A stretch of 20,908 nt of DNA. It comes from Candidatus Nanohalobium sp. Lineage in GTDB: Archaea > Nanohalarchaeota > Nanosalinia > Nanosalinales > Nanosalinaceae. The stretch is taken from the NCBI GenBank assembly GCA_042216335.1, contig JBDGTY010000012.1:1-20908 (forward strand), written 5' to 3'. Below the pieces are notes generated by a model. That model searched no databases and had not been told where the DNA came from. It worked only from the letters and a program-made list of their open reading frames with translations. Shown here in pieces: positions 1 through 20,908 of this stretch; within the stretch, counting starts at the first letter, position 1, and every line of letters starts with the position of its first letter. The translations under genes and the position numbers were made by a program.

Positions 1-2
1 AA

Positions 3-104
3 CACATGAACAAGGCCAAGATGAGGATGGCAGCAGGACTACTCATGATTGTCCTCGGATGGATCCTCCTACTCTTGGCTACGGGCATCGTGAGGTTCGG
101 ATAA
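3..104 (+). CDS. 3' end of a membrane protein, truncated by the window edge (possibly CcdA/GAP-like)
   Basis: Open frame ...HMNKAKMRMAAGLLMIVLGWILLLLATGIVRFG* ends 1 nt before the next ATG; one hydrophobic helix. The family guess is weak. Confidence 0.6.
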   Translation, partial: HMNKAKMRMAAGLLMIVLGWILLLLATGIVRFG

Positions 105-105
105 C

Positions 106-384
106 ATGAGAATAAAAGTTGCAAAGAGAAACGGGCTGAAGGAACCGCTTGACGAGGGAAAGCTCTGGGACTCGCTGTATCACCCTGCCAAGGAGGCGCA
201 TTACCCGGAGAAAGAGGCTGTGGAACTGGCGGATGAAGTGAAGCACTCGCTCATGGACTGGATGCATAGTCACGATGACAACGTGTTCACTACGAGAGAG
301 ATCGCGGAGCGAGCCGAAGAGTTACTTGAGGAAAGAGATGATCAAGTAGCTGTAATGTACAACAGGCATCTGGACATTAACTAA
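106..384 (+). CDS. Stand-alone ATP-cone domain protein
   Basis: N-terminal 'IKVAKRNGLKEPLDEGKL' and later 'TTREIAERAEELL' match the ATP-cone pattern. Confidence 0.7.
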   Translation: MRIKVAKRNGLKEPLDEGKLWDSLYHPAKEAHYPEKEAVELADEVKHSLMDWMHSHDDNVFTTREIAERAEELLEERDDQVAVMYNRHLDIN

Positions 385-584
385 GATTCTTCCCAGTATT
401 TTCTGTAGCTCAAAGCTAGAGCAATTAGTCCTACTGCCAGCATCACGATCGAAACGGCCAGTACAGGGTTTACTTGTTGAAAAAGTGCCTGTTCCTGAGC
501 ATGGTAGTCTTCGCTGTGGGCAGAGTGAGCAATCGCCGATGAGGTCAGTACCGCAAGGTTTGTCAAGAGGATTCTGTTTTTCAT
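381..584 (-). CDS. Small membrane protein (signal peptide plus C-terminal TM helix)
   Basis: 67 aa, two hydrophobic segments, His-containing linker; fills the gap between neighbouring genes. Confidence 0.55.
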   Translation of the reverse strand: MKNRILLTNLAVLTSSAIAHSAHSEDYHAQEQALFQQVNPVLAVSIVMLAVGLIALALSYRKYWEES

Positions 585-668
585 AACTTTTTCTTGGACG
601 GGGCGGTTTTAGTGTTACCGGGTGGAGAGGTTAACTGTTTAAGTCATGAGGCTCAGTAGTTGTGTATT

Positions 669-1469
669 ATGGTAGAATGTGATTTCTGTGATGAGGAGTT
701 CGAGGGTAAGGAAGACCTCCACATCCACTGGATGGAGGAGCATGAGGACGAGCTCAACTCCCATCAAGAGGAGAAAGCCAAGAAGGCGAAGAGAGAGCGC
801 GAGGAGCGCCAGAAAATCAGAAAGGAACAGAGGAAAAAATATATTTACTACGGGGTTGGCGGCGCAGTACTGCTTGCGATAGTCGGCGTTCTGGGAGTTC
901 AGATGATCCCAAGCGGAACCCCAACAACCAATGGAATCAGTATCGAAGGAGAGCCCATGATAGGCAATCCAGATGCTAACGTCACTGTCGTCGAGTTCGG
1001 TGACTTCCAGTGCCCTGCATGCAACAGGTTCGAGCAGGGAGCGTTCTCACGATTGAAGGAGAACTACATCGATACAGGAAAGATCAAGTTCTACTGGAAG
1101 GACTATCCTCTTGAACAGCTCCATCCATGGGCCCGGACAGCCGCAGAGACCATGGAGTGCGTCTACAGGCAGAACGAGACAGCATTCTGGAAAGTGAAGT
1201 CCACACTGTTTGACAACCAGGGAACCATCACGACAGGAAACGTCCAGGACAAGATCATCGGGTGGGCCGAGAACCAGGGAGTAAACGGTTCACAGGTCAG
1301 GTCCTGCCTCCAGAGCGGAACCCCTGGCGCCGAGGTAAGAGAGGATGAAAGACAGGGAGCAGCCGCGGGAGTAACGGGAACACCCTCCATCTACGTCAAC
1401 GGCAAGAAACTGGACAGCTTCGCCTACCCTGTGGTGAGACAGGCGATTGAGAAAGAACTCAAAAATTAA
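669..1469 (+). CDS. DsbA-family thiol-disulfide oxidoreductase with N-terminal C2H2 zinc finger and TM anchor
   Basis: CDFC...HIHWMEEH zinc finger, TM helix, 'EFGDFQCPAC' CxxC active site, 'GVTGTPSIYVNG' cis-Pro loop; ATG at 669. Confidence 0.9.
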   Translation: MVECDFCDEEFEGKEDLHIHWMEEHEDELNSHQEEKAKKAKREREERQKIRKEQRKKYIYYGVGGAVLLAIVGVLGVQMIPSGTPTTNGISIEGEPMIGNPDANVTVVEFGDFQCPACNRFEQGAFSRLKENYIDTGKIKFYWKDYPLEQLHPWARTAAETMECVYRQNETAFWKVKSTLFDNQGTITTGNVQDKIIGWAENQGVNGSQVRSCLQSGTPGAEVREDERQGAAAGVTGTPSIYVNGKKLDSFAYPVVRQAIEKELKN

Positions 1470-1492
1470 AAACCCCTCATCTCTCTTTCTTT

Positions 1493-1681
1493 CTACGTTT
1501 TCTCTTTCATTTCTTTCAGGCCGAAAGTAGTTAGTGTCGCAGCCATCAGCGCCGGAAAGACTTCCCACAGCCGGTAGGCCGAAACCTGGCTCTCAGGCAA
1601 GAGATAGATCAGGGAGATGACTGCAGCTGTCAGGAAGACCTCAAATATTACAGCATATCTCAGTTTGTCATCTAGTTTCAT
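1493..1681 (-). CDS. Small two-TM hypothetical protein
   Basis: 62 aa with two hydrophobic helices; starts 4 nt after the antiporter stop. Confidence 0.6.
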   Translation of the reverse strand: MKLDDKLRYAVIFEVFLTAAVISLIYLLPESQVSAYRLWEVFPALMAATLTTFGLKEMKEKT

Positions 1682-1685
1682 GTCT

Positions 1686-2927
1686 TTATCCCCCTATAAA
1701 GTCGTACTTGAAGTATCTGAACCGGACGTACAGGTAGACGAAGTAAAGCACCACCAAGAGACCGGCGCCGGCGATCGATATCACACGGTTCTCCATGGCC
1801 TCGAAGCGCTCCGCCAGTCCTTCAAAACCTGCCATTCTCGCCCACTTGCCGAGGAAGTCTCCGATCGCGTCCTTGGAGAACATGTATGTAAGCAGAACTC
1901 CAGCAGTGATAGTCTCCATCGGCAGATCCCAGAGCACCAGCGGCCCGGGAACAGCGTACGTGGAGAGCGTCGAGCCCAGACCTATCGCCAGCAATGGATT
2001 GGTGATGTTACTGCCGACCAGCGTTCCGAGTGAGATCCCCTCACTGCCCTGTCTGAGGCCGGAAATCGCAGTGATCATCTCGGGGAAGGCCGAGACAACC
2101 CCTACGGACGCGACCCCTATCATCGAGCCGGAAAGACCTGTCTGAGCTATCAACACCTCGACGACATCGAGAAATATCTCAGCCGAGCCGATGACAAAGA
2201 ACATCGCAAGTATACCAATAGCAAAGTCCATCCTCGGCCTCCGAGATGCTTCTCCGTCGCCTTGCTCCGCCAGTTCCTCCTTCCTGGTGGTGTAGAGATA
2301 GTAGATGTATGCAACAAAGCTTCCTACCAGGACGAGGCCGTCAAGCCGGGTCAACGTGCCTCCAGCGGCAAGCTGGGCGCCTCCCGTCAGGAAGTTGACG
2401 ATGTTCTGCCAGTTCAACGCCAGTATCAATGTCATCAGAGTAGTGCCCATCATCGGGGCGTAGTCCCGGATCAGGAATTTTCTGGAGAAATTGAAGCTGT
2501 GTCTGTCAGCCAGAAGCGCAGAAAAAACTATAACCAGTCCAAGCACCAGAGTCTGCTGCACTACATCACTACCTATGTTGGAGCCGAGGACAGTGGCCGA
2601 GGTATTCTGGAAAGACGTGACTGCCTCTGGAGTCAGCACTACACCAAAACTATCGAGCAAAAACGAGAGTGGCTGGCCCAACATATAAGATAGAACGTTT
2701 ACATCGGACAGGAGTATGTCGAAAGAACCTACGATATGCAGTGAGAGCTCAGGCAGGGAAGTGCCGATAGATACTATCGTCATGGCTATGACTACTTCAG
2801 AGACACCGTAGTACTTGGCTACGCCCTGCATCTTGGATACGACGACCTCTGCGGAGTAGACGAGGACCAGTATCGATGCCAGGCCTATCAACCCTACCGG
2901 CAGCATAGCTGAGAATCCAAGTACCAC
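1686..2927 (-). CDS. Na+/Ca2+ (CaCA family, YrbG-like) antiporter
   Basis: Two alpha repeats: 'SIGTSLPEL...LGSNI' and 'VVSAFPEM...LVGSNITN'; many TM helices. Confidence 0.9.
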   Translation of the reverse strand: MVLGFSAMLPVGLIGLASILVLVYSAEVVVSKMQGVAKYYGVSEVVIAMTIVSIGTSLPELSLHIVGSFDILLSDVNVLSYMLGQPLSFLLDSFGVVLTPEAVTSFQNTSATVLGSNIGSDVVQQTLVLGLVIVFSALLADRHSFNFSRKFLIRDYAPMMGTTLMTLILALNWQNIVNFLTGGAQLAAGGTLTRLDGLVLVGSFVAYIYYLYTTRKEELAEQGDGEASRRPRMDFAIGILAMFFVIGSAEIFLDVVEVLIAQTGLSGSMIGVASVGVVSAFPEMITAISGLRQGSEGISLGTLVGSNITNPLLAIGLGSTLSTYAVPGPLVLWDLPMETITAGVLLTYMFSKDAIGDFLGKWARMAGFEGLAERFEAMENRVISIAGAGLLVVLYFVYLYVRFRYFKYDFIGG

Positions 2928-2962
2928 GGAAAGAGTTTAGGCAACGCAGGCTTTTATTTCAC

Positions 2963-5359
2963 CTAGTTAAACCTTCCTAGCCCACTCTGCTTGCCCTTCC
3001 CCAGCAACTGGCCTTCAGTATATCCGAAAACCTTGAGAACGCGGAGTGAAACCGGGATAATCTGGTTCTCGATGTAGTAATCCGGATCGTAATCCTCAGC
3101 GTACTTCAGAAGCTCGGCACGTGAAGAAATATTGCCAGAGCCTCTTCCGATCACATAGGCCACGGTCTTCTCCGGCTCAATCTCATCACCACGCTCCTCC
3201 GCCCTCTTCACCGCCTCGACGTGCGGCGCAGTCGAATCATACTCCTCAGGCGGCTTCGTCAACGTACTGTAAATCCTCAGCTTCTCCAGGGGCACCTCGC
3301 CCTCCTTCACCCTCTCTATAGTCTCCTTAACCAGCTCAGCAGCCTCATCAACCTCCTCATTCAGAACCTTCTCCAGTACCTTTTCCTGAGTCTCCTTCGC
3401 GATAGGGCTCCAGTCACGCCTCACCTGCTCAAAGCCCGTTATCTTCATGGAGCCATCCTCAGAAAGGAGAGCATACTTCTTCTTCGCACCCTCACCCGAA
3501 TCAGTAGAGGTGAAGAAACCTCTCTTGAAGAAGCCCTCGAACTCCAGTTCCATAAACCCTGGAAGTTCGGAGTTTACATCGTCAAGAAATCCATCGATAT
3601 CCTCCTGGATGTTCTCCTTACTGAGGAAGACAGAGTCAGTATCGCCGTACACGATCTCAAAGCCTTTCTCTTCGGCCTTCTCGATAGTGTCCTGGATGTA
3701 CTTCCTTCCAAGATACGTCGTGGCCTCCGCAGACTCTCTGGAATACCATCTAGCTCCGTTGTAGCCAAGATAGCCGTAGAAGCTATTAGCAAGTATTTTT
3801 TCAGCCTCCTGACGGTTGTAAATCGAATTATACTCTTTGCTGCCTTCTTCATAGTCGTCAAGCTTCGACTTCAGCTCGTAACGCTCCTCCACCAGTTCTT
3901 CCACCAGTTCAGGGAAGAATCCCTGGAAGTCCTGGCAGAAGCCGTAGTCGAACTCTTCCAGCTCGAAGACGTCATTACAGCCTTCAACGTCCAGTGTATC
4001 CGGCGAGATGTTGTGGGAAACCATCACCGTAGGGTAGAGGCTGCGGAAGTCCAGGACCACTATGTCCTCTTCCAGGCCTGCCTCGGGCTCATAGACGAAC
4101 CCTCCAGAGTAGGCGCCCTGGTTCTGCCTCTTTCTTCTCTCGCTTCGGGTCGGCCTGTTCGGCGAGATCATGTCTCTCTCGTAGGCCTCTCTTAACAGGT
4201 AGTTTTCCGTTAGCTGGCCGTAGGTCAGTCTGCAGGTGTCGAAGGGTACGAGGCCGGTTATCCTTGAGAGTTCCAGCATCTGTGGGATTATCTCCTGGGC
4301 CAGCCTGTAGGCGAGTTCAGAGTCCTTCAGTGCGTAGTCCGCGAATTTCTCCAGATCCTCTTTCTTCTCCCACGCTGCCTTCATCTCTTCCCAGTCCATG
4401 TCATCTTTCTCCTCCCCCAGCAGCTCCTGAGCCACCGAGTCCAGGTCGAGCGTCTCGGAGTCGATTCCCGGCGCCAGGATATGCTCGATAAACGGATATA
4501 GATCTAAGTGCATCCTGCCCTTCAAACAGGCGCCTGAGAAACGGCCTCTCCGCCTGAACTTCATCTTCTCGCCGTCACGACCAAGCGACAGCTCGATACT
4601 GTGTTCTTCACACCGCTCCCTCAATCTCTGGAAGTCGTATTCGTCAGTGTTGTAGCCAGTCAGTACGTCGACGTTTCTTCCCTGTATTATTTCGATGAAT
4701 CTTTCCAGAAGCTTTCTCTCGTCCTTGACCACCTCGACAAACTCCCTGTCTACTTCCTCAGTTGTCAGGAGTTTCTTGAAGTCTTCGGAGACGAATGAGG
4801 CCATTATTATCTCGCCCTCGTAGACCTCGAGGTCGAATGCCAGTTCCTCGTAGTCTACCTCAGATTCCCCGGCCTTTTCTATTTCATCTATCTCCATCTT
4901 CAGGTCCTCTTCCACACTTTCTTCCTCTTCTCCCCGTATCTCGATGGTTTTCACTGGTCTGATGTGGTTGTCGATGAGGTATCTCTTGTAGAATGGTATG
5001 TCGTATTCGCGGCATTCGGAGGTTTCAGGCATGTCGTAGACCTGTTTCTCTATCTTCGGAACGTTTGGCGGGACAGTAGTGAAGATCTTGAGCGCCTCTA
5101 CTTCCTCGTTCCCATCCTTCCTCTCCACCTTTTCGATATCCGTTACCGGCAGTTCCTCGCCGTCCTTGATGAAGCCCTCACTCTCTATGGCTTCCCTGAG
5201 TTCCTCCAGGTCTTCGCCTATCGCGTAGAAGTAGGGTCTGAAGCCCCTGTCGACCGCCAGCAGATCGTCTCCCTCCGGGGTTTTGCAGAAGAGCCTGACC
5301 TCTGGTGTTTCTCCTTCTATGGTGTAGTCGGCGTCGATGACCTGGGCTTTCTTTTTCAC
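2963..5359 (-). CDS. polB: Family B DNA polymerase, no intein
   Basis: Exo motifs FDLE, GYNTDEYDF, YALKD; polymerase motifs DFRSLYP, KILANSFYGY, YGDTDS; C-terminal YYIENQ. Confidence 0.97.
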   Translation of the reverse strand: MKKKAQVIDADYTIEGETPEVRLFCKTPEGDDLLAVDRGFRPYFYAIGEDLEELREAIESEGFIKDGEELPVTDIEKVERKDGNEEVEALKIFTTVPPNVPKIEKQVYDMPETSECREYDIPFYKRYLIDNHIRPVKTIEIRGEEEESVEEDLKMEIDEIEKAGESEVDYEELAFDLEVYEGEIIMASFVSEDFKKLLTTEEVDREFVEVVKDERKLLERFIEIIQGRNVDVLTGYNTDEYDFQRLRERCEEHSIELSLGRDGEKMKFRRRGRFSGACLKGRMHLDLYPFIEHILAPGIDSETLDLDSVAQELLGEEKDDMDWEEMKAAWEKKEDLEKFADYALKDSELAYRLAQEIIPQMLELSRITGLVPFDTCRLTYGQLTENYLLREAYERDMISPNRPTRSERRKRQNQGAYSGGFVYEPEAGLEEDIVVLDFRSLYPTVMVSHNISPDTLDVEGCNDVFELEEFDYGFCQDFQGFFPELVEELVEERYELKSKLDDYEEGSKEYNSIYNRQEAEKILANSFYGYLGYNGARWYSRESAEATTYLGRKYIQDTIEKAEEKGFEIVYGDTDSVFLSKENIQEDIDGFLDDVNSELPGFMELEFEGFFKRGFFTSTDSGEGAKKKYALLSEDGSMKITGFEQVRRDWSPIAKETQEKVLEKVLNEEVDEAAELVKETIERVKEGEVPLEKLRIYSTLTKPPEEYDSTAPHVEAVKRAEERGDEIEPEKTVAYVIGRGSGNISSRAELLKYAEDYDPDYYIENQIIPVSLRVLKVFGYTEGQLLGKGKQSGLGRFN

Positions 5360-5573
5360 ATCCAGGAATTGGTTCTGAAAGTTTTTGAGTCAGGGTGTCG
5401 GCGGATTTAGAACCGGCGAGTTGTGTGGAGATCAATCCATATTTCTTTCCGCGTTTTTTACCGGTTTGATAACCTGATTGGCATCCGGAGCTGTCCAAAC
5501 GTTTTTATAGGAGTCCGGACCAATGGTTTGTTATAGAAAGCGTTAAGCTTATTCCACGGAGGTGACAATCACA

Positions 5574-5774
5574 ATGGCAGAATTACCACTCGCACCTGTA
5601 AAGCGTATCATCAAACAGTCAGGAGCATCCAGAGTATCAGAGGATGCAGTCAGAGAACTGAGAGATGAGCTGGAGAGACATGCAAAGGAAAGAGCAAGAG
5701 AGTCCAAACAGCTCGCAGAACACGCTGACAGAAAGACAGTACAGGCAGGCGACGTCAGAACATCCCGCGAATAA
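5574..5774 (+). CDS. Archaeal histone (HMf-like)
   Basis: MAELPLAPVKRIIK...RVSEDA...HADRKTVQAGDV histone-fold signature; GGAGGTGA RBS upstream of ATG 5574. Confidence 0.95.
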   Translation: MAELPLAPVKRIIKQSGASRVSEDAVRELRDELERHAKERARESKQLAEHADRKTVQAGDVRTSRE

Positions 5775-5836
5775 TTCGCCGGGACCAATTTTTAACTCCT
5801 TCTTTTCCACTATTTCTTTACACAAGTGAATGCTTC

Positions 5837-6586
5837 TTGAGGATAGAAAACAGCTTCATAATGGCCCCAGGAATCGGAGAGAAAACCGAGAAAAAACTCT
5901 GGAAACAGGGCTACACGCACTGGGAAGACGTGGAAGACGGCAACCCCAGCGTCAGAAACAGGGAAAAAGTCGAAAACTTCATAGAAAAGGCCAGGAAAAA
6001 CCTGGAAGTCGGAAACGAAAAATTCTTCGGCACTAAGCTACCGAATAAAAGTTTGTGGCGAAGCTACCGGAACTTCGAGGACTCTGTCTGCTTCTTCGAC
6101 ATAGAAACCACCGGACTCGACAAGGACAGGAACAAGGTCACCACCATCGCGATCCATAGAGGCGGAGAAACCAAGACGTTCGTCAGAGGAGAAAACCTGA
6201 CTAGGGAGAACCTTCAGGAGGAGCTGTTCAACTCCTCGCTGCTCGTATCGTTCAACGGGAAGCGTTTCGACCATCCCTTCCTGGAACACAACTTCGACCT
6301 GGACATCGACAACCCGCACATCGACCTGATGTACATGTTCAAAAGACTGGGCTACTCCGGCGGATTGAAGAAGATCGAGAAAGACCTCGGAGTTGAAAGA
6401 GAGCTGGAGGATCTGGACGGAAGAGAGGCAGTCAAGCTATGGAAGAAGTACGAGAAAACAGGGAACCGTGAACACCTCGACAAGCTACTGAAGTACAACA
6501 GGTACGACACCGAGAACCTGAAAGAGCTGCTTGAGATAGCGCATGAAAGGCTGAGAGCAGAAGTTTTCGAGCCACATCTGGATTGA
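5837..6586 (+). CDS. YprB-like RNase H-fold (DEDD) exonuclease with N-terminal HhH-like segment
   Basis: 'PGIGEKTEKKLW', 'FFDIETTGL', 'SFNGKRFD', 'HIDL', 'GGLKKIE', 'YNRYD'. Confidence 0.88.
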   Translation: MRIENSFIMAPGIGEKTEKKLWKQGYTHWEDVEDGNPSVRNREKVENFIEKARKNLEVGNEKFFGTKLPNKSLWRSYRNFEDSVCFFDIETTGLDKDRNKVTTIAIHRGGETKTFVRGENLTRENLQEELFNSSLLVSFNGKRFDHPFLEHNFDLDIDNPHIDLMYMFKRLGYSGGLKKIEKDLGVERELEDLDGREAVKLWKKYEKTGNREHLDKLLKYNRYDTENLKELLEIAHERLRAEVFEPHLD

Positions 6587-6590
6587 GCGG

Positions 6591-6602
6591 AAAGTTTTTA
6601 AG
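6591..6602 (+). promoter_or_regulatory. Putative BRE/TATA box for the downstream RNA
   Basis: AAAG-TTTTTAAG directly after the exonuclease stop, about 25 nt upstream of the predicted RNA 5' end near 6621. Confidence 0.55.
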
Positions 6603-6620
6603 TGTAGTTCGTCAATACTG

Positions 6621-7135
6621 GCCTGAAGGAAAATGGCCTTGGTGCATGATACTGACTTCACTGGAAACATGTGGATGGCTCCGGTGAACTGCACCTATAA
6701 ACACAGGGCCAGGGCCAAATTCTCCACTATTAACTATCTGGCAGAGTAAAGCGGGATGAAGCCTTGACCTGTAGACCAGGTTAGTGGCTGACCGTGAAAA
6801 TACAAAACTTCTGGTGTGAAGCCACAGTTTCTCTGCCTCTGCAAGACACAGACAGAGTTCGTAGCTCTGTTATCGGAGGACTGTTCGGCTTCCGGGAGCA
6901 GGCTTTGCTTGAAGAGGTGAAGCCTGTTCCACGGAAATATTCTAACTCACAAAATTCAAACACAGTTTGAAAGACTTGGAAACAGGGTGAAACCTAATCA
7001 TGGATGCTAACACGCGACACTTCGAAGCCGAGTTGGAAGCACAGCACGAAGAACCGGTACAGGAAGCACGTGAGATTCACGCGGAAGCAGAAGTCGTCCC
7101 GGCAACAGCTCTTTAGATCAGCGCCGATTCCAGGC
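6621..7135 (+). ncRNA. Unassigned large structured RNA (~515 nt) with a kink-turn and an embedded short ORF
   Basis: Helices 6641-46/6690-95, 6657-65/6680-88, 6740-46/6831-37, 6851-57/6865-71, a 21-bp hairpin 6890-6936 with several G-U pairs, and 6955-61/6965-71; K-turn at 6751-63/6786-95; terminal GCCUG (6621-25)/CAGGC (7131-35). Confidence 0.7.
7000..7116 (+). CDS. 38-aa acidic peptide MDANTRHFEAELEAQHEEPVQEAREIHAEAEVVPATAL (absent from the ORF track)
   Basis: GGTGA RBS at ~6986-6990, ATG 7000, TAG 7114-16; Glu-rich like the host proteome. Confidence 0.6.
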   Translation: MDANTRHFEAELEAQHEEPVQEAREIHAEAEVVPATAL

Positions 7136-7161
7136 AAATAATAGTATGCTCCGGAGCAATT

Positions 7162-7644
7162 CTAGTTGTCCTGGAACGCTGCTGACTCAAAAGCTGCCCA
7201 GCCGTTGGCCATAGAGTCAAGTATCGATGTGAATGATCGAGCGGGTTTTATAACTTTTCTGCGGCCTTTAGAGCCTTCTCTCTCGCCGCGGTACTCCAGG
7301 TACTCGTACTTGATGACGCCCAGACGCCTCAGTTTGGGCAAAATGTTGTTCTTCAGGTTGGATTTTCCCTTTTCGTGGCCCCATTCATCGAAACTGTTCA
7401 GCTTCTCTGAATCTATCTCACCCTCGTCTTTCAGTTCTCTGAGGAATATCTTGGCGTACTTGTTCCTCTTTGGGCTCTGCTCCTCCGGGAAGAACAGGTC
7501 GACCATCTTCTCCCAGTTCCAGGCCCTGTCGCTCTTCCTGAACTTTTGCTCATCGAGAGGCAATGCCATGGAGTGTTTGGTGACGATGGTAGAGGTCTTC
7601 CGTGCGGTTTCGTCGACGAAAGGGTGTTCTTCGTCTTCTGTCAT
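7162..7644 (-). CDS. Hypothetical protein, possibly winged-helix
   Basis: 160-aa ORF with host-like composition; 'NNILPKLRRLGVIKYE' resembles a recognition helix plus wing. Confidence 0.7.
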   Translation of the reverse strand: MTEDEEHPFVDETARKTSTIVTKHSMALPLDEQKFRKSDRAWNWEKMVDLFFPEEQSPKRNKYAKIFLRELKDEGEIDSEKLNSFDEWGHEKGKSNLKNNILPKLRRLGVIKYEYLEYRGEREGSKGRRKVIKPARSFTSILDSMANGWAAFESAAFQDN

Positions 7645-7717
7645 ACCTTCTTTATTGTGTCTCCCGGTTTTTGAATCGACCGGTGAGTGTAAAAACCATC
7701 GAACCTATTTCCTGTGT

Positions 7718-8128
7718 ATGAGTAAAGGTGTGACTCCTGTTGTTGCCACGGTGCTTCTGATCTTCATCACTATCGGTGCGGCCGGGACGCTGTACACGAT
7801 GGTCGAGCAGAACATAGACCAGGGGAAGAAAGCGGCTCAGGATATCTCCCTGAAGGTCAGTGAGCTCAGAGTGGAGTCATGCTACCACAGATCAGGCAGA
7901 ACCAACATGGTCATAAGGAACGGCGGGGACAAGGCGATCAACGCATCAAAGATGAACCTTCTCCTGAACGGCAGCCTGGTTCCGAAATCCGAGTACAGCG
8001 TGGAGAACCCTATAGTCAACCAGGGCAACACCTTCACAGTCAACATGACAAAGTTCGGCAGGAAGACCAGTATAGAGCTGACAAACGGTCGGAACTCGCT
8101 TGAGCACGTCTGCATCTCCCTGGACTAG
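7718..8128 (+). CDS. Archaeal type IV pilin/archaellin-like protein
   Basis: Class III signal peptide MSK-G|VTPVVATVLLIFITIGAAG; real start is ATG 7718, not 7166. Confidence 0.88.
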   Translation: MSKGVTPVVATVLLIFITIGAAGTLYTMVEQNIDQGKKAAQDISLKVSELRVESCYHRSGRTNMVIRNGGDKAINASKMNLLLNGSLVPKSEYSVENPIVNQGNTFTVNMTKFGRKTSIELTNGRNSLEHVCISLD

Positions 8129-8168
8129 ACAACTCAGTAACTTAAGCTTTCAACATCCCTCACCTAGT

Positions 8169-8663
8169 ATGTACGACGAACTCTCCCGTGAACAGCTCGA
8201 GGAAGCCCTGAAGCAGATGGAAGAGGAAAAAGAAAGACTCGAGGAAGAAAAGGAAGAATGGGAGTCCAAGGCGAAGAAGGTCAAGGCCGACTTCGAGAAC
8301 TACAAAAAGAACCAGGACGAACGGAAACAGAAGTGGCAGCGCCGTGCAGAGGAAAATTTGGCCGAGGACATGATAGAGGTGCTTGACAACCTGGAAAGGG
8401 CGATACTTTCTGCCGACGAAGAGAACTCCGTGGTCAAAGGAGTCAAGATGGTCGCCGACCAGCTCTACGAGGAACTCGAAAAGAGAGGCCTAGAAAAGAT
8501 CGATGCGGAGGGAGAGGAGTTCGACCCAAGGCTCCACAGGGCCGTAGACACACGGGAACACGAAGAAGAGGACAAAGTGCTGGAACAGAAGCGGAAGGGC
8601 TACATGTTCGACGACAAGGTCCTGAGAGAGGCAGAAGTAGTAGTCAGCGAGAAAAACGACTGA
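8169..8663 (+). CDS. grpE: Nucleotide exchange factor GrpE
   Basis: 'ADFENYKK', 'VLDNLERA', 'FDPRLHRAV', 'KGYMFDDKVLREAEVVV'; next to dnaK. Confidence 0.95.
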   Translation: MYDELSREQLEEALKQMEEEKERLEEEKEEWESKAKKVKADFENYKKNQDERKQKWQRRAEENLAEDMIEVLDNLERAILSADEENSVVKGVKMVADQLYEELEKRGLEKIDAEGEEFDPRLHRAVDTREHEEEDKVLEQKRKGYMFDDKVLREAEVVVSEKND

Positions 8664-8716
8664 ACAGGGAAACCCTCTACTAACAGTTAAATTCCGGGAG
8701 CTCGAACCTTTCCAAC

Positions 8717-9037
8717 ATGTACAAACTGAAAATCTTCTTCCTTATGCTGACCATCTCAGCCAGCCTCACCATCGGAATGTTCACGCTATCAGCGACGGGG
8801 AACGCAGCATCCCGCATGGAGAACAAGGCAGAAAGGTACTCACAGGAAAGCATAATCTGCAACTACAAACTCAACAAGATGAAAGAGACCATGCAACCCG
8901 GAGAAAAGAAGAGCGTACCTGTAAGATGCTTCCAGAACGGAACACCACTGATCGAAGAACTGGCGCCACGCCACAGAGGCAAACTCATGACCAAGAAAAA
9001 AGACGGACTCTACATCTCTGGAGAGAAGATCGTCTGA
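8717..9037 (+). CDS. Hypothetical exported/membrane-anchored protein
   Basis: N-terminal hydrophobic helix, two Cys, basic composition. Confidence 0.65.
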   Translation: MYKLKIFFLMLTISASLTIGMFTLSATGNAASRMENKAERYSQESIICNYKLNKMKETMQPGEKKSVPVRCFQNGTPLIEELAPRHRGKLMTKKKDGLYISGEKIV

Positions 9038-9176
9038 AAAACACCTCTTCCTCAAAAAGATAGCAGTCAGATAACAGTCTAAAACAGCAGTATTGATCGA
9101 GAGGTCGGCCTCATTCAGATGCTTTAAAAATTTTTATTGTCGTAAACAAAAAACAGTAGTAGGTGAAACTCAAACA

Positions 9177-11093
9177 ATGTCAAAGATCGTCGGTATCGAC
9201 CTCGGTACGACCAGAAGCGCAGTAGCATCAGTAGAAGACGGAGAACCAAAAATCCTGGAAAACTCGGAGGGGGAAAGAGTAACACCCTCAGTAGTTGGAT
9301 TTGACGACGGAGAAAGACTCGTCGGAAAACCGGCGAAGAACCAGTTGATGACGAATGAAGAAAATACTGTTAAGTCGATCAAGCGGCATATGGGAGAGGA
9401 CTACGAGGTAACGCTGGACGGAGAAGACTACACTCCTCAACAGATCTCCTCCATGATCCTCCAGAAGCTGAAAAACGATGCCGAGGACAAGTTGGGAGAT
9501 GATGTCGAGAAAGCCGTAATCACAGTTCCAGCCCACTTCAACGACGCCCAGAGACAGGCAACAAAGGATGCAGGAGAGATCGCAGGCCTTGAAGTAGAGA
9601 GAATACTGAACGAGCCGACCGCTGCGGCACTCGCATACGGCCTCGACGATGAAAGCGAGAAAACCGTCTTGGTGTACGACTTCGGAGGAGGAACCTTCGA
9701 CGTAACCGTCCTCGAGATGGGAGACGGCGTCTACGAAGTCCAGTCAACCGAGGGAATCAACGATCTCGGTGGCGACGACTTCGACCAGGAGATCGTCGAC
9801 TGGGTTCTGGAAAAGTTCGAGGAAGAAAACGGCATCGACCTCTCAAACGAGGACGAAGCCATGCAGCGAATCCGAGAAAACGCTGAAGAAGCAAAGAAAG
9901 AACTCTCCAGCCGAAAACAGACCACGATAAACATCCCGTTCATCCACCAGGAAGACGGCGAAACATACAACATCGACTACGAGCTGACCAGGAGCAAATT
10001 TGAGGACCTTGTAGAGAACCTGATCCAGAGGACTACAGATCCCACCGAGACAGCAATCGAAGACGCAGGAATAGAGAAATCCGACATCGACGACGTGATC
10101 CTCGTCGGAGGAACAACCAGAGTTCCAGCAGTCAGGGAACACGTACAGGCAATTACCGGGATGGAGCCGGATCAATCCGTCAATCCTGCCGAAGCAGTTG
10201 CCCAGGGTGCAGCGATCCAGGCCGGAAGCATCTCCGGAGAGATGGACGACATGTTGCTACTCGATGTAGCACCGCTCTCACTTGGAGTCGAGGTCAAAGG
10301 AGGGCTCACAGAAACATTAATAGAGAAAAACACCACTATTCCTGCTGAGGAATCCAAGACGTTCACAACAGCACAGGACAACCAGTCCATGGTCACCGTC
10401 CACGTAGTACAGGGAGAAAGAGAGATGGCATCCGACAACAAATCCCTTGGGCAGTTCAACCTGCAGGGAATCCCGCCAGCACCGGCCGGACAGCCACAGA
10501 TCGAGGTAACATTCGAGATCGACGCAGACGGAATCCTCAACGTCTCCGCAGAAGAACAGCAGAGCGGAGAAGAAGCAAGCATCTCGATCGACGACGCCTC
10601 AAGGCTTGACGACGAAGAGATCGAGGAGATGAAGGAGGAAGCCGAGAAACACGAGGAGGAAGACGAGCTGAAACGTGAGTTCATCGAGACGAAGAACAAG
10701 GCCGACAGCATCGTCTCACAGGCAGAGACCCAAATCGACAACTTTGAAGACGAAGTCGAAGATGAACTAATCGAGGGAATTGAAGAAGCCATCGAAGACG
10801 TAGAGGAAGCCAAGGAAGAAGCAGAGGACATCGACGATCTGGAAGAAGCCTCGGAACACATCGATTCAGCCATCGAAGACCTGGAGGAAGAACTTCAGGA
10901 GATCGGCCAGGAGATGTACGGGGGAGAAGGTGCTCCCGGCGGAATGGGAGGCTTTGACCCAAGTAACATGTCCGAGGAAGACCTGAAGCAGGCAGCCCAG
11001 AACATGGGCGGAGCACCCGGACAAGGAGGAGACGACGAAGTAGTCGACGCAGACTACGAAGAAGTCGACACAGACGAGGAGAAAGAAGAGTAA
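9177..11093 (+). CDS. dnaK: Chaperone DnaK (Hsp70)
   Basis: [44 protein letters not shown]; lacks the ~24-aa subdomain IB insert (archaeal/Gram-positive type); AGGTGA RBS. Confidence 0.98.
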
Positions 11094-11122
11094 TGTTCTC
11101 TTCCTCCCTTTCTAAATCTCTG

Positions 11123-11141
11123 AAGCCACTGAAAGTGGCTT
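11123..11141 (+). other. Perfect 8-bp hairpin between dnaK and dnaJ (possible processing, attenuation or operator site)
   Basis: AAGCCACT-GAA-AGTGGCTT after a pyrimidine-rich tract downstream of the dnaK stop. Confidence 0.4.
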
Positions 11142-11170
11142 ACCCATGATCGAACATTGGTGAAAGTTCG

Positions 11171-12247
11171 TTGGCGAAAGAATACTACGAACTTCTAGGG
11201 GTTTCGGAAGACGCCTCGCAGGAAGAGATAAAGAAGGCCTACCGCAAAAAGGCGAAGAAGTACCACCCTGACTCCAACTCTGAAGAGGCTGACGAAGAGA
11301 AGTTCAAGAAGATAAACAAGGCTTACGACGTTCTCTCAGATGAAGAAAAGAGGAAGAAGTACGACAGGTTCGGAAAGCAGGGCGTTGAAGGCCATGCACA
11401 GAGAGGTCAGCGCCAAGCAGCCTCAAACTTCCAGGATCTTTTCGAGGAGATCTTCGGGGGCGGAGGCTTCGGAGGCCAGAGAGGCGGGAGAAGGCAGAGA
11501 AAAGGTAAAGACCTCAAGATGTCCACGACAGTTACTCTAGAGGATGCATACTCCGGAGTCGAGAAGACCTTCGAAGTAGAGCGTAAACAGCAGTGCCCTG
11601 AATGCGATGGGACCGGCTCGGAAACCGGAGAGACAGATACATGTGCCGAGTGCAACGGACAGGGAAGAGTCCGAAAAATAGAACAGTCAATCTTCGGCCG
11701 AACACAGACAGTGCAGGAATGTCCGGAATGCCACGGCACAGGAGAAGTACCGGAAGAAAACTGCAGCGAATGCGGCGGAGAAGGTCTGAAACAGCAGAAT
11801 GAGACGATCAGCGTCGATATACCTGCCGGAGTGCGCGACGGCCAGAGACTCAAGATGAGCGGCAAAGGCCACGAAAGCCGCAAAGGAAGGAACGGCGACC
11901 TCTACCTGGTCGTACATGTAGAAGAGGGCGAAAAAATCGAGAGAAGAGATCAAGACTTATTCACGACACTGAAGGTCGGAGCCGGCGACGCAGCACTCGG
12001 AAGAGAAGCCAGGATAGACCATCCGGAAGGAAAACTGAAGATCGAGATTCCTTCAGGCACACAACCCGGGCAGGTACTGAGAGTAAAAGGAAAAGGAATG
12101 CCCAAGAGGAGAAAAAGTGGCGATCTCTACATCAAGATAGACGTCGAGATACCGGAAAAAGCCGACGGAACAGAAGAACTGGAAGAACTTTCAGAGGAAC
12201 CTGAACAGAAGAAGAACTTCTTCGAGACAGTCAAGGACTTCATCTAG
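11171..12247 (+). CDS. dnaJ: Chaperone DnaJ
   Basis: J domain with HPD, G/F region, four CxxCxGxG repeats; TTG start preceded by GGTGA. Confidence 0.97.
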
Positions 12248-12255
12248 AACTAGGA

Positions 12256-12275
12256 AGCCCCGTCCGGGAGTAGAA
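12256..12275 (-). repeat. Degenerate copy of the tRNA 3' end (old att scar)
   Basis: AGCCCCGTCCGGGAGTAGAA matches AGCCCTGGCCGGGATTTGAA (20854-20873) at 16/20, same orientation, at the point where base composition changes. Confidence 0.55.
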
Positions 12276-12382
12276 TTAAGAGTTCACCTGTAGGGCTGAA
12301 AATTCTCAAGTTTGCAAGAATCTAATTCGGTTGTTCAAAGCTACTGGGTTGTAAAGATTTTGAAAAAAATATGGAAGTGAGG

Positions 12383-12790
12383 TTAGTAAGAGAAATCAAA
12401 TGATTCCTCTATTCCTTCTAACTCGTAGTCTTCTAACCCAAATTCTCTACTTCTCATTTCTGATGGTTGCTTGTTTCTCAGAATCTGTCCGACAATCTTT
12501 TCTGGGTCATCTGGAGTAGTGGTTTCTTCTACTGCGTAGGAAGCTGCTTCTTCTGGTGCCATACCTTCGTCCAATCCATCAAGCATCGTATTTACTTGTT
12601 TTACAAAGACTGGCAGGTATGAACCTTCAAACCCATCTGCTTTTTCAGCCATTTCTTCTTCAAGACTTACATATGCTTGAGCAGCTTCTTCAAAATCTGC
12701 GTCTTCTCTTCTAACTCCGTTGCCTGCAATTTCGGCACTGTAGTCAAGTGCGTCTTGCAAAAAACCTTTGACTGCGATGTGCTGTTTCAT
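12383..12790 (-). CDS. Acidic hypothetical protein in an AT-richer segment
   Basis: 135-aa ORF; TTTATAA upstream (~12814-20); codon style differs from the core genes. Confidence 0.7.
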   Translation of the reverse strand: MKQHIAVKGFLQDALDYSAEIAGNGVRREDADFEEAAQAYVSLEEEMAEKADGFEGSYLPVFVKQVNTMLDGLDEGMAPEEAASYAVEETTTPDDPEKIVGQILRNKQPSEMRSREFGLEDYELEGIEESFDFSY

Positions 12791-12953
12791 ATGTTACCTA
12801 TTAGTGACAAACATTTATAAAGTTGATTGTTGAAACACCTGTCCTCGAGATTTTATATTCTGAATTGACTGTTTACAGGTTCAAATCCCCTGACCATCTG
12901 AGATAAAAATTTTAAACAGAGAGACTCTATTCCTGCCGGAAAAGGCAAAGCTA

Positions 12954-12966
12954 AGCCCTGGCCGGG
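12954..12966. repeat. att core, tRNA-distal copy (AGCCCTGGCCGGG)
   Basis: Identical to 20854-20866. Confidence 0.9.
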
Positions 12967-13049
12967 GTAAACAGCATCTGTCAATTAAAGTGGGCTATAT
13001 TGGTATTAATTCGCCAATTTTAAGTAACTTTAACGTTCTAAATAACGTT

Positions 13050-13202
13050 ATGAGTTACAAACTTCAAGTCAAAGACTCTACAGACCAAGCAACAATCACA
13101 GTGCCAAAGAACATGAGAAAAGCAAAAGGATGGGAAGACGGACAAGAACTAGAGTGGAAGATAAACGACAAAGGGAACCTAGAGCTTGAAGAAGCTAAAT
13201 AG
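13050..13202 (+). CDS. AbrB/MazE/SpoVT-family DNA-binding protein
   Basis: 'QATITVPKNMRKAKGWEDGQELEWKI' swapped-hairpin signature; ATG 13050. Confidence 0.85.
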   Translation: MSYKLQVKDSTDQATITVPKNMRKAKGWEDGQELEWKINDKGNLELEEAK

Positions 13203-13240
13203 TCGAAAGATACTTTAGAACTTTTCACGAGTTCTGGAAT

Positions 13241-14587
13241 ATGGATAAAGAAAAACTACAATCCATCGTTGAGACTGGAGAAGATCAGAAAACAGAGTTT
13301 AAACGTTCTGTAAGTGATATAGCTGTAGTAGTTACTTCTTTTGCTAACGCCGAGGGAGGTAAACTTATTATCGGTTTAGAGGACGATGGCAGCAGAGTTC
13401 CAGGGCTTGAAAAATGGAATTTAAATGACAAAAGATCTGATGTCCAGGATGAAATAAATACGGTAGAGGGAGTTCTGAATACCAATATAGAGGCGGTAGA
13501 TGGACTATTGGTTGTGGATGTAGATGGAAATAAAGATGCAGTGAATAAAGCTCCTTCTGGGTATTACATAAGACAAGATACTGTAGATCAATCGATGTCT
13601 CATGACCAGATTAGAGCTTTGATGGAAGAAAGTGGAGATATAAACTTTGAGCAGGTTGAGTGCCGTAGATTCCAATATCCTGAAGACGTTGATCCTAATG
13701 CAGTTGATAAGTTTCAGGAACGTGCGAAAATTTCGGATGAAGAAGTTGAAAACGATTCAATGCTTAGACATCTAGGTCTTGCACATTCAAAGGAAGGTAA
13801 AATAGAGGTAAATAATGCAGGAGCTATTCTTTTTGGAGTTAACCCAGAAAGATTTGTTCCTAACTCAGGTATCCAGTGTATATCATTTGAGTCAGAAGAT
13901 GACGATATAGAATGGGTAGAAAAGAAAGAGATTAACTCTCCGCTTATATTGGCGGTTTTTGAGGCCATAAATTTTATTCACAGTAATACTAGATCGAAGA
14001 GAAGAGTCAAAGACACAGGCAGAGAAACAGTAAATCAGTACCCAACTAATGCTCTGAGAGAGGCTCTGGTCAATGCAGTCGTGCACAGGGACTACCACAA
14101 TCAAAGGCAAAAAACTCAAGTAAAGGTATATCCTAATAGAGTAGAAATAAGCAATCCTGGAGGCCTTATAGGCAATATGTCAATAGATGATCTTTGGGAA
14201 GATGAATCAATACAAAGAAACCCTACTATAGCCAGTGTAATGCAAAGAATGGAGCTTGCTGAAGAAATGGGGACAGGAATACAGAGAATAACAAAAGAGA
14301 TGACTGATAGAAATTATCCAAAGCCTGATTTTGTGGACAATGGAAAGTTCGTGGTAAATTTGATAGGTAGGGAAATGCCTCAAGACCTCAACCAACGGCA
14401 GAGAAGGGCAATTAGACACCTATACTTCTCAGAAAAAATCACTTCTTCTGATTATCAAGAAATAGTAAATGGAGAAATATCCAGAAAAACAGTCTTGAGA
14501 GACTTGAATAATCTGATAGAGAAAGGCTGGATAGAAAGAAGAGGAGAAGGAAGTGACACACACTATATACTGAACGAAAATAGGTGA
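13241..14587 (+). CDS. Schlafen/AlbA_2 + HATPase_c_4 (RecG-C-like) + C-terminal wHTH protein
   Basis: 'GEDQKTEFK...SFANAEGGKLIIGLEDDG', 'ALREALVNAVVHRDY', 'ISNPGGL', 'RNPTIA', 'EEMGTGIQRI', 'SRKTVLRDLNNLIEKGWIERRG'. Confidence 0.9.
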   Translation: MDKEKLQSIVETGEDQKTEFKRSVSDIAVVVTSFANAEGGKLIIGLEDDGSRVPGLEKWNLNDKRSDVQDEINTVEGVLNTNIEAVDGLLVVDVDGNKDAVNKAPSGYYIRQDTVDQSMSHDQIRALMEESGDINFEQVECRRFQYPEDVDPNAVDKFQERAKISDEEVENDSMLRHLGLAHSKEGKIEVNNAGAILFGVNPERFVPNSGIQCISFESEDDDIEWVEKKEINSPLILAVFEAINFIHSNTRSKRRVKDTGRETVNQYPTNALREALVNAVVHRDYHNQRQKTQVKVYPNRVEISNPGGLIGNMSIDDLWEDESIQRNPTIASVMQRMELAEEMGTGIQRITKEMTDRNYPKPDFVDNGKFVVNLIGREMPQDLNQRQRRAIRHLYFSEKITSSDYQEIVNGEISRKTVLRDLNNLIEKGWIERRGEGSDTHYILNENR

Positions 14588-14850
14588 CAAAACGTGTCAA
14601 AAGGTGTCACATTAATGTCAAGAGAGGTCTAGAAAGTACCTATAGGTATCTATCAACACCTATACACCCCCTCCCTCTGTGTCACGGCGGTGTCAAGGGG
14701 AGGGGAGGGGTACCCTCAGTAGTGGCCGGCCATGGCCATCCGCCAGCACCTCATAAGGTACCAGGGATACACCCCATAGGCGGGAGGCCCCTCATGGGCT
14801 GGCAGGTACCCATGGGTACACCCTTGCATGGATAGACCCTCCATCCATGG
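14585..14850. repeat. GC-rich palindrome/iteron-like non-coding cluster (candidate origin)
   Basis: TGTCA at 14595, 14605, 14616, 14680, 14691; GGTACC at 14709, 14757, 14805; CCATGG at 14730, 14810, 14845. Confidence 0.55.
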
Positions 14851-14905
14851 ATTATTGATGTATCCATGTTAGACCTAGACCAAACACTATTCTATCCTAG
14901 AACTA

Positions 14906-15484
14906 CTATCTATCTGAGGAAGACCGAAGATGAATTTCACCTAAACCAAGTTTCTTGAAATCTACTTCCTCATTCATGACCTCCATAAGATTCTGCGACC
15001 CTATACTTCCCACTAGAAATATAGCTAATCCAAACACCAAAACTAAAAATATAGACAAAATATATCTCAAAACTCCCTCAATTAGATTGGTGGACCACAC
15101 AATCTCATAGACCTGAATAAAAGTAAATATAAACAAAGAGAACGTAAATATGGTTTCTACAGCCGCCGATTTCTTCTCTTGGTTAATTAAAGTAGCGTTA
15201 ATCCTCCTATTCTGAGTAAGAAGAGAGCTAAGTTTACTATTTTGATAAAAATCCTCTCCTTTCTCTTCCAAACTAACGTTACTGACGCCATCTATGTGAA
15301 TTAACCCCAGCCTACTAACTCTTTCGATAAAGTTCTCATCATAACCTGTCTCTCTGGCCACTTTGTTCAGTTTAACTTCCGATCTAGCCTCCAGTTTTTC
15401 GGATAAGAGATAATCTATCAAACCCCTAATTCTCTCTTCTTCCAAATCTGAAAGCCCCTCCTCCATACATACTATTTTCCACAT
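14906..15484 (-). CDS. Hypothetical membrane protein (soluble N-terminus plus two TM helices)
   Basis: 192-aa ORF (start may be ATG 15466), two hydrophobic helices, AT-rich. Confidence 0.75.
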   Translation of the reverse strand: MWKIVCMEEGLSDLEEERIRGLIDYLLSEKLEARSEVKLNKVARETGYDENFIERVSRLGLIHIDGVSNVSLEEKGEDFYQNSKLSSLLTQNRRINATLINQEKKSAAVETIFTFSLFIFTFIQVYEIVWSTNLIEGVLRYILSIFLVLVFGLAIFLVGSIGSQNLMEVMNEEVDFKKLGLGEIHLRSSSDR

Positions 15485-15617
15485 TAAAGTCTAAAATCTA
15501 ATCAGAAACTTCCCCAAAAATCCTACCCACACAATGAAACACAAAAATGTCAGCCTCGAAGAACCTAAAGGCCTGCTATACCAAAAAATTGAAGACAGAG
15601 CAGTATAAACTTTACGT

Positions 15618-15844
15618 ATGAAAGAATCAGACAGACTTCAAATAGAGTACCAAAGAGCGGAAATCTTCTTCATAGGGGCGTTAACAGTGTTTTACTAGTC
15701 CTAGAAGTGATTAAAATGACTTCAGGCCTAACAGCAAGCCTAACCAATCTCGTTGCCTACATTGGTTCAGGAGGACTCTTGATTATCGGTGCTAAATCAC
15801 TTCTAAGTGCAGAAAAACATAGAGGAAAAATATTGGAAGATTAA
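15618..15844 (+). pseudogene. Frameshifted small two-TM protein
   Basis: MKESDRLQIEYQRAEIFFIGALTVF continues after a -1 shift at the T run 15690-93 as LLVLEVIKMTSG...YIGSGGLLIIGAKSLLSAEKHRGKILED*. Confidence 0.5.
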
Positions 15845-15868
15845 GGAGTAACTTTCCAGACGGTTTTC

Positions 15869-16057
15869 TCATTGCCGTTTACCCACTTTGCTCTCGAAGA
15901 CCTTGCCATAACTCTCTAACTCCTTGAGATGCTTCTTCACAGTCTTCTGATTAGTTCCCAGCCTCTTTCCAAGCTGGCTCTCGTTATGTGGAAACTCCTC
16001 GAGCGCTTCCAGAATCTCCTGCTTGATCTGGTAGTCCTTACGCTTAGACTCTTGCAT
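15869..16057 (-). CDS. Winged-helix HTH protein; probable frameshift in the wing (natural end at 15841)
   Basis: 'EILEALEEFPHNESQLGKRLGTNQKTVKKHLKELESYGKV'; GGAGGTGA RBS before ATG 16057; the +1 frame continues KWVNGNEKTVWKVTP*. Confidence 0.75.
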   Translation of the reverse strand: MQESKRKDYQIKQEILEALEEFPHNESQLGKRLGTNQKTVKKHLKELESYGKVFESKVGKRQ

Positions 16058-16178
16058 CGATTTTCTCACCTCCACAAAAACCGCCTATAATACAGGTTTT
16101 AACCGACACACCCAATGATGACAACTGCGGAACAACCCCGTATCTCTTCTGATTAGGTAAGGGCAAAGAAGAAACCAT
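16044..16178 (-). CDS. 44-aa micro-ORF (MVSSLPLPNQ...KIDARV)
   Basis: TGATG coupling to the upstream stop, GAGGTGA RBS, bridges the gap between neighbours. Confidence 0.4.
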   Translation of the reverse strand: MVSSLPLPNQKRYGVVPQLSSLGVSVKTCIIGGFCGGEKIDARV

Positions 16179-16753
16179 CAAGCAGTCACCTCAATCTGCT
16201 CTAGGTTCAAGAACCAATCTGGCCTTTCTCCCTGTAAATCAGCGACCTCTTCCTGTAATTGTTCTACTTCCTGACGAAGATCTTCAAACTCATCCTCATC
16301 AAATACTAGCCTCTCAACCTTCTTATCGAAAGCAGGAGTGTCTTTAATTTCCTCATCATTCATATCCTGCCATGCACCGGCTCTATCCTTAAGATTCTCT
16401 AAAACCTGTTCTTCAGCCTCTTCTCTATCAACAAAGTCTTCTTCAGATTTTTCTTCTAACTTTTCCTGTTTCTCTTGTAACCTCTCCTTCTTGTCCTTCA
16501 ATGTCTTCTGCTCTTTTCTTTCCTCCTTAATCCGCTCTAATTTTTCCTTTTCCTGCCTCATATCTTCTATCTCTTCATCCAGTACCTCAATCTTCTCTTC
16601 TAAGCTTAGAGTCTCTTCTTCCTCTAGTTTCTGCTGAAAGAAGTCTGTAGGCCCCTCGTAATGCTCCTTAAGATGATTTTTCTTTTCATCAATGAGCTGC
16701 TTAATTTTCTTATTATGGTAAATTTCGGTTCTACCTCCACTCCATTTACTCAA
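16178..16753 (-). CDS. Coiled-coil Glu/Lys-rich hypothetical protein
   Basis: 191 aa, heptad-like E/K content; GGAGGTGA RBS before the TTG start. Confidence 0.8.
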   Translation of the reverse strand: MSKWSGGRTEIYHNKKIKQLIDEKKNHLKEHYEGPTDFFQQKLEEEETLSLEEKIEVLDEEIEDMRQEKEKLERIKEERKEQKTLKDKKERLQEKQEKLEEKSEEDFVDREEAEEQVLENLKDRAGAWQDMNDEEIKDTPAFDKKVERLVFDEDEFEDLRQEVEQLQEEVADLQGERPDWFLNLEQIEVTA

Positions 16754-16925
16754 ACCCAGTCACCTCCATCCATACAGAAAAACCACTGGTGAAACTAACC
16801 CATAGGGTATAGGTGCCCGAGTACCCGTACACATACCCGGGTAAACAACCATTGAACCACTTTTCAGCCTTCAGAGGCTTTCTTTTTGTCCCCGGGTACT
16901 CCCCGGGTAAAAGTAAGAACATCAT
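16746..16925 (-). CDS. 59-aa micro-ORF (MMFLLLPGEYPG...EVTGFE) overlapping CCCGGGTA repeats
   Basis: ATGA overlap with the upstream stop, GAGGTGG RBS, open across the whole gap; atypical composition. Confidence 0.35.
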   Translation of the reverse strand: MMFLLLPGEYPGTKRKPLKAEKWFNGCLPGYVYGYSGTYTLWVSFTSGFSVWMEVTGFE

Positions 16926-17158
16926 GAAACCACCTCAATATCAGTGCGTGCTATCGAAGAACCATCAGATTCGATAGGTATGTTTTCATCCTTAATCACC
17001 GACTTGAGGAAATTAGAGGCGTCTGAAGTCCTTGAGTAAGGTTCATTACATTTAGTAAGGAGCTTACAAGCCTTTCTGCGGTTAATTTCACTCTGCTGCC
17101 CGAGAACCTTCATAAGAAGTCTAAAGGCCTCATTCTTGGAATCAGTATCAAGCTCCAA
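16922..17158 (-). CDS. Hypothetical protein
   Basis: Track ORF 16922-17167; the GAGGTGA RBS favours TTG at 17158. Confidence 0.65.
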   Translation of the reverse strand: MELDTDSKNEAFRLLMKVLGQQSEINRRKACKLLTKCNEPYSRTSDASNFLKSVIKDENIPIESDGSSIARTDIEVVS

Positions 17159-17291
17159 CCCTCTCACCTCTCAAAGCTGCCGTATCCGCTACTATCGTCT
17201 CCCGACTGCAGCATTCAGTGCACCTATTTAATCCTCCCATATTGGTTTTCTCTACTTCAGCCCTGCACTCACGGCAGAAGTAAACACTCAT
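17148..17291 (-). CDS. 47-aa CxxC...CxxC zinc-finger microprotein (absent from the ORF track)
   Basis: MSVYFCRECRAEVEKTNMGGLNRCTECCSRETIVADTAALRGERVGA; ATGA overlap; GAGGTGG RBS. Confidence 0.7.
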   Translation of the reverse strand: MSVYFCRECRAEVEKTNMGGLNRCTECCSRETIVADTAALRGERVGA

Positions 17292-17539
17292 TGGATACCA
17301 CCTCTGTTTACTGCCTTTAGGCCTTTCTTAACCAGTTTCCGGACTGTTTCGGCAAACGTTATGCCATGGGCATCCTGGATGCCTTCCACTTCTCTGTAGG
17401 TATCTGCTTCGAATCTTACTGTGCTTTGAAGCTTCTGTCCTGTCCTGGTTGGAACCGAATTGCTGCTTTTATTTATGTTCTCGTACATATCCAATGTGTT
17501 CGACGCATTGGAGGCCTCTACGGTCTCCTTACTTTTCAT
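17288..17539 (-). CDS. Ribbon-helix-helix (CopG-like) protein
   Basis: 'STVRFEADTYREVEGIQDAHGITFAETVRKLVKKGL'. Confidence 0.75.
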   Translation of the reverse strand: MKSKETVEASNASNTLDMYENINKSSNSVPTRTGQKLQSTVRFEADTYREVEGIQDAHGITFAETVRKLVKKGLKAVNRGGIQ

Positions 17540-17799
17540 CTTGCAGTTTTCACCTCTGTTCTCTGGAAAAAGTTCATAGTATCGGGAAGGAAGATCCCAC
17601 CCAGTAGGCTTTCATCTCCTCCTTCCTCCAGCCTTTCACTGCTTGTAGGCCGGTATTTTCTCAGTCGTTGGGCGCAACATAGTCGGGTACTCAAGATATG
17701 TGACGAGTTGCCAGCAGTCAGTCGGGTTAAATGTGTTCTACCTATAGGTAGAGTCTTGGCCGTGTTTGATACTGTAACGGCCTTATCATGCTTTAACAC
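17536..17799 (-). CDS. Hypothetical protein
   Basis: Track ORF 17536-17808; the GGAGGTG RBS favours GTG 17799; its stop overlaps the next ATG; basic, atypical composition. Confidence 0.4.
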   Translation of the reverse strand: MLKHDKAVTVSNTAKTLPIGRTHLTRLTAGNSSHILSTRLCCAQRLRKYRPTSSERLEEGGDESLLGGIFLPDTMNFFQRTEVKTAR

Positions 17800-17890
17800 C
17801 TGAAACACCTCCTTTCTGGACCTCAGGGTTCTTCTGCTCTATAACATCAACAAGAATCTCCTCAACCAACTCATCGACAGATTCACTCAT
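17786..17890 (-). CDS. 34-aa acidic micro-ORF (MSESVDELVEEILVDVIEQKNPEVQKGGVSGVKA)
   Basis: Start overlaps the end of the upstream RHH gene; acidic amphipathic helix. Confidence 0.5.
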   Translation of the reverse strand: MSESVDELVEEILVDVIEQKNPEVQKGGVSGVKA

Positions 17891-18029
17891 TGGAACCACT
17901 TTCTAACTGATTAAGCTGCTCAAGAAGCCCTCTACGAGCTATTTCAGATTTTGAAAGTCCTGTTTGTTGCTTTACGTCAGCCAGTCTTTCTTCCAGCTGA
18001 TCTGCGATTTGAACGTGAAGGTTACCCAT
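17883..18029 (-). CDS. Ribbon-helix-helix (CopG-like) repressor
   Basis: MGNLHVQIADQLEERLADVKQQTGLSKSEIARRGL; AGGTGG RBS. Confidence 0.85.
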   Translation of the reverse strand: MGNLHVQIADQLEERLADVKQQTGLSKSEIARRGLLEQLNQLESGSNE

Positions 18030-18099
18030 TTTGTTACCACCTACCACACGGTTTGTTAAACCTGACTTATATAGGTTTCGCATGGCATGTGGTAGGTAT
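18030..18099. promoter_or_regulatory. Symmetric bidirectional promoter/operator
   Basis: ACCTACCACA (18039-48)/TGTGGTAGGT (18088-97) and AAACCT (18058-63)/AGGTTT (18073-78) flank a central TTATATA. Confidence 0.75.
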
Positions 18100-18753
18100 A
18101 TGCTGTCTGATGTCCAGAAGAAAGTACTTAACTCAAGGCAATCTCTAGAGGTACTGTCGGTAATAAAGGATAAAAATGAAAGCTATGGGAAGGAAATAGC
18201 TAGAGAGTTAGGTAAAAGCCAGTCGTCTATAAGTAGAACCATAAGACAGCTTAAAGACTCGAAATTAATTACCAAAGGCAGAAGAGAACAGGCACAGTAC
18301 TATAAAATAGATTATGAGGGCGTAGCTGATCTATATTTGGATATATTGGAAGAAGGAAAGGAGAAAAATGAGGCATATCAAGAACAATTAGCTAAAAAAC
18401 CAGAATATGAGGATGAAGACTGGATAACTCCAGAACTATTCGATCAATTTATTCCCGAAGCTAAAGCCAAAAAGTTTGCCAAGGCCTACTATCGAGAACT
18501 ATTCAACAACATTTCTAAAATAACAGACTATCATGAAAACATAGATTTAGAGGATTTCATAGTCAAAAGCGCGTACCAAAGCCTAATTTTAACAAGATAT
18601 AATAAAGAAGAGAACTATGAAGTGGTTGGAGATATGTTAGGACTCCTACAAGATTATTTAGACTTCTTTGACCCTCATGTAGCCACTGAAGATATAATTG
18701 AAGATAATTTTGTAAGTCTTGAGGATAGAGAAGAGATTGGTGCACCAGATTAG
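18100..18753 (+). CDS. ArsR/MarR-like wHTH transcriptional regulator
   Basis: 'SYGKEIARELGKSQSSISRTIRQLKDSKLITKGRREQAQYYKI'; ATG 18100. Confidence 0.88.
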   Translation: MLSDVQKKVLNSRQSLEVLSVIKDKNESYGKEIARELGKSQSSISRTIRQLKDSKLITKGRREQAQYYKIDYEGVADLYLDILEEGKEKNEAYQEQLAKKPEYEDEDWITPELFDQFIPEAKAKKFAKAYYRELFNNISKITDYHENIDLEDFIVKSAYQSLILTRYNKEENYEVVGDMLGLLQDYLDFFDPHVATEDIIEDNFVSLEDREEIGAPD

Positions 18754-19172
18754 ATTCCTATAACCTCGTAATCCGGCCTGCTTGGGTTTCCTTCTCCTTG
18801 TATCAGTTCTTTTTGTTCCATGTCTTTGATGTAGTCTCTTAGTCTTGGCCGTGTTTTGGGCCATTCTTTTTCTTTGTCGTACATCTCATAGATACTGGCG
18901 AGGTTTATTCCAGGGTTTTTCTTGATGATTCTGTAGAGGAGTTTTTGGTCCTTGTTCAGTTGTTTCTCTATTTCTGGTTCTATTTCTACGGCGTCTAGGC
19001 GGTTGAAGGACAGGTTTTCGTGGTCCATGACTGTCTTTATCCCGTTTTTCAGGACCATCTGTACTGCTTCTTCGAAGGAGTTGAAGTGTTGGGAGAGGTC
19101 GTTAATCCTCTCCCTGTCCTCCTCGCCGAGCTGGTCTTTCAGGTTGACGTAGGTCTTCTCCACTTCTACCAC
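18750..19172 (-). CDS. Protein with C-terminal wHTH resembling the Orc1/Cdc6 C-terminal domain
   Basis: 'LNKDQKLLYRII...SIYEMY...PKTRPRLRDYIKDMEQKELIQGEG' recalls the haloarchaeal Cdc6-like wHTH; no AAA+ domain. Confidence 0.7.
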   Translation of the reverse strand: MVEVEKTYVNLKDQLGEEDRERINDLSQHFNSFEEAVQMVLKNGIKTVMDHENLSFNRLDAVEIEPEIEKQLNKDQKLLYRIIKKNPGINLASIYEMYDKEKEWPKTRPRLRDYIKDMEQKELIQGEGNPSRPDYEVIGI

Positions 19173-19174
19173 CT

Positions 19175-19501
19175 TTACAGCATCTCTCCTATTCTTGGTT
19201 GGCTGTTTCCTGGACCTTCTTTGAGGTAGAAGTGTTGGCTGCTCTGTATGAAGCTGTATAGGCGGCCTTCGTTGACCTCTAGTCTTTCTGCTACGTCCTT
19301 CAAATGCTTGGATTTGGAGGCTACTGCTTCGCTTACTTGGCCAGGTGCTAAGTTCCTGTTTTCGTCCTTGTGCAGTGTGCTGTAGTGCCTTTTGACCTTT
19401 GCCTGTGTGTCAAACTTTTTCCTGCACTTTGTACATTGGTAGGAACCGTCGTCTAAGGCCTTGATTCCTTTGAATCCGAAGTTGTAGACTTCGTTGGCCA
19501 T
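19175..19501 (-). CDS. C2H2 zinc-finger protein
   Basis: YQCTKCRKKFDTQAKVKRHYSTLH; TAATG coupling to the integrase stop. Confidence 0.8.
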   Translation of the reverse strand: MANEVYNFGFKGIKALDDGSYQCTKCRKKFDTQAKVKRHYSTLHKDENRNLAPGQVSEAVASKSKHLKDVAERLEVNEGRLYSFIQSSQHFYLKEGPGNSQPRIGEML

Positions 19502-20793
19502 TACTGCATCACCTCGTTTTCTACAACTTTCTCTGCTATGCCACGGATGTCGTCTCTGGATTTTCCTACTTCTTCCTCTATCATCTCTGACTTGATTTCT
19601 TCCTTCATCTCCTTTATCTTGGCTTCTCTGTACAGGTCAGATGTCTTGAGTGTTTCGCCACAGTTCATGCAGTTATCTGTATCGAAGCCGTTGATTGTTC
19701 CGCATTCATGGCATTCGGAAGGCGTAAGGATTCTTGCTTCTTTCTCCTTGGCGTTCTCCTCGCCGTGTTCCAGTCCAAGGCTTTCAGCTACTCCTTTTTC
19801 TACGTCTTCTTGGGCGACTCTGCAGTAGTGTCTGACTATCTCGCTTCCTGGGGCCCAGTTCATGTGCTTACAGATCCATGCCTCGTTCATGTCTTGGCGC
19901 GCCCAGTAGCTGGCTCTGCCTTTTCTGAAGGCGTGAGGATTTACCTTGATTTTTTCAGGAATATCGGCCTCTCCTTTCGCCCTCTTCAGAATCTGGTTGG
20001 TTGCTCCTGAACTTAGCTGGTTTCCTTGCTGTACGCTTCTGAAGACGAATGCTTCCGGGTTATGTCCCTGTGGGTCGGACTCTCTGTGTTTGTACATGAA
20101 TGGATAGGCTTCTGCCATAGGTACCGAGTGGTCGCCTCCCGTCTTGGTGTCTCTGAACACTACCTTACCTATATCGTTGGTGAACTTCACGTCTTTCCAC
20201 TTCAGACCAAGCACTTCACCGTTTCTACCTCCTGTACTCCATAAAAGCATGATATAGGCTTTATCCCTGGTTCTTACTGTGTTTTTTACCAGCTTCTTTA
20301 CCGTCTCGGGGCCTGGTAGTTTGTCAGGATCTGTGTATTCTCTAGTTACTGTCAAGGTAAAGGAGATTATTTCCTCGGCCTCAAAGCCTTCCGGTAGATT
20401 GAGGTTGCCCTGGTAGTTGTCTACGTAGTCGGTGTAGAGCTTCCTGATTCCTTTCTTTATTTCTCTCTTAGTGCTTGGAGCATAGGGTTCGCCGTTCTGC
20501 TTGCAGATATTATCTGTCTGAAGCTCTCCTACATACTCTGTGACCTTGGTCTTGTCTACTTCCTCTATCTCCCAGTCACACCTTTTGAGCATCCGGAATA
20601 TGGTTCTGAGGTACCGGTTCATCCTGCTCTTTGAGTGTCCCTTGCTCTGCATGTAGGATAGGAAACTAGGTATATCACTAGTCCCTCTTACCAGGAGGTC
20701 TTTGTCTCGTTCAGCGATGTGCTGTGATTCTTTGATTTTGTTGATAGTGTTGTCTAATGCGCCGTCTAGGTTGTGGATGTCGCCTCGTGTCAT
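19501..20793 (-). CDS. Tyrosine recombinase/integrase with C-terminal zinc ribbon
   Basis: Catalytic R (TGGRNGE), K (DTKTG), HxxR (PHAFRK), W (HMNW), Y (RHY); CHEC...CMNC. Confidence 0.95.
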   Translation of the reverse strand: MTRGDIHNLDGALDNTINKIKESQHIAERDKDLLVRGTSDIPSFLSYMQSKGHSKSRMNRYLRTIFRMLKRCDWEIEEVDKTKVTEYVGELQTDNICKQNGEPYAPSTKREIKKGIRKLYTDYVDNYQGNLNLPEGFEAEEIISFTLTVTREYTDPDKLPGPETVKKLVKNTVRTRDKAYIMLLWSTGGRNGEVLGLKWKDVKFTNDIGKVVFRDTKTGGDHSVPMAEAYPFMYKHRESDPQGHNPEAFVFRSVQQGNQLSSGATNQILKRAKGEADIPEKIKVNPHAFRKGRASYWARQDMNEAWICKHMNWAPGSEIVRHYCRVAQEDVEKGVAESLGLEHGEENAKEKEARILTPSECHECGTINGFDTDNCMNCGETLKTSDLYREAKIKEMKEEIKSEMIEEEVGKSRDDIRGIAEKVVENEVMQ

Positions 20794-20853
20794 TTGACAT
20801 AGTCATCTCCACCCACCTTTTACTTTGACCGAATTAATTGACAGAAAACTGTT

Positions 20854-20908
20854 AGCCCTGGCCGGGATTTGAACCCGGGACCTGTCCCTCACTCAATTTT
20901 CTGAAAGC
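20854..20908 (-). tRNA. 3' part of tRNA-Thr (probably CGU) with a 37/38 intron; 5' half outside the window
   Basis: Minus strand A-GGGAC-AGGUC-CCGGG-UUCAAAU-CCCGG-CCAGGGC-U equals positions 38-73 (20889-20854). The GCCCUGG acceptor and U73 fit archaeal Thr; upstream UGAG-UG fits the 3' half of a bulge-helix-bulge. Confidence 0.8.

Follow-up and report, generated by a model that had tools for sequence, protein, structure and literature searches.

A family-wide conserved, structured and partly coding RNA of nanohaloarchaea with complementarity to the rpo7 mRNA leader

The locus and its neighbourhood

The window, i.e. the whole stretch of 20,908 nt that was analysed, comes from the roughly 1-Mb genome (G000) of a DPANN archaeon, Candidatus Nanohalobium sp., and it was compared with, among others, 49 other genomes of the same family. 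Between a YprB-like reading frame and a convergent reading frame for a protein of 160 residues lies a gap that had been noticed from the sequence alone and proved to be real, and the structured RNA locus found there spans positions 6587-7161. The following features can be distinguished in and around the gap and, in the last line, on an unlinked contig of the same genome:

5837-6586, + strand: RNase_H_2/YprB-like reading frame, upstream border of the gap
6588..6601, + strand: putative promoter, BRE-like CGGAAAG and TATA box TTTTTAA, a motif kept in the 30-locus alignment
6633..6749, + strand: sORF-A, 38 codons and stop, frame conserved, peptide nearly neutral
6634..6711, + strand: helix P1, 6634-6641 pairing with 6704-6711, covariation
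6657..6688, + strand: hairpin P2 inside sORF-A, 6657-6665/6680-6688 and 6668-6670/6675-6677, covariation
6751..6795, + strand: K-turn hairpin P3, covariation; motif assigned by eye against the description in the available part of PMC6298567
6751-6754/6792-6795, + strand: C-stem of P3
6755-6757, + strand: bulge GAU of P3
6758-6759 with 6790-6791, + strand: tandem G.A/A.G of P3
6761-6788, + strand: NC stem and loop of P3
6824-6847, + strand: P4, putative antisense element ACAGUUUCUCUGCCUCUGCAAGAC, found by BLAST, intermolecular covariation
6895..6930, + strand: P5, hairpin of 16 bp, covariation
6932..6946, + strand: CGGAA(C) and T/A-rich motif directly after P5, conserved
6984..6990, + strand: Shine-Dalgarno-like AGGGUGA, 9 nt before the start of sORF-B
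7000..7116, + strand: sORF-B, 38 codons and stop, acidic small protein (MDANTRHFEAELEAQ...VVPATAL), coding signature
7162-7644, - strand: convergent reading frame of 160 aa, downstream border of the gap
Contig C19 of G000, 1371-1394 (BLAST match 1371-1395), gene on the - strand: rpo7 leader site

The RNA has the same neighbours on its flanks in 44 of 45 loci. Its 160-aa neighbour is restricted to the family and highly conserved (72-93% identity), with weak matches to winged-helix folds (best E 2.2e-3). The TATA-like box, which had also been picked out beforehand, is conserved, as a regular-expression search finds it 33-44 nt 5' of the aligned AUG in 44 of 45 loci, and the 45th locus carries, as judged by eye, TTTTAAG. 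Given the usual archaeal spacing between TATA box and start site, transcription might begin at about 6620-6627, a few nucleotides before the AUG at 6633, and the promoter motifs together with the strand sense of the covariation point to a + strand transcript and its approximate ends. A tRNA/tmRNA scan of the window found none.

Fold, distribution and novelty

In line with the earlier proposal of a structured + strand RNA, the + strand of the segment 6587-7000 folds with -145.6 kcal/mol compared with -117.4 +/- 5.3 kcal/mol for 100 shuffled sequences, none of which folds as well (z -5.31), while the - strand of the same segment has a z of -2.96. A covariance model of the RNA (R1) gives exactly one match per genome in G000 and in 43 of the 49 other family genomes, and the six genomes without a match have a completeness of 72-89%. 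Among the other families of the order, a match occurs in one of ten genomes of family f3 and in none of families f2, f4 and f5.

Alignments were made with MAFFT E-INS-i together with per-sequence partition functions. Across 30 sequences, in an alignment of the helices fitted to the covariance model, 93.5% of the cells are paired and 22 of 35 pairs have changed on both sides, a level of covariation reached by none of 500 shuffles, with slid controls pairing in 26-48% of cells; as the genomes are related, these cells do not represent independent events. Searches of Rfam 15 yielded no match in the whole window at the gathering score, a single chance match (E=9) in the interval 6400-7400 at thresholds up to E=10, and none in 10 homologous loci, so that the Rfam comparison proposed with the sequence-only reading recovered no known family. 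Judged by conservation and covariation, the gap holds a previously undescribed structured RNA of nanohaloarchaea, conserved throughout one family.

The sequence-only reading had proposed a new large structured RNA class, and what survives of this is a new, covariation-backed RNA family absent from Rfam, but not its wholly non-coding nature: the label of about 515 nt of non-coding sequence fails for 6633-6749 and 7000-7116, both of which are conserved reading frames. As a whole that observation is thus partly confirmed, with the structured locus upheld, several of its helices unconfirmed and the non-coding label wrong in part. The helix GGUGCA/UGCACC is paired in only 44.9% of cells across 45 homologues; the closure of a three-way junction by GGCAGAG (6740) and CUCUGCC (6831) is seen by eye in some genera only, CUCUGCC lying inside the antisense element; GACAGAG/CUCUGUU falls in a region that is not alignable between genera; and the pair GCCUG (6621)/CAGGC (7131), thought to close the molecule, joins a variable 5' flank to sequence past sORF-B and was not seen to be conserved. 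The columns of a possible pseudoknot between GUGGA (6671-75) and UCCAC (6723-27) fall in unaligned inserts. Two helices hold, since the inner helix UUCACUGGA/UCCGGUGAA corresponds to P2 and a 21-bp hairpin placed at 6890-6936 contains P5, and covariation backs both. What had gone unnoticed is that the locus contains two reading frames and a K-turn and matches the rpo7 leader in antisense.

A reading frame kept open around P1 and P2

An ATG-initiated sORF-A frame reaches the same aligned stop in all 44 loci compared, and its frame is open in 44/44 loci as opposed to 2/44 and 0/44 for the other two frames. Its ten length classes (99-126 nt) are without exception multiples of 3, where the aligned ATG has been lost an in-frame ATG is found one or two codons upstream, and the stop varies between TAA, TAG and TGA. 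The encoded peptide, by comparison of the homologues, shows no constraint at the amino-acid level: entropy by codon position is 0.80/0.93/0.98, the median pN/pS is 0.75, and synonymous sites are themselves constrained (pS 0.44 vs 0.70 in sORF-B).

The frame starts within P1, where the UG of its start codon and the two codons after it are sequestered, and it stops 1 nt before the C-stem of the K-turn. P1 is paired in 96.2% of cells and shows two-sided changes in three of its eight pairs; in L070, the homologue that diverges most, a 9-bp P1 of different sequence is retained, as judged by eye. For P2, 91-94% of cells are paired, seven of the nine pairs of the main stem have changed on both sides, and the mean pairing probability in 30 independent folds is 0.4-0.8.

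The K-turn hairpin P3

With the layout GCGG / GAU / GA-A-GCC ... GGC-U-GA / CCGU, P3 contains at the sequence level a three-nucleotide bulge, tandem sheared G.A/A.G pairs, a Watson-Crick C-stem and an NC-stem, i.e. the elements of a K-turn. The C-stem is paired in 100% of cells, with two-sided changes in 2 of its 4 pairs; such changes also affect all eight apical pairs, and one of the NC pairs reads C-G in 24 sequences but U-A in 6. Where not invariant, GAUGA and GA are at least 90% conserved, and GA-CC is invariant or nearly so.

Box C/D sRNAs are characterised by C and D boxes, internal C'/D' boxes and a guide of 10-12 nt to rRNA or tRNA. Like their K-turn, P3 has a C-box-like GGGAUGA (6/7 consensus positions) and, in the window, a CUGA matching the D box, most homologues having CCGA; unlike in these RNAs, the boxes are separated by a short hairpin only, the rest of the RNA is without counterpart, and inspection by eye revealed neither a second box pair nor a guide. 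In H/ACA sRNAs, a hairpin with a pseudouridylation pocket carries a K-turn in its upper stem and is followed on the 3' side by an ACA box. The hairpin P3 is followed by GAA(U/A)AC.CAAA, with ACA in some homologues only, and its C-stem of 4 bp has no obvious pocket.

An L7Ae gene is present in G000 (PF01248, 93.4 bits), and P3 is probably the binding site to be expected for its product. Archaeal mRNA-leader K-turn stem-loops that bind L7Ae are described in the available part of PMC6298567 in terms that match P3, which shares with them a G:C rather than a C:G pair at -1b:-1n. At 3b:3n most homologues have A.C, and with 3b not being C and 3n not being G the rules given in that part of PMC6298567 suggest that P3 folds only on protein binding. 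Compared with the L7Ae leader K-turns described in the available parts of PMC5539422 and PMC6298567, P3 lies neither beside a ribosome-binding site nor in the leader of the l7ae gene itself; beginning 1 nt after the sORF-A stop, it would meet terminating and not initiating ribosomes.

P5 and sORF-B

P5 was tested separately from the other helices on a plain MAFFT alignment of 32 sequences that is independent of structure, in which 96.7% of the cells are paired and 11 of 15 pairs have changed on both sides, a result matched by none of 500 shuffles. Its tip is rich in wobble pairs (UGCUU / AGGUG) and bears the loop GAAG in the window and GCA in most homologues; near the tip a G.U pair is invariant (32/32), a C-G pair occurs in 31/32 and a U.G pair in 30/32 sequences. 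The conserved motif that follows P5 and precedes sORF-B might act as a U tract resembling a terminator, as an internal BRE/TATA element for sORF-B, or as both.

Both frames are under selection, and sORF-B bears the signature of a protein. Of 44 loci, 43 contain it, and in the remaining one a contig end cuts it off; in the loci compared, AGGUG or a close variant stands 6-11 nt 5' of its start codon. Variation is by far greatest at the third codon position (entropy 0.90/0.60/1.45), mean pS is 0.70 vs a mean pN of 0.29, and invariant residues stand beside saturated third positions and leucine codons that switch between CTT and TTG. A profile search found it in 45 of 49 family genomes, and only 40 representatives were found among 1.84 billion proteins, the match ending at or no more than one residue from the C terminus in nearly all of them. 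Comparison with Pfam and NCBIfam gave no family and the ESM Atlas no usable match; an AlphaFold model (mean pLDDT 70.5, one N-terminal helix) is uninformative on function.

Complementarity of P4 to the rpo7 leader

An A-rich linker separates the K-turn hairpin from P4. The apical loop and 5' arm of P4 are antisense to the whole predicted 24-nt leader of rpo7 (rpoE'), including its ribosome-binding region: positions -24..-1 of the mRNA are complemented by 22 Watson-Crick and 2 G.U pairs. The target gene is identified as rpo7 by its SHS2_Rpb7-N and S1 domains. The 3' half of P4 is mostly unpaired in the RNA's own fold (mean unpaired probability 0.5-0.84), and the position of the element is constant at 201-227 nt from the start of the model, or 261 nt in one genome with an insertion.

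An extended, conserved and covarying complement to this unlinked mRNA is found in 21 of 40 genomes, belonging to 8 genera, but not in the other 19. In the 21 genomes the ungapped complement to the own rpo7 leader measures 18-33 nt and exceeds that to the leaders of other genera; in G002 it is 12 nt owing to an indel. Within an 18-nt core 371 of 378 cells pair (98.1%; 350 Watson-Crick, 21 G.U, 1 A.C), a figure somewhat inflated by the choice, in each genome, of the best complement within 205 nt as the P4 site, and seven columns switch between C-G and U-A or between G-C and A-U. When leaders were deranged between genera, pairing reached a mean of 83.9% and a maximum of 88.1%, none of 1000 derangements attaining the observed value. 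The 21:1 excess of G.U over A.C fits pairing between two RNAs in the stated strand sense. Complementarity was assessed by local and ungapped scores, RNA.duplexfold having given unrealistically long duplexes without discrimination on long windows.

Genome-wide, the rpo7 site is the best non-self match of P4 in two complete genomes (18/18 and 21/21) and one of the two best in G000. Secondary matches (contig C17 of G000; near 650 kb in G021) lie inside unrelated coding genes without mutual similarity and were rejected as chance matches of a CU-rich element to purine-rich coding strands. The conserved end of sORF-A, CUGGCAGAG, was considered as an internal decoy for P4; by eye this fits some genera and fails in many. 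A single compensatory case of CUGGCAGAG/P4 pairing occurs within genus g1.

In the 19 genomes without the complement (about 10 genera, with a 'short' P4 and the loop CCUGCCAUCUCUACACCGU), no complement to the rpo7 leader rises above background, and the RNA is fully conserved. Duplex energies of short-type P4 with the leader are no better than those of shuffles (z -1.7 to +1.5), by eye only discontinuous pairs of 6+3+4 bp can be formed, and a genome-wide BLAST search with the central domain in two short-type genomes returned only chance-level matches of 14-18 nt. As the RNA is thus conserved without this pairing, the pairing is not its sole function and may not be ancestral. In a quick two-protein tree addressing whether the long type of P4 arose once, the deep branches are weak. 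Furthermore, the target site of genera g19, g14 and g4 lies 46-87 nt upstream of the start codon, leaving the ribosome-binding site uncovered, and simple masking is therefore not universal; in G022, where the rpo7 leader is long, its ribosome-binding part is complementary to a second block within the RNA.

A putative riboregulator of the RNA polymerase stalk

Since it holds two tiny frames, a K-turn as a site for protein binding and a loop that matches the rpo7 leader in antisense, the RNA is probably a new gene regulator and neither junk nor a housekeeping RNA. More specifically, it may be described as a single-copy RNA of about 0.3-0.5 kb, confined to one nanohaloarchaeal family, structured and partly coding, which we regard with moderate confidence as a new riboregulator of the stalk subunit of RNA polymerase, dual in function and probably bound by L7Ae. 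Lying between promoter and P4, sORF-A shares a transcript with P4 if the promoter has been read correctly; sORF-B may lie on the same transcript, and the sequence predicts binding of L7Ae. Most likely, the rpo7 mRNA would be caught at its 5' end by the exposed loop of P4, and pairing would then spread over the leader, where it might mask the ribosome-binding site or alter the stability of the mRNA 5' end, either route controlling synthesis of the stalk subunit. The folding, stability or availability of the RNA would probably be set by L7Ae at the K-turn together with ribosomes that read sORF-A as far as the K-turn.

A more far-reaching version, for which we see rather slim chances, is that the RNA is gated by translation and loaded with L7Ae, and thereby links the composition of RNA polymerase to the condition of the translation apparatus. 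Ribosomes would open P1, read sORF-A and meet the K-turn/L7Ae complex at the stop codon, and this encounter would remodel the downstream fold such that the P4 loop is free, or not, for the 5' end of the rpo7 mRNA; the pool of free L7Ae, a ribosomal as well as an RNP protein, would report on ribosome assembly and set the threshold. Such gating would account for the conservation, in 44/44 loci, of the sORF-A frame with its start inside P1 and its stop beside the K-turn despite a drifting peptide, and it would amount to a translation-transcription feedback loop on one RNA in a minimal, symbiont-sized archaeal genome.

To our knowledge, the regulatory RNAs of DPANN archaea are almost unexplored, and the open papers searched yielded nothing relevant linking Nanohaloarchaeota with sRNAs or non-coding RNAs and no sRNA acting on Rpo7. 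Should the riboregulator reading be correct, a genome of about 1 Mb would devote half a kilobase, kept in nearly every member of the family, to an RNA directed at rpo7, and the transcription machinery itself would be under post-transcriptional control. The locus would further provide a natural case in which a K-turn immediately follows a stop codon, and one in which selection on a reading frame concerns its translation and not its product. The RNA, for which a covariance model is at hand, would found a new family, and sORF-B and the adjacent orphan of 160 residues would each found a new family of small proteins. Finally, P4 and the rpo7 leader would offer a defined RNA-RNA interaction accessible to in vitro experiments, with no need to grow the organism.

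Alternative explanations

The suggestion of a very long structured leader, made from the sequence alone, holds to the extent that the structured part precedes the conserved sORF-B and its Shine-Dalgarno site, and it leads to an unlikely alternative: the RNA might be nothing but the sORF-B mRNA, with the upstream frame, the K-turn as an operator and the hairpins controlling sORF-B translation in cis. The rpo7 mRNA, gauging polymerase production, would then open or close the leader, or the match would be without regulatory consequence. Consistent with this, sORF-B is the only part with a signature of selection at the protein level, its Shine-Dalgarno site is conserved, and sORF-A stays open while its peptide drifts, as regulatory upstream frames do; also the tip of P5 holds an AAGGUG copy of this Shine-Dalgarno sequence, paired to UGCUU, and archaeal K-turn leaders that control translation via L7Ae are known (PMC5539422, PMC6298567, in their available parts). 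However, the K-turn is about 200 nt away from the ribosome-binding site of sORF-B, the conserved CGGAAC and T/A-rich motif behind P5 might terminate the RNA or give rise to a transcript of sORF-B alone, and cis control has no need of a complement of at least 18 nt that covaries with the leader of another gene. This covariation would also be expected if the shared 18-24 bp were a DNA operator, bound at both places by one protein with whose specificity the copies drift together. The conserved, family-restricted 160-aa neighbour with its weak winged-helix matches would be a candidate, and the rpo7 site lies between TATA box and start codon, where archaeal repressors often bind. We consider this very improbable, because a model of DNA identity predicts equal numbers of the two mismatch types, as opposed to the 21 G.U and 1 A.C differences counted in the RNA sense, and because the site is not palindromic, the element occupies loop and arm of a hairpin, in an RNA with same-strand covariation in its remaining helices, and the second RNA block of G022 complements the ribosome-binding part of a long leader.

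Equally improbable appears a purely non-coding RNA whose frames are untranslated and open only through conservation of the RNA sequence. For sORF-A taken by itself this would be compatible with the absence of three-base periodicity, the low pS relative to sORF-B, the pN/pS of 0.75 and the start codon buried in P1, but it would leave ten frame-preserving lengths, the difference in openness between the three frames and the in-frame replacement of lost ATGs unexplained, and the invariant residues, saturated third positions and leucine codon switches of sORF-B argue against it. A further possibility raised beforehand, that of a strongly diverged housekeeping RNA, whether RNase P RNA, SRP RNA or a guide for RNA modification, is hardly credible. 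A K-turn is common to archaeal RNase P, box C/D and H/ACA RNAs, and since housekeeping RNAs of this genome score below Rfam cut-offs, strong divergence would be plausible in principle. However, candidates for RNase P RNA (RF00373, contig C48, 34.2 bits, E 1.5e-8, below the family cut-off) and SRP RNA (RF01857, contig C38, 84.7 bits, E 7.4e-20) with full-length model alignments exist elsewhere in the genome, whereas the gap RNA lacks an Rfam match even up to E=10 and the C'/D' boxes or guide architecture looked for, and is absent, with the exception of one contig, from the four other families of the order.

Relation to known regulatory RNAs

Among trans-encoded base-pairing sRNAs of archaea, sRNA162 of Methanosarcina mazei (PMC3510493) may serve for comparison as far as the available part of that source describes it. 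Like such sRNAs, the gap RNA would have its own gene and promoter, is unlinked to its putative target and complements the 5' region of an mRNA. Unlike sRNA162, it is far longer and more structured, with five covarying elements, a K-turn and two reading frames, its predicted target is a core RNA polymerase subunit, and the predicted pairing is supported by cross-genus covariation.

RNAs that combine base-pairing with a small protein are treated in the available parts of PMC12612679 and PMC12310071, with AzuCR (PMC8915982) and the spRNAs of M. mazei (bioRxiv 10.1101/2025.10.28.685009) as examples. In common with these, one locus unites a base-pairing element with conserved coding capacity for proteins of less than 50 residues. 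Compared with what these parts describe, the gap RNA differs in its host, a DPANN archaeon whose genome measures about 1 Mb, in that its sORF-B may be transcribed separately, in having two frames of which one is apparently selected for being read and not for its product, and in the overlap of its coding and structured parts, with P1 and P2 lying inside sORF-A.

Genomic context and distribution

The structured RNA at about 6587-7161, which a sequence-only reading had described as an unannotated element of some 515 nt (6591-7135), lies between a YprB-like gene and a convergent open reading frame (ORF), and comprises five elements, P1 to P5, together with two small reading frames.

Features of the RNA locus and its neighbours
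5837-6586, + strand: YprB-like ORF ("yprB" in the sequence-only reading) upstream of the RNA; RNase_H_2 domain, E 4.8e-43
6633-6749, + strand: sORF-A, small reading frame
6634-6641 with 6704-6711, + strand: P1, from averaged pairing probabilities
6657-6665/6680-6688 and 6668-6670/6675-6677, + strand: P2, from averaged pairing probabilities
6751-6795, + strand: P3, K-turn hairpin as judged by sequence, from averaged pairing probabilities
6824-6847: P4, antisense element
6895-6930, + strand: P5, from averaged pairing probabilities
7000-7116, + strand: sORF-B, small reading frame
7162-7644, - strand: 160-residue ORF, convergent and downstream of the RNA; no Pfam family match

The + strand of 6587-7000 has a folding energy of -145.6 kcal/mol, whereas 100 dinucleotide shuffles average -117.4 +/- 5.3 kcal/mol, which corresponds to a z of -5.31; for the reverse strand z is -2.96. 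At the gathering score no Rfam 15 family matches anywhere in the window, a search of 6400-7400 with E values up to 10 returned a single chance match (E = 9), and a tRNA/tmRNA scan of the window found none. In the window's own genome, G000 (1.02 Mb in 74 contigs), candidates for RNase P RNA (contig C48, 1305-1644; 34.2 bits, E 1.5e-8, gathering cut-off 84 bits) and SRP RNA (contig C38, 13072-13347; 84.7 bits, cut-off 96.5 bits) align over the full Rfam models with scores below the cut-offs; since they reside on other contigs, the element at 6587-7161 is neither of the two. Current models cover the housekeeping RNAs of this lineage poorly.

When 60 related genomes were searched at the DNA level, 32 of the 36 that belong to the same family gave matches, which form two blocks (about 6624-6771 and 6986-7121). 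A covariance model termed R1 (182 positions, 23 sequences, spanning 6621-6799) finds exactly one match per genome in G000 and in 43 of 49 other genomes of this main family, the six genomes without a match having a completeness of 72-89%. Among other families of the order, it matches one of ten genomes in f3 and none in f2 (one genome), f4 (eight) and f5 (one). The sole f3 match (L023) lies on a 2.5-kb contig (G051:C114), and a quick tree places its flanking proteins within the main family; it probably stems from wrong binning or classification and not from a second RNA-bearing family. Of 45 loci, 44 have the YprB-like gene upstream in the same orientation, and 44 have the convergent 160-residue ORF downstream. 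A BRE/TATA motif precedes the aligned AUG by 33-44 nt in 44 of the 45 loci by regular expression and in the last one by eye. That the locus represents a real, conserved, structured RNA is close to certain.

Conserved helices and the K-turn

Averaging the base-pair probabilities of 30 homologues, each folded singly, resulted in four consensus helices, P1, P2, P3 and P5. For P1 to P3, 93.5% of cells pair and both sides have changed in 22 of 35 pairs in an alignment of 30 sequences that, being fitted to the model, favours the structure; these values were reached by none of 500 shuffles, and sliding the partners by 1-3 columns left 26-48% of cells paired. For P5 this bias was avoided by means of a plain MAFFT alignment, made up of the 32 of 44 sequences in which the loop motif was recognised with no more than one mismatch. 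Here 96.7% of cells pair, both sides have changed in 11 of 15 pairs, and none of 500 shuffles did as well. The tip of P5 is near-invariant and rich in wobbles (G.U in 32/32, C-G in 31/32, U.G in 30/32).

The helices of the sequence-only reading that correspond to P2 and P5 are thus borne out by covariation. Its GGUGCA/UGCACC helix, paired in 44.9% of cells, lacks conservation, as do, judged by eye, the proposed closures of a junction at 6740/6831 and of the whole molecule at 6621/7131; its GACAGAG/CUCUGUU helix resides in sequence that cannot be aligned, and its possible pseudoknot, GUGGA (6671-6675)/UCCAC (6723-6727), is likewise located in unaligned inserts.

In P3, a C-stem of 4 bp is followed by a GAU bulge and tandem G.A/A.G pairs, and position 3b.3n varies (mostly A.C). 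In the NC stem, which carries a covarying hairpin, 24 sequences have C-G and six have U-A at one pair. By these sequence features it is very likely a K-turn. According to PMC6298567, K-turns in which 3b is not C, 3n is not G and -1b:-1n is not C:G are unlikely to fold without protein, and by these rules most P3 homologues have such a profile. L7Ae is encoded in G000, and its binding to P3 is predicted.

Complementarity between P4 and the rpo7 leader

Both of the other matches of the DNA query in its own genome fall on 6824-6848. One lies directly upstream of a - strand gene (C19, 792-1370) with SHS2_Rpb7-N and S1 domains, which by its domain content is rpo7/rpoE', coding for an RNA polymerase stalk subunit. 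On the mRNA strand, the 24 nt preceding the rpo7 start codon form 22 Watson-Crick and two G.U pairs with 6824-6847. A TTTAAAA box at -52 to -46 would place the expected rpo7 mRNA start in G000 at the start of this paired segment.

Upstream regions of rpo7 were gathered from 41 main-family genomes, 40 of which have both sequences. In 21 of the 40, belonging to genera g1, g2, g4, g7, g14, g19, g20 and g21, the RNA contains an ungapped 18-33-nt complement to the rpo7 leader of its own genome, reduced in one genome to 12 nt by an indel. Complement scores are 35-54 (24 in the indel genome), whereas leaders from other genera give mean scores of 18-27, and the variable part of P4 and the leader change in step between genera.

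P4 elements and rpo7 leaders in four genera
g1: RNA element CUGCAAGAC; rpo7 leader GUCUUGCAG
g7: RNA element CUAUGGGAC; rpo7 leader GUCCCAUAG
g21: RNA element CUGCGGAAC; rpo7 leader GUUCCGCAG
g2 (one species): RNA element CUAUGAAAC; rpo7 leader GUUUCAUAG

In the 18-nt core, 371 of 378 cells pair (98.1%; 350 Watson-Crick and 21 G.U, the rest being one A.C and six others), with C-G/U-A or G-C/A-U switches in seven columns. When each genus was given the leader of another, pairing averaged 83.9% with a maximum of 88.1%, and none of 1000 such controls reached 98.1%. The 21:1 ratio of G.U to A.C is as predicted by RNA pairing in this strand sense, an excess that a DNA site shared by P4 and rpo7 would not predict. 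With the central domain as a BLAST query against each of two complete genomes, the site upstream of rpo7 was the best non-self match (18/18 adjoining the start codon in one, 21/21 at -77 to -57 in the other); the remaining matches, lying inside unrelated coding genes, were discarded.

In the predicted fold of the RNA itself, the 5' half of P4 forms part of a stem and the 3' half is largely free (unpaired probability 0.5-0.84); a partly unpaired element with its loop side free is the usual layout for loop-first antisense contact. Pairing of P4 with the rpo7 leader is likely to be functional in the lineages with this long type of P4. We infer an effect on Rpo7, as well as the transcription and the ends of the RNA.

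Two reading frames within the locus

sORF-A is an ATG-initiated frame with a common aligned stop in all 44 homologues; the very divergent locus L070, not part of this count, also has a frame, terminating at a UGA within the K-turn. From the aligned AUG column to the stop there are ten length classes of 99-126 nt, every one divisible by three, and this frame is open in 44/44 loci as compared to 2/44 and 0/44 for the other two. Loci without the aligned ATG have an in-frame ATG one or two codons upstream instead, and the stop codon varies between TAA, TAG and TGA. The frame is accordingly very probably under selection. P1 and P2 are located inside it, and the flat entropy by codon position (0.80/0.93/0.98), the median pN/pS of 0.75 and the low pS show constraint at the RNA level, the frame being kept and the peptide not.

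sORF-B, present in 43 of 44 loci and by profile search in 45 of 49 main-family genomes, has codon-position entropies of 0.90/0.60/1.45, a mean pS of 0.70 versus a pN of 0.29, and invariant residues alongside saturated third positions, and judged by these substitutions behaves like a normal gene. It is preceded at 6-11 nt by a Shine-Dalgarno-like AGGUG and starts with ATG in 27 of 43 loci, the aligned codon being ATC, ATA or ATT in the other 16; in L069 an ATT sits one codon upstream of the aligned start. Most of these 16 loci have the GTG of AGGTG in frame three codons upstream. In L022 and L068 this GTG is out of frame and the same Shine-Dalgarno site is kept, suggesting that these two loci start at a non-canonical AUU. 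Among 1.84 billion proteins a profile search returned just 40 representatives, nearly all matching to the C terminus or within one residue of it, and searches for family, Atlas or fold information on the product gave none. Taken together, sORF-B is with high probability a genuine small gene.

Directly 3' of P5, at 6932-6946, there is a conserved (C)CGGAAC followed by a T/A-rich (TTTTA/TATAA-like) motif, resembling the BRE/TATA promoter of the RNA and likewise a U-rich 3' end. It may act in termination, as an internal promoter, or in both ways, and possibly separates the structured RNA from sORF-B.

Possible mechanism and relation to known RNAs

In the remaining 19 of 40 genomes, from about ten genera, both P4, with a conserved loop CCUGCCAUCUCUACACCGU, and the rpo7 leader are shorter. 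Complementarity between this P4 and the leader did not exceed background in them, nor did any complementarity elsewhere in the two short-type genomes searched genome-wide. Since the RNA is kept there, it has a role that goes further than the rpo7 contact or predates it. In a quick tree of two proteins the deep branches, on which a single origin of the long-type P4 would show, are weak. In g19, g14 and g4 a distance of 46-87 nt separates the target site from the rpo7 start codon downstream of it, so that blocking of the ribosome-binding site alone cannot account for every genus. Common to the long-type genera is pairing at the predicted 5' end of the leader. By eye, in the long leaders of G021, G033 and G066 (L132, L126 and L129), the 5'-terminal GAGGUAGAAGA recurs as GGAGGUAGUG beside the start codon, and UUUUCUACC between the copies can pair with either; this arrangement looks like a cis switch that P4 might flip by binding the 5' copy.

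The P4 part is of the same kind as the trans-encoded base-pairing sRNA162 (PMC3510493), the base-pairing and coding parts as dual-function RNAs (PMC12612679, PMC8915982), and P3 as the L7Ae-bound K-turns of mRNA leaders (PMC5539422, PMC6298567). A description of their combination was not found in the open-access papers searched. The RNA is classed as a new family outside every Rfam family and as a variant of the dual-function/antisense riboregulator kind; the full mechanism, in which P4 would pair with the rpo7 leader and L7Ae bind the K-turn of a dual-function riboregulator, is given moderate confidence.

Neighbouring genes

The 160-residue ORF has 59 database matches, all nanohaloarchaeal, 69-100% identical and labelled hypothetical, and no Pfam or PDB sequence match. 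Between genera it is 75-93% identical, versus 60-90% for the YprB-like neighbour. For a medium-confidence model of the protein (pLDDT 64), the only fold similarities are weak ones to winged-helix chains of the PadR/LmrR, MarR and TFIIE-like kinds (best E 2.2e-3). The stops of this ORF and of sORF-B are 45 nt apart, so their transcripts may overlap. On the opposite strand it is overlapped by a 320-codon ORF (7166-8128, +); AT skew and conservation favour the - strand ORF up to 7644, and as the archaeal pilin N-terminal domain of the + strand ORF begins only at about residue 187 (about 7724), its 5' part is probably non-coding.

Finally, proteins 55-58% identical to the YprB-like one along their entire length occur in two genome records of the haloarchaeon Halorussus (L080, L081) and are closer to it than any bacterial relative (24-35%), a similarity for which an exchange of genes between haloarchaea and nanohaloarchaea may account.

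Follow-up and report, generated by a model that had tools for sequence, protein, structure and literature searches.

The DPANN archaea have tiny genomes, and most of their lineage-specific genes are unexplained. Among bacteria, RNAIII/hld, SgrS/SgrT and SR1/SR1P are dual-function RNAs with small proteins. In bacterial tmRNA (SsrA), which works together with SmpB, the paired ends form a tRNA-like module; the charged RNA is accepted by stalled ribosomes and appends, as a degradation tag, the peptide encoded by a short internal ORF that is entered at a resume codon. A kink-turn consists of a helix, a 3-nt bulge, tandem G-A/A-G pairs and a second helix. The comparisons made here also draw on published accounts of tmRNA (PMC3985003), of the kink-turn motif (PMC3651934), of translational control by L7Ae and kink-turns in archaeal mRNAs (PMC5539422, PMC6298567, PMC3651934), and of structured or dual-function RNAs that encode small proteins (PMC12612679, PMC8915982, PMC11456600, 10.1101/2025.10.28.685009).

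We analyzed a stretch of DNA of 20,908 nucleotides (hereinafter the window) from Candidatus Nanohalobium sp. (assembly GCA_042216335.1, contig JBDGTY010000012.1), together with homologous loci in related genomes. A preliminary description of this DNA had singled out an ORF of 38 codons (sORF2), placed it inside the terminal stem of an RNA with a tmRNA-like layout, and offered three readings, namely a tagging or rescue-like RNA, a dual-function RNA and a leader-controlled micropeptide. The locus that emerges from the present analysis encompasses the gene for a small acidic protein, a structured RNA located 5' of this gene and a convergent gene for a predicted winged helix-turn-helix protein (Table 1).

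Table 1. Features of the locus, in the coordinates of the window
Feature	Position	Strand	Basis or details
TATA-like box TTTTTAAG; the sequence 5' of it is purine-rich and BRE-like	6595..6602	+	TTWTAAA or TTTTAAG in 20 loci
5' domain of the structured RNA	6629..6800	+	covariance model R1, pairing, covariation
sORF1, always-open frame of 35-43 codons overlapping P-a and P-b	6633..6749	+	open-frame count
Stem P-a	6634-6642 with 6703-6711	+	part of the 5' domain
Hairpin P-b	6657-6665 with 6680-6688	+	part of the 5' domain
Kink-turn-like hairpin	6751..6795	+	GCGG / bulge GAU / GA / AGCC ... GGCU / GA / CCGU
Hairpin H4, 15 bp, with a conserved loop of 12-13 nt	6894..6930	+	pairing and covariation
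Conserved CCGGAAC/CACGGAA followed by an A/T-rich hexamer	6931..6946	+	alignment
Shine-Dalgarno-like GGTGA	6986..6990	+	GGTG 6-13 nt 5' of the aligned start in 18/20 loci
sORF2, gene for a 38-aa acidic small protein	7000..7116	+	frame, conservation, substitution pattern, profile matches
Local inverted repeat between the two convergent genes	7130..7174	.	CCAGG...CCTGG around GCTCCGGAGC, read from the sequence
Convergent 160-aa gene, predicted winged helix-turn-helix protein	7162..7644	-	75-93% identity across the family

A conserved gene for a small acidic protein

The sORF2 of the window encodes the peptide MDANTRHFEAELEAQHEEPVQEAREIHAEAEVVPATAL, starts with the ATG at 7000 and ends with the TAG stop codon at 7114-7116; the Shine-Dalgarno (SD)-like word GGTG at 6986-6989 is located 10 nt 5' of the ATG. 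The window sequence and its ORF list agree with the preliminary description on the ribosome-binding site, start, peptide and stop, as well as on the 15 nt that separate the stop from the strand supposed to close the RNA (ATCAGCGCCGATTCC, followed by AGGC at 7132). An ORF of 38 codons is not by itself beyond chance because 48 ORFs of at least 30 aa overlap the interval 5500-8500. Its conservation, by contrast, far exceeds chance. All of the related loci (20 of 20) preserve an intact frame in a syntenic position; it encodes 36-39 aa, differs in length by whole codons only, and retains its C-terminal residues. A lack of conservation in homologues had been named beforehand as the refuting outcome, and the opposite was observed: frame, length and C-terminal residues are all conserved, and the ORF is thus a real gene. 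Full-length copies without internal stops are present in 46 of the 70 genomes of the phylum. These comprise the genome of the window itself, 44 of the 49 other genomes of the same family (f1) and a contig of 2.9 kb that is binned elsewhere; the names among these relatives include Ca. Nanohalobium, Nanosalina and Nanosalinarum. A profile search against 1.84 billion proteins yielded 40 matches, and the peptide forms the C-terminus of each matched protein. The gene is not called in the window's genome, and the exact peptide sequence is absent from the protein collection. In other genomes it is called as 'hypothetical', and the forms called there begin with VPKI.. or MSTI...

The pattern of substitutions is that of a protein-coding sequence. 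The differences per codon position amount to 0.379, 0.213 and 0.562 (first, second and third position, respectively), and among the single-base codon differences 1710 are synonymous and 944 non-synonymous, that is, there is a roughly twofold synonymous excess indicative of purifying selection at the amino acid level; the invariant Ala and Leu residues are encoded by 4-5 different codons. Both the missing annotation in the window's genome and the high nucleotide identity across the first 45 nt would be compatible with conservation of an RNA or DNA element in which the open frame is incidental. However, the three-base periodicity of the substitutions, the turnover of synonymous codons at invariant residues, the whole-codon indels and the conservation of the SD at a proper spacing from the start all argue against a non-coding element, as does the absence of a consensus RNA structure over sORF2 (0 pairs with RNAalifold), so that such an explanation is extremely improbable.

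The translation signals also persist across the family. In the 2 loci that lack GGTG (Table 1), it is replaced by GAGGTA and GAGGAT, which brings the loci with an SD-like word to 20 of 20. The aligned start codon is ATG in 13 of the 20 loci and ATC, ATA or ATT in the other 7, and in 6 of these 7 an in-frame GTG is found 3 codons upstream; one locus (L017) combines an AUH at the aligned start with the lack of an in-frame alternative start within 6 codons.

The sORF2 protein consists of two conserved ends separated by a variable, acidic middle part. The N-terminal motif is M-[DN]-A-N-x-[RK]-x-F-E-x-E-L-x-A, or in a broader form M-[DN]-[AP]-N-x-[RK]-x-F-E-x-E-[LI], and 6 of the 7 invariant columns lie within residues 3-14. 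Conservation of the N-terminus thus equals or exceeds that of the tail V-V-x-A-T-A-L, which has an invariant L38 and retains A35 and T36 in at least 90% of the 20 sequences each. The AlphaFold2 model (mean pLDDT 66.5, moderate confidence) predicts one helix, at residues 5-16, with the remainder as coil. Searches with the peptide produced no match in Pfam or NCBIfam and no usable match in the ESM Atlas, and accordingly no homologue of known function in these three collections. The two short conserved ends probably carry the function of the protein, with an amphipathic helix at the N-terminus and a hydrophobic tail at the C-terminus connected by the variable acidic linker. By analogy to other proteins of this small size, the sORF2 protein would most likely dock onto a larger protein and modulate its activity.

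The N-terminal motif is not confined to this locus. It is shared by 9 paralogous small ORFs (32-47 aa) at other loci in the relatives, of which 8 start with ATG and one with ATT, most of them preceded by an SD-like word; a hydrophobic tail ends 6 of the 9. Winged-helix genes adjoin 3 of the 6 paralogue contexts, as they do at the main locus, a weak association inasmuch as such genes are common in archaea.

Judged by its coding pattern, conservation and translation signals, sORF2 is a real, conserved protein-coding gene of salt-loving nano-archaea; the family appears to be new and has so far been found only in one family of Nanohaloarchaeota. It is very probable that sORF2 represents an unannotated gene for a free acidic small protein of 38 residues that is initiated in the normal way at its own SD and start codon, as opposed to a tmRNA tag, and the protein is likely to be translated in vivo.

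The convergent winged-helix gene

The stop codons of sORF2 and of the convergent gene are 8-115 nt apart (8, 10 and 15 nt in three loci). The 160-aa product of the convergent gene had no match in Pfam or NCBIfam and 0 matches in a sequence search of the PDB; the ESM Atlas returned only unnamed archaeal clusters and one cluster of the AF_0843 family at 0.91. Its AlphaFold2 model has a pLDDT of 67.8, and the best Foldseek matches are PadR/LmrR regulators, with weak scores (E 0.01-0.1, TM 0.33-0.57). The structured RNA, the sORF2 peptide and the 160-aa gene show the same distribution among genomes. A complex prediction for the 160-aa protein with the sORF2 peptide, for which no controls were run, gave ipSAE values of 0.00 and 0.00 and carries no weight in either direction. 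This co-inherited winged-helix neighbor would be the first candidate for a partner of the sORF2 protein, a rather unlikely one at this stage.

The position of sORF2, a short frame at the end of a structured RNA that faces a highly conserved convergent gene at such a short distance, brings up another explanation, namely that sORF2 is a regulatory upstream or leader ORF with a peptide that serves no purpose of its own. What matters would then be only the act of translating 7000-7116, for instance because it affects RNA stability or interferes with the gene on the opposite strand. This appears very improbable: the amino acid sequence is under purifying selection, the conserved motif recurs in the paralogues at other loci, and there is no downstream gene on the same strand to be controlled.

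No support for a tmRNA-type tag

The case for a tmRNA-like rescue RNA consists of resemblances. A short internal ORF is found toward the 3' end of a structured RNA region, and its product combines A-N near the N-terminus, an acidic body and the conserved hydrophobic tail ..ATAL, with L38 invariant in 20 of 20 sequences. However, the hallmarks of the RNA itself could not be found. With ARAGORN, neither the window nor any of the 20 loci yielded a tRNA or tmRNA. A search with Rfam 15 yielded 0 matches at the gathering score in the window, a single chance lncRNA match (11.5 bits) at E <=10 over 6400-7400, and 0 matches at E <=0.1 in the 19 homologous loci. The paired ends, that is, the terminal stem within which the preliminary description had placed the ORF, are not confirmed, as the complementarity is no better than that of shuffles: when the 5' region is paired with the 70 nt that follow the stop, the most stable duplex in the window scores z = -0.50, and z < -2 is reached in only 2 of the 20 loci. 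The supposed closing strand on the 3' side falls inside the inverted repeat between the convergent genes; hairpin-forming words follow the sORF2 stop in several other loci, with no conservation of sequence, and the unconserved 3' flank shrinks to as little as 8 nt. The word CGATTCC, which had been compared to the 3' side of a T-loop, is peculiar to the window, the only one of the 20 loci with a T-loop-like word after the stop.

The ORF itself fits a tag no better, since it retains its own SD and start in all loci, its N-terminus is at least as well conserved as the tail, and the paralogues of the peptide stand without the RNA. A search for SmpB (PF01668) in the window's genome, which is 96.2% complete, produced 0 matches, with positive controls in 10 bacterial genomes, and the archaeal rescue factor Pelota is present with a score of 216.4 bits, above the cut-off; these two proteins had been proposed as a check on the tagging reading. 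We assign this reading a practically negligible probability, and as far as sequence can go it is refuted. With its failure, nothing at this locus calls into question the view that trans-translation is missing from archaea. Of the three original readings, the tagging or rescue-like RNA has to be dropped, and the dual-function RNA or the leader-controlled micropeptide may still apply.

A structured RNA upstream of sORF2

The covariance model R1 scores 170.9 bits in the window and has one match per genome in 44 of the 70 genomes. Over the 5' domain and the kink-turn-like hairpin, 86% of the alignment cells are paired, compared to 27-48% when the pairing is slid, and 20 of the 34 pairs show compensatory changes, values reached by 0 of 500 shuffles. 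The predicted hairpin at 6751-6795 contains the succession of helix, 3-nt bulge, tandem G-A/A-G and second helix that is characteristic of a kink-turn. In 28 sequences, the G-A/A-G positions and the 4-bp stem are invariant or covarying; the GA and GA positions are invariant, the next position is unpaired in 23 of the 28, and all 8 pairs of the distal stem show compensatory changes. The genome encodes L7Ae (PF01248, 93.4 bits). For hairpin H4, 96.3% of the cells are paired compared to 39-55% when slid, compensatory changes are found in 10 of the 15 pairs, and the covariation score of 0.664 exceeds that of shuffles (0.310), 0 of 500 of which reach 0.664. The consensus of the H4 loop is GCUUGCAAGGUG, and the window has GCUUGAAGAGGUG. 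Frequent G-U pairs in H4 indicate that the structured RNA is on the plus strand. Collectively, the covariation signals support the conclusion that the sequence 200-250 nt 5' of sORF2 is a structured RNA that matches no Rfam family.

Several possible identities and roles were considered and rejected. Candidates for RNase P RNA and SRP RNA are located on other contigs (34.2 and 84.7 bits, respectively, both under the Rfam cut-offs). A terminator formed by H4 and a T run finds no support because a T run of at least 5 is present there in only 1 of the 20 loci. A pyrimidine-rich loop (CCUCU or CACC) could conceivably act as an anti-SD that co-evolves with the SD of sORF2; the cognate and non-cognate duplexes have nearly the same energies (-9.18 vs -8.86 kcal/mol), and the cognate ranks are spread evenly. 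Pairing of the same loop with the SD-like loop of H4 likewise gives -10.19 for cognate and -10.13 for non-cognate combinations. Search listings of the literature on Nanohaloarchaeota non-coding RNAs, and on their small proteins or proteome, contained nothing on this locus. Among the sequencing runs listed, none of RNA contains the stretch, and the only one with most of its words (0.93) is a DNA run from a salt-lake metagenome.

The 3' end of the TATA-like box precedes the ATG at 6633 by 25-30 nt in the loci read, and the box is a putative promoter of the structured RNA, with a start site that, going by this spacing, we take to be at about 6625. Between the RNA start and the stop of sORF2, a T run of at least 5 occurs in only 1 of the 20 loci; because the other 19 have no oligo-T stop between the RNA and the ORF, the RNA is possibly a long leader. 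The conserved element at 6931..6946 may act as a weak promoter, internal to the locus, from which the small gene is transcribed, or else may be a U-rich element. With transcript boundaries deduced in this manner, a long structured leader of sORF2 appears about as likely as an independent RNA gene with a weak internal promoter behind it. The peptide does not need the RNA in cis since its paralogues exist while the RNA model matches only once per genome.

An always-open frame and models of the locus

A second short frame, sORF1, begins close to the predicted start of the transcript, if not exactly there, and has its stop codon 1 nt 5' of the kink-turn stem. This frame contains 0 stops in 31 of 31 distinct sequences, in each of which every other frame has at least 1 stop. 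All three stop codons are used (TAA in 20, TAG in 7 and TGA in 4), and where the aligned ATG is lost there is an in-frame ATG upstream. The evolution of sORF1 is not coding-like: when scored in the same way as sORF2, it shows flat differences per codon position (0.265, 0.349 and 0.346), with 682 synonymous against 1449 non-synonymous differences, and the peptide has no match in Pfam or NCBIfam.

These features lend themselves to a model in which one regulated dual-function or bicistronic transcript of ~490 nt runs from ~6625 through the ORF, with translation of sORF1 and binding at the L7Ae-type kink-turn setting the level of the small protein. In such a transcript, sORF1 translation and protein binding at the kink-turn would remodel the RNA, which may also act in trans. 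Consistent with this model, the strong conserved TATA-like box is found upstream of the RNA only, T runs of 5 or more are missing in nearly all loci, the RNA structure is supported by covariation, the openness of sORF1 is preserved through all kinds of stop codons and replaced starts, and the RNA and the peptide are equal in distribution. Complementary repeated words (GGCCUUGG, CCAAGGCCAAGGCU and GCCUUGGCC) permit alternative pairing, which is found in at least 6 of 28 single-sequence folds. Conversely, the BRE/TATA-like element right after H4 could drive the small gene on its own, sORF1 evolves like an RNA rather than like a protein, the energies given above give no sign that the pyrimidine-rich loop pairs and co-evolves with the SD, and the RNA is missing beside the paralogues of the peptide. 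A single regulated transcript of this kind is somewhat unlikely.

Under a more specific proposal, which we regard as unlikely, the locus would encode a ~490-nt regulatory RNA of a new kind. Competition between the leaderless frame and the kink-turn, in which the passage of ribosomes would compete with protein binding at an L7Ae-type kink-turn, would switch the fold of the RNA and control sORF2, and the product of the latter would work together with the winged-helix protein.

Comparison with known systems

A single-copy locus that consists of a kink-turn RNA, a 38-aa protein and a 160-aa protein is present in nearly every reasonably complete genome of one family of Nanohaloarchaeota, and for this reason the locus is likely to matter for the biology of the lineage. 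Cultured relatives that possess the locus (complete Nanohaloarchaea genomes, Ca. Nanosalina) make transcript mapping, peptide detection and a partner pull-down feasible.

Bacterial tmRNA with SmpB and the present locus have in common a short ORF associated with a structured RNA and an encoded peptide that terminates in small hydrophobic residues. Unlike tmRNA, the locus comes without a tRNA-like domain, paired termini, SmpB or a match to Rfam or ARAGORN; its ORF has an SD and a start codon of its own in place of entry at a resume codon; and a conserved N-terminus together with RNA-free paralogues of the peptide does not suit a tag. A kink-turn-like hairpin within a probable mRNA leader, together with an L7Ae gene in the genome, recalls the L7Ae-kink-turn control of translation in archaeal mRNAs. 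In the present case, however, the kink-turn comes immediately after the stop codon of a leader frame that is always open and is located ~200 nt 5' of the SD of sORF2, not at the SD or start codon, and the binding of L7Ae is putative.

The locus can finally be compared to structured or dual-function RNAs that encode small proteins, such as AzuCR and the spRNAs of Methanosarcina mazei. There is no sequence relation to these, the host is a DPANN archaeon, and the shared transcript and base-pairing activity are putative here. As in those systems, a peptide of less than 50 aa is located next to, and possibly on, a conserved RNA that is several-fold longer, and the sORF2 protein is predicted to be amphipathic, as are the small proteins of dual-function RNAs.

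A conserved small gene downstream of the exonuclease gene

The 575-nt gap (6587-7161) between an exonuclease gene and a convergent gene for a 160-aa protein contains two blocks that are conserved in blastn comparisons with 41 relatives (6624-6771 and 6986-7121), the second of which corresponds to a 38-codon small gene. The GGTG, ATG and TAG positions and the peptide reported in the preliminary description all match the sequence. Such an ORF is by itself unremarkable here because 48 ORFs of at least 30 aa overlap the 5500-8500 interval. Conservation across homologs, which that description suggested checking for the frame, length and C-terminus, is borne out: the gene is present between the same two flanking genes in all 20 fetched loci, the frame is kept in each of them, the proteins are 36-39 aa long with every length difference comprising whole codons, and the tail V-V-x-A-T-A-L is retained. 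This tail follows the N-terminal consensus M-D/N-A-N-T-R-x-F-E-A-E-L-x-A-Q and about 15 variable acidic residues; A3, N4, F8, E11, L12, A14 and L38 are invariant in the 20 sequences. Pairwise differences at codon positions 1, 2 and 3 amount to 0.379, 0.213 and 0.562, respectively, codon pairs one base apart include 1710 synonymous vs 944 non-synonymous ones, codons turn over even at invariant residues (all four GCN codons for the alanines, 4-5 codons for the leucines), and RNAalifold predicts no consensus base pairs over the small gene. The preserved frame, whole-codon indels and these patterns of change indicate that, as judged from sequence evolution, the gene is selected as a protein rather than as an RNA. 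An SD-like GGTG is located 6-13 nt upstream of the start in 18 of the 20 loci, and we regard the gene's coding nature and the conservation of its translation signals as established with high confidence.

In seven of the 20 loci (L008, L012, L013 and L016-L019), the aligned start position is occupied by ATC, ATA or ATT and by no other codon, and GGTG precedes it at a distance of exactly 6-7 nt. An in-frame GTG, part of GGTG, is present three codons upstream in six of these loci, L017 being the exception. Translation in these loci might start either at the shifted GUG or at the near-cognate AUH.

The 20 peptides were combined into a profile, and a search of 1.84 billion representative proteins with it yielded 40 matches with E <=0.001, in all of which the peptide forms the C-terminal end; the longer matches, of at most 107 aa, extend upstream within the open frame, and no fusion of the peptide into a larger protein was detected among the 40. 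The homologs, where named, are annotated as 'hypothetical protein', and the copy from the window is absent from the protein collection. Full-length, stop-free copies are encoded in 46 of 70 genomes of the phylum, namely the window's genome, 44 of the 49 other members of its family, and one genome of another family (f3); the five members of the window's family without a copy are 68-85% complete. The f3 copy (L105; G039:C114, from a MAG titled Ca. Asbonarchaeaceae) lies on a 2.9-kb contig that is probably mis-binned. Both L105 and L109, the latter from a MAG with a bacterial label (Colwellia polaris), carry the whole locus with 85-86% identity in the 160-aa protein, and mis-binned contigs appear more likely than gene transfer.

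The window's genome (~1.02 Mb, 96% complete; the best-matching DNA sequencing run is a salt-lake metagenome) encodes an archaeal histone, a family B DNA polymerase, a pilin and GrpE near this locus. No 16S rRNA is assembled in it; candidates for RNase P RNA (C48:1305-1644; 34.2 bits, Rfam gathering cut-off 84 bits) and SRP RNA (C38:13072-13347; 84.7 bits, cut-off 96.5 bits) reside on other contigs.

Features of the locus (window coordinates) and examples of paralogs in related genomes
Feature	Position	Strand	Remarks
RNase_H_2-type exonuclease gene, upstream of gap	5837-6586	+	PF13482, E 4.8e-43
TATA-like box	6595-6602	+	conserved, precedes folded domain
Folded 5' domain of RNA	6629-6800	+
sORF1	6633-6749	+	38-codon frame inside folded 5' domain, never closed
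Stem P-a	6634-6642 with 6703-6711	+
Hairpin P-b	6657-6665 with 6680-6688	+
Kink-turn-pattern hairpin	6751-6795	+	base: 4-bp stem, GAU bulge, tandem G-A/A-G
Hairpin H4	6894-6930	+	15 bp; conserved loop GCUUGCAAGGUG
SD-like GGTG of small gene	6986-6989	+	sequence
Small gene	7000-7116	+	ATG 7000, TAG 7114-7116; product MDANTRHFEAELEAQHEEPVQEAREIHAEAEVVPATAL
Convergent 160-aa gene, downstream of gap	7162-7644	-
Paralog example	G009:C1:836895-836993
Paralog example	G021:C1:678586-678684
Paralog example	G011:C3:16116-16214

A structured RNA upstream of the small gene

The preliminary description placed the ORF within a structured RNA; such an RNA does exist, but it stops short of the ORF. In 28 sequences of its 5' domain, 86% of cells pair vs 27-48% with the partner slid, a control that flatters the structure, which was partly derived from the same sequences. 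Compensatory change is seen at 20 of the 34 pairs, a count that is unaffected by this. None of 500 shuffles matched the observed values. Beyond a variable middle part lies H4 (96.3% paired, compensatory change in 10 of 15 pairs), which is assigned to the plus strand on account of its many G-U pairs. The H4 loop (6907-6919) is nearly invariant. Within it are the palindrome CUUGCAAG and an AGGUG that resembles an SD, and it might serve as a standby site, form a kissing loop or be recognized by a protein.

The 5' domain also contains mutually complementary words, GGCCUUGG (6634-6642), the doubled CCAAGGCC (6703-6719) and GCCUUGGCC (6760-6768), whose alternative pairing would dissolve P-a and the kink-turn hairpin together. 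This pairing is adopted in at least 6 of the 28 minimum-energy folds computed from single sequences, and may represent a conformational switch.

The sORF1 frame lacks internal stops in all 31 distinct sequences, both alternative frames being interrupted in every one, and terminates at a fixed site (TAA in 20, TAG in 7, TGA in 4) one base 5' of the kink-turn stem; where the aligned ATG is lost, an in-frame ATG is found two codons upstream. Its substitutions are flat over codon positions, with 682 synonymous vs 1449 non-synonymous changes. We read sORF1, on this comparative evidence, as an apparently RNA-constrained sequence that keeps a translatable frame, possibly a leaderless regulatory one.

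When the 70 genomes are searched with a covariance model for the 5' domain, 44 of them give a match, always a single one, and, contig breaks aside, the RNA, the peptide and the 160-aa gene occur in the same set of genomes. L7Ae is encoded in the window's genome. The upstream RNA is a new structured RNA that matches no Rfam family.

Comparison with tmRNA

The tmRNA-like tagging RNA suggested in the preliminary description is refuted on sequence evidence, as every testable defining feature came out negative. ARAGORN detected no tRNA or tmRNA genes in the window and the 20 loci, and Rfam searches of the window and 19 homologous loci gave no matches at gathering score or permissive thresholds, apart from one chance lncRNA hit in the window. 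The ORF had been described as enclosed by the paired ends of the RNA; the strongest duplex that the RNA 5' region forms with the 70 nt beyond the small-gene stop is no better than chance in the window (z = -0.50), and z falls below -2 in only two of 20 loci. The sequence 3' of the stop is unconserved, with 8-115 nt to the stop of the convergent gene, and the supposed closing strand belongs to a merely local hairpin between convergent genes (7130-7174). 'CGAUUCC', compared with the 3' side of a T-loop, or any T-loop-like word, occurs in one of 20 loci. The window's genome encodes Pelota, and SmpB was not found in it. The small gene retains an SD and a start codon of its own. Paralogs of the peptide occur elsewhere in the genomes of relatives, whereas the RNA model matches once per genome.

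Between the convergent genes, L005, L007, L014, L016, L017, L019, L020 and the window (7130-7174) carry short G+C-rich inverted repeats that are unrelated in sequence and may be two-way transcript ends.

One transcript or two

The upstream RNA would be either the leader of the small-gene mRNA or a separate gene. A run of at least five T between the RNA start and the small-gene stop is present in only one of 20 loci, which favors read-through; directly 3' of H4, a conserved CCGGAAC precedes an A/T-rich hexamer, and the two may form a weak promoter. A single regulated transcript of ~490 nt, in which the structured RNA, sORF1 and the kink-turn would control small-gene output, would be in line with read-through. 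We regard this regulated-transcript model as tentative and rather unlikely.

The small protein and its possible partners

In the AlphaFold2 prediction based on 45 sequences (mean pLDDT 66.5), residues 5-16 are helical and the remainder is coil. Through weak secondary profile matches, nine additional small ORFs (32-47 aa; L078-L086) were identified in relatives; a second match is found in 11 of the 46 genomes, the window's genome having none. All nine share M-[DN]-[AP]-N-x-[RK]-x-F-E-x-E-[LI], so that the N-terminal helix motif defines the family. The start codon is ATG in eight and ATT in one, an SD-like word precedes most of them, and six carry a hydrophobic C-terminal tail (e.g., ..LITAI, ..ALTAI).

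The 160-aa protein, which neither Pfam nor NCBIfam assigns to a family, shows 75-93% identity family-wide (60-90% for the adjoining exonuclease). Its model (pLDDT 67.8) has a winged helix-turn-helix and, at the C-terminus, a long helix, with only weak fold matches to PadR/LmrR regulators; residues 1-42 are predicted to be disordered yet are conserved. In three of six paralog contexts, a winged-helix gene is close by. The paralog is located between a ~100-aa winged-helix gene (HTH_27/PadR-like) and a phosphoribosyltransferase-domain gene in two genomes, and adjoins an HxlR-receiver-HalX gene in one. Winged-helix genes are common in archaea, so this proximity is a lead only.

We propose that the small gene would be translated in vivo from its SD into a free, small acidic protein, which would dock on a larger protein via its N-terminal helix and C-terminal tail; to name the winged-helix 160-aa neighbor as the partner is a guess that is probably wrong. 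As a kind of gene product the small protein is known, but its family is new.

Follow-up and report, generated by a model that had tools for sequence, protein, structure and literature searches.

What kind of mobile element, if any, occupies the tRNA-proximal end of a nanohaloarchaeal contig, and how might it persist there? The stretch analysed (hereafter the window; 20,908 nt, positions 1 to 20,908 of contig JBDGTY010000012.1 from Candidatus Nanohalobium sp.) was originally predicted to contain a complete 7.9-kb tRNA-integrated element with a PICI-like architecture, representing a helper-dependent satellite, a minimal integrative element or a reduced provirus. The observations described below are best compatible with a plasmid-like element that integrates into the nanohaloarchaeal genome and carries defence-like cargo (a "cryptic integrated element"), a reading to which we assign a probability of about 0.7.

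Boundaries and target tRNA

A 13-nt direct repeat, AGCCCTGGCCGGG, is present in exact copies at 12954-12966 and 20854-20866, with 7,887 bp between the two cores (Table 1). By our estimate, about 0.6 13-mer repeats are expected by chance within 9 kb, so that the repeat by itself is little proof, and the case for att sites rests on its position and context. The last 55 nt of the window (contig C4, 20854-20908) are identical to positions 1-55 of contig C46, on which a tRNA-Thr(CGT) gene with a 64-nt intron was found; ARAGORN detects no tRNA in the window because the contig end falls within this gene. The predicted tRNA target therefore holds for the right core, which is the tRNA-Thr 3' end, but the whole tRNA is not contained in the window. 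The element is inserted at the tRNA-Thr(CGU) 3' end, which is restored by the core copy that the element brings.

Directly inside the cores are perfectly matching inverted 11-mers (CTGTCAATTAA at 12978-12988 and TTAATTGACAG at 20834-20844) and a further inverted pair (AAACAG / CTGTT); the left 11-mer is probably a core-type binding site for the integrase. The arm adjacent to the integrase gene shows 92% identity over 52 nt with the element of SG9 (L003), even though the two integrases are only 43% identical, and is conserved also in L005, L115 and L090. In two of the three same-genus genomes (G047 and G048), dnaJ is followed after 0.7-1.2 kb by a co-oriented tRNA-Thr(CGT) gene, and the 7.9-kb insert is absent; in the third genome (G049), no tRNA is found within the 1.5 kb taken downstream of dnaJ. 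Together with the cores, the inverted repeats and the drop in GC content (0.423 in the element vs 0.511 in the host part), the insert-free neighbourhood in two of three genomes bears out the claim of a complete tRNA-integrated element.

Table 1. Features of the integrated element and of the adjacent sequence (window coordinates)
Feature	Position	Strand	Details
Degenerate third tRNA-Thr 3'-end copy, AGCCCCGTCCGGG	12256..12268	.	11/13; 8 nt past dnaJ stop
Low-GC stretch, 685 nt, GC 0.388	12269..12953	.	135-aa acidic ORF 12383-12790 (-); T-arm-like fragment 12867-12900 (+)
attL core	12954..12966	.	13 nt, same as tRNA 3' end
Inner inverted repeat, CTGTCAATTAA	12978..12988	.	partner 20834-20844; like layout around L005 attP-like core
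AbrB/MazE (SpoVT-AbrB) protein, 50 aa, backbone gene at att-distal end	13050..13202	+	PF04014 4e-5, just under cut-off
Cargo gene, 448 aa	13241..14587	+	AlbA_2 (Schlafen-like) + HATPase_c_4 + C-terminal wHTH
Non-coding region between convergent genes	14553..14905	.	six GTGWCA sites, then G+C-rich stretch with CCATGG palindromes
192-aa protein	14906..15484	-	N-terminal wHTH-like domain + two C-terminal hydrophobic helices
Small wHTH protein, 68 aa, backbone gene	15869..16075	-	HTH_5 3e-5
191-aa coiled-coil protein, RHH-like N-terminus	16178..16753	-	homologues only in L001, L115, L127
Two small ORFs	16922..17291	-	81 aa (16922-17167); 47-aa CxxC...CxxC zinc ribbon (17148-17291)
83-aa protein, RHH-like C-terminal part, backbone gene	17288..17539	-	phrog_4738 transcriptional repressor, 7e-4
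RHH (CopG/RelB-like) protein, 48 aa from internal ATG	17883..18029	-	NF048017 6e-5; half of divergent switch
Predicted divergent promoter/operator, 70 nt	18030..18099	.	inverted repeats around TTATATA
ArsR/SmtB-like wHTH protein, 217 aa, backbone gene	18100..18753	+	MarR_2 4e-6; SmtB 2e-5 (family profile vs PDB)
140-aa wHTH protein	18750..19172	-	C-terminal 65 residues like winged helix of Cdc6/Orc1-like proteins
C2H2 zinc-finger protein, 108 aa	19175..19501	-	PF00096 4e-4, below cut-off
Tyrosine integrase, 430 aa	19501..20793	-	PF00589 2e-22; N-terminal SAM-like domain; C-terminal CxxC...CxxC zinc ribbon
Conserved non-coding arm	20797..20847	.	between integrase start and att core; includes TTAATTGACAG (20834-20844)
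attR core	20854..20866	.	tRNA's last 13 nt: T stem 3' half, 3' acceptor strand, discriminator
tRNA-Thr(CGU), 3' 55 nt	20854..20908	-	3' exon + part of 64-nt intron; remainder on contig C46

Gene content

All the predicted components are present, namely the integrase, the zinc finger, the wHTH protein, the divergent wHTH/RHH pair, a series of small leftward ORFs (17539-15869) and the cargo region (13050-14587, plus strand), and the arrangement is as proposed, running from the integrase through the divergent switch, the small genes and the repeats to the cargo. The integrase gene is intact, with attP outside the gene, and R176, H287, R290 and Y323 are invariant in all four aligned members of the family. 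Matches to this integrase family at E <= 1e-20 were detected in 30 of the 70 genomes of the phylum, and of 18 regions retrieved, 12 were judged to have a tRNA gene adjacent to the match. The closest integrase loci, three in number, come from records labelled Nanohaloarchaea, in agreement with the predicted origin; the nearest viral integrases are those of pleomorphic viruses of Archaeoglobi (ThalV2 and Geoglobus acetivorans pleomorphic virus 1), at 25-26% identity with 81-90% of the protein aligned. The proposed virome search (IMG/VR, integrase alignment) yielded only one locus, a distant one, and phage and plasmid collections contain nothing that matches the whole element at the nucleotide level. 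The 140-aa protein has no match in Pfam and resembles the C-terminal part of the L002 Cdc6-like protein (35% identity, E 5e-7, pairwise) and to the host Cdc6 encoded on C53 (E 6e-6).

The 217-aa protein is a probable maintenance repressor: AF2 predicts a confident wHTH domain (residues 1-70) followed by a long helix, and homologues adjoin the integrase in L001, L002, L003, L007 and L115. Its divergent partner, the 48-aa RHH protein, has homologues in L001 and L003 (50-55% identity). The predicted operator between them contains perfect inverted 10-mers (ACCTACCACA / TGTGGTAGGT) and the pair AAACCT / AGGTTT, nested about TTATATA. Among the leftward genes, the 83-aa protein has longer homologues (116-136 aa) in L001, L002 and L003; homologues of the 68-aa wHTH protein are encoded in L002, L003, L007, L009/L010 and L132. 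For the 191-aa protein, AF2 predicts two short helices followed by a 74-residue helix (pLDDT 70), and a PDB profile search retrieves only keratin and GCN4-type coiled coils. The 192-aa protein matches no family in Pfam, PHROGs, PADLOC or NCBIfam; its structural neighbours (Atlas) are wHTH regulators, all weak, and its sole homologue among the relatives is found in L001 (34% identity). The 81-aa and 47-aa ORFs have no family match in Pfam, PHROGs or NCBIfam, and no fold could be assigned to five small ORFs (81, 59, 90, 45 and 83 aa).

Homologues of the AbrB protein are encoded at the distal end in L001, L002, L003, L115, L127 and L132, and beside the integrase in L005, L009 and L010. The 448-aa cargo protein (PF13749, 3e-24; PF04326, 4e-11) is 70% identical to the protein encoded at the equivalent place in the SG9 element, and its defence-like character is supported by partial-length PADLOC matches to pAgo (2.5e-29) and Aga_SIR2-PNTD (4e-23). 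The same AlbA_2/HATPase_c_4 protein is matched by phrog_12156, named "DNA helicase"; Pfam shows no helicase domain there.

The predicted non-coding repeat cluster is real in the sense that 6 of the 10 plus-strand GTGWCA sites of the window fall within 14553-14690, three at a spacing of 10 nt and two at 11 nt, and none of 2000 shuffles reached five sites in 120 nt, with the motif picked post hoc. This region (14553-14905) has no Rfam match and is a candidate protein-binding array or origin. Among the non-coding regions, only the integrase-proximal arm is conserved in the relatives at the nucleotide level; for the GTGWCA array, no such conservation was found.

As originally noted, no capsid protein, terminase or packaging ATPase, Rep, primase, helicase or relaxase is recognised among the ORFs compared with Pfam (18), PHROGs (18) and NCBIfam (13), although the finding of no capsid is weaker than for a bacterial element because profile libraries are poor in archaeal virus proteins. 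Those relatives that were scanned with Pfam show no virion genes.

A family of elements across Nanohaloarchaeota

Related elements of 5.4-10.6 kb occur in other nanohaloarchaea and in metagenomes from salt environments and have, by blastp, a common backbone that consists of the tRNA-proximal tyrosine integrase, the divergent ArsR-like wHTH / RHH pair, a second RHH-like protein, the small wHTH protein and the distal AbrB protein; the family is spread across Nanohaloarchaeota. L001 (7364 bp) and L002 (8334 bp) each make up an entire contig and have tRNA-end repeats of 15 nt, 7268 bp apart, and 17 nt, 8247 bp apart, respectively; L003 belongs to a complete genome, likewise uses tRNA-Thr(CGT), and has 13-nt cores 6917 bp apart. 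The metagenome contigs L005, L009 and L010 (L009 spans both ends of L010) show the succession AbrB(-), a tRNA-3'-end-like core with flanking inverted repeats, and Int(+). These attP-like joints are what circular forms would give, and they match the architecture expected for the junction of the window element.

The members differ in two variable slots, a central one, for a replication protein or the coiled-coil protein, and a distal one, for cargo. The central slot is occupied by MCM in L003 (PF00493, 3e-36), by D5_N and DUF5906 (S3H helicase) together with a Cdc6 lid domain in L002, by a PrimPol-like protein of 1068 aa in L007 (LigD PrimPol and CHC2 zinc ribbon, weak matches), by Toprim primase fusions of about 1000-1130 aa in L010 and L121, by DUF5906 in L132, and by the RHH-like coiled-coil protein and small zinc-ribbon ORFs in the window element. 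The distal cargo is often defence-like (Schlafen/AlbA_2-HATPase in the window and SG9 elements, SoFic, type III R-M, Mrr). A coiled-coil profile run against all ORFs of at least 40 aa from the window, L001-L012 and L115-L132 matches only the window element, L001, L115 and L127. Across only nine backbone-sharing element types, incomplete contigs (L005, L007, L009) included, four possess the coiled-coil protein and five a helicase or primase, and none possesses both. The replicase-less layout recurs in four elements with differing cargo and even differing integrases, and the 191-aa protein, judged by its distribution, marks this subtype.

Because five of the nine types carry replication proteins in the central slot, the family is grouped with integrative plasmids. 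The original prediction allowed that larger homologues with replication modules would make the window element a deletion relic; such modules do occur in these five types, but the homologues are not larger. A relic is also at odds with the recurrence of the replicase-less layout and with a tblastn search of the MAG (96% complete) with five replication proteins of relatives, which detects only the host MCM, Cdc6 and one 46-residue fragment, and no helicase or primase remnants.

Nature of the element

The cryptic integrated elements of Thaumarchaeota encode an integrase together with MCM, Cdc6 or PrimPol-S3H, or no recognisable replication protein (Krupovic et al. 2019, PMC6563490). As described there, they resemble the window element in being small and tRNA-integrated with short direct repeats and a tyrosine integrase, in the lack of virion and conjugation genes, in replication proteins that vary or are unrecognisable, and in typically carrying wHTH, RHH and restriction or defence genes. 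By the same account the class is defined for Thaumarchaeota, whereas the host here belongs to Nanohaloarchaeota (DPANN), the backbone is traceable across elements (ArsR-like wHTH / RHH switch, distal AbrB, integrase-proximal arm), and those members that lack a helicase repeatedly have an RHH-like coiled-coil protein in the slot for replication proteins. Krupovic et al. reportedly described, in 2010, integrated elements and plasmids with MCM from Euryarchaeota and Crenarchaeota; the SG9 relative, with MCM between integrase and cargo at the same tRNA-Thr site, resembles these, unlike the window element, in which the sole MCM-related trace is the Cdc6-type winged helix of the 140-aa protein.

For such a plasmid-like element, the integrase would recombine attP with the tRNA 3' end via the core-side inverted repeats and the conserved arm upstream of its gene, and the wHTH/RHH pair would hold the element quiescent. 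The window copy would be copied passively while integrated because it carries no helicase or primase. Once excised, the circle would be a low-copy plasmid and, speculatively, might rely on the MCM/Orc1 machinery of the host, brought in by DNA-binding proteins that the element encodes; candidates for a part in this are the winged-helix protein of Cdc6 type, the RHH-like coiled-coil protein and the GTGWCA array.

It is unlikely that the element is instead a helper-dependent satellite, its switch flipped upon infection by a nanohaloarchaeal virus or in the presence of a helicase-bearing sibling plasmid, with excision to follow and the helper providing replication and/or packaging. The helicase, primase, capsid and packaging genes, all unrecognised, would then be borrowed, the compact divergent switch with its palindromic operator and the conserved, non-accidental recurrence of the replicase-less layout would fit, and element depth does not exceed host-flank depth in the probable source run, as for a quiescent element. 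Plasmid-derived satellites have been proposed for nanohaloarchaeal spindle-shaped viruses, and the definition of SRCEs there requires a capsid protein of spindle viruses and/or an AAA+ ATPase, along with Rep or primase-helicase; they are found as free circles (Zhou et al. 2025, 10.1101/2025.02.15.638363). SRCE satellites and pSSVx likewise derive from plasmids, are small (2.7-9 kb), belong to haloarchaea and nanohaloarchaea, and share with this reading the idea of a hyperparasite in a DPANN symbiont; the window element, however, has neither of the signature proteins by which archaeal satellites such as SRCEs and pSSVx are called, and is integrated by its own integrase. Morphogenesis genes are found in none of the close family members, the MAG lacks a helicase-type sibling by tblastn, and no helper or other virus has been linked to the element. 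pSSVi, a small plasmid-derived element, is grouped with SRCEs and pSSVx. PICIs are bacterial and carry a primase-replicase with an adjacent origin, and terS or capsid-remodelling genes. The window element shares with them the order of integrase, divergent regulators, small genes and cargo and a size below 15 kb but has no primase-replicase with origin, terS, or packaging, capsid-size or capsid-redirecting gene, and comes from a different domain of life. The resemblance is in layout only, and the PICI-like satellite of the original prediction is not upheld.

Decidedly improbable is an immobile island, a formerly mobile and now fixed carrier of regulatory and defence genes. It would account for the lack of a replication gene, for the decayed relatives in the same genome (an integrase gene with a frameshift at C43:1507-2656, pieces of integrase genes on C50 and the stretch at 12269-12953) and for the outcome of the proposed search for excision, in which contigs of four runs show no attP joint and neither the circle nor the empty site of this element was seen. 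Against it, the 13-nt cores are identical and the inner 11-mers perfect, the integrase is of full length and keeps the catalytic residues, and every backbone gene is open. Furthermore, in X1, the probable source run, the contig of the host flank stops or forks exactly at 12966 and depth is 70.3 for the host flank vs 56.4-64.5 for the element contigs, a hint, and only a hint, of a subpopulation that lacks the insert.

A provirus, reduced or cryptic, that stems from an archaeal virus of pleomorphic (membrane-vesicle-like) or spindle shape and whose structural proteins would be too small or divergent for recognition is very improbable: pleomorphic viruses (ThalV2, Geoglobus acetivorans pleomorphic virus 1, DNPV-1/ANPV-1) also integrate and have genomes of 9-16 kb, nanohaloarchaeal DNPV-1 (9.1 kb) lacks recognisable replication proteins, and the 192-aa membrane protein with its two helices could be a structural candidate, as could a hydrophobic ORF of 45 aa, but support for this part of the original prediction is limited to the integrase similarity, the VP3/VP4/AAA+ ATPase morphogenetic module, with its VP4-like spike-sized ORF, is missing, the largest unassigned ORFs have only 192 and 191 aa, the membrane protein, with a homologue in just one relative, is therefore not a core gene, there are no structural PHROG matches, and close relatives encode plasmid-type replication proteins.

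The plasmid-like element was probably not the first at this site. Positions 12255-12275 are 86% identical over 21 nt (E 0.03) to the tRNA-Thr 3' end of G047, and 12256-12268 is probably an outer att left by an older insertion. The adjoining low-GC stretch has no Pfam or PHROG match and no counterpart downstream of dnaJ in G047, G048 or G049, and is probably the relic of an earlier element that used the same tRNA.

Integration at a tRNA-Thr gene

The contig (C4, 20,908 bp), which makes up the whole window, comes from an assembly of 1.02 Mb in 74 contigs. Its first part is filled with host genes, including those for family B DNA polymerase, an RNase H-like exonuclease, a pilin and grpE-dnaK-dnaJ, and has a GC content of 0.511, which drops to 0.39-0.42 from about 12.3 kb onward. 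The 13-mer AGCCCTGGCCGGG is present at both ends of the element (table). ARAGORN calls no tRNA in the window because the contig ends inside a tRNA gene, not because a tRNA is absent: the final 55 nt of C4, beginning at the right core, are the first 55 nt of contig C46, which carries a tRNA-Thr(CGT) gene on the minus strand with a 64-nt intron. Therefore, the right 13-mer corresponds to the 3' half of the T-stem, the 3' acceptor strand and the discriminator. An Rfam search of 12200-20908 at E <= 1 yields two rows of chance level and nothing else.

By itself, a 13-nt repeat is weak evidence for att sites. The assignment is supported by the position of the core within a tRNA beside an integrase gene, the perfect inverted 11-mers just interior to each core, the GC step, and the unoccupied sites of relatives. 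In two of the three same-genus genomes (G047 and G048), tRNA-Thr(CGT) follows dnaJ at a distance of 0.7-1.2 kb, equally oriented and without the 7.9-kb insert; in the third (G049), no tRNA is found in the 1.5 kb fetched. With a tRNA-3' direct repeat at both ends and a whole int gene adjoining the tRNA, the element belongs to the tRNA-integrated, intact-integrase type; SSV-type elements split their own int gene on integration. The original prediction of a complete tRNA-integrated element of a nanohaloarchaeon is thus borne out by the cores, the tRNA context, the intact integrase, the GC step and the unoccupied site in relatives.

The contig break at 20854 was considered as a sign of excision polymorphism and dropped, given that the break is the tRNA 3' end, at which sequence conservation between co-occurring species would end in any case. 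The ends of the related loci L001 and L002 show the same break pattern, and in many contigs of sequencing runs X3 and X4 the tRNA part has other flanks. In the genome under study, the starts of six contigs (C47, C53, C62, C63, C66 and C46) lie at most a few bases from a tRNA 3' end, and 14 of the 21 tRNAs called by ARAGORN have a predicted intron. The assembly breaks at tRNA ends may reflect further variable insertions or merely the conservation of tRNAs among co-occurring strains.

The stretch at 12256-12953 has the look of a remnant left by an earlier insertion, which would make tRNA-Thr a repeatedly used site. Inside it, a T-arm-like fragment lies on the strand opposite to tRNA-Thr; neither ARAGORN nor Rfam calls it as a tRNA.

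Features of the element and its left flank, listed from the tRNA inwards
Feature	Position	Strand	Remarks
Right core	20854-20866		AGCCCTGGCCGGG
Right inverted 11-mer	20834-20844		perfect
Int-proximal arm	20797-20847		
Tyrosine integrase, 430 aa			first gene from the tRNA; PF00589, 2e-22; C-terminal zinc ribbon
C2H2 zinc-finger protein			next after integrase
140-aa protein			next after C2H2 protein; C-terminus resembles Cdc6/Orc1-like winged helix
16-nt direct repeat	18841-18856		AGTCTTGGCCGTGTTT, exact
ArsR/SmtB-like wHTH protein, 217 aa	18100-18753	+	family profile against PDB: SmtB, 2e-5
RHH protein, 48 aa	17883-18029	-	divergent from 217-aa wHTH gene
16-nt direct repeat	17752-17767		AGTCTTGGCCGTGTTT, exact
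Leftward run			83-aa RHH-like, 47-aa zinc ribbon, 81-aa ORF, 191-aa coiled-coil and 68-aa wHTH proteins
192-aa protein			separated from 68-aa wHTH gene by 384 nt; N-terminal wHTH-like domain and two hydrophobic helices
AbrB-type protein, then 448-aa protein		opposite to leftward run	448-aa protein: AlbA_2 (Schlafen-like), HATPase_c_4, wHTH
Non-coding stretches	14560-14920, 15470-15880, 17800-17890		no nucleotide counterpart in any fetched locus or the rest of the genome
Left inverted 11-mer	12978-12988		perfect
Left core	12954-12966		AGCCCTGGCCGGG
T-arm-like fragment	12867-12900	+	GGTTCAAATCC...
Putative relic, body	12269-12953		685 nt, GC 0.39; single acidic 135-aa ORF without counterpart in relatives
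Third tRNA-Thr 3'-end copy	12256-12268		degenerate (11/13), 8 nt past dnaJ stop
Host genes	1-12247		

Gene content of the element

The integrase is a member of the tyrosine recombinase family, with R176, H287, R290 and Y323 invariant in all four aligned members. Over 65 residues, the 140-aa protein is 35% identical to the Cdc6-like protein of L002 (pairwise E 5e-7), and it also matches the host Cdc6; a phmmer search against PDB gives nothing under E 0.4. The AF2 model of the 217-aa protein contains a confident wHTH and a long helix, and a search for homologous proteins returned only the window's own protein. The 70 nt at 18030-18099, between this gene and the divergent RHH gene, contain nested perfect palindromes, ACCTACCACA / TGTGGTAGGT and AAACCT / AGGTTT, surrounding TTATATA. 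The 16-nt direct repeat that flanks this switch module is, by our estimate, unexpected by chance in 8 kb and might represent a binding site or the scar of a module exchange.

For the 192-aa protein, the Atlas structural search gives leads only (score 0.84 and TM 0.50 at best). Between its gene and the genes on the other strand, a 318-nt non-coding stretch contains six GTGWCA sites (array at 14553-14690), a clustering reached in none of 2000 shuffles, for a motif picked after looking. The 448-aa AlbA_2-HATPase protein matches parts of pAgo-associated PADLOC models (2.5e-29); its phrog_12156 label, "DNA helicase", was rejected, as Pfam detects no helicase domain in it. Apart from this protein and the integrase, every ORF of the element encodes at most 240 aa; five small ORFs and the 192-aa membrane protein are without assignment. 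Searches of Pfam, PHROGs and NCBIfam, libraries that cover archaeal viruses poorly, detect no capsid, terminase, packaging ATPase, Rep, primase, helicase, relaxase or VirB4/VirD4. Accordingly, the gene order proposed from the sequence (integrase, zinc finger, wHTH, divergent switch, run of small proteins, repeat cluster and cargo) is all present, and the absence of capsid, packaging ATPase, Rep/primase/helicase and relaxase that was noted with it holds in these three libraries.

Relatives, shared backbone and replication slot

Mobile DNA has hardly been charted in DPANN archaea. Around the window element, a family of small integrating elements can be traced; its integrase is present in 30 of 70 genomes searched in the phylum. 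No paper on this family emerged from a full-text literature search; nearest to it comes the preprint of Zhou et al. (2025), on other elements, whose supplementary tables, outside the search, may list related plasmid-like contigs.

An integrase search of species-representative genomes identifies three loci, all in records titled Nanohaloarchaea. Two of these are entire contigs, L001 (7364 bp, 15-nt repeats 7268 bp apart) and L002 (8334 bp, 17-nt repeats 8247 bp apart), each of which starts inside a tRNA and ends just beyond a second 3'-end copy; the third, L003, resides in the complete SG9 genome at tRNA-Thr(CGT), the same target as in the window, with 13-nt cores 6917 bp apart. Common to all four elements is a backbone of integrase, an opposite-strand ArsR-like wHTH protein, an RHH protein, an 83-136-aa protein, a 61-68-aa wHTH protein and a far-end AbrB. 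The cargo of L003 is the same AlbA_2-HATPase protein, 70% identical to that of the window; L001 carries a SoFic-type Fic protein (PADLOC, 2e-116), and L002 two proteins of no known kind.

In a metagenome scan, 148 stretches proved to encode a relative, with about eight close ones among the best 80 of the 148. Among 18 regions fetched from genomes of the phylum, 17 contain the integrase, and a tRNA gene was judged to adjoin it in 12. Distal repeats of 11-29 nt are found in seven regions, one of only 10 nt in L121, and none of at least 10 nt in L116, L118, L119 and L130, some of which are cut by contig ends; the elements so delimited span 5.4 to 12.3 kb. Three elements of this survey possess the backbone: L115, in a complete genome (G052:C1; 10.6 kb, tRNA-Thr(TGT)), with a type III restriction-modification pair as cargo (Res, 884 aa; Mod, 602 aa); L132 (8.4 kb, tRNA-Cys), with a DUF5906 helicase and Mrr; and L127 (C43:22345-27750; 5.4 kb, tRNA-Ala(GGC)), a second family member in the genome of the window, whose genes include those for AbrB, the coiled-coil protein, an RHH/zinc-ribbon protein and an integrase that is only distantly related (25% identity). 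The family counts leave aside L117, L120, L123 and L124, which have distant integrases and no backbone gene.

The central position of the backbone holds replication genes of diverse kinds: an MCM helicase in L003 (PF00493, 3e-36), a D5_N/DUF5906 superfamily-3 helicase with a Cdc6-like AAA+ protein in L002, a 1068-aa protein with weak PrimPol and CHC2 zinc-ribbon matches in L007, and a 1128-aa Toprim protein in L010. In L001, as in the window, it is occupied by a coiled-coil protein (178 aa in L001) and small ORFs. Run against every ORF of 40 aa or more from the window, L001-L012 and L115-L132, the coiled-coil profile matches the window, L001, L115 and L127 only. Across nine backbone-sharing element types, several of them represented by incomplete contigs, four have the coiled-coil protein, five a helicase or primase, and none both; a more loosely related tenth, L121, encodes a Toprim protein. 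Plasmid-type replication proteins (MCM, Cdc6/Orc1, PrimPol-S3H) occur in L002, L003, L007, L010, L121 and L132 and are absent from the window element, where tblastn with the relatives' replication genes finds no remnant (all E > 1). Given that integrases 53-67% identical pair with different slot contents, the slot is exchanged. The family plan is modular: the genes for integration and the switch form a fixed backbone, and both the replication slot and the slot for defence-type cargo are swappable. The family poses the question of how a subtype without helicase or primase persists and what role the conserved coiled-coil protein has. The AF2 model of this protein (pLDDT 70) consists of two short helices followed by a 74-residue helix, and this model and a PDB profile search point to generic coiled coils only; the predicted structure would allow for an RHH-like head that binds DNA and sits on a long stalk, without showing function.

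Several other loci are of note. L010 and L132 were considered as circular and integrated forms of one element, which was rejected because they share the tRNA-Cys core and are otherwise unrelated in nucleotide sequence. In the genome of the window, a frameshifted integrase gene in two frames, 36-52% identical to family members (C43:1507-2656), and an AbrB gene 78% identical to that of the window, adjoining integrase fragments (C50:14468-16880), look like decayed elements. L123 (G069:C2) and L124 (G004:C2), about 10-11 kb each with tRNA-end repeats of 18 and 29 nt, respectively, encode distant integrases and many 100-250-aa proteins without assignment; L123 also encodes a small AAA ATPase. Both may represent proviruses, derived from pleomorphic or spindle-shaped viruses that infect nanohaloarchaea.

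Affinities, circular form and persistence

Cryptic integrated elements of Thaumarchaeota contain an integrase, short att sites, wHTH/RHH proteins, and MCM, Cdc6, PrimPol-S3H or no recognisable replication protein; a replication protein is taken as optional for the class (PMC6563490). The element likewise combines an integrase and att sites with no virion or conjugation module as judged from Pfam, PHROGs and NCBIfam, with their poor coverage of archaeal viruses. The family fits this class of cryptic integrated elements, or integrative plasmids, of archaea.

Satellites are told by what they borrow and what they keep. PICIs, whose induction and packaging require a helper virus, retain a primase-replicase with an adjacent origin and packaging-redirecting genes (terS, capsid-size redirection, capsid homologues), whereas the element has no primase or helicase domain or remnant and no recognised packaging-hijack gene, only small ORFs without assignment. 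What it shares with PICIs is the divergent wHTH/RHH switch beside the integrase, whose operator consists of nested palindromes, a layout that is not satellite-specific. According to the preprint of Zhou et al. (2025, 10.1101/2025.02.15.638363), pSSVx and SRCEs keep the spindle-virus capsid protein and/or an AAA+ ATPase plus a plasmid Rep; the element, in contrast, has neither AAA+ ATPase nor Rep, and PHROGs and Pfam detect no capsid homologue. None of these genes kept by PICIs or by pSSVx and SRCEs is recognised by Pfam and PHROGs in the element or by Pfam in the close family members scanned, and the PICI-like label of the original prediction is therefore not supported. A scan of IMG/VR gave one distant locus only, the family being otherwise all but absent; the whole element has no blastn match in phage or plasmid collections. 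On present evidence, the element adds no new kind of satellite, and the satellite idea stays only as a possibility for the replicase-less subtype. In that version, the window element, L001, L115 and L127 would form a distinct hitchhiker lineage in which the integrase, switch and att machinery of the family were retained and the helicase or primase was swapped for the RHH-like coiled-coil protein and which would depend for replication and spread on a helper, either a helicase-bearing sibling plasmid or a nanohaloarchaeal virus. We consider this improbable, at perhaps one chance in eight; if true, these elements would be integrating satellites of a mobile element, housed in a DPANN archaeon that in turn depends on haloarchaea as their obligate symbiont.

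A reduced pleomorphic provirus is unlikely: the nearest viral integrases, from pleomorphic viruses of Archaeoglobi, are only 25-26% identical, and the morphogenetic module (in pleolipoviruses, a VP4-like spike, a VP3-like membrane protein and an AAA+ ATPase) is missing from an element that has no ATPase and no other ORF above 240 aa besides the integrase and AlbA_2-HATPase genes. SNJ2-type integrases depend on small accessory ORFs; a tblastn search of a phage collection that may not include SNJ2, started with the integrase, gives 12 records at E <= 1e-3, none named SNJ2.

In the related loci L005, L009 and L010, the AbrB gene is directly upstream of the integrase gene, with a tRNA-3'-end-like core and flanking inverted repeats in between, and L009, from a different sample, spans both ends of L010. 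This is the arrangement expected of the circular (attP) form. The L005 junction reproduces the arms of the window element block for block: ACTCATA.CGTTAT, AATAT(T/A)GCCCAC, inverted repeat, core, inverted repeat, TTCGGTCAAAGT.AAAGGTGGGTGGAGATG. The int-proximal arm is 92% identical in the SG9 element, compared with 43% between the integrases. The first 313 nt of L010 match neither its other end nor L009; the join falls within the AbrB gene, inside a 95-nt stretch repeated at 97% identity, and these nucleotides may represent variant cargo or an assembly chimera.

The site, orientation, family membership, intact integrase and circular junctions of relatives provide the established basis for a mechanism. 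The integrase would recombine attP with the tRNA 3' end via the inverted repeats on either side of the core and the conserved arm. AbrB and int would be divergent across attP in the circular form, and integration would therefore separate them. The wHTH/RHH pair, bound at the palindromic operator, would keep the element silent. The element would be copied passively within the chromosome; as a circle, it would have to recruit the host MCM and Orc1, both encoded in the genome, through its own DNA-binding proteins. For organisms without genetic tools, the family supplies concrete att sites together with candidates for an operator and a vector backbone.

The population comparison covers assembled contigs of four runs, in which no attP joint of the window element is found; stretches left uncovered in runs X2-X4 carry no information. 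In run X1, possibly the source sample, a host-flank contig ends exactly at 12966 with a depth of 70.3, and the element contigs have depths of 56.4-64.5, values that suggest an occupancy of the site near 0.8. Two further contigs of this run continue from 12966 with different letters (printed consensus agreement 0.77), and their consensus agrees with the tRNA continuation in 19 of 30 places and with the element continuation in 5 of 30, which fits an unoccupied site in part of the population without proving it. Run X2, from another study, contains short contigs 90-99% identical to parts of the element and a single contig (depth 4.9, side 31) that links 12908 to 20854, which weakly suggests a relative whose site is free of the insert.
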